DNA from: Candidatus Micrarchaeia archaeon
GTDB taxonomy: Archaea > Micrarchaeota > Micrarchaeia > Burarchaeales > JACRGF01
Assembly (NCBI GenBank): GCA_038870455.1
Contig: JAWCPB010000006.1
Span: 1-40,287 of the forward strand
Length of the DNA: 40,287 bases
Reading direction: 5' to 3'
Shown here: piece by piece, positions 1 through 40,287 of the stretch
Layout: each line of letters begins with the position of its first letter
Numbering within the stretch: position 1 is the first letter of the stretch
The notes under the pieces: model-generated
The model's input: the letters and a program-made list of their open reading frames with translations, nothing else
The model's database searches: none
What the model was told of the DNA's origin: nothing
Program-made: the position numbers and the translations under genes

Positions 1-415
1 TTCCAATTACTACTGCAAACGTTACAGACAGCAATATCCTAAAAACAGCAAGATCCCATCCAATCAATGCTCCAGTATAAATTATAGCAAGAAGATTTGT
101 AGCAGGGGCGGTGTATAAGAAAGCTATTGCAGGACCTATACCAGCTCCTTTCTTTTTTATTCCTGCAAATAAAGGCAAGATCGTGCATGAGCAAACAGCT
201 AATAGCAATCCAGCAACTACTGACAAAGGATATGCTATATGTTTTGGAGAATTCTTACCAAGATATTTGAGGATCTTTTCTTTTGGCAAGATAGCTGACA
301 TAGCACCAGCGATAAAGAAAGCTGGAATCAAGCAAGTCAAGACATGTGCTCCTAAATAATCAAAGAGTGCATAGATTCCACTATTAATTGCCTTTAGGGC
401 GATATCTTGAATCAT
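1..415 (-). CDS. ArsP/DUF318-family permease (partial, runs off the window's left edge; absent from the ORF track)
   Basis: Manual translation from the ATG at 415: MIQDIALKAINSGIYALFDYLGAHVLTCLIPAFFIAGAMSAILPKEKILKYLG...LLLAVCSCTILPLFAGIKKKGAGIGPAIAFLYTAPATNLLAI. It has the family CSC..LP and GA..GPA.AFL..AP motifs and an ATGA overlap with the upstream ArsR stop. Confidence 0.85.
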   Translation of the reverse strand, partial: MIQDIALKAINSGIYALFDYLGAHVLTCLIPAFFIAGAMSAILPKEKILKYLGKNSPKHIAYPLSVVAGLLLAVCSCTILPLFAGIKKKGAGIGPAIAFLYTAPATNLLAIIYTGALIGWDLAVFRILLSVTFAVVIG

Positions 416-669
416 TTGCTCATCTTCTTTACAATTCTTATCATATCAATAATTTTTGGATTTACAAGACTGTAGATGACCATCCTTCCCTCTTTTCTTG
501 ACTTTATTATGCCTGCATTTTCAAGGACTCGCAAATGTTGTGAAATAGTTGGTTGAGCTTTTTTGGTAAGAGGGACGAACTCGCATGCACAAATTTCCCC
601 TTTCTCTAGAAGTTCTACTATCTTTAATCTTGTTGGATCTGAAAGTGCTTTAAAAATTTTTGACGACAT
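412..669 (-). CDS. ArsR/SmtB-family transcriptional repressor (85 aa)
   Basis: MSSKIFKALSDPTRLKIVELL-EICACE-QPTISQHLRVLENAGII-RKEGRMVIYSL is a classic ArsR winged HTH with a CxC metal site. The true start is the ATG at 669; the ORF-track extension to 915 is spurious. Confidence 0.93.
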   Translation of the reverse strand: MSSKIFKALSDPTRLKIVELLEKGEICACEFVPLTKKAQPTISQHLRVLENAGIIKSRKEGRMVIYSLVNPKIIDMIRIVKKMSK

Positions 670-676
670 TTTAAAT

Positions 677-704
677 ATATTGTTATATTCGAATATATAA
701 ATAT
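677..704. promoter_or_regulatory. Palindromic ArsR operator candidate overlapping an AT-rich promoter
   Basis: Perfect 14-bp palindrome TATATTCGAATATA at 684-697, extendable to 677-704 with two mismatched pairs, lying 8-35 nt upstream of the arsR ATG. Confidence 0.65.
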
Positions 705-709
705 TATGG

Positions 710-1046
710 TTATGGCGGGTATGCTCTGAGGAGTTGGGCCATTGTTCTCTTTGGGATTCCAGCGATGAAAGCAGCGTGCGCCGGTCAATGCTGCGGCATG
801 GCCTTCTGAAGTTCTTCACGAAGAAGAACAGGGTGAAGAGAGCTCTCCGCGGCTTCCAGAGTGCGGAATGCGCAGCTTGTTTGTTGGGCACCAGACGATA
901 ATGAGGTACATCCACTGCTTGTTTATCCTCACTAACGTCTCATCCACATGCCACTTCGGAGACATTGCCGGCTCTATTTTTGGAATCCAAGGGCTCTTTG
1001 CTCCTCTCTGAACCCAGTAAAACACTGCCGTGTGAGAGGCTTTCAC
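710..1046 (-). mobile_element. Decayed IS6-like DDE transposase remnant (internally deleted, frameshifted)
   Basis: SHTAVFYWVQR...KWHVDETLVRINKQWMYL matches the IS6 N-terminal/first-Asp motif. Other frames give the C-terminal pieces FRTLEAAE, LFFFVKNFRRP and T(P)AFIAGIP...PP-stop (TAA at 710-712). The central catalytic region is missing. Confidence 0.75.
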
Positions 1047-1054
1047 GTCAAAGT

Positions 1055-1210
1055 ACTGCAGCAGCAGGCGTGCACGACGAGCAGGTGGTGAACGCGCTTT
1101 CCTTTTTCATGGACGGCGTTTTCGAGACGCGACTCGTGCCCACGGACGGGGACTTCAGGCGCGAGTTCCGCGTCATGACTCTCAAGAATGCCGCGCACAG
1201 GCTGGAATGA
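1055..1210 (+). pseudogene. C-terminal fragment of a KaiC/RAD55-like ATPase domain protein
   Basis: GVHDEQVVNALSFFMDGVFETRL...RREFRVMTLKNAAH resembles the C-terminus of archaeal KaiC/RAD55 proteins. There is no N-terminus or Walker motif, and the fragment abuts the IS remnant. Confidence 0.55.
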
Positions 1211-1383
1211 TTTTACTCGCTGTCGTGGCCTCGGTTGAAGCGATGGAAGAGTTCGGGCTCGTTTCAGGGCCCTACGCCCACTTGGCTTTTGACCTGGCGC
1301 TGACTGGCGCTGTCCTGGCGTTCTCTGCAGCGGCGTGGAAGTTCCACAAGGCTTTTGTGAAAGAAAAAAGAATGCTCTTATAG
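1207..1383 (+). CDS. Small (58 aa) hydrophobic membrane protein or gene fragment
   Basis: MILLAVVASVEAMEEFGLVSGPYAHLAFDLALTGAVLAFSAAAWKFHKAFVKEKRMLL has a hydrophobic helix and a basic tail, with an ATGA overlap with the preceding stop. It is below the ORF-track size cutoff. Confidence 0.4.
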   Translation: MILLAVVASVEAMEEFGLVSGPYAHLAFDLALTGAVLAFSAAAWKFHKAFVKEKRMLL

Positions 1384-1404
1384 CCTGCGCGCAAAAGGCC
1401 TTTC

Positions 1405-2253
1405 ATGCAAAAGCTGCCTCCTCCGCCAAGCGCGCTGTTGTTCGGCACCGCGGGCATTCCGCTCTCCACGCAGCCGCACGACACGTTGCACGGCATCGCG
1501 CAGGTTGCAAAGCTCGGGCTGGGCGCCATGGAGCTCGAGTTCGTTAGAAGCGTTAACGTGAGCAAAGAGGCCGCCCAGCAAGTGAAAGCAGCCGCCGAGC
1601 AACACGCCGTTTCCCTCACCGCGCACGGCACTTACTTCGTGAATCTCAACGCAAAGGAAAAAGACAAGCTCAAGGCAGGCGTTGCAAAAATACTTCTCGG
1701 CGCGGAGCGCCTGTGGGAATGCGGGGGCCGTAGCATCGCCTTTCATCCAGCCTACTACATGGGTGATGCTCCCGAAGTCGCCTATAAGAATGTGAAAAAA
1801 CAGGTGGAGGCGATGGTGAGCGAGCTCAGGCACAAGGGCGTTCCAGTCCAGCTGCGCCTGGAGACCACGGGCAGGCCCTCCCAGTTCGGCACGCTTGAGG
1901 AGATATGCGGTCTGTGCCAGGAAGTCGAGGGCGTGCTGCCGTGCATTGACTGGGCTCACCTGCATGCCAGGAGGGGCAAAAACAATTCCTTCGAGGAATT
2001 CCGTGCCATCCTCTCCAAGCTCGAAAAATCTCTCGGAAAAAGCATTTTGCATGACCTGCACTGCCACGTTGAGGGAATCACCTACAGCGCCAAGGGTGAG
2101 CTCAAGCACGTGAATCTGCCCCAGAGCGACTTCCGCTTCAAGGAGCTGCTGGCCGCGCTCAAGGAATTCAAGTGCGCGGGCATCGTCATCAGCGAGTCGC
2201 CAAACATTGAGGGAGACGCGCTGCTCATGAAAAAAGCATTCGAAGCCACGTGA
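1405..2253 (+). CDS. nfo: Endonuclease IV family AP endonuclease (TIM barrel, archaeal type)
   Basis: FGTAG, MELEFVR, HGTYFVNLN, FHPAYY, ETTGRPSQFG, CIDWAHLHAR, HCHVEGI, ISESP metal-ligand motifs. Confidence 0.85.
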   Translation: MQKLPPPPSALLFGTAGIPLSTQPHDTLHGIAQVAKLGLGAMELEFVRSVNVSKEAAQQVKAAAEQHAVSLTAHGTYFVNLNAKEKDKLKAGVAKILLGAERLWECGGRSIAFHPAYYMGDAPEVAYKNVKKQVEAMVSELRHKGVPVQLRLETTGRPSQFGTLEEICGLCQEVEGVLPCIDWAHLHARRGKNNSFEEFRAILSKLEKSLGKSILHDLHCHVEGITYSAKGELKHVNLPQSDFRFKELLAALKEFKCAGIVISESPNIEGDALLMKKAFEAT

Positions 2254-2263
2254 GTTGTTTGAG

Positions 2264-2590
2264 ATGGAAGTGCGGACCGAAGCCGAGCTGGCGCGCGTTC
2301 TTGCGAAAGAAAAGCGCGTGGCGGCCTTGTTCTATGCCACATGGTGCCCGTTCTGCCGCGCCTTCCTGCCGGTGTTTCGCGCCGCCGAGCTAGAGGGCTG
2401 GAGCCGGCTGGAGGTCGTCATCGACGAGGACGACAACCCCCTCTGGGAAAAGTACTCAATAAACATCGTCCCCACCGTCCTGTTTTTCGAGAACGGAAAA
2501 ATTTCCCTGCGGCTTGACGGCAGGGCAGGGCGAGGGCTTTCGGGAGAGGAGCTGGAGGCCACGATAGAAAAGCTCAAGGGAAAAGCTTAA
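2264..2590 (+). CDS. Thioredoxin
   Basis: FYATWCPFC active site and IVPTVLFFENG cis-Pro motif. ATG at 2264; TTG at 2255 is an alternative start. Confidence 0.88.
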   Translation: MEVRTEAELARVLAKEKRVAALFYATWCPFCRAFLPVFRAAELEGWSRLEVVIDEDDNPLWEKYSINIVPTVLFFENGKISLRLDGRAGRGLSGEELEATIEKLKGKA

Positions 2591-2614
2591 TAGGCTTAGA
2601 GTCGTTGCATCTGC

Positions 2615-2869
2615 ATGGCTGGCTACAGGATTGAGCACGACCGGCCGAACTGCATTGGATGCGCCGCATGCGCGACCGTGTGCCCCGAGTTCTGGAGCAT
2701 GGGCGACGACGGCAAGAGCGTCGTCAAGGGGGGAAAGAAGCGGAGCGACGGGTGGGAAGAGCGCGAGATCAACGACGGGGACTACGAGTGCAACAAGAGC
2801 GCGGCCGATTCCTGCCCGGTGAACGTCATCCACCTGTTCAAGAAGGACACGGGCGAGAAAATAATCTGA
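2615..2869 (+). CDS. Single-cluster [4Fe-4S]/[3Fe-4S] ferredoxin
   Basis: CIGCAACATVCP and distal AADSCPVNVI; directly upstream of the OFOR genes. Confidence 0.92.
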   Translation: MAGYRIEHDRPNCIGCAACATVCPEFWSMGDDGKSVVKGGKKRSDGWEEREINDGDYECNKSAADSCPVNVIHLFKKDTGEKII

Positions 2870-2947
2870 TTTTTTTTCTTGTTAGCCTTTTGTCGAATAC
2901 GAATGCATTTAAACATAGTTTGAGCTAAGCAAACAGGGTTTAGACAG

Positions 2948-4699
2948 ATGACGGACGTCGTGTGGAAGATTGGCGGGGAGGCGGGTTACGGCATAGCCTC
3001 CATTGGCCTGACCTTCGCAAAGGCGTGCGCGCGCGGAGGCCTTCACGTTTTCACGGACAGCGGCTATCCCAGCCGCATCAGGGGGGGCCACAACACTTTC
3101 CTCGCCAGAGTGAGCGAGAAGCCCGTTCACGCGCACAGCGACAGGTGCGACATTCTCGTGGCGCTCGATGCCCAGACGATTGAGGAGAACGCGCGCGAGC
3201 TCAACCCTGGCGGCGTGCTGATCTACGACGGGGAGAAGGACGGCCAGGCCGCCAAGAAGGCTGGGCGGACGGACATCGAGCTGTTCAGCGTGCCGTTCAT
3301 CCGCATCGCGAAAGAGCTGGGCGTGGATGTGCTCATGAAGAACACGATTACTTTGGGCGCGAGCATGGCCCTGCTCGACTACGGCGCTGACATCGTTGCC
3401 GAAATGATTCGAAAGACTTACGGCAGGAAGGGACAGGCCATCGTGGATGCCAACATACGGAGCCTGAACGCGGGCTTCGATTACGTGAAGAAAAACTACA
3501 GGGGAAAGTTCTCGAAAAAGCTGCGCAGGGTGGAGGGCGCGCCTCGGCGCATGGTGCTCGACGGCAATGCGGCGATTTCATTGGCTGCCGTGCAGGCAGG
3601 CTGCCGGTTCCTCGCCCAGTACCCCATGACCCCCTCCTCGGCCATTCTCAGCAACCTCGCGTCCATAGAGAGGAAGTACAACATCGTGGTCAAGCAGACC
3701 GAGGACGAGCTCGCCGCAATGAACATGGCCATCGGCGCGGGCTACGCGGGCGTGCGCGCGCTGACCGCAACGAGCGGCGGGGGCTTCAGCCTCATGGCCG
3801 AGGCGCTCGGCCTGGCGGGCTCGGCTGAGGTTCCTGTTGTGATCGTTGAAGGCCAGCGGCCTGGCCCGAGCACGGGCATGCCCACCTGGACTGAGCAGGG
3901 CGACCTGCGCTTTGTCATTCACGCCTCGCAGGGCGAGTTCCCGCGCATCGTGCTCGCGCCCGGCGATGTCGAGGAATGCTACTACAAGACCATCGAGGCC
4001 TTCAACCTGGCCGAGAAATACCAGGTTCCGGCAATCATCCTCACGGACAAGTTCCTCGCCGAAAACTACCAGACGTGCGAGTTCTTCAAGACAGGCAGCG
4101 ACATCCGCATAGAGCGCGGCAAGCTGTTGAGCGATGAGCAGGCCGCCCAGCTGGGCAACGAGGTCAAGCGCTTTGAGTTCACAGAGGACGGCGTCTCCCC
4201 GCGCCCCCTCCCCGGCCAGCCGGGCGGCGTGCACATGGTGGCTGGCGACGAGCACAACGAGTTCGGCGAGATAGATGAGAGCGAGCTGAACCGCACGCGC
4301 ATGATGGACAAAAGGATGAAGAAAATGGAGGGCATTCTCAGGGAGCTCGAACCCCCCAAAGTGCTCGGCAGCAGGAGCGCCTCAGTTACCCTTGTTGGCT
4401 GGGGCTCAACCAAGGGCATCGCGCTGGAGGCCATTGAGATGCTGAAAGACGAAGGCATCGCCGCGAACTACATCCACTTCTGCAACATCTGGCCCTTCAA
4501 GGCGAGGGAGGCGAAATCGCTTCTATCATCCGCAAAAAACCTCGTGCTGCTGGAGAACAACAAGACAGGCCAGCTCGGCGGGCTCATCCGCGAGCAGACG
4601 GGCGTTGAGTTCAGGCACAGGCTGCTCAAGTACTCCGGCAGGCAGCTTTTCCCGAGCGAGGTATTCCATTTCGTCAGGGAGGTGTTCGAGGGTGGCTGA
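2948..4699 (+). CDS. 2-oxoacid:ferredoxin oxidoreductase, alpha (gamma-alpha fusion) subunit
   Basis: GGEAGYGI, YPSRIRGGHN, YPMTPSS, QTEDELAA, TATSGGGFSLM, QRPGPSTGMPT. Confidence 0.95.
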   Translation: MTDVVWKIGGEAGYGIASIGLTFAKACARGGLHVFTDSGYPSRIRGGHNTFLARVSEKPVHAHSDRCDILVALDAQTIEENARELNPGGVLIYDGEKDGQAAKKAGRTDIELFSVPFIRIAKELGVDVLMKNTITLGASMALLDYGADIVAEMIRKTYGRKGQAIVDANIRSLNAGFDYVKKNYRGKFSKKLRRVEGAPRRMVLDGNAAISLAAVQAGCRFLAQYPMTPSSAILSNLASIERKYNIVVKQTEDELAAMNMAIGAGYAGVRALTATSGGGFSLMAEALGLAGSAEVPVVIVEGQRPGPSTGMPTWTEQGDLRFVIHASQGEFPRIVLAPGDVEECYYKTIEAFNLAEKYQVPAIILTDKFLAENYQTCEFFKTGSDIRIERGKLLSDEQAAQLGNEVKRFEFTEDGVSPRPLPGQPGGVHMVAGDEHNEFGEIDESELNRTRMMDKRMKKMEGILRELEPPKVLGSRSASVTLVGWGSTKGIALEAIEMLKDEGIAANYIHFCNIWPFKAREAKSLLSSAKNLVLLENNKTGQLGGLIREQTGVEFRHRLLKYSGRQLFPSEVFHFVREVFEGG

Positions 4700-5585
4700 C
4701 TTGACCGAGGTGAAGAGCACGAGGGGAAAGCTCACCATTCCACAGCTGGGCACGCGCGAGTCCCTCAAGTGGTGCCCAGGCTGCGGCGACTACGCCATCC
4801 TGTTGAGCCTCAAGCAGGCGATCATCGAGCTCGGGCTGTCCCAGCACGAGGTTGTCCTCGTCACGGGCGTGGGGTGCGCGGACAAGCTCGCCCACAGCGT
4901 CAAAGTCTACGGCATGCACTCGCTGCACGGCCGTGAGATTCCCGTGGCTTTGGGCATAAAGCTGGCCAACCACACCCTGACGGTCATCGCGCAGGCGGGC
5001 GACGGCGATGTTTACGGCATCGGCATGGGGCACTTCATTCACGCCTGCCGCCGCAATCTTGACATAACCTGCCTCGTTCACGACAACATGGTGTATGGCC
5101 TGACCAAGGGCCAGTACTCGCCAACTTCCAGGAAAGGGTTCAAGACGACGAGCTCTCCTCACGGAAGCATCGAGTATCCGATAAACCCGATTTCCCTCGC
5201 ACTTTCATCCGGAGCCTCGTTTGTCGCGAGGACGTTCGCGGGCAATGTCCCGCACATGACGAAGACAATCGTCGCCGCCGTGAAGCACAAGGGCTTCGCG
5301 CTCATTGACGTCCTGCAGCCTTGCGTGACCTACAACCACGAGCAGACCTACGACTTCTACCAGAAGCGCGTCTACGACCTGCAGGAGGCCGGCCACAACG
5401 CGGGCGACAGGGCGGCCGCGCTCGCCAAGGCAGAGGAGTGGGGCGAGCGCATACCGATAGGCATCTTCTACCAGGAGGAGAAGCCGACTTATGAGGGCGA
5501 GCTCCCCCAGCTGAAAGCCGCTCCGCTGGCGCGCCAGCCCATCGAAGGCATAGACATCACGCCCCTCATGGAGCTATACCTTTAA
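4692..5585 (+). CDS. 2-oxoacid:ferredoxin oxidoreductase, beta subunit
   Basis: WCPGCGD, GVGC, HSLHGR, TPP-binding GDGD...DNMVYGLTKGQYSPT, LQPCVTYN. GTG start at 4692 overlaps the alpha stop. Confidence 0.95.
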   Translation: MADLTEVKSTRGKLTIPQLGTRESLKWCPGCGDYAILLSLKQAIIELGLSQHEVVLVTGVGCADKLAHSVKVYGMHSLHGREIPVALGIKLANHTLTVIAQAGDGDVYGIGMGHFIHACRRNLDITCLVHDNMVYGLTKGQYSPTSRKGFKTTSSPHGSIEYPINPISLALSSGASFVARTFAGNVPHMTKTIVAAVKHKGFALIDVLQPCVTYNHEQTYDFYQKRVYDLQEAGHNAGDRAAALAKAEEWGERIPIGIFYQEEKPTYEGELPQLKAAPLARQPIEGIDITPLMELYL

Positions 5586-5613
5586 TAGCTCTGTTCCTCC
5601 ATTACCCGCTTTC

Positions 5614-6348
5614 GTGAAGCTTGAGGGAAAGACCGCTGTCGTCACCGGCGGAGCGCGCCGCATCGGCAGGGCGATTTCGCTCGCGCTCGCGGCAGAGGGA
5701 ATGAACCTCGTTGTGGATTACAACCGCAGCAGGCGCGAGGCCAAGGAAACGGTCAGGGAAGCAAAGGCTCTCGGGGCGAACGCCATTCACATAAAAGCCG
5801 ACGTCACGCGGGAAAAGGATGTCGAGAGCCTCTTTAAGAAAACGCTGCGCGCCTTCGGCCGCGTTGATGCTCTCGTCAACAACGCCGCGCTGTTCGAGCG
5901 AGCGCACATCGCCTCCATGCCCCTCACCTCCTGGGAAAAGACGATTCAGACCAACCTCACCGGCGTCTTCCTGTGCTCGAGGGAAGCAGCGCGCGTCATG
6001 CTCTCTCAGGCGCACGGCGGCAAGATAGTCAACATCGCCGACTGGACTCCCGAGCAGCCCATAAAAGGCTACTCGCACTACAGCGCCTCGAAAGCAGGCG
6101 TGGTGGCGCTCACGCGGGCTCTCGCGCTTGAGCTCGCCCCCAAAATAACGGTCAATTGCGTCGCCGCAGGCACCATTCTTCTGCCCAAGCACTACGGTCC
6201 CACTTACGCGAACACGATACTCAAGAGCATTCCGCTCAAGCGCTTCGGCACGCCCGAGGAAGTCGCCGACGCGGTCATCTTCCTGCTCGAAAACGATTAC
6301 GCTACAGGCTCTGTTCTGACGATAGACGGCGGAAGAAGCCTTGTCTAG
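5614..6348 (+). CDS. Short-chain dehydrogenase/reductase (pteridine reductase/FolM-like or FabG-like)
   Basis: TGGARRIG, VNNAALF, IVNIADW, YSASK, IDGG. Confidence 0.85.
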   Translation: MKLEGKTAVVTGGARRIGRAISLALAAEGMNLVVDYNRSRREAKETVREAKALGANAIHIKADVTREKDVESLFKKTLRAFGRVDALVNNAALFERAHIASMPLTSWEKTIQTNLTGVFLCSREAARVMLSQAHGGKIVNIADWTPEQPIKGYSHYSASKAGVVALTRALALELAPKITVNCVAAGTILLPKHYGPTYANTILKSIPLKRFGTPEEVADAVIFLLENDYATGSVLTIDGGRSLV

Positions 6349-7293
6349 TCATTCGGTCTGGCAGACGAACTCTCCTGCGCTGACATACTGGTAGGCGCTG
6401 TAGGCCGCGGCCACTCCCTCGCCCGCGCCAGTGATGGCCTGCTTGAAGCGCGTGTCGCACACGTCGCCTGCAGCGAACACGCCAGGAATGTTTGTCCTGC
6501 CCTCCCTGTCGATGACGATCTCGCCCTTCTCGTTCAGCTTCACGCCAAGCGCGCTGGCCAGCGCGCTGGCCGGCGCATGGCCTATCTCGATGAACAGCCC
6601 ATCAAGGGCCATCTCTGTTTTTCCGTTGAGCGGGCGGTCGAACACGATGCCGCGCATCTTTGTGTCGCCCCTTATTTCCTTTATCTGAATTTTGAGCACC
6701 ACCTCAATTTTTTTGTTTGCCCCGAGCCTCTCCAGGTTTATTGGCTCGGCCCGAAGCCTCTCCCCTCTGGCAAAAATATACACCTTGTCGGCGTATTCGG
6801 TCAGCACGAGAGCCTCTTTGACGGCTCCGTCGCTGCCTCCGACCACTCCGACGGTTTTCCCTCTGAAGAAAGCCCCGTCGCACAGCGCGCAGTAGCTCAC
6901 CCCCTTCCCCCCAAACTCCGCCTCCCCAGGCACGCCGAGCTTCCTCCTCTCCGTGCCGGTCGCCAGGATGACGGCCTTTGTGGTGAACTCCTGTCCCCCT
7001 TCGGTCCTCGCCCTGAAGCAATTCTTTCCCACGGGCTTTATCTCAACGACCTTGTCAGAAAAGATTTCCGCGCCGAATTTTTGCGCGTGCTCCCGCAGCC
7101 TGTCCGCGAGCTCCATGCCCGTCACGCCGACAAAGCCGGGGTAATTCTCCACCTCGTTAGTGAGCGTGATCGCCCCTCCAGGAACCTCGCCAACGACTGC
7201 GGTCTTCAACCTGAAGCGCCCTGCGTACATCGCGGCTGCCAGGCCGGCCACGCCAGCGCCAACTACCAGCACATCGTAAAGCTTATCCGCCAT
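6349..7293 (-). CDS. trxB: Thioredoxin-disulfide reductase
   Basis: GAGVAG FAD motif, VENYPGF, GVSYCALCDG, VGGSDGA, VFAAGD...KQAITGAGEG. Confidence 0.93.
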   Translation of the reverse strand: MADKLYDVLVVGAGVAGLAAAMYAGRFRLKTAVVGEVPGGAITLTNEVENYPGFVGVTGMELADRLREHAQKFGAEIFSDKVVEIKPVGKNCFRARTEGGQEFTTKAVILATGTERRKLGVPGEAEFGGKGVSYCALCDGAFFRGKTVGVVGGSDGAVKEALVLTEYADKVYIFARGERLRAEPINLERLGANKKIEVVLKIQIKEIRGDTKMRGIVFDRPLNGKTEMALDGLFIEIGHAPASALASALGVKLNEKGEIVIDREGRTNIPGVFAAGDVCDTRFKQAITGAGEGVAAAYSAYQYVSAGEFVCQTE

Positions 7294-7325
7294 GCGCTTC
7301 TCTTTGCTAGCAGCATTAAAAATAG

Positions 7326-8561
7326 CTATGCAAGCAGGAGCCTGAGCAGGAAAAGCGGCGATGAGAATGTCCCGCGCGCGGCCACGTCAGTGAAGGTCGT
7401 GCTTATCGTCTCCCTTATCTCCCTGCTTCTCGCGGCCTTGTCTATGATGAGGTTGAGCAGGAGCCTGTGTTTTCCGAGCCTCTGCAGTTTGTAGTTCATC
7501 TGCAGCTCCGGGTCGAGCTCCCTGTGAAGCGCGGCCTCGTATTCCGCCAGCGCCCCCTCGCTCACGTCGCCGGCCTTGAGCGCCCTGTCGATGACCTCGC
7601 TGGCCAGCTTGCCGGCGCTCATGGCGTTGCCCATGCCCTCCCCAGTGAATGGATCGACGAGCGCCGCGGCATCGCCCACGAGCAGCGCGCCAGCCGCGTG
7701 CGGCTTTCTCCTCCGGCTTCCGAAGGGAAGCGTCCATCCCTTGACCTCGCTGGCCAGCCGCGCGCCCGCGAACCTCTCTTTGAAAACCGGGTGCTTCTCT
7801 ATGATGTCGAACATGCTCTGCCGCAGGTTCACCTTCCTCGCCTTCATCTCGCTCGTCACCATGCCGACGCCCACGTTGGCGAGCCCGTCATCGAGCGGGA
7901 AAATCCAGAAGTACCCAGGTATGAGTGATTCGACGAAGTGAATTTCAATGTTTCCGGTCAGTCCCTTCACGTTTTTGTAATAAGCCCTGGCCGCCACGCA
8001 CGAGTGCTCCTCGGGCTGCGTTTCCCTCCCGAGCGCCCTCGCCACGACGCTCGTCGCCCCGTCCGCCCCCACCACGATCTTCGAGCGAAATTCCTTCTGC
8101 GCCTTTGTTTTCAGGTCAGTTCCCTTCACCCCGACGGCTCTTCCGCCTTCAAACAGCAGGTCGGTCACCAAAAAGTTCTCGCGCGCTTCCGCAACCTCCT
8201 TCTTCGCGTTCCTGAATAAGATGTTGTCGAGCACCTCCCTCCGGCAACAGTAGCCCGCGTAGGCCGCGCCCGTGCTGTCGGTCTTCGGGAACGGAATCTC
8301 CACCATCGTCCCCTTCGGGTTGCTGAAAACAACGCCCGTTATGTCCGCGTGCGGCGCCTTTTCAATTTCCTTGACGACACCGAGCTCCCTCAGCACCTTG
8401 AGCGACTTCCCGCTCACCGCGTCGCCGCACGTCTTGTCCCTCGGGAACTTGGCCTTGTCAAGGAGAAGGACCTTCCAGCCCTTTCTCGCGGTGAGCGCCG
8501 CGGTCGCGCTTCCGCCAGGCCCTCCCCCGACAACAATTATATCAAACTCGTGATAAGACAT
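7326..8561 (-). CDS. Geranylgeranyl reductase family flavoprotein
   Basis: VGGGPGG, FPRDKTCGD, GADG, GYFWIFP, LVGDAAALVDPFTGEGM. Confidence 0.9.
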   Translation of the reverse strand: MSYHEFDIIVVGGGPGGSATAALTARKGWKVLLLDKAKFPRDKTCGDAVSGKSLKVLRELGVVKEIEKAPHADITGVVFSNPKGTMVEIPFPKTDSTGAAYAGYCCRREVLDNILFRNAKKEVAEARENFLVTDLLFEGGRAVGVKGTDLKTKAQKEFRSKIVVGADGATSVVARALGRETQPEEHSCVAARAYYKNVKGLTGNIEIHFVESLIPGYFWIFPLDDGLANVGVGMVTSEMKARKVNLRQSMFDIIEKHPVFKERFAGARLASEVKGWTLPFGSRRRKPHAAGALLVGDAAALVDPFTGEGMGNAMSAGKLASEVIDRALKAGDVSEGALAEYEAALHRELDPELQMNYKLQRLGKHRLLLNLIIDKAARSREIRETISTTFTDVAARGTFSSPLFLLRLLLA

Positions 8562-8594
8562 GCAACTCCCTATAGGTTGGGAAAAAATTTAAAT

Positions 8595-9338
8595 TCACTC
8601 GAACTCCTGCAGCATCCTCTGTTTTTTCTGCAGGCCCCTTATCCTCGCGCTCGGGTTTCCTACCTCATAATCCAGGCGATAGAACTCCAGGCCCTCGCCC
8701 TCAAGCATCTTGAGCGCGTTTTCCGTTATGCCAGGCGCGCACAGAATGCCTCTCGTCTGCCTGTCCCTGCGCCTGCCCATTTCCTCCACGTACCTGGCCA
8801 GCTGCGTGACCGCATCCAAGCCGGCCCGCCTCCTCTTCACCTCAATGACCACGAGCCTTTTCCGAAAATCCTCCGCAAGAATGTCGATGGTTCCCCTCCT
8901 GACGTCGCTCTTGTTCTTGAGCGGGACAAGCTCCGCCTCGACACACTCCAGGTCCTGCATGAGAAGCTGCGTGAGCTCCCTCTCGCTTCCGAAAACCTTG
9001 AGCCTATTGTCGTCCCTGAGCTGGAACGAGTCCGCAAACTCGATGGAATGAAACTCCACGCGGATTTCTTCTTTGAGCGGCTCGCGGTGACGACGAGCGC
9101 CCCTTCCTTGAGCTCGCACGCCACCCTGCTGCCCGGCCCCTGGTAGTTTATGGCCTTATGCCGCTTCCCTGGTGCAGCAGAAAAGTCCCATCGTGCTTTA
9201 TGACGAGAAGCGCTCGCCCTCGCTGAGCTTTGAAGCCGCCCTTCCGGCGTACCACACGCGGCAGTTGCCTATGACTAGGGCGAGCCTGCCGGCCTCGAGC
9301 GCCCACTCTATCCTCCGCTTTGCCTCCGTCAGCTCCAT
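8595..9338 (-). pseudogene. nucS: Mismatch-specific endonuclease NucS/EndoMS, broken by three frameshifts
   Basis: Four successive frame segments reconstruct the protein: MELTEAK...IGNCRVWYAGRAASKLSEGER / LLVIKHDGTFLLHQGSGIRP / INYQGPGSRVACELKEGALVVTA / EPLKEEIRVEF...GSERELTQ...GTIDILAED...VVIEVKRRRAGLDAVTQLARY. Breaks lie near 9210, 9152 and 9085. Confidence 0.85.
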
Positions 9339-9400
9339 TCCCACCCTCCCAAAAACAATTAATACAGTAAGGTAAAAAGCATTCACGACAGGCGGTCCTG

Positions 9401-9877
9401 ATGGTCTTCACGAGGCTCGGCAGGCGCGATTACGACAAGCTCTCCTCCTGGCTCAGGAGCGACTCGCAGAAGTATTTTGATAAGGCTGTGCGCGTGCTGG
9501 GCTACATCCTGCCTGAGGCCATGTACTCGCGCGACAAGAACACTGTTGACGCCCTGCTGCCGGAGCTCGCGTCCGCCTTCTGGTACTGGGACAGCCGCGT
9601 GCCGCGCGTTCCGGACTGGAGGACTCCGGAAGAACTGGACGAAAAGCTCGTCGAGCGGGAGAAGATGCGGGACAGGAGGAGGGAAGTCGCCTTGCTGCTC
9701 GAGCGGGTTCGCGCCCACGCGGGCAAGCTGAGGAGCGGGCACGGCGGGAAGAAGATAAAGAGCAAAGTGACCCAGGTCATCGAGGAGCTGGAGAGGAAAT
9801 GGAACCTGCTCGCGGCCAAGAGGACAGCCGAGGGCGTTGGCGAAGGGCCTTGGGAAGTGCTCGTGCTCGAGAGGTAG
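9401..9877 (+). CDS. Hypothetical helical protein (158 aa)
   Basis: Clean ORF with host-like codon usage that fills the gap divergently from nucS. No recognisable motif. Confidence 0.65.
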   Translation: MVFTRLGRRDYDKLSSWLRSDSQKYFDKAVRVLGYILPEAMYSRDKNTVDALLPELASAFWYWDSRVPRVPDWRTPEELDEKLVEREKMRDRRREVALLLERVRAHAGKLRSGHGGKKIKSKVTQVIEELERKWNLLAAKRTAEGVGEGPWEVLVLER

Positions 9878-9922
9878 GGCAACCAATTTAATATTTTGTG
9901 AAGAAAAGTAAACGGTGGGTTT

Positions 9923-10621
9923 ATGGCCGGCAAAACGCATCTCGCCACACAGCTTTTTTTCATTCTTCTCTTCAGCGCGCTCGCGCTCGTCGCGCAGAAC
10001 ATAAACTTCTCCCAGCTCGTCGGCTCTTCAAACCAGTACTTCACGTTCTTCCAGTTCATCGGCCCGCTTCCCGCTTCCTTTCTTGGAGTGCTCCCGGGCG
10101 CGGCGGCCATACTGCTCGCGCAGCTCGCCAACTACGCGCTGCTCGGCAGGGCCATCGATTTTGTTGGCGCGTGGCGCCTGCTTCCCATGCTCTTCGCCGC
10201 ATACTACTTCGGCCGCGGAAACCGCATCGCACGCGCGCTCGTTCCCCTGGCCTGCATGGCTGTTTTCATAGCCCACCCAGTAGGCGGCCGGGTTTGGTTC
10301 TACACCCTGTACTGGCTCATTCCGGTCATCGCGCTCAAGTTCGAGCACAACCTGCTGGCGCGCTCGCTCGGCGCCACATTCACGGCCCACGCCATTGGAG
10401 GCGCGTTCTGGATCTGGACCGTTCCCATGCCCGCCGAGGCATGGCTCGCGCTCATCCCCATCGTGGCGTACGAGCGGGGGCTGTTCGCGCTCGGCATCGC
10501 GGGCTCGCACCTGGCATTCAACACCGTTCTGCAGAGGTTCGAGACGCTCGTTCCGGCCAGCGTGCTGCGGGTTGAAAAACAGTATGCGCTTTCCCTTTCG
10601 CGCGTTCTCAGCGTGCACTGA
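9923..10621 (+). CDS. Polytopic membrane protein, ECF-transporter S-component-like
   Basis: About 6-7 hydrophobic segments in 232 aa, a loop after TM1 (INFSQLVGSSNQYFTFFQFIGP) and a G..PG..A pattern, as in S components. Substrate unknown. Confidence 0.55.
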   Translation: MAGKTHLATQLFFILLFSALALVAQNINFSQLVGSSNQYFTFFQFIGPLPASFLGVLPGAAAILLAQLANYALLGRAIDFVGAWRLLPMLFAAYYFGRGNRIARALVPLACMAVFIAHPVGGRVWFYTLYWLIPVIALKFEHNLLARSLGATFTAHAIGGAFWIWTVPMPAEAWLALIPIVAYERGLFALGIAGSHLAFNTVLQRFETLVPASVLRVEKQYALSLSRVLSVH

Positions 10622-10654
10622 AAAACTTATTAACCGCAAAGCCGAAGCGCCCTC

Positions 10655-11503
10655 ATGAAGCCCCCGTGGCTCAGGATCAGGCCCCCGAGCGGGAAATACG
10701 CGGAGGTAAAGGCAGTCCTCGCGGGCAGTTCTCTCCACACAGTCTGCCAGTCCGCGCGTTGTCCAAACCAAGGCGAGTGCTGGGGCTCAGGCACGGCAAC
10801 CTTTCTCCTTCTCGGGAATGTCTGCACGCGCGGCTGCCGCTTCTGTGCCACACCCAAGGCCAGCGCGGGCCTGCCCATTGATGCAGGCGAGGGAGCGCGC
10901 ATCGCCGAGGCTGCTCGTAGGATGGGCCTTCGCTATGTTGTTCTCACCAGCGTGTGCCGCGACGACCTGCCTGACGGAGGCGCGGCGCACTTCGCTGCCT
11001 GCATCCGCGCGCTGAAGGAAAAAGGCTTTCTTGTCGAGGCGCTCGTTCCGGACTTCCGCGGGAACGATGCCTGCCTGCGCGCCGTGCTCGCCGCGAGGCC
11101 GGACATCCTCGCTCACAACATCGAGGTTGTCGAGCGCCTCACCCCGCTCGCCAGGGACAGGCGCGCTTCCTACCGCCAATCGCTCGCGGTACTCGCAAAC
11201 GCGAAGAAAGCGGGCTTCACCACAAAATCCTCCCTTATGCTGGGCCTGGGCGAGCGCGAGGAGGAAGTGTTGCGCGCGATGGACGACCTGCGCGCGGTCG
11301 GGTGTGACATACTGACCCTCGGCCAGTACCTCCAGCCCACCCCAGCTCACCTTCCCGTTGCAGAGTTCATTGCGCCAGAGGCGTTTGCCCGCCTCAAAGC
11401 CATCGCTCTAGAAAAGGGCTTTCGTTTTGTGGCCAGCGGGCCTTTCATTCGCTCTTCCTACAGGGCGGGCGAGCTGTTCGCGGAGATGACAGCATGCCGT
11501 TGA
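10655..11503 (+). CDS. lipA: Lipoyl synthase
   Basis: KPPWLR, CQSARCPNQGEC (CX4CX5C), CTRGCRFC (radical SAM), GQYLQP, RSSY. Confidence 0.96.
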   Translation: MKPPWLRIRPPSGKYAEVKAVLAGSSLHTVCQSARCPNQGECWGSGTATFLLLGNVCTRGCRFCATPKASAGLPIDAGEGARIAEAARRMGLRYVVLTSVCRDDLPDGGAAHFAACIRALKEKGFLVEALVPDFRGNDACLRAVLAARPDILAHNIEVVERLTPLARDRRASYRQSLAVLANAKKAGFTTKSSLMLGLGEREEEVLRAMDDLRAVGCDILTLGQYLQPTPAHLPVAEFIAPEAFARLKAIALEKGFRFVASGPFIRSSYRAGELFAEMTACR

Positions 11504-12582
11504 AGAAAGTCGTTGAGTTCAAGATCGAACACCTCAGCATACTCAACCAGGACGGCAGCTATGACGAGTCGCTCGAGCCCAGGCTGCCGCGCGAGCTGCT
11601 GGACAAGATTTACAGGACGATGGTGCTCGAGAGGACTTTCGACGCCAAGGCGCTGTCGCTGCAGAGGCAGGGCCGCCTGCTCACCTACGCTCCGAGCGAG
11701 GGCGAGGAGGCCACGCACGTCGCCAGCGCTTTTGCCCTGGAGGAGGGCGACTGGCTTTTCCCCTCATACAGGGAGCACGGCGCTTACTTTGCGCGAGGGC
11801 TTCCTCCCAAGCTGCTCTTCCTCTCCTTCATGGGAAGCGAGGATGGAAACAGGATTCCAGACGGGATAAACGCGTTCACCATCATCATTCCCATCGCCTC
11901 GCAGGTCCTGCACGCGACGGGCGCGGCGCTCGCCGACCGCCTTCTCGGGCGAAAGCGCGTCTCGCTCGTTTTCTTCGGCGACGGGGGCACGAGCGAGGGC
12001 GACTTTCACGAGGGCTTGAACTTTGCGGGCACCTTCAAGTGCCCCATCGTATTTGTGTGTCGCAATAATCAATATGCCATAAGCGTTCCCAGGGAAAGGC
12101 AGACCGCATCCGAAACTCTTGCACAGAAGGCCCTCGCCTACGGCTTTCCGGGCATCCAAGTCGACGGCAACGACGTGCTCGCGGTGTACAAGGCGACAAG
12201 GGACGCTGTCGAGAGAGCCCGCGCCGGCCAGGGCCCCACGCTCATCGAGTGCCTCACCTACCGCATCGGGCCTCACACGACCGCGGACGACCCGACCCGC
12301 TACAGGAGCGAGGAAGAGGTTGCTGCCTGGAGGCGGAGGGACCCGGTTGAGCGCTTCCGCAACTACCTGAAGAGGAAAGGCTTGTGGAGCGAGGCTTACG
12401 AAGAGGAGGTGGCGCGCGAGGCGCAGGCCGTGATAGAAGAGGCTGTCAAGGAGGCTGAAGCGCACTCGCCCTCCCCAACCGCCTTCTTCCACTTCGTTTT
12501 CGAGAAGATGACTCCCAACCTGCTTGAGCAGGAGGAGGAGCTCAAGAAGTACTTGGAGGAAAAGGCGAGGCAAGGCGGATGA
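11494..12582 (+). CDS. pdhA: 2-oxoacid (pyruvate/branched-chain) dehydrogenase E1 alpha
   Basis: LQRQGR, YREHG, GDGGTSEGDFHEGLNFA, NNQYAIS, HTTADDPTRYR. Confidence 0.93.
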   Translation: MPLKKVVEFKIEHLSILNQDGSYDESLEPRLPRELLDKIYRTMVLERTFDAKALSLQRQGRLLTYAPSEGEEATHVASAFALEEGDWLFPSYREHGAYFARGLPPKLLFLSFMGSEDGNRIPDGINAFTIIIPIASQVLHATGAALADRLLGRKRVSLVFFGDGGTSEGDFHEGLNFAGTFKCPIVFVCRNNQYAISVPRERQTASETLAQKALAYGFPGIQVDGNDVLAVYKATRDAVERARAGQGPTLIECLTYRIGPHTTADDPTRYRSEEEVAAWRRRDPVERFRNYLKRKGLWSEAYEEEVAREAQAVIEEAVKEAEAHSPSPTAFFHFVFEKMTPNLLEQEEELKKYLEEKARQGG

Positions 12583-12583
12583 C

Positions 12584-13561
12584 GTGACCAAGCTCAACAT
12601 GGTCGAGGCGGTGAATCAGGCGCTTCACCAGGAAATGCAGCGCGACCCCACAGTTATCGTTCTCGGCGAGGACGTCGGCAAGGACGGCGGCGTATTCCGC
12701 GCCACCCAAGGCCTCTGGAATACTTTCGGCGAGGCCCGCGTGCTCGACACGCCGCTCGCAGAAAGCGGCATTGTGGGCGTCTCCATAGGCATGGCTGTTA
12801 ACGGCTTGCGGCCTGTCGCAGAGCTTCAGTTCGACGGCTTCACCTACCTGGCCTTCCAGCAGATAATAAACCACGCGGCGCGCATGCGAAACAGGTCGAG
12901 GGGAAGATTCACTTGCCCGATGGTGATTCGTGCTCCGTATGGCGGCGGTGTTCGCGCTCTCGAGCACCACAGCGAGAGCATGGAGGCGCTGTGGTGCCAC
13001 ATCCCTGGCATCAAGGTTGTCATCCCCTCAACCCCCGTTGACGCCAAGGGCCTGCTCGTCGCTTCCATCCGCGACCCAGACCCTGTTTTTTTCTTCGAGC
13101 CCAAGCGCCTCTACCGCGCCTTCAGGGAAGAAGTTCCGGACGAGCTGTATGACATCCCGCTCGGCAAAGCGAAGCTTGTCAAGGAGGGCAGCGACGTCAC
13201 GCTCGTTTCCTGGGGCTCGATGATGAGAACGACGATCGAAGCGACTGAGGAAATTGAAAAGGAGGGCACGAGCTGCGAGCTCATCGACCTGCGCACGCTC
13301 TCCCCCCTCGATGACGAAACCCTCATGGCGAGCGTGCGCAAGACAGGCCGCGTTGTCGTCGTCGAGGAGGAGCCGCGTTCATTCAGCGTGGCCGCGGAAA
13401 TCATCACGCGCATTAACGAGAAAGCATTTCTGTCGCTCGAGGCTCCGCCCGCGCGCGTGGCCTCCTACGACGTCCCTGTCCCTTACCCAAAGCTGGAGGA
13501 CTATTACCTGCCGAATCCGCTCAAGATAAAAAAGGCAGTCAAGGAAGCGATGAGCTATTGA
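12584..13561 (+). CDS. pdhB: 2-oxoacid dehydrogenase E1 beta
   Basis: GEDVGKDGGVFRAT, DTPLAESGI, ELQFDGF, ALEHHSES, FFEPKRLY. GTG start at 12584. Confidence 0.93.
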   Translation: MTKLNMVEAVNQALHQEMQRDPTVIVLGEDVGKDGGVFRATQGLWNTFGEARVLDTPLAESGIVGVSIGMAVNGLRPVAELQFDGFTYLAFQQIINHAARMRNRSRGRFTCPMVIRAPYGGGVRALEHHSESMEALWCHIPGIKVVIPSTPVDAKGLLVASIRDPDPVFFFEPKRLYRAFREEVPDELYDIPLGKAKLVKEGSDVTLVSWGSMMRTTIEATEEIEKEGTSCELIDLRTLSPLDDETLMASVRKTGRVVVVEEEPRSFSVAAEIITRINEKAFLSLEAPPARVASYDVPVPYPKLEDYYLPNPLKIKKAVKEAMSY

Positions 13562-13570
13562 GTTGGTTGC

Positions 13571-14773
13571 ATGGCATTCGTTTTCCGCTTTCCGGACGTC
13601 GGCGAGGGAATTACCGAAGGCCGCATAGTCAAGTGGCTCGTCAAAGAAGGCGAGCGCGTGAGGGAAGACCAGCCGCTCGGCGAGATCGAAACCGACAAGG
13701 CCGTGGTCGAGATGCCCTCGCCAAAAGCGGGCGTTGTCCTCCGCCTCTATGTTCCGGAGGGCGGCGTGGTCAAAGTCGGCGGAGCGCTCGCGGCAATCGG
13801 CGAGCAGGGGGAGAGCGCGCCCGAGGAAAAAGCGCCCGCCGCAAGGCCTGCGGGAGCGCCCGCGCCTCCTTCCGCCCCCCAGCCTTCATTCACCCATCCC
13901 CTCGCAACCCCGGCAATACGCAGGCTCGCCCGCGAGCTCGGAGTGGAACTGGCTAAAATAAAAGGCACGGGGCCTGCCGGAAGGATCACGGAACAGGACG
14001 TGCGCGCAGCCGCCAGCGTCGCGCCAGCGCCAACTGCACGCGCGCCTTCTCCTCCAATTCACATCGAAGGCCCTGTCGAGCGCGTTCCCCTCGTTGGCGT
14101 GCGCAAGCTCATTTCCCAGCGCATGGCCAGCAGCGCCTTCACAGCCCCTCACGTCACCCACATGGACGAGTGTGATGTCACCGACTTGTGGCGCATGAGG
14201 GAAAGCAAGAAAACGCTCGCGCAGGCCAAAGGCATTCACCTCACCTTCCTTCCCCTCATCGCGCGCGCGGCCATCCTTTCTCTGAAACATCACCCCATAT
14301 TCAATTCCTCAATCGATGAGGAGAAGGGCGAAATCATCGTAAAGAAGTACTTCAACCTCGGCATCGCGGTCGATACCCCGGAGGGCCTCGTGGTCGTCGT
14401 GGTAAAGGACGCGGACAAGAAGGACATTCTCGAGCTCGCGCGAGAGATGAACGAGCTGTCCGAAAAAGCACGCGAGAGGAAAGTTTCTCTCGAAGAGCTT
14501 CGGGGCAGCACCTTCACCATAACCAACATCGGCACGCTGGGAGGCATTTTCGCCACGCCCATCATCAACCCAGGCGAGTGCGCCATCCTGGGCACGGGCA
14601 AAATCCGCGACGCGCCCGCTGTCGTCAACGGCGGGATAGCCATCCGCAAGCTCCTCCCACTCTCTCTTTCATTCGACCACAGAATAACGGACGGCGCGGC
14701 CGCCGCGCGCTTTGTCAACTCGATCAAGCAGCACCTAGAGGACCCGAGCCTCCTGCTCGTGGATGTGGTCTGA
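13571..14773 (+). CDS. pdhC: Dihydrolipoamide acyltransferase E2 (single lipoyl domain)
   Basis: PDVGEGITEG...ETDKA lipoyl-Lys, Ala/Pro linker, ATPAIRRLARELG E3-binding domain, FDHRITDG catalytic motif. Confidence 0.95.
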   Translation: MAFVFRFPDVGEGITEGRIVKWLVKEGERVREDQPLGEIETDKAVVEMPSPKAGVVLRLYVPEGGVVKVGGALAAIGEQGESAPEEKAPAARPAGAPAPPSAPQPSFTHPLATPAIRRLARELGVELAKIKGTGPAGRITEQDVRAAASVAPAPTARAPSPPIHIEGPVERVPLVGVRKLISQRMASSAFTAPHVTHMDECDVTDLWRMRESKKTLAQAKGIHLTFLPLIARAAILSLKHHPIFNSSIDEEKGEIIVKKYFNLGIAVDTPEGLVVVVVKDADKKDILELAREMNELSEKARERKVSLEELRGSTFTITNIGTLGGIFATPIINPGECAILGTGKIRDAPAVVNGGIAIRKLLPLSLSFDHRITDGAAAARFVNSIKQHLEDPSLLLVDVV

Positions 14774-16197
14774 TGGTGATGGGCGAGCTCGAGCGCCAGT
14801 GCGATCTCCTCGTCATCGGGGGCGGGCCGGGAGGCTACGTGTGCGCGCTGCGCGCGGCCCAGCTCGGCAAGGACGTCGTTCTCATCGATAGGGAAAAGCT
14901 CGGAGGGCTGTGCCTGAACCACGGCTGCGTTCCCAGCAAGGCGCTCATCCAAGTCGCGAAAGTCTTTCACGAGATCAAGGAGCTGGGCAAGATTGGGCTG
15001 CACATCGAGGGCGCGCGCGTCGACATGCAGCGGCTTCAGGCTTGGAAGGACCGTGTCGAGGAGCAGCTGAGGAACGGCATCGCCAGCCTCTGCGAGCGCC
15101 GCGGCGTCGAAGTCATTCACGCCACGGCCTTCTTCGAGTCCTCCTCGCGCGCGGGCTACAGGAGCGAGGAAGGGGGCGGCGCGGTCAAGTTCAAGAAAGC
15201 AGTCATCGCGACGGGCTCGGCCGCGGCGCCCCTCAAGGGCTTTGAATTCGACGGCGAGACGGTCATCTCCGCGCGCGAGGCGCTTGAGCTGGCCGAAATC
15301 CCCAACGACCTCCTCATCATCGGCGGCGGCTACATAGGCGTGGAGATGGGCACGCTGTACACGAAGCTCGGCAGCCGCGTTTCCATTCTGCAGAGAAGCG
15401 AGCGCATTCTCACGGGTGTTGACGCCGATATCGCGGAGCTCGTCCACGCCCACCTTGCCAGGCTCGGGGCAAAAATCTATACAAACACCTCGCCAACCTC
15501 CTTCGAAAAAAAAGGCGGCCGCGCGCTCGTCAAAGCCTCCACCCCCTCAGGCGAGGCATCTTTTGAAGCCGATAAAATCCTCGTCGCAATAGGCCACAAG
15601 CCCAACACGGCGGGCCTCAATCTTGAAAAGACGCGCGTGCAGCTCAACGAGCAGGGCTTCATCAAAGTCAATGAAAAAAGGCAGACCACCGACCCCAACA
15701 TCTACGCCATCGGCGACGTTTCCGGCCCCCCTCTCCTCGCGCACAAGGGCTTCCGCGAGGGCAAAGTCGCTGCCGAGGCCATCGCCGGCCTTCCGGCCGC
15801 TTTCGACAACGCGTTCATCCCCGCAGCGATCTTCAGCGACCCCGAGATAGCCACTGTCGGAATGGGCGAGGAAGAGGCAAGGGAAAAAGGCTTGGACGTC
15901 TCGGTTGGCAAGTTTCCCTTCCACGCCTCCGCCCGCGCGCTCACGCTCAACGAGCCCGATGGCTTCGTCAAAGTCGTTTCGGACGCAAAGACAGGCCTCC
16001 TACTCGGAATTCACGTCGTGGGCCCTGACGCGAGCGACCTCATCAGCGAGGCCACGCTCGCCCTTGAAATGGGCGCGCTGGCCGAAGACGTTGCAACAAC
16101 CATCCACCCCCACCCGACCCTCTCCGAGGCGCTCATGGAGGCTGCCGAGGACGCGCTGGGCAAAGCCATTCACATCTTCCAGGAAAAGAAAGCCTAA
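14773..16197 (+). CDS. lpdA: Dihydrolipoamide dehydrogenase E3
   Basis: GGGPGGY, GGLCLNHGCVPSK, GGGYIGVE, HPHPTLSE. TGATG overlap with the E2 stop. Confidence 0.96.
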   Translation: MVMGELERQCDLLVIGGGPGGYVCALRAAQLGKDVVLIDREKLGGLCLNHGCVPSKALIQVAKVFHEIKELGKIGLHIEGARVDMQRLQAWKDRVEEQLRNGIASLCERRGVEVIHATAFFESSSRAGYRSEEGGGAVKFKKAVIATGSAAAPLKGFEFDGETVISAREALELAEIPNDLLIIGGGYIGVEMGTLYTKLGSRVSILQRSERILTGVDADIAELVHAHLARLGAKIYTNTSPTSFEKKGGRALVKASTPSGEASFEADKILVAIGHKPNTAGLNLEKTRVQLNEQGFIKVNEKRQTTDPNIYAIGDVSGPPLLAHKGFREGKVAAEAIAGLPAAFDNAFIPAAIFSDPEIATVGMGEEEAREKGLDVSVGKFPFHASARALTLNEPDGFVKVVSDAKTGLLLGIHVVGPDASDLISEATLALEMGALAEDVATTIHPHPTLSEALMEAAEDALGKAIHIFQEKKA

Positions 16198-16206
16198 ATA
16201 GCTTCC

Positions 16207-17010
16207 ATGCAAAACTCTCTCATGGCACGGCGAGTCCATCCCCGCTCGAAGCTCGTCACTCTTCTCAAGGAGAGGCTCACGAAGTCGAAGGTGAGCAAGG
16301 CCGCTACGAAAGAACTCGAGGAGCACGCCCAGCGCACGCCAACGGGCTCGCTCCTCAGGCAGATCATTCTCGGAGGACAGGATGGCGTGGTGAACGTGCT
16401 CGGCATCGCCTTGGGCGTTGCGAGCGCGACGAACGACCCGAAGCTCGTGCTCATCTCCGGCCTCGCCGGCACTTTCGCTGAAAGCATTTCCATGGCCGCC
16501 GTTGCCTACACTTCGGCGCGCGCCATGCAGGACCATTACAAGGGCGAGGTTGAGAGGGAAAAGTGGGAGATGGCGCACCTGCCCGAAGTGGAGAAGGAAG
16601 AGGTGCGCCTCATCTACATGAAGAAGGGCTTCCGCGGAAAGACGCTTGAGGACGTCGTGAGGAAAATAACCTCAAGCAAGCGGACTTGGCTCGAGGCCAT
16701 GGTGAGCGATGAGCTGGGGCTTGGCGCGGAAACAAAAAAAATAAACCCGACAAGGGAGGCCGCAGTCGTCGGCCTCTCGTCGCTCGCCGGCTCGCTCATT
16801 CCAATCATTCCTTTTGCGTTGATTCCAGTGTGGCCTGCAACGCTCGCGTCAGTCATCGTCTCTGCAGCAGTCCTGTTTCTTGCAGGCTGGCAGAAGGCGC
16901 GCATGACTGTCGGAAGCCCGTTAAAGAGCGGGCTCGAGATGGCCCTGATTGGTGGGGTGGCGGCGCTCGCGGGGTACCTCATCGGCTCTGCGGTCGGACG
17001 GGTTATCTGA
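16207..17010 (+). CDS. VIT1/CCC1 family Fe/Mn transporter
   Basis: IILGGQDGVV, GLAGTFAESISMA, ERE..E..PE.EKEE, MVSDELGL, followed by C-terminal TM helices. The start may be at 16222. Confidence 0.9.
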   Translation: MQNSLMARRVHPRSKLVTLLKERLTKSKVSKAATKELEEHAQRTPTGSLLRQIILGGQDGVVNVLGIALGVASATNDPKLVLISGLAGTFAESISMAAVAYTSARAMQDHYKGEVEREKWEMAHLPEVEKEEVRLIYMKKGFRGKTLEDVVRKITSSKRTWLEAMVSDELGLGAETKKINPTREAAVVGLSSLAGSLIPIIPFALIPVWPATLASVIVSAAVLFLAGWQKARMTVGSPLKSGLEMALIGGVAALAGYLIGSAVGRVI

Positions 17011-17686
17011 GCTGAATTATTCTGGTACGGAATGCAACCGGCTCGAGGCCCATGCGCCTGCACGCCTCCGCTGGCACGCCTATGTCAGCGAGAAAAAGTT
17101 TCCCGACAAACGCTCCCGCTTCTTTTTTCAATAAGCCCGTTTTTGGATACGCCAGCGTGATTGTCGCGTTCGCCCTTATGCACGGCTCGAAAGCCTCTCC
17201 AGTGTTCGCGTCAAGGCCCGAGGGCAGATCGACCGCGAGAATGGGTTTTCCGCTCGCATTCGCTGCCCTGACGAGCTCGGCGAATTTTCCCTGGGGCGCG
17301 CCCTTGAGGTTAAAGCCGAGCAGTGCGTCAATGAGGAAGTCAAATGAAGTGAATTCAGCTCGCTCACCGATCCCAATAATCTTGACGCCTGTTTTTTCCG
17401 CCCGCTCGAGCTGCTTGAGCGGCTCTCCTGAGAATTTTTCCCTCGGGCTCGCAAGAAAGGCGGTGACAGAAAAACCGCGCTCGGCCAGCCTTCTCGCAGC
17501 GCACAAGCCATCCCCACCATTGTTTCCATGCCCGCACAGCACGGCGATTTTTCTGCCGCGGGCCATTTTCTCCGCAAGCTCGGCAATCCTCTCGCCCGCC
17601 CTTTCCATGAGCACTGCTGTCCCCGCCCCCAGTTCTCCCGCCAGCCTGTCGAGCTCTGCCATCCGCTCGCGCGAAACAACCTGCAT
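17003..17686 (-). CDS. nnrE: NAD(P)H-hydrate epimerase (stand-alone YjeF-N)
   Basis: LMERAG, CGHGNNGGDG, IDALLG, VDLPSGL, ADIGVP. Confidence 0.92.
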   Translation of the reverse strand: MQVVSRERMAELDRLAGELGAGTAVLMERAGERIAELAEKMARGRKIAVLCGHGNNGGDGLCAARRLAERGFSVTAFLASPREKFSGEPLKQLERAEKTGVKIIGIGERAEFTSFDFLIDALLGFNLKGAPQGKFAELVRAANASGKPILAVDLPSGLDANTGEAFEPCIRANATITLAYPKTGLLKKEAGAFVGKLFLADIGVPAEACRRMGLEPVAFRTRIIQLR

Positions 17687-17718
17687 AAGTTTAAGCCTTG
17701 ATTCTCCAATTTAAATTC

Positions 17719-18393
17719 ATGCTGGCCATTGTCATTGCCGATGCCGCGCTTGAGCTGGTTCCGGCAGCCATCGCCCGCCATCCCATAATCGCCTCGCATG
17801 CAAGGAAGAGGAGGAAGAAGCCGACAGAGCTTTTGCTGGATGCCAGCCTGCACTGGAGGGCGATGGAGAAACTTGAAAACAGAGAGCGGAGGGGCAGGCC
17901 TGACATCATTCACGACCTCATCAAGCTCGCGCTCGACTCGCAGCTCAACAAGGCAGGCCGGCTGTGCATGTCTGTTCACACGCTGGAGGACAAAGTCATC
18001 CGCATGAATCCCGAGACGCGCGCTTCCAGAAATTACAATCAGTTTGTGGGCCTCATCGAAGACCTGTACAAAAAGAAAAGCATCGAGGCGGAGGGAAAGA
18101 GGCTGCTGTGGCTTGAGGAAAAATCACTCGCGGGCCTGCTGGCCGAGCTGAGCGGCTTCGCTCTGCTGGTGTGCGATGTGAGGGGAAAGCTCTTCTCTCT
18201 GAGAGAACTCGCTGGCTTTTTCGAGGCTCACAGGGATGCCGGTGTGATTATCGGAGGTTTTCCTCACGGGGACTTCTTGAGCCAAACCGCGCTGGCAAAC
18301 CAACCAAAAATTTCACTCTCCCCTGTCGAGCTCACCGCGCCAGCCGTGCTGGCGAAAGTGCTCTCTGCCTATGAGTACAGCGCTGGCTTTTGA
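17719..18393 (+). CDS. nep1: 16S rRNA pseudouridine N1-methyltransferase Nep1/Emg1
   Basis: ALELVP, LLDASLH, RGRPDIIH, RNYNQFVGL, IGGFPHGDF. ATG at 17719. Confidence 0.92.
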   Translation: MLAIVIADAALELVPAAIARHPIIASHARKRRKKPTELLLDASLHWRAMEKLENRERRGRPDIIHDLIKLALDSQLNKAGRLCMSVHTLEDKVIRMNPETRASRNYNQFVGLIEDLYKKKSIEAEGKRLLWLEEKSLAGLLAELSGFALLVCDVRGKLFSLRELAGFFEAHRDAGVIIGGFPHGDFLSQTALANQPKISLSPVELTAPAVLAKVLSAYEYSAGF

Positions 18394-18417
18394 AACGCTT
18401 TTTAACCTGCGAGCTGA

Positions 18418-20973
18418 ATGGCCTGCGTGGAAACCAGCCTGTTCGCCAAGCCCGCTGGCGAGGTGCTCGCCGAGCTTCATTCAACGCCCGCGGGCATCTC
18501 CTCTCACGAGGCCGCCCTCAGGTTAAGGAAGTGGGGGAGAAACGAGGTGGAGAGGTGGAGGAGGAAGCGCGCGCTCGAGATTTTCCTCTCCCAATTCTCC
18601 TCCCCCCTCGTGCTTATTCTGTCCGCTGCAGCGTTCATAGCCGGCTTTCTGGGCGACCTCACCGAGTCGGCCATCATCATCGCCATTCTGCTCACCAACG
18701 CCGTGCTCGGTTTTGTCCAGGAGCACAAGTCAGAGCGCGCGCTCGAGAAGCTGGCGAGATACCTGGTCGTGAAGGCGAGGGTCATCCGCGAGGGGCGGAG
18801 GATGGAGATAAACGCCGCCGAGCTCGTGCCCGGCGATGTCGTTGAGCTCGCCATGGGCGACATCGTCCCAGCCGACGTCAGGCTCACCTCGGCCCTCGCC
18901 TTTGCTACCGATGAGTCTGTGCTGACGGGCGAGTCCGCGCCGGTTGAGAAGACCGCCTCTCCTGTGAAGGCGGAGAAGCCCATCATACAAGAGCTGCGCA
19001 ACATCGCTTTCGCAGGCACGCACGTTGCCAGCGGCTCGGGCATCGGCGTGGTCATCGCAACCGGCAGGAACACCGAGCTGGGACGCACGGCCGCCTTCCT
19101 GAAGGCGCGCCCTCCCCCCACTGACTTTGAGCGGAGCATGCGCGCTTTTGGCGACATGTTCCTGGCAGTCATAGTCATCATGACCGTTTTCATCTTCGCG
19201 GTCAATGCCATGCTCGGCAAAGACCCCCTGCTCTCCCTGCTTTTCGCGCTCGCCATCGCCGTGGGCATCACGCCCGAGATGCTCCCAATGATCATCACGC
19301 TCACGCTGTCGAGCGGCGCGCTCGTACTCGCTGCCAAGAAAGTGGTTGTCAAAAGGCTCGAGAGCATCGAGGACCTGGGAGACATGGATGTGCTGTGCAC
19401 GGACAAGACGGGCACGCTCACAGAAAACAAGCTCACGCTCGAGAGGCACGTCAATGTGGCTGGAGAGAAGGATGAGCGCGTGCTGCTGTACGCCCTGCTG
19501 TGCTCCCCCGTGGCTGCGGGCAGGCACCGCCTCTCGGGCACGCCATTCGATGTCGCGCTGTGGGAGCATGCAGGCCACATGTCCTTCGCCCACCGCCTCA
19601 GGGAATACACCACTGTCGAGGTGATTCCATTCGACTTTGAGAGAAGGAGGATGAGCGTTGTCGTGGAGGATTCGGCCGGGAGGAGGCATCTTTACTGCAA
19701 GGGCTCGGTAGAAAAAGTGTTGGCCGCCTGCACAACCGCATATACGGGCAAGCGGTTGGTGGGAATAGAAGCCCACAGGAAAAAGATAATGAAGGAGTAC
19801 GAGGAGCTCAGCGCCCGGGGCTACCGCGTGCTCGCGCTGGCAGGCAAGGCCATCGCAAAGAAGCGGTATTCGCCATCCGATGAGCAGGGCCTTGCCTTTT
19901 ATGGCCTGCTTGTCTTCTCAGACCCGCCAAAGAAAAGCGCCACTGCGGCCATCCACAGGCTCGCGGCGCTGGGCGTCGAGCTGAAAATACTCTCGGGCGA
20001 CAACCCGCTTGTCACGGCACAGGTGTGCAGGGAGGTGGGGCTGGAAATCAAGGGCGGTAGGGTGATCACTGGCGCGGAGTACGCCGGCCTCCACAGGCGC
20101 GAGCGCGCCGAAGCGGCGGAGAAGTTCAACGTGTTCGCGCGCCTCACCCCAGAACAAAAGCACGAGATCATCACCCTCCTCAAGGAGGCCAGGCACATCA
20201 CGGGCTACATCGGCGATGGCGTGAACGACGCGCCCGCGCTCCACGTTTCAGATGTGGGCATTTCGGTTGACTCGGGCGTGGACATCGCCAAGGAGGCGGC
20301 CGACATCGTGCTGCTCAAGAATGACCTGACCGTAATCGCGGACGGCATCGCAGAGGGGCGCAAGACATTCAACAACACCGCCAAATACATCTTCAACTCC
20401 ATCAGCGCGAACTTCGGCAACATGCTGACGCTGTCGCTCGCCTCGCTGTTCCTGCCCTTCATTCCCCTGCTGCCCACCCAGATACTGCTCACGAACTTCC
20501 TTTCAGACTTTCCGCTCGCCGCGGTCTCGACGGATTCCGTGGACGAGGATGATCTGCGCAGGCCAAAGAGGTGGAACATCGGCGTCATAACGCGCTTCAT
20601 GATTTTCTTCGGCTTGATAAGCTCGGTTTTCGACTTCCTGATGATATACTTCCTGCTGTACACGGCGCACGCCCCGCCGGTTCTCTTCAGAACGGGCTGG
20701 TTCCTGCTGTCGGTCATAACCGAGGTCGTGGTCACGTTCGCCCTGAGGACGAAAAAAGCTTTCTTCAAGAGCGCGCCCTCGGGCCTGCTGCTCGCGACCT
20801 CGCTCGCTGCCGTGGCCGGCTCGATCGCCCTGCCCTATCTCCCGCTCGGCGTGCTGTTCGAGTTAGTCCCGCTCGACGGCGAGTTCCTGGCCGTCATACT
20901 GTTGATCACCGCAGCTTACTTTCTCATTGTGGAACTCGCCAAGCACATCTTCTTTCATCACTACAGGATATAG
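18418..20973 (+). CDS. mgtA: Mg2+-transporting P-type ATPase (P3B, MgtA-like)
   Basis: TGES, AVGITPEMLPMI, DKTGTLT, PFDFERRRMS, SGDN, GDGVNDAP, SANFGNM, PTQILLTN, FRTGWF. Confidence 0.88.
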   Translation: MACVETSLFAKPAGEVLAELHSTPAGISSHEAALRLRKWGRNEVERWRRKRALEIFLSQFSSPLVLILSAAAFIAGFLGDLTESAIIIAILLTNAVLGFVQEHKSERALEKLARYLVVKARVIREGRRMEINAAELVPGDVVELAMGDIVPADVRLTSALAFATDESVLTGESAPVEKTASPVKAEKPIIQELRNIAFAGTHVASGSGIGVVIATGRNTELGRTAAFLKARPPPTDFERSMRAFGDMFLAVIVIMTVFIFAVNAMLGKDPLLSLLFALAIAVGITPEMLPMIITLTLSSGALVLAAKKVVVKRLESIEDLGDMDVLCTDKTGTLTENKLTLERHVNVAGEKDERVLLYALLCSPVAAGRHRLSGTPFDVALWEHAGHMSFAHRLREYTTVEVIPFDFERRRMSVVVEDSAGRRHLYCKGSVEKVLAACTTAYTGKRLVGIEAHRKKIMKEYEELSARGYRVLALAGKAIAKKRYSPSDEQGLAFYGLLVFSDPPKKSATAAIHRLAALGVELKILSGDNPLVTAQVCREVGLEIKGGRVITGAEYAGLHRRERAEAAEKFNVFARLTPEQKHEIITLLKEARHITGYIGDGVNDAPALHVSDVGISVDSGVDIAKEAADIVLLKNDLTVIADGIAEGRKTFNNTAKYIFNSISANFGNMLTLSLASLFLPFIPLLPTQILLTNFLSDFPLAAVSTDSVDEDDLRRPKRWNIGVITRFMIFFGLISSVFDFLMIYFLLYTAHAPPVLFRTGWFLLSVITEVVVTFALRTKKAFFKSAPSGLLLATSLAAVAGSIALPYLPLGVLFELVPLDGEFLAVILLITAAYFLIVELAKHIFFHHYRI

Positions 20974-21037
20974 CTCATCGGCCTCACCGGAAGCCTGCTC
21001 AAGCATTATTTTAAAAGCTCCCGCCGCACTTCACTGC

Positions 21038-22204
21038 ATGCGCGGAGGCAAGGCTTCTTTCCTCAGCAGGTTATACTCGCGCCACCAGCCCTTCCGCTCT
21101 CTCAGCGTGGGCGAGAGGCTCGCGGGCGCATCGCCTCCCTCTGTCTTCATAGGCCGCTTCGGCTACCCCAAAGTCCTCATCGGCCCGCTTGTTCCTCCAG
21201 CGAGCGGGGACACGCGCGAGATGGATTTTCCCGAGGAATGGATTCCCTCCGGAAAGAGTGCCCGGCAGATAATCAACTTCCGCCTGCAGCTCGTGCGCGG
21301 AAAGCAGGCGGTCTCGGTGCACGACACCGGCCGCATCACGCAGCTCGTGCAGGAGATCGCCCTGTCGGAAAAGCCAGCCGAGGTTGAGCTCTCCTTCTCA
21401 AAACGGCCTTCTGGCGGTTTCCTGCACGAGGAGCTGCAGCCCTTCGGGCCTTCCGCGCCATTCAAAGAACTGCGCGTTGATTCCGGCAGGTTTGAGCACA
21501 ACCTGGAGAGGGCGTACCACGACACCGACCTGAGCGCGCGCGATGCGATTGTGGAGCTTTACGAGCGCGGCACGCCCGTCTCGTTCATACAGCGCGCGCT
21601 CAGCGTGGGCGCGCTCGGCCTCGGGCAGAACAGGAAGCTCGTGCCAACGCGCTGGGCCATCACCGCGGTCGATTCCACTATGAGCGAAAAGCTTCTTGAG
21701 GAGGTGAAGGCCCTCCCGCCTATAGAAAACCAGTCTCTCGTTTTCGAGCACTCCTCGCTTTCCAACACCTTCATAATCCTACTCTTTCCCTCCACGTGGC
21801 AGTTCGAGTGGATTGAGGCGTTCTTTCCCCAAATCATCGGCGACCGCCTTGAAATATTCAGCGACAGGGAGGGCTTCGCGCGGAAAACAGAGTACTCAAG
21901 CGTGGGAGGGTGCTATTACTCGGCGCGGCTCGCCGTGTGCGAGAAGCTCAAGGAGCTGAGAAGGCAGGCGGGCGCGCTCGTGCTGCGCGAGGCCTACAGC
22001 GACTATGTCCCCCTTGGGGTTTGGAATGTGCGCGAGAACATCCGGCAGGCGCTGCGGGCGCAGCCGAAGGAGTTCGATTCTTTTGGGGCCGCGCTCGCGT
22101 ACGCCCTATCGCGCCTGCGCCTCCCTCTGCCAGCCTGGCGCGCGCACTCGGCCATTCTCAGGAGCAGGAGCACGCAGATGCAGCTGGCTTCTTTCCTGAG
22201 ATAG
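21038..22204 (+). CDS. nreA: Nre-family DNA repair protein with C-terminal PIP box
   Basis: SPPSVFIGRFGYPKV, PFGPSAP, RKLVPTRWAITAVD, GGCYYSARLAV, PLGVWNVRE, C-terminal QMQLASFL PCNA-interaction motif. ATG at 21038. Confidence 0.88.
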   Translation: MRGGKASFLSRLYSRHQPFRSLSVGERLAGASPPSVFIGRFGYPKVLIGPLVPPASGDTREMDFPEEWIPSGKSARQIINFRLQLVRGKQAVSVHDTGRITQLVQEIALSEKPAEVELSFSKRPSGGFLHEELQPFGPSAPFKELRVDSGRFEHNLERAYHDTDLSARDAIVELYERGTPVSFIQRALSVGALGLGQNRKLVPTRWAITAVDSTMSEKLLEEVKALPPIENQSLVFEHSSLSNTFIILLFPSTWQFEWIEAFFPQIIGDRLEIFSDREGFARKTEYSSVGGCYYSARLAVCEKLKELRRQAGALVLREAYSDYVPLGVWNVRENIRQALRAQPKEFDSFGAALAYALSRLRLPLPAWRAHSAILRSRSTQMQLASFLR

Positions 22205-22243
22205 CCTGCGCAACTTTTTTAACTTGCTTTGCGAAAGGCCGGC

Positions 22244-22687
22244 ATGGCCGCACGCGGTCCTGAAGAAATTCACGACATCGCGCGCCAGCTCTCCGATGTT
22301 CTCGCAGAGCTCAGGACGCTCCTCACAGTGTCGGGCGTCATCTTCGGCTTCCTTCTCTCGGCTTCCGTCTATCACGCGGTCTTTCCGCCCATCAAGGACC
22401 AGCTTTTTGTGATATCGATCATCTCCAGCATTCTCGCCATAGGCATTTTCTCCATTCCCGTCATCTATCATCACGTGCAGTTCCCCTACCCGAGCAGGGA
22501 GAAGTTCATCGCGCGCTCGCACCAGTTCATCACGCTGGGGTTCATCCCGCTCATCCTCATGTTCTTTGCCACGACTACATTCGCGCTCTTTGACTCCTTC
22601 GGCTATTCCGCGTTCCTGATTTCCCTCGCCTTGTTGATAGTGTTCGTGCTCATCTACGCCAGCCGCAAGACGATATTCCATCTGTGA
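22244..22687 (+). CDS. Four-TM membrane protein (DUF6328-like)
   Basis: LAELRTLLTVSGVIFGFLL...IPVIYHH pattern and four hydrophobic segments. Confidence 0.6.
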   Translation: MAARGPEEIHDIARQLSDVLAELRTLLTVSGVIFGFLLSASVYHAVFPPIKDQLFVISIISSILAIGIFSIPVIYHHVQFPYPSREKFIARSHQFITLGFIPLILMFFATTTFALFDSFGYSAFLISLALLIVFVLIYASRKTIFHL

Positions 22688-22691
22688 CTGC

Positions 22692-22780
22692 ATGAAAACC
22701 AGCGGGCTGCGCGAGGCCGAGGCGGCCGCGGCATTGCCGGCTGAAGAAATACCCGGAGCAGGTTCCCCACCCAGCCGATT
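22692..22780 (+). pseudogene. Possible remnant of a cation P-type ATPase N-terminus
   Basis: MKTSGLREAEAAA then, after a frameshift, RLKKY resembles GL...EA..RL.KYG.N. The similarity is short and weak. Confidence 0.25.
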
Positions 22781-23028
22781 ATGTGGCCTTCTCAGGCAGG
22801 AAAGGCAATTTCCGCGCGCTCGTGATGCACAACAAGCAGGCCATTACAAGGTTTCCTCCAACGATTCCCACACGCTCGAGCGCCTGCTCGAAGGACTATT
22901 TAAACTCTGCTGCTCTATTCGACGAATTCGCGTGTGAGCGTCAGTCAACTATTACTCGCATGAAAATGCAGAACCAAAACTAGCCCTGGAAACGCCGTTT
23001 TTCCTACATTCTGCCTAGGAAATCAAAT

Positions 23029-23083
23029 GGGTTAGGCAATGAACGGACTTTCGAAGCCCGTTTTTCCGTCAATCGCCTAACCC
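23029..23083 (-). repeat. Intergenic nested stem-loop
   Basis: GGGTTAGGC/GCCTAACCC outer arms and AACGGACTT/AAGCCCGTT inner arms. Both mismatches are A-C on the + strand and therefore G-U on the - strand. Confidence 0.6.
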
Positions 23084-23149
23084 CTCGTGTCGGTCTGAGC
23101 AAGTAATTCTAGTCAGCCCGTCCGTCTTTCATCATCACCCTTTTTCCGT

Positions 23150-23185
23150 GAACGCTTTTGCGAGCGTCAGCGAGCAAAAGGGTTC
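23150..23185. repeat. REP-like palindrome
   Basis: GAACGCTTTTGC-GAGCGTCAGCGA-GCAAAAGGGTTC: 12-bp arms with one mismatch. Confidence 0.55.
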
Positions 23186-23243
23186 TGGGATCACCTTCTG
23201 TCATCACGCAATGTTTTTATGAGCGCGCGGATATAAAAAGGGC

Positions 23244-23882
23244 ATGCCTCGTTTTCGGGCGATTCTGTTCGACTGGGACGGCACGCTGTTCGACTCCACG
23301 CGCGCGTGCTACGAAGTGTACCAGGAAATTCTGCCGCGGTTCGGCGTGCCGGCGTTCTCTTTCGAGGAATTCAGGGAGAGCTTCATCGCGGACTACCGCA
23401 AGTTCTACCTGAAGAAGGGCGTGCCGGCCGCAAGGCTTCCCGAAGTGGATGATGCCTGGAGGCAGGCGTTTGCCGAGCGGGAGGATGAGATAAGCATCTT
23501 TCCGTTTGTCCAGGGCATGCTGACGAGGCTCTACAACGGCGATGTGAGGCTGGCTCTCGTCTCGAACGGCGACGGATTCCGCGTGAGGAGCGAGCTGGCG
23601 CGGCACGCGATTTTCGATGCCTTCCACTGCGTCGTGACGAAAGACGAGGTGAAGGAGTTCAAGCCGTCGCCTGAGGGAGTGCGGTATGCGCTGCGCGCGC
23701 TTGAGGTGGAGCCCGCCAGCGCGCTGTATGTTGGCGACATGGCCGAGGATATTCTGGCAGGAAAAAATGCGGGCGTGCGGACTGCGGGCGTACTCACCGG
23801 CCTGCACGACAGGAGGCGGCTGGAGAAAGAAAAACCTGACTTCATTCTGGAGAATGCGGGGGAAGCGCTGGAAATCGTCTAA
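23244..23882 (+). CDS. HAD-superfamily phosphatase (phosphoglycolate phosphatase-like)
   Basis: LFDWDGTLFDS, VSN, KPSPEG, YVGDMAEDI. Confidence 0.92.
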   Translation: MPRFRAILFDWDGTLFDSTRACYEVYQEILPRFGVPAFSFEEFRESFIADYRKFYLKKGVPAARLPEVDDAWRQAFAEREDEISIFPFVQGMLTRLYNGDVRLALVSNGDGFRVRSELARHAIFDAFHCVVTKDEVKEFKPSPEGVRYALRALEVEPASALYVGDMAEDILAGKNAGVRTAGVLTGLHDRRRLEKEKPDFILENAGEALEIV

Positions 23883-24226
23883 ACCGGCTTTTCATGCATC
23901 TGGAGGAACTCCATTTTCTTGAAACCGCCGCTGGCGGCCTCGCACTTCACAATCCTGTTGTTCTCCAAGTAGATGTCGTAAACGTCCTTGTTGTCGGTCA
24001 TGAGCACGCGGCCGGTGAGCTTGCTGCCTTCCATGCGCAGGCCGCTCGTGTCAATGCGCACCTCGCGCGGCAGCTTGCTGAGATCCTGCCCCTTCAGCAC
24101 GCGGTCGATCTCGGCGAGCGACTGCTCGACCTGCTTGTAAATCTCGCTTCCAGGCGTGAGCTTGGGCTTTATCTCAAGCAGCGACTCGCGGATTTCGAAA
24201 AGCCTCTTCAAGACGATTTCGCGCAT
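23879..24226 (-). CDS. Hypothetical protein (115 aa)
   Basis: Clean ORF with GGTGA SD-like motif upstream; helical N-terminal half and beta-rich C-terminal half. Confidence 0.65.
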   Translation of the reverse strand: MREIVLKRLFEIRESLLEIKPKLTPGSEIYKQVEQSLAEIDRVLKGQDLSKLPREVRIDTSGLRMEGSKLTGRVLMTDNKDVYDIYLENNRIVKCEAASGGFKKMEFLQMHEKPV

Positions 24227-24234
24227 GAGCTCAC

Positions 24235-24495
24235 CTAAGCCCTTGTGGGCTTTATATTTTCCAGTCCGGTGAATAGCTCCTCCAGCATTATTATCAGCTT
24301 AGATGTTTCATCACAAAGCAGCGCGCCCATGGCAATATTCTTCTGTTTTTCGGGAGTTGCGTTTTTGATGTCCTCTTCAAATCGGTTCAATGCAGTTACT
24401 GAAGGTTCAAGAGCAAGAAGAAGTTTAAGTTGCCGCTGCAGTTCCTTTAGTCTCTCTAAAGCAGTCCCTTTGCTTTCGACGAGCTTTATGGCCAC
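24235..24495 (-). CDS. Hypothetical helical protein (86 aa)
   Basis: GTG at 24495 preceded by GGTGA; (M)AIKLVESKGTALERLKELQRQLKLL...; lower GC than its neighbours. Confidence 0.5.
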   Translation of the reverse strand: MAIKLVESKGTALERLKELQRQLKLLLALEPSVTALNRFEEDIKNATPEKQKNIAMGALLCDETSKLIIMLEELFTGLENIKPTRA

Positions 24496-24559
24496 TTCTT
24501 CACCCAAAGGGTTTTGTTTCTTGCAGGTATTTAAACCTATGCAGGCCAATTCACGTCGT

Positions 24560-25876
24560 ATGGGGCTTTTTGGCACTTCGGGCATCAGGGGGGTGTTCGG
24601 CCGCGAGGTGACGAGCGAGCTGGCGCTGGCTGTGGGCAGGGCTGTGGTGCGTGCGGTCGATGACAGGGTGGTGGTGGCCAGGGACACGCGCGCCAGCGGC
24701 CTGGCTCTCGAGAATGCGTTTGCGGCGGGCGTGCTCGAGGCAGGAGGCGAGGTGCTGCGGGCCGGCATTACTCCAACGCCAGCGCTCGCGCTCGCCAGCA
24801 AGCGCAGAGGATGCGCGGGCGCGATGATGACCGCGAGCCACAACCCGCCCGAGTACAACGGCATAAAGCTCTTCGAGAGGGAAAGCGAGCTGTCGGTGAG
24901 GGGCGAGAGAAGGGTGGAGAAGGCGATGGGAAAGGCGAGGGTGGCTGCGGGCGGCGTGGATGAAAGGCTCGAGGGAGTCGTAGAGGATCACATCGCGCTG
25001 GCGCTGGCCGGCGTGGATGCCGGGGAAATAGCTGCGAAGGCTCCGAAAGTCGTCGTGGATGCGGCGAACGGGGCCGGCGGCGTTGCCACCCCCTATGCCC
25101 TGCGCATGGCGGGCTGCAGGGTGGTGAGCCTCAACTGCGATGTTTCAGGCAAGTTCGCGAGGGGCCTTGAGCCGAATGAAGCCAACCTGCAGAGGACGGG
25201 CGCGTTCGTGAGGGCTTGCGGGGCAGACTTCGGCGTTGCTCACGATGGGGACGGCGACAGGTGCGTCATACTGGATGAGCGAGGGAAAATGCTCGGGCTC
25301 GATGTCCAGCTGGCCCTCATGGTGGGCGACGTGCTAGAGAAAAAGAAGGGAGTCGTTGTCACGACAGTCGAGGCTTCGCTGGCTGTGAGAGAGGTGGTGG
25401 AGGAGAAGGGAGGCAGGCTCATCATCACTCCTGTGGGAAGCAGGGGAGTGGCCGAGGCGATGAGGAAAGCCGGCGCGGTCTTCGGAGGCGAGCCGTGCGG
25501 AGAATACATTTTCTTCGGCGAGCTGACCGTCCCAGATGGGATTGCGACGGCGCTGCGGTTCGCCCAAATCCTTGCTGAGAGGGGAGCGCTCAGCGGGCTG
25601 GCCGGCGAAGCAAAGAGATACCCGATGAAGAGGTCGAAGATTCCGTGCAGGAACAAGGAAAAGGCGATGGGCGAGATAAGAAAGGAGGCGAGGAGGCTCG
25701 GCGGCCGGCTCAACACAATTGATGGCGTGAGGCTCGACTTCGACGAGGGGTGGCTGCTCATCCGCCCGAGCGGCACAGAGCCTGTCATCAGGATAACGTG
25801 CGAGCATAAGAGCGAAAAGGAGTTGAAAGCGCTTTACGCAAGGGCAGAAGCGCTTGTGAAGAAAGCAGTAAGGTGA
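24560..25876 (+). CDS. glmM: Phosphoglucosamine mutase / phosphomannomutase
   Basis: LFGTSGIRG, RDTRASG, TASHNPPEYNGIK, HDGDGDR, GGEPCG, IRPSGTEP. ATG at 24560. Confidence 0.9.
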   Translation: MGLFGTSGIRGVFGREVTSELALAVGRAVVRAVDDRVVVARDTRASGLALENAFAAGVLEAGGEVLRAGITPTPALALASKRRGCAGAMMTASHNPPEYNGIKLFERESELSVRGERRVEKAMGKARVAAGGVDERLEGVVEDHIALALAGVDAGEIAAKAPKVVVDAANGAGGVATPYALRMAGCRVVSLNCDVSGKFARGLEPNEANLQRTGAFVRACGADFGVAHDGDGDRCVILDERGKMLGLDVQLALMVGDVLEKKKGVVVTTVEASLAVREVVEEKGGRLIITPVGSRGVAEAMRKAGAVFGGEPCGEYIFFGELTVPDGIATALRFAQILAERGALSGLAGEAKRYPMKRSKIPCRNKEKAMGEIRKEARRLGGRLNTIDGVRLDFDEGWLLIRPSGTEPVIRITCEHKSEKELKALYARAEALVKKAVR

Positions 25877-25940
25877 GGCCGAGGCGAATGCGCTGGTGGG
25901 CGAGCGGGCGTAAGGTGGTTGAAGTGGTCTGGAGGGCGTT

Positions 25941-27194
25941 GTGTTGAAAGCGGTTGTTCTCGCGGCTGGGGAGGGAAAGAGGCTGCGGCCCCTGACCTAC
26001 ACGAGGCCCAAGTGCATGATTCACCTGGCGGGCAAGCCCGTTCTCGAGCACGTGCTGCTGGCGCTCAAGGGAGCGGGCGTGAAGGAAGCCGTCGTGGTGG
26101 TCAAGTACCTCGAGGATGTCGTCAGGAAATACTTCGGTGACGGAAGGAAGCTGGGGATGAGGCTGCGTTTCGTCACGCAGGGAGAGGAGTACGGCACGGC
26201 CGCGGCTTTCCTGTGCGCCAAAGAACTTGTTGAGGACGAGCCGTTCATCGGCATGGCGGGCGACGTCATAACTGAAGCCGGCTTTGTCAAAAGGCTCGTG
26301 AGGGAGCACGACGGCGAGGCGATCACGATGGGGCTCAAGGCGGTGCGGGAGCCGGGCGAGTACGGCGTGGCCGAGCTGCGGGGAAGCCGCGTGGTGGCTT
26401 TCGAGGAAAAGCCAGCCTCTCCGAGAAGCAACCTCGTGAACGCCAGCGTGTACGTGTTCGAGCCCAAGGTGTTTCCCGTCCTTGAAAAGCTGCAGCCCAC
26501 TTCCAGAGGCGAGGTGGAGGTAACCGATGCGGTGAGGGAGCTGTGCGGAAGGGGGGAAGTGAAGGGCGTGGCGGGCGAGGAGTACTGGCTTGACATGGGC
26601 ATGCCCTGGCACCTTTTCGACGCCAACGAGTTCCTGCTCGGAAGGTTGCGGGCGAGAGCCGGAAAGGTCGAGAATTCGACCGTGAAGGGAAAACTCATCA
26701 TGGAAAAGGGCGCGGTCATACACAATTCCTATGTAGAAGGAACGGTTTATGTCGGCGCGGACACTTCGGTTGGGCCCCACGCATTCCTCAGGGGAACGAC
26801 GAGCATCGGGCGGGAATGCGACATAGGCGATTCGACAACGGTGAAGAACAGCATAATCTTCGACAGGGTGAACGCCAAGCACCTGACCTACATCGGCGAC
26901 AGCATCATAGGCGAGGGATGTAACTTCGGCGCGGGCACCCAGATAGCCAACTTTCGCTTCGACGAGGCGCCGGTGAAGGCGGAGGTGGAGGGGCGCGTGA
27001 TGGACACCATGCGCACAAAGCTCGGTGCGATGATAGGCGACGAGGTCAAGACGGGTGTGCTGTCCTGCATCATGCCCGGAAAGCTCGTGGGCGACCACTC
27101 CTGGATAGGCGCGGGCGTTGTCGTGGAGCAGAACATCCCAAGGCAGACCGCCGTATTCGCGGAGCAGAAGCTCGTTTTCAAGAAGAGGGAGTGA
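25941..27194 (+). CDS. glmU: Archaeal bifunctional sugar-1-phosphate nucleotidylyltransferase/acetyltransferase (GlmU-like)
   Basis: LAAGEGKRLRPLT...PK, EKP, left-handed beta-helix repeats, HLTYIGDSIIG, NFGAGT..AN.RFD. Confidence 0.9.
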   Translation: MLKAVVLAAGEGKRLRPLTYTRPKCMIHLAGKPVLEHVLLALKGAGVKEAVVVVKYLEDVVRKYFGDGRKLGMRLRFVTQGEEYGTAAAFLCAKELVEDEPFIGMAGDVITEAGFVKRLVREHDGEAITMGLKAVREPGEYGVAELRGSRVVAFEEKPASPRSNLVNASVYVFEPKVFPVLEKLQPTSRGEVEVTDAVRELCGRGEVKGVAGEEYWLDMGMPWHLFDANEFLLGRLRARAGKVENSTVKGKLIMEKGAVIHNSYVEGTVYVGADTSVGPHAFLRGTTSIGRECDIGDSTTVKNSIIFDRVNAKHLTYIGDSIIGEGCNFGAGTQIANFRFDEAPVKAEVEGRVMDTMRTKLGAMIGDEVKTGVLSCIMPGKLVGDHSWIGAGVVVEQNIPRQTAVFAEQKLVFKKRE

Positions 27195-27198
27195 GCGG

Positions 27199-28029
27199 TT
27201 GAAGCTGATTGTTGGAATAGACCCCGGCGCAACGGTCGGCGTGGCCGCACTGGACTTGAGCGGCCGCCTGGTGGCACTCGCCAGCGGGCGCGGGTGGGGA
27301 AAAGAGGAAATAGTCGAACGGATCCGGGCGGTCGGCTCACCCGCCATCTTTGCCTGTGATGTACGCTCCCCGCCCGACCTTCTGCTCAGGCTCGCCGGCT
27401 CTTTCAACGCCCACCTCTACGCTCCTGAGAAGGATTTGAGGGAAGAGGAGAAGAGGGAGCTCGCGGGGGGAACGCCATGCGCGAACGAGCACGAGATGGA
27501 CGCGCTGGCGGCCGCGAAAAAAGCCTTTCACTCTGTGGAGAACAAGCTGAGGCAGGTCGCCAAGGCGCTCACCGAAGAAGGCCTGGAGGCTGAGGAAGAG
27601 TTCGCCAAAAGTCTCGTGCTGGCCGGAACAAGCCTCAGCAACGTGCTCGCTCTGCTCAAGGCGCGGAGGCTGGCTGTGATGGTGCGAGCCGGTGAAGCCA
27701 CTCCGGAAAAGAAGCGGAGTGTCGAAGAGGAGGTCGAGCGGCTCGCCGCCGAACTCGAGGCCGCTCTTCAGGCGAACGCCGAGCTCAGGAAGAGGACGGA
27801 GAGGCTCGCCGCCCAGCTGGCTTCGGCGAGGGAGGAGGCCGAGAGGGCGCGCTCGGGCATGACCGAAAGGCTACGCAGGGAGGCCGAGCTGCTGAAGAGG
27901 GAGGCAGAGATAAGGAGGCTCAGGAGGACCATCGCGGGGTTGCGGAGAAAGGAGTTTTTAAAAAGATTGGGAAAGAAAAAAACTGCGCCTGACTTGGAGA
28001 AAATCATCAGCGAATACCGCAGGGACTGA
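27199..28029 (+). CDS. DUF460-family protein (RNase H-like N-terminus plus coiled coil)
   Basis: [35 protein letters not shown]-terminal heptads. TTG start at 27199. Confidence 0.8.
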
Positions 28030-28043
28030 AGGGAGGTGGGAAC

Positions 28044-28346
28044 ATGGAAGGGCAGGAGAAAAAGACAAAGGAGGGCCAGGGGGAGAACGCCATTTACATA
28101 GGCAAGAAGGGTGTGATGAGCTATGTCTTGGCAGTCGTGACGCAGTTCAACAATAACGCCAGCGAGGTGTCGATCAGGGCCAGGGGGAAGGTCATTTCAA
28201 GGGCTGTTGATGTGGCCGAGATAGTCCGGAACCGCTTTGTTCCGGAGGCCAAGGTCAAGGCCATCAACATCTCCACTGACGAGCTGACTAACGAGGACGG
28301 CACGAAGAGCAAGGTCTCGGCGATTGAGATCGTCCTCTCCAAGTAG
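28044..28346 (+). CDS. albA: Chromatin protein Alba
   Basis: [39 protein letters not shown]. Confidence 0.96.
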
Positions 28347-28367
28347 CATTCTTTCCCGGGTGGGGTT

Positions 28368-28865
28368 TTGAAGCTGCCGATTTGCGAGCTATGCGCATCC
28401 ACAAGCGTTCTGTGCTCAGGCTGCAGCGAGCGCCTAGCTGAGGGCAGGCTCACCCAGCTTGATGTGGATGCCAGCAGGCTCCTCCACCGCCTCGCGGCTG
28501 ACCACCCGCTCGAGAACATCGAGCTCAAGCGCGCGCTTGACCTCGGCAAGGTCGTGCTGCTTCTTGTGAGGGGCGACGTGGGTGCGCTCATCGGCAGGGA
28601 AGGCAGGGTCGTGAATGAGATTTCAAAGGGGCTGGGAAAAAAGGTGCGCATAGCAGAGGACGCCGGCGACCTGAAGAAGATGCTGGCCGACATCGTCTCG
28701 CCCGCGCGCGTGCTCGGCATAAACCAGGTTTTCAAGAGAGAAGGCACCGCGTTCAGAATACGCATTCCGAAAGCAGACATCCCCTCGCTTCCCGTGCCGC
28801 TGAGCGTGCTCGAGAAGGCGCTTGCCAGCCTGTTCAGCGCGCCCGCGGAAATTTTTTTCGAGTGA
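28368..28865 (+). CDS. NusA-like KH-domain protein with N-terminal Zn-binding Cys cluster
   Basis: PICELC...LCSGC and KH GxxG motif LIGREG...LGKKVRI. Confidence 0.75.
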   Translation: MKLPICELCASTSVLCSGCSERLAEGRLTQLDVDASRLLHRLAADHPLENIELKRALDLGKVVLLLVRGDVGALIGREGRVVNEISKGLGKKVRIAEDAGDLKKMLADIVSPARVLGINQVFKREGTAFRIRIPKADIPSLPVPLSVLEKALASLFSAPAEIFFE

Positions 28866-28870
28866 TTGTC

Positions 28871-30166
28871 ATGCTCAGAACACACTATGCCAGCGAGGTC
28901 AAGCCCGACATGGCCGGCAGGCCGGTCACCCTGGCAGGCTGGGTGCATGAGATCCGTGACTTGGGCAAGCTCAAGTTTCTTGTTCTCAGGGACCGGAGCG
29001 GTCTCATTCAGGTCACGGCAAAGGCGGGTGAGGTCGAGCAGGATGTGCTGCGCGCATTCAAGCTCGTAAAGGAAACTGTCGTGCAGGTCGAGGGGCTGGT
29101 CAGGAAGGAAAAGCAGGCGCCCGGAGGCCGTGAGGTTATTCCGTCGCGCATCACCGTCATCGGGCCGGTCACCCAGCCCATTCCGTTCGAGGTGACCGGC
29201 AAGGTGCCCGCGGACATTGACGTGAGGCTTGACAACAGGCACATTGACCTGCGCAGGCTCGAGTCGCAGGCCATCTTCAGGATAAAGGCCGAGCTGCAGT
29301 GGGCTTTCAGGGAGGGGCTGAGGGCCAAGGGCTTTCAGGAAATCATTCCCACTTGCATCGCAGCGGCGGCAACCGAAGGCGGAACAAACCTGTTTCCGGT
29401 CGTGTATTTTGAGAAAGAGGCTTTTCTCGTGCAGTCCCCGCAGCTGTACAAGCAGATGGCCGTGGTGGGTGGCATGGACAAGGTGTTCATGACCGTTCCA
29501 GTCTTCCGCGCGGAGCCGCACAACACGACAACCCACCTCAACGAAGTGTACCAGATGGACATAGAGATGGGCTTCGCCGACCACAACGACGTCATGGACA
29601 TCCTGTCGGACATTCTCATCTACATGCTGAAGAGCGCAAAGAAAAACTGCGCCGAAGACCTCGCCCTGCTGGGCGCCGAAGCACGCATCCCGCGGGAAGT
29701 AAAGCGCCACACCTACTCTTCGCTCGTCGAGCTGCTGCAGAAGAACGGCGTGAGCATAGAGTGGGGCGAGGACTTCTCGCGCGAGCACGAAAAGAGGATA
29801 GTCGAGCTGCTGAACGAAGAGGCTTACCTCATCACCGACTGGCCCACCAAAGTACGCGCGTTCTATTCCATGCCAAAGGAGGATAACCCAGAGATGTGCA
29901 ACGCTTTTGACCTCATGTACAGGGGCCTCGAGATAGCAAGCGGAGCGCAGCGGATTCACATACCGGAGTTGCTTGAAAAACAGCTACGCGCGCGCGGCCT
30001 CAACCCAGCGAACTTCGAGTTCTACATACGCGCCTTCCGCATGGGCGCGCCGCCGCACGCGGGCTGGAGCATCGGCCTCGAGCGGCTTGCCATGAAGCTC
30101 TGCGGCCTGTCCAACATCCGCGAGGCAGCGTTGTTTCCAAGGGACAGGAACAGGATAACGCCGTGA
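28871..30166 (+). CDS. aspS: Aspartyl-tRNA synthetase, archaeal type (probably non-discriminating)
   Basis: GWVHEIRDLG, QAPGG, QSPQLYKQ, FRAE, GAQRIH, PPHAG...GLER, FPRD. GTG at 28862 is an alternative start. Confidence 0.95.
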   Translation: MLRTHYASEVKPDMAGRPVTLAGWVHEIRDLGKLKFLVLRDRSGLIQVTAKAGEVEQDVLRAFKLVKETVVQVEGLVRKEKQAPGGREVIPSRITVIGPVTQPIPFEVTGKVPADIDVRLDNRHIDLRRLESQAIFRIKAELQWAFREGLRAKGFQEIIPTCIAAAATEGGTNLFPVVYFEKEAFLVQSPQLYKQMAVVGGMDKVFMTVPVFRAEPHNTTTHLNEVYQMDIEMGFADHNDVMDILSDILIYMLKSAKKNCAEDLALLGAEARIPREVKRHTYSSLVELLQKNGVSIEWGEDFSREHEKRIVELLNEEAYLITDWPTKVRAFYSMPKEDNPEMCNAFDLMYRGLEIASGAQRIHIPELLEKQLRARGLNPANFEFYIRAFRMGAPPHAGWSIGLERLAMKLCGLSNIREAALFPRDRNRITP

Positions 30167-30170
30167 GTCG

Positions 30171-30308
30171 ATGGGCGGAATGAACAGGATGCCCAGGAAC
30201 CCGTCTTTGGAAGAGAGGATGAAGTGGCATCTCGCGCACGCGAAAAACTGTTCCTGCAGGCCGATTCCCAAGAAACTGCTTTCTGAAATGAAGAAGAGGC
30301 GGCGTTAG
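30171..30308 (+). CDS. Small His/Cys protein (45 aa)
   Basis: MGGMNRMPRNPSLEERMKWHLAHAKNCSCRPIPKKLLSEMKKRRR fills the gap after aspS; WHxxHxxxCxC motif. Below the ORF-track cutoff. Confidence 0.6.
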   Translation: MGGMNRMPRNPSLEERMKWHLAHAKNCSCRPIPKKLLSEMKKRRR

Positions 30309-30310
30309 CC

Positions 30311-30886
30311 TCAAGCAGGAGGAGGCACGAGTTCTTTCGGAAGCTCGGCGTACTCGGCTTTTCTTTCTCCTTTGTAGAAGATGAGCGCGGTCTCGACTAT
30401 CGCCACGATGACTCCAACGAAAACGAACACGAGCGCGCCGATGAGTAGCGGCAGCAGCGCGGCCGCGACCGGCACGAGGCGGTTCTCCTCCTTTCTCGCG
30501 GCAAAGCCGGCGAGGCCAGAGAAAAGCACGAGCAGAATCCACATGGCGTCGCAGACGACCACGAGGTTGCCGAGCGCCGCCGCGTCAGCCAGGCCGGCGC
30601 ACCCGCTCTTGGGGCCGAACGCCAGGAAGTTCGCCGCCTCCGTAATCGGGACGATGCAGTTTCCGGCAGTGCAGTAGCCCTCCCTGCAGTCCGCGGTCAC
30701 GCTGCACGGCGAGCCCACCGCGTACCTCGTCACGGCAGGGTTGATGCACGTCCCCGTCTCGTTCGAGCAGTAGCCAAGCGAGCAGTCGAGCGTGTAGTTG
30801 CATGGCTCGCCCACTCCGGAAAGCGCGGGTGAGGAAGAGGATAACGCCAGGAAGAGCGCGCCGATGGCCAGCAGGGCTTTCCTCAT
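30311..30886 (-). CDS. Secreted-domain membrane protein with two Cys-rich repeats
   Basis: Signal peptide MRKALLAIGALFLALS; repeats GEPCNYTLDCSLGYC...GTCI and GSPCSVTADCREGYC..GNCI; about 3 C-terminal TM helices. Confidence 0.75.
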   Translation of the reverse strand: MRKALLAIGALFLALSSSSPALSGVGEPCNYTLDCSLGYCSNETGTCINPAVTRYAVGSPCSVTADCREGYCTAGNCIVPITEAANFLAFGPKSGCAGLADAAALGNLVVVCDAMWILLVLFSGLAGFAARKEENRLVPVAAALLPLLIGALVFVFVGVIVAIVETALIFYKGERKAEYAELPKELVPPPA

Positions 30887-30909
30887 CCAAAGACTTTCCC
30901 GACGGATAT

Positions 30910-31449
30910 TTAAAAGCCTTTTGTGGCTCGTCTCGCCAACTCACCGCTCCAGCTCACCCAGCCGGCCCTGAAGCGGCCTCCTTTTCCTTTGAGTATTTCG
31001 GCAACCGATTTTTCCACGTTTTTTCCGGTCGTATCCACTTCGAAGACGCGCCCGTGTTTCTCCGTCGCGAGAATGGTGGCATAGTCGAGCGCCTCGGCGA
31101 GAGTGTTTTCGTTAACTTTCTTTTTGGCATACCCTCTTGCTTTCAGTCTCTTCTCCAAAACCCGCGGGTGCGTCCTCGTCACAATCACCAAATCAACCGG
31201 AAGCCTCATCTCGCACCCAAGGTGGCCTTCCACGACAGCGTTTTTCTCCCGCCTCAGCAGGCGCGCGAGCTCCTTCTCGAGCGGCTTCATCCTCGCCACG
31301 AGCGTGCCGCCCCGCTCAATCCTCGAATACAGTTTTTTCTCCCTCACCAGCTCGTTTATGGAAATCAGCCTCGCCCCCAGCCTCCTCGCGATGAATGGCG
31401 CGAGCGAGCTCTTTCCTGTTCCCGGCACCCCTGTAACCAGCACGCGCAT
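30910..31449 (-). CDS. Adenylate kinase, AK6/Fap7 family
   Basis: VTGVPGTGKS, VVEGHL, L.KRL..RGY...KV.EN..AE, EVDTT. ATG at 31449. Confidence 0.9.
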   Translation of the reverse strand: MRVLVTGVPGTGKSSLAPFIARRLGARLISINELVREKKLYSRIERGGTLVARMKPLEKELARLLRREKNAVVEGHLGCEMRLPVDLVIVTRTHPRVLEKRLKARGYAKKKVNENTLAEALDYATILATEKHGRVFEVDTTGKNVEKSVAEILKGKGGRFRAGWVSWSGELARRATKGF

Positions 31450-31480
31450 GGATTTAAAATGCCGCAGAAGGAATAAGAGC

Positions 31481-32305
31481 ATGCGCCTTCCTGCGGTTGC
31501 CGGGCAGTTCTATCATGCTGACGCGCGCGCTCTTGCGAGGGACATTGACGGCATGCTCGCGGGGGCGGGCGCTTCGAAGGCGAGAGGGCTCGCCGCGCTC
31601 GTGTGCCCGCACGCGGGCCACATTTACTCGGGAGGCATCGCCGCGCATTCCTTCGCCGCGCTCCAGGCCGCTTTTCCCTCGCCCCCTTCACTCGTTCTCG
31701 TGGGCCCGAACCACACGGGCGCGGGCTCGCCCGTGGCCCTGTCGCTGCAGGACTGGCAGACTCCGCTCGGGATTGCCAGGAACGACAGCGAGCTTGGAAA
31801 AGCGGTTGCAAAAGCCGGAAACACGATTGACTTTGACGAGGAGGCGCACCGCTTTGAGCACTCGCTCGAAGTGCAGCTTCCCTTCCTCCAGCGCATCTAT
31901 CCCGCCGGCTTCAGCTTTGTCCCCATCTGCATCGGCGCGCAGGGGCTTGACAGCGCGCGCGATGTCGCGCTGGCGGTCGCCAAGGCCGCGATGGCGCTGA
32001 AGAGGAATGTCGTCCTCATCGCCTCGAGCGACTTCACCCACTACGAGCCCGCGGAGGAAGCAAAGAAAAAGGACGGTCGCGCGCTTGAAAAAATACTCGC
32101 CCTCGACTCGGCCGGCTTTGTCGCGCTGGTGGAGCGCGAGCGCCTGTCCATCTGCGGCTACGGCCCCGTGGCCTGCGCGATCGAGTACGCCAAACTACGC
32201 GGGTGTGGAAAGGGCGTTATCCTCAAGTACGGCAACAGCGGCGATGCGAGCGGCGACTACTCCTCTGTCGTCGCCTACGCAAGTATTATATTCGCGGAAG
32301 GGTGA
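31481..32305 (+). CDS. MEMO1 family protein (AmmeMemoRadiSam protein B)
   Basis: RLPAVAGQFY, PHAGHIYSG, GPNHTG, EHSLEVQLPFLQ, ASSDFTHY, CGYGP. Confidence 0.92.
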   Translation: MRLPAVAGQFYHADARALARDIDGMLAGAGASKARGLAALVCPHAGHIYSGGIAAHSFAALQAAFPSPPSLVLVGPNHTGAGSPVALSLQDWQTPLGIARNDSELGKAVAKAGNTIDFDEEAHRFEHSLEVQLPFLQRIYPAGFSFVPICIGAQGLDSARDVALAVAKAAMALKRNVVLIASSDFTHYEPAEEAKKKDGRALEKILALDSAGFVALVERERLSICGYGPVACAIEYAKLRGCGKGVILKYGNSGDASGDYSSVVAYASIIFAEG

Positions 32306-32313
32306 AGAAGGGC

Positions 32314-33375
32314 ATGGCAGGCCGCACACCGGACAGGAAGGGCGCGCACGTGAGGATTTCGCTGGAGGAGAGGGTGGAGTCGCGCTCGCCGGCCGGCTTT
32401 GACGACGTGAGGCTCCTTCACAACCCCCTTCCCGAGCTGGGGCTCGGCGACATTGAGCTTGGTGTGCGCTTTCTGGGAAAGCGGCTGGCCGCACCCCTCG
32501 TCATCACGGCCATGACGGGCGGTTTCAAGCAAGCCGGCAAAATAAACAAGGAGATCGCGGCTGCTGCCGAAGCCGAGGGAATAGCGTTCGGCCTCGGCTC
32601 GCAGAGGGCGATGATCGAGCAGCCGTCGCTGGCCGGAACCTATTACGTCCGGGACGCTGCGCCCAAGACGCTCGTCCTCGGGAACATCGGCGCTGCGCAG
32701 CTCAAGGAATTCCCGCTGGAGAAAATCGAGTGGGCTGTGGCAAAGTCTGAAGTCGATGCGCTCGCCATTCACCTCAACCCTCTTCAGGAAGCTGTTCAGA
32801 GGGAAGGCGATAAGGACTTCGGCGGCTGCCTCAAGGTCATCGAGCGCGCTTGCGAGAAGCTCAGCATTCCGGTCATCGCGAAGGAAACGGGCGCGGGAAT
32901 ACCCGCTGAGGCCGCGCTGCGCCTGCAGGAGGCTGGCGTCAAAGCCGTCGACGTCTCCGGCTTGGGCGGGACATCATGGGCCCTTGTGGAGGGCTATCGT
33001 TCGCCGCACATCACGGGCTTCGACGACTGGGGAATTCCCACTGTGGTGTGCATCGCAGAAGCCGCGCGCGCGCTCGTCATTCCGGTCATCGGCTCGGGCG
33101 GAGTGCGCAGCGGCCTTGACGCCGCCAAGTGCATCGCGCTCGGAGCCGCGCTAGCGGGCGCCAGCCTCCCCTTCCTCAAGGCGTGGAACAAGGGAGGAGC
33201 GGAGGGCGTTCGCTCGCTCGCCGGCTTGTGGAAGAGGCAGCTGCGGACGGCCATGCTGCTCACCGGAAGCAGGGACTTGGAGGGCCTCCGCAAGACCAGG
33301 GTGCTGGTTTCCGGAAAGAGCGCCGAGCTCCTGCGCGCGAGGGGAATAGAGCCGAGGGAGTACGGAATGCGCTGA
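32314..33375 (+). CDS. fni: Type 2 isopentenyl-diphosphate delta-isomerase
   Basis: RKGAH, AMTGG, GSQR, HLNPLQE, KETGAG, GGTSW, SGGVRSG. ATG at 32314. Confidence 0.95.
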   Translation: MAGRTPDRKGAHVRISLEERVESRSPAGFDDVRLLHNPLPELGLGDIELGVRFLGKRLAAPLVITAMTGGFKQAGKINKEIAAAAEAEGIAFGLGSQRAMIEQPSLAGTYYVRDAAPKTLVLGNIGAAQLKEFPLEKIEWAVAKSEVDALAIHLNPLQEAVQREGDKDFGGCLKVIERACEKLSIPVIAKETGAGIPAEAALRLQEAGVKAVDVSGLGGTSWALVEGYRSPHITGFDDWGIPTVVCIAEAARALVIPVIGSGGVRSGLDAAKCIALGAALAGASLPFLKAWNKGGAEGVRSLAGLWKRQLRTAMLLTGSRDLEGLRKTRVLVSGKSAELLRARGIEPREYGMR

Positions 33376-33388
33376 AGCGCGTGATTGA

Positions 33389-35080
33389 ATGCTTTCAAGG
33401 GAGCTTGTTCTCAAACACGCGCTCAAGAACGCGGGCGATTACGGGAAGGCGGACGTGAAGGCTGTCGCGGGCAAGGTGCTCGCCGAAGCGCCGGAGGCGA
33501 AGAAAGACGTGAAGGCCGCGATGGCCCTTATTTCCGAAGTCGTTGCCGAAGTCAATGCCCTGCCGAGGGAAGAGATCGAGAGCAGGCTCTCGGCCTTCGC
33601 CTTTGCTGAGAAAAAGGAGGAGGCGAAAGGAATCGTTCTCCCGCACGCGGAGAAGGGAAGGGTCGTCACGCGCTTTCCCCCAGAGCCCAACGGCTGGCCT
33701 CACATAGGCCACGCCAAAGCCGCTTTCCTTGATTACGAGGCCGCGCGAGCCTACGGCGGGAGGTTCCTGGTGCGTTTCGACGACACGAACCCCGAAGCAG
33801 AAAAACAAGAGTACGCGGACGCGATCATTGAGGGCCTGCGCTGGCTGGGCATAACCTGGGATGAGCCCATAGCATACGCCAGCGATTCCCTGCCTTCTCT
33901 GTACGAGCATGCGAAAAAATTGATCGCGCAGGGCGACGCGTACGTCTGCGCCTGCCCTCCTGAAGAAATAAGAAAAAACCGCGCGGCCGGAAGGGCGTGC
34001 GCCTGCAGGCGCGCAGGCGCAGAGCACATCGACCTCTTCAACGACCTTCTCTCGGGTAAATTCGCCGAAGGCGAGGCCGTGGTGCGCTTCAAGTGTGACC
34101 TCAAAAGCCTCAACACGGCCATGCGCGACCCCACGCTCTTCCGCATCGTGGAAGCGCCGCACTACAGGCAGGGAAAGAAGTACAGGGTTTGGCCCTCCTA
34201 CGACTTCGAGGCGCCCATAATGGATTCCCTGCAGGGCATAACGCACGCCATGAGGACGAAGGAGTACGAGCTGCGTGACGAGCTTTATGTTTCGCTGCTT
34301 CAGAAACTCGGCCTCCGCATCCCGGTCATCGTGGAGTTCAGCCGCCTTTCTCTGCTGGGCTTTCCCGTCAGCAAACGCCTCCTCAAGCCTCTCGTTGAGG
34401 AAAGGAGGGTGAGCGGCTGGGACGACCCGCGCCTGCCCACGCTCGCCGGCCTGCGCAGGCGAGGCATCCAGCCCGAGGCCATCCGCCGCTTTGTGCTGGC
34501 CTTTGGCTTGGGCAAGACCGAGAGCGAGCCTACGATAGAGGCGCTGCTGGCTGAAAACAAGAAAATACTCGATCCGATCTCGCCGCGCTATTTCTTTGTT
34601 CCGGAGCCGGTAAGGCTAGTTGTGAAAAACGCGCCTGTCCTCATCGCCGAGCTCAAGAAGCATCCGAGCGCGGAGCTCGGCGTAAGGAAAGCCGCCACCC
34701 GCGGCGAGTTCTTCATTCCCAGAAGCGATGCGGCCGAGCTCAAGCCGGGCGAGGTTTTCCGCCTCAAGGACCTTTACAACGTCAGGGTGGTTTCGGTGAG
34801 CGAGAAAGAGGTGAAAGGCGAGTTCGCTGGCAGGGAGCTCACCGAGGGAAGCAGGAAACTCCAGTGGGTCAGCGAGCCGCTTGACTGCACTGTCCTTGTT
34901 CCCAACGAGCTGTTTGTTGGCGACAGATTCAACGAGAAAAGCCTTGAGGAAATAAATGGGGTGTGCGAGCGCGCGGCAGGCGAGCTCAAGCCCGGCGACA
35001 TCATTCAGTTCGAGAGGTTCGGCTTCTGCAAGCTCGAGGAAAAGAAAAAAAAGCTCACCTTCATCTACACAAACCCGTAA
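33389..35080 (+). CDS. gltX: Glutamyl-tRNA synthetase, archaeal type
   Basis: TRFPPEPNGWPHIGH, RFDDTNP, WPSYDF, VSKR, GWDDPRLPT...RRRG, QFERFGF. Confidence 0.95.
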   Translation: MLSRELVLKHALKNAGDYGKADVKAVAGKVLAEAPEAKKDVKAAMALISEVVAEVNALPREEIESRLSAFAFAEKKEEAKGIVLPHAEKGRVVTRFPPEPNGWPHIGHAKAAFLDYEAARAYGGRFLVRFDDTNPEAEKQEYADAIIEGLRWLGITWDEPIAYASDSLPSLYEHAKKLIAQGDAYVCACPPEEIRKNRAAGRACACRRAGAEHIDLFNDLLSGKFAEGEAVVRFKCDLKSLNTAMRDPTLFRIVEAPHYRQGKKYRVWPSYDFEAPIMDSLQGITHAMRTKEYELRDELYVSLLQKLGLRIPVIVEFSRLSLLGFPVSKRLLKPLVEERRVSGWDDPRLPTLAGLRRRGIQPEAIRRFVLAFGLGKTESEPTIEALLAENKKILDPISPRYFFVPEPVRLVVKNAPVLIAELKKHPSAELGVRKAATRGEFFIPRSDAAELKPGEVFRLKDLYNVRVVSVSEKEVKGEFAGRELTEGSRKLQWVSEPLDCTVLVPNELFVGDRFNEKSLEEINGVCERAAGELKPGDIIQFERFGFCKLEEKKKKLTFIYTNP

Positions 35081-36361
35081 CTATTTTTTCCTGGCTGCTT
35101 TTTCCAGCGCCTTCACTCTCGCGTCCAGATCGACGATGAGCGTCTCGAGCGCTTCCCTCGCCTCTGCCAGCTCCCTTGCGGTTCTTGCGGAGTCCTTCTG
35201 CACCGCCTCCAGCTTTCGGCCCATCTCCTCCCCTTCCTTCATGCTCTTCTGGATTTTTTCCTCGAGCTCCTCGAACTTCTCGTGAAGCTCTTTCTCGAAG
35301 TCAGCGAACTTTCCAACGGACTCGAGCAGCAGCTTCGCCCCCTCCTCGATCTTCTTCTCATTGTCCTCCATTCTCTTCTTCAGCTGCGAGCCCGCCGCGT
35401 CGAGCCTGCCCAGCGACTTTGCCACGCCAGCAACTTCCTTGGCCAGCGCCGCTCGCTGCCCCCGCATCTCCTCCAGCTCGCGCTGGAGCTCGGCAAAGAG
35501 TTTTTTCTCCTCCCCCTCGATTCTTTCTATCTCTTCCTTGAATTTCTTCAGCTCGGCGAGCGCTCTGGCCATTTCGACAAGTTTTTCCTCGCTGCTTTTC
35601 TTCAGCTCGGCTAGGTCCTCCCTCTGAACAACGCCCTCCACGCGCGCCTTCACCTTCTCCGCGTCTTTCGCGAGCGTCTTCAGCGCGCCCTCGGCGGCAT
35701 CCATCCTCTCGAACAGCGCCTGGATGTCCTTGGCCTTCTTCTGCAGCTCGACATAAACGAACTCCACTTTGTCCGCGTGCTTTTCGATGGTCGCCTCAAC
35801 TTCTTTTATGCCGGCCAGCTCCTTTCTCACCTCGTCGCTGAGCTCGACAACCGTGTCGAGGCCCCTGAAGGCCACGAGCCTGCCCTTGACCTCCTTGAGC
35901 TCGTCGGTTGTCGCCCTCTGCACGGCCTCGAGCCGCTCGAGCGCCCCCCTGCCCTCCTCTATCCTCGCCTCGAGCCTCTTCACTTCCTCAAGCAGCTTTT
36001 CGGGCTGCACGCTCGCAACCAGGTCGGCCGCCCTCTCCGCCTTCTCAGCAAGCTCCCTCTCCCTCTTCTCCGCCTCGAGCATGCCCTGCTTGAGCTCGCC
36101 GATTTCCTCGCTGAGCTTGGCGAGCCTCTCGTCGATGGGCCCGCGCATTTCCCTGAGCGCCTGAATCTGCGCCTTCAGGCTCTCGAGCTGCACCTCGAGC
36201 TCCGCCCCGCCCGCCGGCCTCGCCGCTGGCGGCGCCTCCGCTACCTCACCGGCGTACTTTTCCTCGCTCGAGACCATCTCAACCTCTTCCTTGGCGAACT
36301 CTTCTTCCTCGCCGGCCTTTTTTCTCCCCAACAAGCCGAGTATGTCTTCAAGCAAGCCCAT
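35081..36361 (-). CDS. Long coiled-coil protein (426 aa) with amphipathic N-terminus
   Basis: E/K/L/A-rich heptads over about 370 aa, no TM segment or ATPase motif. Starts 4 nt after the stop of the giant ATPase-fusion gene. Confidence 0.85.
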   Translation of the reverse strand: MGLLEDILGLLGRKKAGEEEEFAKEEVEMVSSEEKYAGEVAEAPPAARPAGGAELEVQLESLKAQIQALREMRGPIDERLAKLSEEIGELKQGMLEAEKRERELAEKAERAADLVASVQPEKLLEEVKRLEARIEEGRGALERLEAVQRATTDELKEVKGRLVAFRGLDTVVELSDEVRKELAGIKEVEATIEKHADKVEFVYVELQKKAKDIQALFERMDAAEGALKTLAKDAEKVKARVEGVVQREDLAELKKSSEEKLVEMARALAELKKFKEEIERIEGEEKKLFAELQRELEEMRGQRAALAKEVAGVAKSLGRLDAAGSQLKKRMEDNEKKIEEGAKLLLESVGKFADFEKELHEKFEELEEKIQKSMKEGEEMGRKLEAVQKDSARTARELAEAREALETLIVDLDARVKALEKAARKK

Positions 36362-36365
36362 GCCA

Positions 36366-39300
36366 TCAGCCCTTCGAGGCGGCCACCCCGTACAGGTGTT
36401 CCTTCTCGAGTTTTTCGATCCTCTTGTTCAGCGACTCCATATAAATATCCACCACATTGAACGCCCCTTGCTTGAGCTTGTTCCTGGCCAGCCCAACCTC
36501 GAGCTCAACATCGAACACATCCACTTTCTTCTGCTTGAGCGCCTCCACCCTGGCCGCGAGCATCTCGAGCTGGACGTTGTACTTCTCGTAGGTCTCGAGC
36601 TCTTTGTCCGAAAGGCGGACCACGCTGTGCTGCAGCGGCCTGAATGCCGCGAAATAGGGCCTGCCGTTGTTGTACTCCGGATTTTGTATCATGCCTGTTC
36701 CCACCGTCGCCCTAGCTATCGAGCGCATGGTGTCCTCGCCGTACTTGAGCTTCATCCTCTCGAGGTCGCCCTCGTACTTCGTCCTCATCTGAATCTCTGT
36801 CCCGATGTTCGCCTTTATCTCCCCGACAACATCGGACAGCACCTGCGAGACGAGCACGAGGCCAACGCCCCATTTCCTGAACTCGCGCGCTCCCCTCTCG
36901 AGCTCAAGTATGCCTTCCCCGCGCGCGCCGAACTTGGGGAGAATGCGGTGCACCTCGTCATAGACAATCAGGAGGCGCAGCCGCTGGCTCTCCTCGAGCT
37001 GCGCCGCGAAAACCTGCCTTATCGTGCCGGCATAGAACTTCTCAAGCTCGTCAGTGCTCATTCCGGCAACAGTGAAGATGGTTATCTCGCCGGGGTTCAT
37101 GTACTTCTTGATGTCAATGAGCATGTCGCCGCTTGTCACGTGGTGAATGTTTCCGTTGAAAGCCCTCGCCTCCTCGAGTTTCATGCCGAATTTTCTGTAG
37201 AGAGCCAGCATTTCCTTGTTCTTGTTGGACCTGAGGAAGCCCGTCCATTGCTTGGTGGGGTCGAACACGATTACGGCAATGCCTCTCTTCAGCGCCTCCT
37301 CGACAATCACTTGGGCTGCAACGGTTTTGCCCGAGCCTGTCGCGCCTGCCACGAGCGTGTGCACTGTTAGCTTGTCCAGGTCCATGAAAGCCCTGACTTC
37401 AGTCTCGGCAATCTTTCCTATGAACGCACTGCGCTCTCCGGGCGCAGGCAGTTTTGTGAAGTCAATCATCTCCAGATACCTCTTTCTCCTCGCCGCCTCC
37501 ATCTTCTGCCTGACATAATACGCCGAGCCTCCGCCTGTCGCCAACAGCATGGCGAGAATGGCCCACACGGGCACTCCCGCGATGGTCACCATGAGCGGGT
37601 TGACCTCTACTATGATGGGCACTGTGTAAACTGCCTCCCTGCTCCTGTTCGCCTCTGCTGTGTAGCGCACTACGCCCCTGACCGAGTACCTGCCCGCCGG
37701 AATGTCCGACGGCATTTTCAGCTGCCCAACAATGTGTGCCGGCGTGTCGCCCATGAGCTCGAGCGTCCTCTCGGCATACACCTCCTCGGTCGTCGGGTTG
37801 ATGAACCGCAGGATGAGGTCGCGCAGGAATACCTTGTCGAACGAGCTCGTCATGGTGATGTCTATCTTGAGCGTCTCGCCCGGGCCTATCCTGTCGGTGA
37901 GAGGCTGGAACGTCCACACGAGCTGCCTCTCCTTGAGCTCGAGCACCCTCACCGAGGCGGGAATGCCAACGGTCGTCTCTTCGGTCTGGAGGATGACGCC
38001 TCCAGAGTATATGCCTGCGCTCGCGTCCTGCGGTGTCCTCACCGTGAATAGCAGGTTCGCCTCCTCGCCCGGGCCCAGCTGCACCCTCGTCTTCTCGAAC
38101 AACAGGAACCTCGCCACCTCACCGGTTGCGCTGACGCGCACCAGCCGCGGCTCTGACAGCGCGTTCCTGACGGGAACCACTCCGATCGTTTTTTCTCCGG
38201 GATAAAGCTCGAAGAACAGGCTCTGAATCTGCATTTGCAGGCTTATCGTCCTGTTCAGCAGGGCGAGCAGGCCCGCCTGCGCGAGCGTGGCATTGCCGAG
38301 GCTTTCCTGCAGCCGGCCGATCTCCTCAATGATCCTCGCCGTGTCCTCCGCCTCAGGCGGCCTGGTCAGCATGCTGGTGATGTTCGACGCGAATGAGGCG
38401 AACTCCTCGGGCGTCACGCCTCCGGAGGGAGCCACCGTGACTCCTCCCCCTGCTCTCTGCACCACGGTTGGGACTGGGCAGTCCTGCGGGCAGTTCGAGG
38501 ATGACTCGCCGCGGCTGCCCTCGCACACCCCGTTTCCGCAGATGAACTCGGCCGCCGCATAGCCGGACAGCGCGGTCAGGTTTGCAGAGATTATTTTCGT
38601 GAATGGGTTGACGCTGACACCATCGAGCCTCTGCCAGACCGCACTGCACGAGCGGTTTGCAAAACTCCAGTCGCCGCACCTGTACAGGCCGATGTTCGCC
38701 TCTGACTGGTAGCTTGCGCCCGAGTAGTTCAGCACGAGCGAAATGTTGCTCGAGCTCAATCCTGCCAGCAGCTCCACTGACAGCGCGCGCAGCCTCACCC
38801 CACCAAGCCCAACGAAGGTAACGGGAATTGCGTCAAACCTCAGCGGGTCAACCACATCCGTGGTCAGGCTGACGTTCCTGAAGGTGAGCGTGGCGTTCAA
38901 CGTATCAACAGCGAGCGTGACGTAGTTCGGCGACGGCACGACTTCGCTGTAGTAGCCGGTGGATGCATTGGACGAAAAGTTGGCCAGAAGCTGCAGCGTG
39001 TTCGCCGAGTAGACTGTGATGCCCGCCGCCAGCGGGTTTGCCTCAGCATCCCTGAGCGTGCCCATGAACAGCACCGGAACATAAACGATGACCGCGCCGG
39101 TCGTGCTCCTTACGTTTCCCGTGGTGTCGTTGAGCGTGTAGGTGACGTTGTAATCCCCTCTCGGCTGGGGAGGCAGCGTGGCGTTCCAAGTGAAGTTGTC
39201 GGTTGTGGAAAGATAGTAAGTCGTGCCAGCAAGCGTCACCGAAACATTCTCCACCTGCGCATTATCGGTGGCGTTCACCTCCATGTACGCGCCGGTTCCA

Positions 39301-40287
39301 GTCAACACCATGACGGGATGCAGCAGGCCCGTGATGTTCGGCGGCGTGATGTCCCTGTAACAAAGGCTCGGGCCGCTCACGTTGAACAGGAAAGTGTCAT
39401 TGTTCGGGCTCGTGTAGTTCGTCTCGACGACGAGCGGATGGCACAGCGCATCGGGCGCCGCCGGCGCCCTGAAGCTTGCAAGAGTGAGATTGCCCGCGAG
39501 CGTGATGTTAATAATCTCCGCCTCCAGCCCGGCGACAAAGAGCCTGTAGGTTGCATTCTCTGTTATGAGCGGGCCCCCGAGGTTGATGCTCCAGTTCGCC
39601 TGAATCGAGTCGTTGGCAATGATGTTCGTGCTGGGCGCAATGCTGGCGTTGAGCCTTGGCGCCAGCACGAAGGTGACGTTGTTGCTCTGGTTCGCGGTGA
39701 TTGTCGTCTCGTTGCTTCCCACCCAGCTCCTGTTCGCGCTGACGAAGTGCGGCGTGAGGATTGTCGCGCTGTCGTTGTTCTCAGTCTGGTTCTCTATTAC
39801 GAAGTACGGGTAGGCCCATCCCGTGTCGTTCGTCGAAATGTTGTTGTCCAGCTCGTAATCAACCGGAGCCGTAACTCCGAGGCTGAGGGGGTCGCTCCAC
39901 ATCGTCATGTTGTAGCCCCCCACGTTCCCAAACGCGTCAGCCACATTCACGCTCGCGTTCGCCACATCGCTTCCGTTGGCATCTATCGTGTGCACCCCAA
40001 GCAGCCACGCCCAGGCAACCTTTGCCAAGTCGTTTGCCCCAACCACGGTTTCGTTTATGCTCACATTCCTCGAGTCTATGAGCAGCACGCCCCAGTCGGT
40101 GTTGTTGTTTATGTTGTTGTCGTCTGTTATCACAGCGCTCGAGAGAAAGGCGGCCACGCCCGCCCTGCTGTTGAAGCGAATTGTGTTGTTGGCCAGCGTG
40201 GCGTTGGTGGAGTTGTACGCGCCTGCGCCGAACCTGTTGTATTCGAGGGTATTGCCGGAGAGGAGCGAGTCGTTCGAGCTTATCACC
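36366..40287 (-). CDS. Giant surface protein (beta-helix, Ig-like and Cys-motif ectodomain) + TM helix + C-terminal HerA/VirB4/FtsK-like ATPase; 5' end outside the window
   Basis: Uninterrupted frame of at least 1306 aa. PbH1-like Asn repeats, many N-x-S/T sequons, CGNGVCE...NCPQDC, TM segment (VTIAGVPVWAILAMLLATGGGSAYYV), Walker A GATGSGKT, VFDPT, Walker B IVYDEVH, REFRKWGVGLVLVSQ. Confidence 0.88.
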   Translation of the reverse strand, partial: VISSNDSLLSGNTLEYNRFGAGAYNSTNATLANNTIRFNSRAGVAAFLSSAVITDDNNINNNTDWGVLLIDSRNVSINETVVGANDLAKVAWAWLLGVHTIDANGSDVANASVNVADAFGNVGGYNMTMWSDPLSLGVTAPVDYELDNNISTNDTGWAYPYFVIENQTENNDSATILTPHFVSANRSWVGSNETTITANQSNNVTFVLAPRLNASIAPSTNIIANDSIQANWSINLGGPLITENATYRLFVAGLEAEIINITLAGNLTLASFRAPAAPDALCHPLVVETNYTSPNNDTFLFNVSGPSLCYRDITPPNITGLLHPVMVLTGTGAYMEVNATDNAQVENVSVTLAGTTYYLSTTDNFTWNATLPPQPRGDYNVTYTLNDTTGNVRSTTGAVIVYVPVLFMGTLRDAEANPLAAGITVYSANTLQLLANFSSNASTGYYSEVVPSPNYVTLAVDTLNATLTFRNVSLTTDVVDPLRFDAIPVTFVGLGGVRLRALSVELLAGLSSSNISLVLNYSGASYQSEANIGLYRCGDWSFANRSCSAVWQRLDGVSVNPFTKIISANLTALSGYAAAEFICGNGVCEGSRGESSSNCPQDCPVPTVVQRAGGGVTVAPSGGVTPEEFASFASNITSMLTRPPEAEDTARIIEEIGRLQESLGNATLAQAGLLALLNRTISLQMQIQSLFFELYPGEKTIGVVPVRNALSEPRLVRVSATGEVARFLLFEKTRVQLGPGEEANLLFTVRTPQDASAGIYSGGVILQTEETTVGIPASVRVLELKERQLVWTFQPLTDRIGPGETLKIDITMTSSFDKVFLRDLILRFINPTTEEVYAERTLELMGDTPAHIVGQLKMPSDIPAGRYSVRGVVRYTAEANRSREAVYTVPIIVEVNPLMVTIAGVPVWAILAMLLATGGGSAYYVRQKMEAARRKRYLEMIDFTKLPAPGERSAFIGKIAETEVRAFMDLDKLTVHTLVAGATGSGKTVAAQVIVEEALKRGIAVIVFDPTKQWTGFLRSNKNKEMLALYRKFGMKLEEARAFNGNIHHVTSGDMLIDIKKYMNPGEITIFTVAGMSTDELEKFYAGTIRQVFAAQLEESQRLRLLIVYDEVHRILPKFGARGEGILELERGAREFRKWGVGLVLVSQVLSDVVGEIKANIGTEIQMRTKYEGDLERMKLKYGEDTMRSIARATVGTGMIQNPEYNNGRPYFAAFRPLQHSVVRLSDKELETYEKYNVQLEMLAARVEALKQKKVDVFDVELEVGLARNKLKQGAFNVVDIYMESLNKRIEKLEKEHLYGVAASKG

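Follow-up and report, generated by a model that had tools for sequence, protein, structure and literature searches.

The window analyzed here, which is the entire contig C6 (40,287 nucleotides), ends within a gene that, judged from its sequence, almost certainly encodes one of the SPEARE-type "giant membrane-anchored extracellular proteins" of DPANN archaea, here truncated on the 5' side and probably micrarchaeal. Its product probably works at host contacts as a membrane-tethered, oligomeric translocase, whose cargo is more likely DNA than protein.

Table 1. Coordinates of the SPEARE-type gene, its encoded features and the adjoining partner gene.
Feature	Position	Strand	Basis or remark
SPEARE-type adhesin-ATPase gene, cut at its 5' side by the contig end	36366..40286	-	Open frame; hundreds of homologues of the same architecture
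Parallel beta-helix repeats (residues 1-114)	39945..40286	-	Pfam Beta_helix and NosD
Sequon-rich module of the ectodomain (residues 215-605), conserved also among the giant members of the family	38472..39644	-	BLASTP, sequon excess
Cys-rich motif CGNGVCEGSRGESSSNCPQDC (residues 583-603)	38478..38540	-	Read from translation
Putative helical stalk (residues 647-690)	38217..38348	-	Inferred from sequence only
Pair of Ig-like beta-sandwich domains next to the membrane (residues 690-895), family-wide conserved core	37602..38219	-	AlphaFold2, Foldseek
Single TM helix (residues 900-925)	37512..37589	-	Hydropathy; model helix 218-251
ARRKRY, after the TM helix	37476-37493	-	Translation
Cytoplasmic HerA-clade P-loop ATPase core	36615..37508	-	Pfam DUF87 and HerA_C, PDB profile, VIA-align, Foldseek
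Walker A GATGSGKT	37323-37346	-	Translation
IVFDPT	37254-37271	-	Translation
Walker B LLIVYDEVHR	36945-36974	-	Translation
Arg-finger/sensor motif REFRKWGVGLVLVSQ	36843-36887	-	Translation
C-terminal three-helix bundle (residues 1225-1300)	36387..36614	-	AlphaFold2 model
E/K-rich coiled-coil partner gene, 426 aa	35081..36361	-	4 nt past the ATPase stop codon; homologues downstream elsewhere

Membership in the SPEARE Family

The gene is a single open frame of 1306 codons that runs past the contig end at its 5' side. A segment on another contig (C24:350..3, reverse strand) that includes a signal-peptide-like stretch is a candidate for its 5' end, the two ties to the gene being synteny and weak similarity.

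In the part of Hamm et al. (2019; PMC6642349) drawn on here, SPEARE proteins are described as having a lengthy extracytoplasmic portion, followed near the C-terminus by a TM domain, and a conserved cytoplasmic region. Micrarchaeota are stated there to hold similar sequences, and the SPEARE matches listed are PSG99524.1, PSG99792.1, and RLG14629.1. The ATPase encoded in the window matches all three, with identities of 49% (E 2.7e-114), 48% (E 1.2e-113), and 58% (E 3.2e-141), respectively. The excerpted text of Reva et al. (2023; PMC10266531) describes an ectodomain, a TM segment, a "VirB4/TraG-like ATPase" and a coiled coil "at the tip," and proposes a contact-plus-secretion device; between them the two papers label the motor either as a "type III restriction enzyme" domain or as "VirB4/TraG-like."

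A survey for the same fusion in other genomes returned hundreds of homologues with this architecture. At E <= 1e-3 there were 747 proteins of 718-2286 aa (7998 candidates scored) and 215 of 2287-5000 aa (6090 candidates), and 370 representatives (50% identity) were found at E <= 1e-30. Of 250 homologues, 243 have a hydrophobic 19-mer at a distance of 40-130 aa (median 77 aa) on the N-terminal side of Walker A. The preliminary description knew of no characterised system with this architecture. That claim to novelty fails because the motor falls in an already described fusion family, the outcome which it had itself named as telling against it; the SPEARE family has been described, though not biochemically characterised. 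Its idea of attachment combined with DNA or protein transfer is essentially equal to the published hypotheses for SPEARE.

Ectodomain and Topology

The N-to-C order proposed beforehand (beta-helix, sequon-rich ectodomain, Cys motif, two Ig-like domains, TM helix with RRKR, P-loop ATPase) was recovered in our analyses, and the positions given for Walker A, Walker B, the Cys motif and the TM helix agree with those recomputed. One element was not confirmed, as the "PGF-pre-PGF-like domain" placed at ~38550-38810 had no NCBIfam match at E <= 0.1. The visible ectodomain has only beta-helix and weak Ig-type Pfam matches, with Beta_helix covering residues 3-114 (E 3e-9) and NosD covering residues 3-83 (E 2.9e-5); a full-length relative, P0122, has eight Beta_helix stretches. 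SPEARE ectodomains are described, in the portion of Hamm et al. (2019; PMC6642349) used here, as carrying one or more laminin-G domains together with several adhesion domains. No Pfam match to laminin-G or protease-like domains was found in the ~900 visible ectodomain residues, the N-terminal part lying beyond the contig end.

The sequon-rich module has 25-35% identity (BLASTP) to stretches situated ~640-1200 residues before the C termini of giant homologues, and these alignments stop at the Cys-rich motif. The Ig-like pair, whose Foldseek matches are tandem Ig-like domains, aligns with short family forms starting at about residue 55. In the AlphaFold2 model covering residues 690-1306 (mean pLDDT 81), a pair of beta-sandwich domains is followed by a single long helix, the ATPase and helices at the C-terminus.

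The gene product is a type I membrane protein, with the ectodomain outside and the ATPase inside. Supporting the N-out/C-in topology originally suggested, there is only one hydrophobic peak (residues 898-916), RRKR follows the helix, and all 46 N-X-S/T sequons are N-terminal to the peak, with none in the 381 residues C-terminal to it. Residues 1-600 hold 42 sequons vs. 12.3 +/- 3.0 expected (1000 shuffles). The ectodomain is glycosylated and adhesin-like, and varies by lineage.

The ATPase Motor

Based on its motifs, the motor is a catalytically complete HerA-clade ATPase of the FtsK-HerA superfamily. Pfam scores passed the cut-offs for the DUF87/HerA central domain (residues 955-1012; 48 bits vs. 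23.2) and HerA_C (34 vs. 22), TrwB_AAD_bind passed marginally (22.2 vs. 20.5) and FtsK_SpoIIIE fell short (21.3 vs. 24). HerA 4d2i was the best match in the PDB profile search (E 9.6e-8), and 16 HerA chain rows top the Foldseek ranking. By VIA-align, HerA 4d2i (Z 18.4) and the DndH C-terminal domain (7es4; Z 18.1, rmsd 3.4) each aligned over 223 residues, followed by VirB4 4ag5 (Z 15.8), TrwB (Z 13.7), DotL (Z 11.9), and FtsK 2ius (Z 11.6). The motor is therefore nearest to HerA and DndH by sequence and fold, with VirB4 and TrwB ranked below. Fold alone does not settle whether the cargo is DNA or protein, because VirB4 is only 2.6 Z units under HerA.

Walker A, Walker B and REFRKWG are invariant in alignments of 22 and of 34 family members, and the pre-Walker-A hairpin and sensor motifs show the strict conservation seen in HerA. 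Since REFRKWG is a HerA-type trans-arginine motif and invariant across the family, an oligomeric ring is a reasonable expectation. In the AlphaFold2 model there is no HAS barrel, as the TM helix runs straight into the pre-Walker-A hairpin; the C-terminal bundle is formed by model helices 301-326, 332-346, and 350-371 (pLDDT ~90). The motor has no nuclease domain.

Assignment to narrower classes was considered and rejected. NCBIfam HerA equivalog models reached 18-29 bits vs. cut-offs of 800-970, and the features of HerA-NurA helicases extend to the core only, without the HAS barrel or NurA partner. VirB4_CagE reached 15.2 bits vs. 643 and TraD-type models 14-37 vs. 366-648, and CagE_TrbE_VirB, the VirB4 N-terminal domain, was not among the Pfam matches listed, so that VirB4/TraG/VirD4/TrwB membership was set aside. 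The Ced ATPase models were likewise not reached (CedD 38 bits vs. 600; CedB 15.4 vs. 700). FtsK/SpoIIIE membership fails at the Pfam cut-off, and a single TM helix is present vs. a multi-pass N-terminal membrane domain.

Partner Gene and Genomic Context

The ATPase gene is likely to be co-transcribed with the coiled-coil gene that follows it, because the gap between them is only 4 nt. Homologues of the partner (E 1e-8 to 3e-36 across residues 55-250) are present downstream of the ATPase gene at 6 of 9 evaluable loci and at 6 of 9 further loci (12/18); the protein matches no Pfam family over the cut-off. No conserved polytopic membrane protein gene adjoins the ATPase gene in the loci examined, no NurA, SIR2 or DUF4297 partner is beside it, other T4SS components were not seen among its immediate neighbours, and the stretch examined showed no dnd context. 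At woesearchaeal loci a separate PKD/Ig/cadherin surface-protein gene is immediately upstream of a short-ectodomain ATPase gene, an arrangement that links adhesin and motor by fusion or fission. Elsewhere in the genome there are a separate soluble DUF87/AAA_10/TraG-P-loop ATPase (contig C3) and a separate canonical HerA-like ORF (contig C41).

Two alternative functions bear on these observations. Type IV secretion-like export, in which a VirB4/TraG-type motor would inject protein effectors into the host through an ectodomain "straw," is proposed in the portion of Reva et al. (2023; PMC10266531) consulted, and is in our estimation improbable. The Z values of VirB4, TrwB, and DotL, the marginal TrwB_AAD_bind score and the soluble ATPase on contig C3 are consistent with it, but HerA is the top match by Pfam, PDB profile, Foldseek and VIA-align alike, and the VirB4_CagE and TraD-type scores are far under their cut-offs. 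In addition, the downstream gene encodes a coiled coil, unlike the VirB4/TraG-type ATPase gene reported downstream in two nanohaloarchaea (PMC10266531, in the same portion), and no further T4SS component was seen adjoining the gene.

A slightly less probable alternative is that nothing is transported, and that the ATPase ring acts on its own ectodomain, mechanically or as a regulator (stalk clustering, an inside-out adhesion switch, retraction or shedding control) with the coiled-coil partner as a cytoskeletal tether. This would accord with one TM helix per subunit, the lack of a conserved channel protein near the gene, conservation of the partner, and the finding of ectodomain and cytoplasmic portions in different gel size fractions, as given in the excerpt of Hamm et al. 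(2019; PMC6642349). The strict, HerA-like conservation of the pre-Walker-A hairpin and sensor motifs argues against it. Also counted against it is that characterised FtsK-HerA superfamily members are known to work by threading a polymer through a ring.

Distribution

The gene is present in 10 of 151 genomes sampled from its own phylum and in 30 of 151 from a second phylum, and was not found in a same-genus genome (G039, 95% complete) or in a same-family genome (89% complete). Relative to the same-genus genome it is within an indel of at least 7.4 kb, adjoining a VapBC pair. Some genomes of the two phylum samples have several copies, and ectodomains are highly variable across homologues. The module thus has the patchy, indel-borne occurrence of an accessory gene rather than that of a housekeeping gene; together with the woesearchaeal adhesin neighbour, its patchiness, non-detection in G039 and VapBC-adjoining position are counted as accessory, host-interaction-like behaviour.

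This distribution makes it very unlikely that the protein is a housekeeping FtsK/SpoIIIE-like segregation or division translocase with an incidental surface domain. In favour of that reading are the membrane anchor, membership in the FtsK-HerA superfamily and the fold match to FtsK 2ius. It is already disfavoured: the sub-threshold FtsK_SpoIIIE score, the patchy occurrence, the non-detection in close relatives, the indel with its toxin-antitoxin pair, and the multiple copies with variable ectodomains all oppose it. A misassembly joining ectodomain to ATPase can be dismissed for practical purposes: the contig does terminate within the gene, and 39734-40287 splits into short, loose-ended unitigs of depth up to 22 vs. 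~8.5 elsewhere, but contigs from three runs of one study span the TM junction (X1 record 2, 37385-39776; X2 record 10, 37263-37606; X3 record 14, 37382-37578), the junction recurs in 243/250 homologues, and homologue alignments cross it without interruption.

Proposed Mechanism

The best explanation overall, which we hold with slightly better than even confidence, is a SPEARE-type, membrane-tethered ring translocase at host contacts. The trans-acting arginine requirement would have the ATPase work as a ring, probably a hexamer, whose N-terminal face would be held to the membrane by the TM helices at the position of HerA's HAS barrel. Ring formation would bundle several ectodomain stalks at the contact with the host cell, and ATP hydrolysis would thread a polymer toward or away from the membrane. 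Whether polymer is translocated at host contacts at all we regard as evenly balanced; if it is, DNA would be favoured somewhat over protein, because the closest structural relatives, HerA and DndH, are parts of DNA-handling systems.

Several points are counted against this translocase reading. A pore that could admit DNA is unlikely to arise from six single TM helices, and with no polytopic neighbour conserved in the loci examined the membrane conduit is left without explanation. The split of ectodomain and cytoplasmic portions between size fractions, in the excerpt of PMC6642349, could represent cleavage and hence uncoupling of adhesin from motor. The HAS barrel that defines HerA is missing, as is a NurA partner, and VirB4's close Z value means that the fold by itself does not decide between DNA and protein cargo.

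More tentatively, the motor and its coiled-coil partner may together form the core of an archaeal machine, so far undescribed, for contact-dependent transfer of DNA (or protein), distinct from Ced and type IV secretion, that has adhesin, anchor and ring translocase in one polypeptide and moves between DPANN genomes as an accessory island; we consider this possible but doubtful.

SPEARE-type proteins are the most conspicuous candidates for host attachment and macromolecule uptake in DPANN archaea. As one more example this gene is of limited value, but comparison across the family sharpens what merits testing. Added to the published SPEARE work are the motor class, the conserved coiled-coil partner, the patchy indel-borne distribution and the candidate 5' end on C24. 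A HerA-/DndH-like motor, neither a restriction enzyme nor a clear VirB4, points to a DNA substrate.

Comparison with Known Systems

Like the protein described here, TrwB/VirD4, VirB4, FtsK/SpoIIIE, EssC/EccC, and CedB/CedD carry their ring ATPase behind an N-terminal membrane anchor (fold Z 11.5-15.8), and the ring axis of the motor should be normal to the membrane, as in these membrane-anchored FtsK-HerA translocases. It differs from them in that a single TM helix follows a very large ectodomain and no partner channel protein was found nearby.

HerA (in HerA-NurA, SIR2-HerA, and DUF4297-HerA) shares the RecA-like core, the pre-Walker-A hairpin, Walker A and B, and the REGRK-type arginine motif, but has a HAS barrel where the SPEARE-type motor has its TM helix. 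HerA systems also have a NurA, SIR2 or DUF4297 partner, whereas the SPEARE-type gene is without any. The DndH C-terminal domain (7es4) is as good a fold match as HerA, although no sequence-level match was reported. We know of no comparable ectodomain or TM anchor in DndH.

The closest likeness is to SPEARE itself, which in the excerpts of Hamm et al. (2019) and Reva et al. (2023) is built on the same plan of a Sec-type ectodomain carrying adhesion domains, one TM helix close to the C-terminus, a conserved cytoplasmic P-loop domain and a helical tip. Published members run to thousands of residues and begin with a signal peptide, compared to the 1306 residues visible here up to the contig end; a coiled-coil gene replaces the downstream ATPase of the two nanohaloarchaea; and the motor, labelled "type III restriction enzyme" or "VirB4/TraG-like" in those excerpts, has HerA as its nearest relative here.

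Domain Organization and Topology

The adhesin-ATPase gene forms a single unbroken frame of 1306 codons (window 36366..40286, minus strand) that is open at the sequence end. Its genome, G000, comprises 1.04 Mb in 51 contigs, and because the window is the whole of one of these (C6) the gene lacks its 5' end. The preliminary description had proposed one continuous frame from adhesin to ATPase, with a single transmembrane (TM) helix followed by basic residues. Our analysis bears this out: the 1306 codons are without interruption, the re-derived coordinates of the Walker A, Walker B, REFRKWGVGLVLVSQ and Cys motifs and of the hydrophobic helix match exactly, and hydropathy analysis gave a sole peak, at residues 898-916, with ARRKRY after the helix. 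The PGF-pre-PGF-like domain reported at the same time found no match in NCBIfam at E ≤ 0.1, and the heptad stalk is putative, having been read from the sequence. An assembly artefact joining the ectodomain to the ATPase is excluded in practice, as DNA contigs from three runs of one study, labelled hot springs metagenome, independently span the ectodomain-TM-ATPase junction.

All 46 N-X-S/T sequons are N-terminal to the hydrophobic peak, with none in the 381 residues C-terminal to it; residues 1-600 contain 42, vs. 12.3 ± 3.0 in shuffles. The single peak and the one-sided sequons therefore support a predicted type I, N-out/C-in protein that would be N-glycosylated. Modelled with AlphaFold2, residues 690-1306 (mean pLDDT 81) form two beta-sandwich domains and a 34-residue helix, with the ATPase next and helices at the C terminus. 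Pfam identified no nuclease domain in the protein.

Features of the adhesin-ATPase gene, its partner gene and the contig C24 bearing the candidate 5' end (nucleotide positions refer to the window unless C24 is named)
Feature	Position	Strand	Details
Beta_helix	residues 3-114		Pfam E 3e-9
NosD	N-terminal end of visible protein		Pfam
DUF87/HerA central	near C terminus		Pfam 48 bits, cut-off 23.2
HerA_C	near C terminus		Pfam 34 bits, cut-off 22
ResIII	P-loop region only		weak Pfam match, E 6.3e-5
Cys motif	38478-38540	(-)	
Hydrophobic helix, then ARRKRY	37512-37589	(-)	
Walker A	37323-37346	(-)	
Walker B	36945-36974	(-)	
Motif REFRKWGVGLVLVSQ	36843-36887	(-)	
Partner gene	35081-36361	(-)	426 aa, E/K-rich coiled coil; start 4 nt past ATPase stop codon
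Candidate 5' ORF	C24:350..3	(-)	open at contig start; GTG start, TTTATATA box ~25 nt upstream
TrmB-type HTH regulator	C24:750-1442	(-)	upstream of candidate 5' end (L054)
PIN-domain VapC	C24:1503-1910	(-)	upstream of candidate 5' end (L054)
VapB antitoxin	C24:1873-2196	(-)	upstream of candidate 5' end (L054)

Membership of the SPEARE Family

The architecture had been thought uncharacterised and novel, a claim that did not survive comparison with the SPEARE proteins, the giant surface proteins of DPANN archaea in which this design is already published. Hamm et al. (2019; PMC6642349) describe these as mainly extracytoplasmic, report similar sequences in Woesearchaeota, Aenigmarchaeota, Micrarchaeota and Altiarchaeales, and name PSG99524.1, PSG99792.1 and RLG14629.1 as SPEARE matches. 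These three are homologs P0224 (49% identity to the window ATPase, E 2.7e-114), P0229 (48%, E 1.2e-113) and P0030 (58%, E 3.2e-141) in our set. The adhesin-ATPase gene is a new, truncated member of this published family, and this member is probably of micrarchaeal origin. In the re-annotation by Reva et al. (2023; PMC10266531), the region becomes a "VirB4/TraG-like ATPase" with a coiled coil after it. The word HerA is absent from the main text of both papers and from that of PMC13473441, and searches for literature on DUF87 or HerA/FtsK in DPANN/Nanoarchaeota returned nothing relevant by title or abstract.

Homologs and Distribution

Residues 900-1306 matched 747 of 7998 scored candidates among proteins of 718-2286 aa (E ≤ 1e-3), the best 119 besides the query itself having 52-64% identity, and, in the 2287-5000 aa range, 215 of 6090 candidates. 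When 1.84 billion representatives were scanned exhaustively, 370 reached E ≤ 1e-30. Named sources of homologs were Micrarchaeota, Altiarchaeota, Woesearchaeota, Pacearchaeota, Aenigmarchaeota, Nanoarchaeota and Nanohaloarchaeota. Just one of the strong contig matches has a non-DPANN label, the 2.3-kb contig L011 labelled Methanosarcinales (44% identity, E 3e-70), which may be mis-binned given its short length.

We fetched 322 homologs. A Walker A pattern was matched by 256, and of these 250 have at least 130 residues ahead of it. A hydrophobic 19-mer is situated 40-130 residues (median 77) N-terminal to Walker A in 243 of the 250, and the N terminus is hydrophobic in 158 of the 206 homologs beginning with M. 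The conserved core across the family corresponds to approximately residues 700-1291 and takes in both Ig-like domains together with the TM helix, ATPase and a helical tip; residues 215-605 are also common to the giant forms at 25-35% identity. Woesearchaeal loci with short-ectodomain ATPases have a separate PKD/Ig/cadherin surface-protein gene immediately upstream. The short woesearchaeal forms (e.g., P0048 and P0056) have an extra conserved C-terminal domain (columns ~850-930 of the family alignment, A1; consensus L.LK.G..V....EL.DAL..MDD..F..HVN..KN.FADW) that is absent from the window protein.

The gene is patchy in its distribution. In the sample of its own phylum it is present in 10 of 151 genomes (10 of the 134 that are ≥90% complete), all in four families, with no match in same-genus or same-family genomes. 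For the phylum to which a Woesearchaeota-labelled genome belongs, where completeness is not given, the count is 30 of 151. A genome of the same class, G086, has seven ATPase matches, several being half-length pieces in a 15-kb cluster (C1:780567-795227), and in another, G142 (C12:135259-136434), a match is within a 12,373-aa open frame carrying one in-frame TAA. Within G000, tblastn identified no second copy, there being weak matches only, to a HerA-like ORF on contig C41 and an ORF with a TraG P-loop on contig C3.

Class of the Motor

A PDB profile search with the motor, the C-terminal P-loop domain, ranked HerA 4d2i first (E 9.6e-8), ahead of IcmO/DotL (4e-3) and FtsK (0.12). Since Foldseek with the 617-residue model was swamped by Ig-domain matches, the ATPase was folded alone (mean pLDDT 82, pTM 0.81), whereupon 16 HerA chain rows preceded the first non-HerA entry. 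VIA-align comparison of this model with 48,161 chains gave HerA 4d2i (Z 18.4), DndH-C 7es4 (18.1), VirB4 4ag5 (15.8), other HerA chains (13.0-14.3), TrwB (13.7), DotL (11.9), FtsK (11.6) and EccC (11.5). The NCBIfam equivalogs were far from being reached: CedD scored 38 bits vs. 600, the HerA models 18-29 vs. 800-970, VirB4 15 vs. 643 and CedB 15 vs. 700. Because HerA leads both the profile and fold searches and no equivalog is approached, the motor appears, from sequence and model, to be a distinct family in the FtsK-HerA superfamily, closest to the HerA clade. G000 has a separate, canonical-looking HerA-like ORF of 508 aa (C41:1032-2555), so that here the surface-protein motor is a further, paralogous family.

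Coiled-Coil Partner Gene

Residues 55-250 of the partner match the product of a gene 3' of the ATPase gene in L001-L005 and L010 (E 1e-8 to 3e-36, composition-corrected BLAST), with no match in L007, L008, or L009. As four of the 13 DPANN loci in this first set end at the ATPase gene, the count is six of nine evaluable loci. In a second set of nine loci, all from the same phylum, a partner homolog is present in six: directly adjoining the ATPase gene in L040-L042 and within longer ORFs 2-3 kb away in L045, L046, and L048; none was found in L043, L044, or L047. Pfam gave the partner no named family above cut-off, the best match among PDB sequences was EsxB at only E 0.059, and the nearest Atlas clusters (0.92-0.94) are unnamed DPANN proteins. 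Complex prediction for the ATPase (380 aa) with partner residues 1-260 scored 0.00 in both runs, which has no bearing either way.

The Missing 5' End

A search of all other contig ends for a k-mer overlap of 20-55 nt with the end of C6 found none. Terminal ORFs encoding signal peptides on C39 and C31 had no link to C6 and were dropped as 5' ends. A candidate on C24 came via synteny with G039, a genome of the same genus (80-83% nucleotide identity): the synteny covers window 26129 to 35087, ending where the Glx-tRNA synthetase gene ends, and the neighboring G039 DNA matches C24 from position 2186 on. Because synteny stops and resumes at these points, C24:1-2185, the gap and the window from 35088 to its end at 40287, together at least 7.4 kb, read as extra DNA in G000 relative to G039; blastn found no counterpart of C24:1-2196 at the syntenic position there. 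The product of the ORF at the C24 start has a signal-peptide-like segment, LLLSVAALLLLGC, and numerous sequons, and is weakly similar to three giant members of the family over residues 104-242 (E 2.5e-7 to 4e-5, 322-protein database); this ORF is probably the start of the adhesin-ATPase gene. The candidate signal peptide ends LLLGC, resembling a lipobox, and the N terminus could be lipid-anchored.

The last ~550 nt of the window (39734-40287) are represented by Logan unitigs in pieces of 53-219 nt, with summed depth up to 22 vs. ~8.5 elsewhere. Loose unitig ends are present at 39734 and 39862, and one 791-nt unitig extends beyond the window end. The contig break in the beta-helix region is probably due to a repeat or to strain variation, that is, co-existing variants.

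Proposed Mechanism and Comparison with Known Systems

We expect that the motor would work as an oligomeric ring, based on the invariance of the HerA-type arginine motif. Such a ring would be held to the membrane through its N-terminal face, would gather several ectodomain stalks on the outside, and would thread a polymer toward or away from the membrane. By analogy, DNA is the cargo we favor because of the affinity of the motor to HerA and DndH. The chief weakness of this proposal is that there is no evident membrane conduit. Reva et al. (2023) proposed a different cargo, effectors secreted through the SPEARE-type protein, with such proteins serving as secretion "straws." A rival to both is a mechanical role for the motor in which nothing is transported. 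A housekeeping FtsK-like role is disfavored, since it runs counter to the patchy distribution of the gene.

G000 also encodes a 522-aa soluble ATPase (C3:34934-36523; L049:6959-8524) in which DUF87, AAA_10 and TraG P-loop domains are present; its gene adjoins glycosyltransferase genes and unnamed genes, and may correspond to the VirB4/TraG-type gene adjoining nanohaloarchaeal SPEARE genes. The ResIII label given to SPEARE proteins is recovered in the window protein as a weak match to the P-loop, without a nuclease. HerA itself has NurA as its partner, whereas the window motor has no NurA partner, and where HerA has a HAS barrel the window motor has a TM helix instead.
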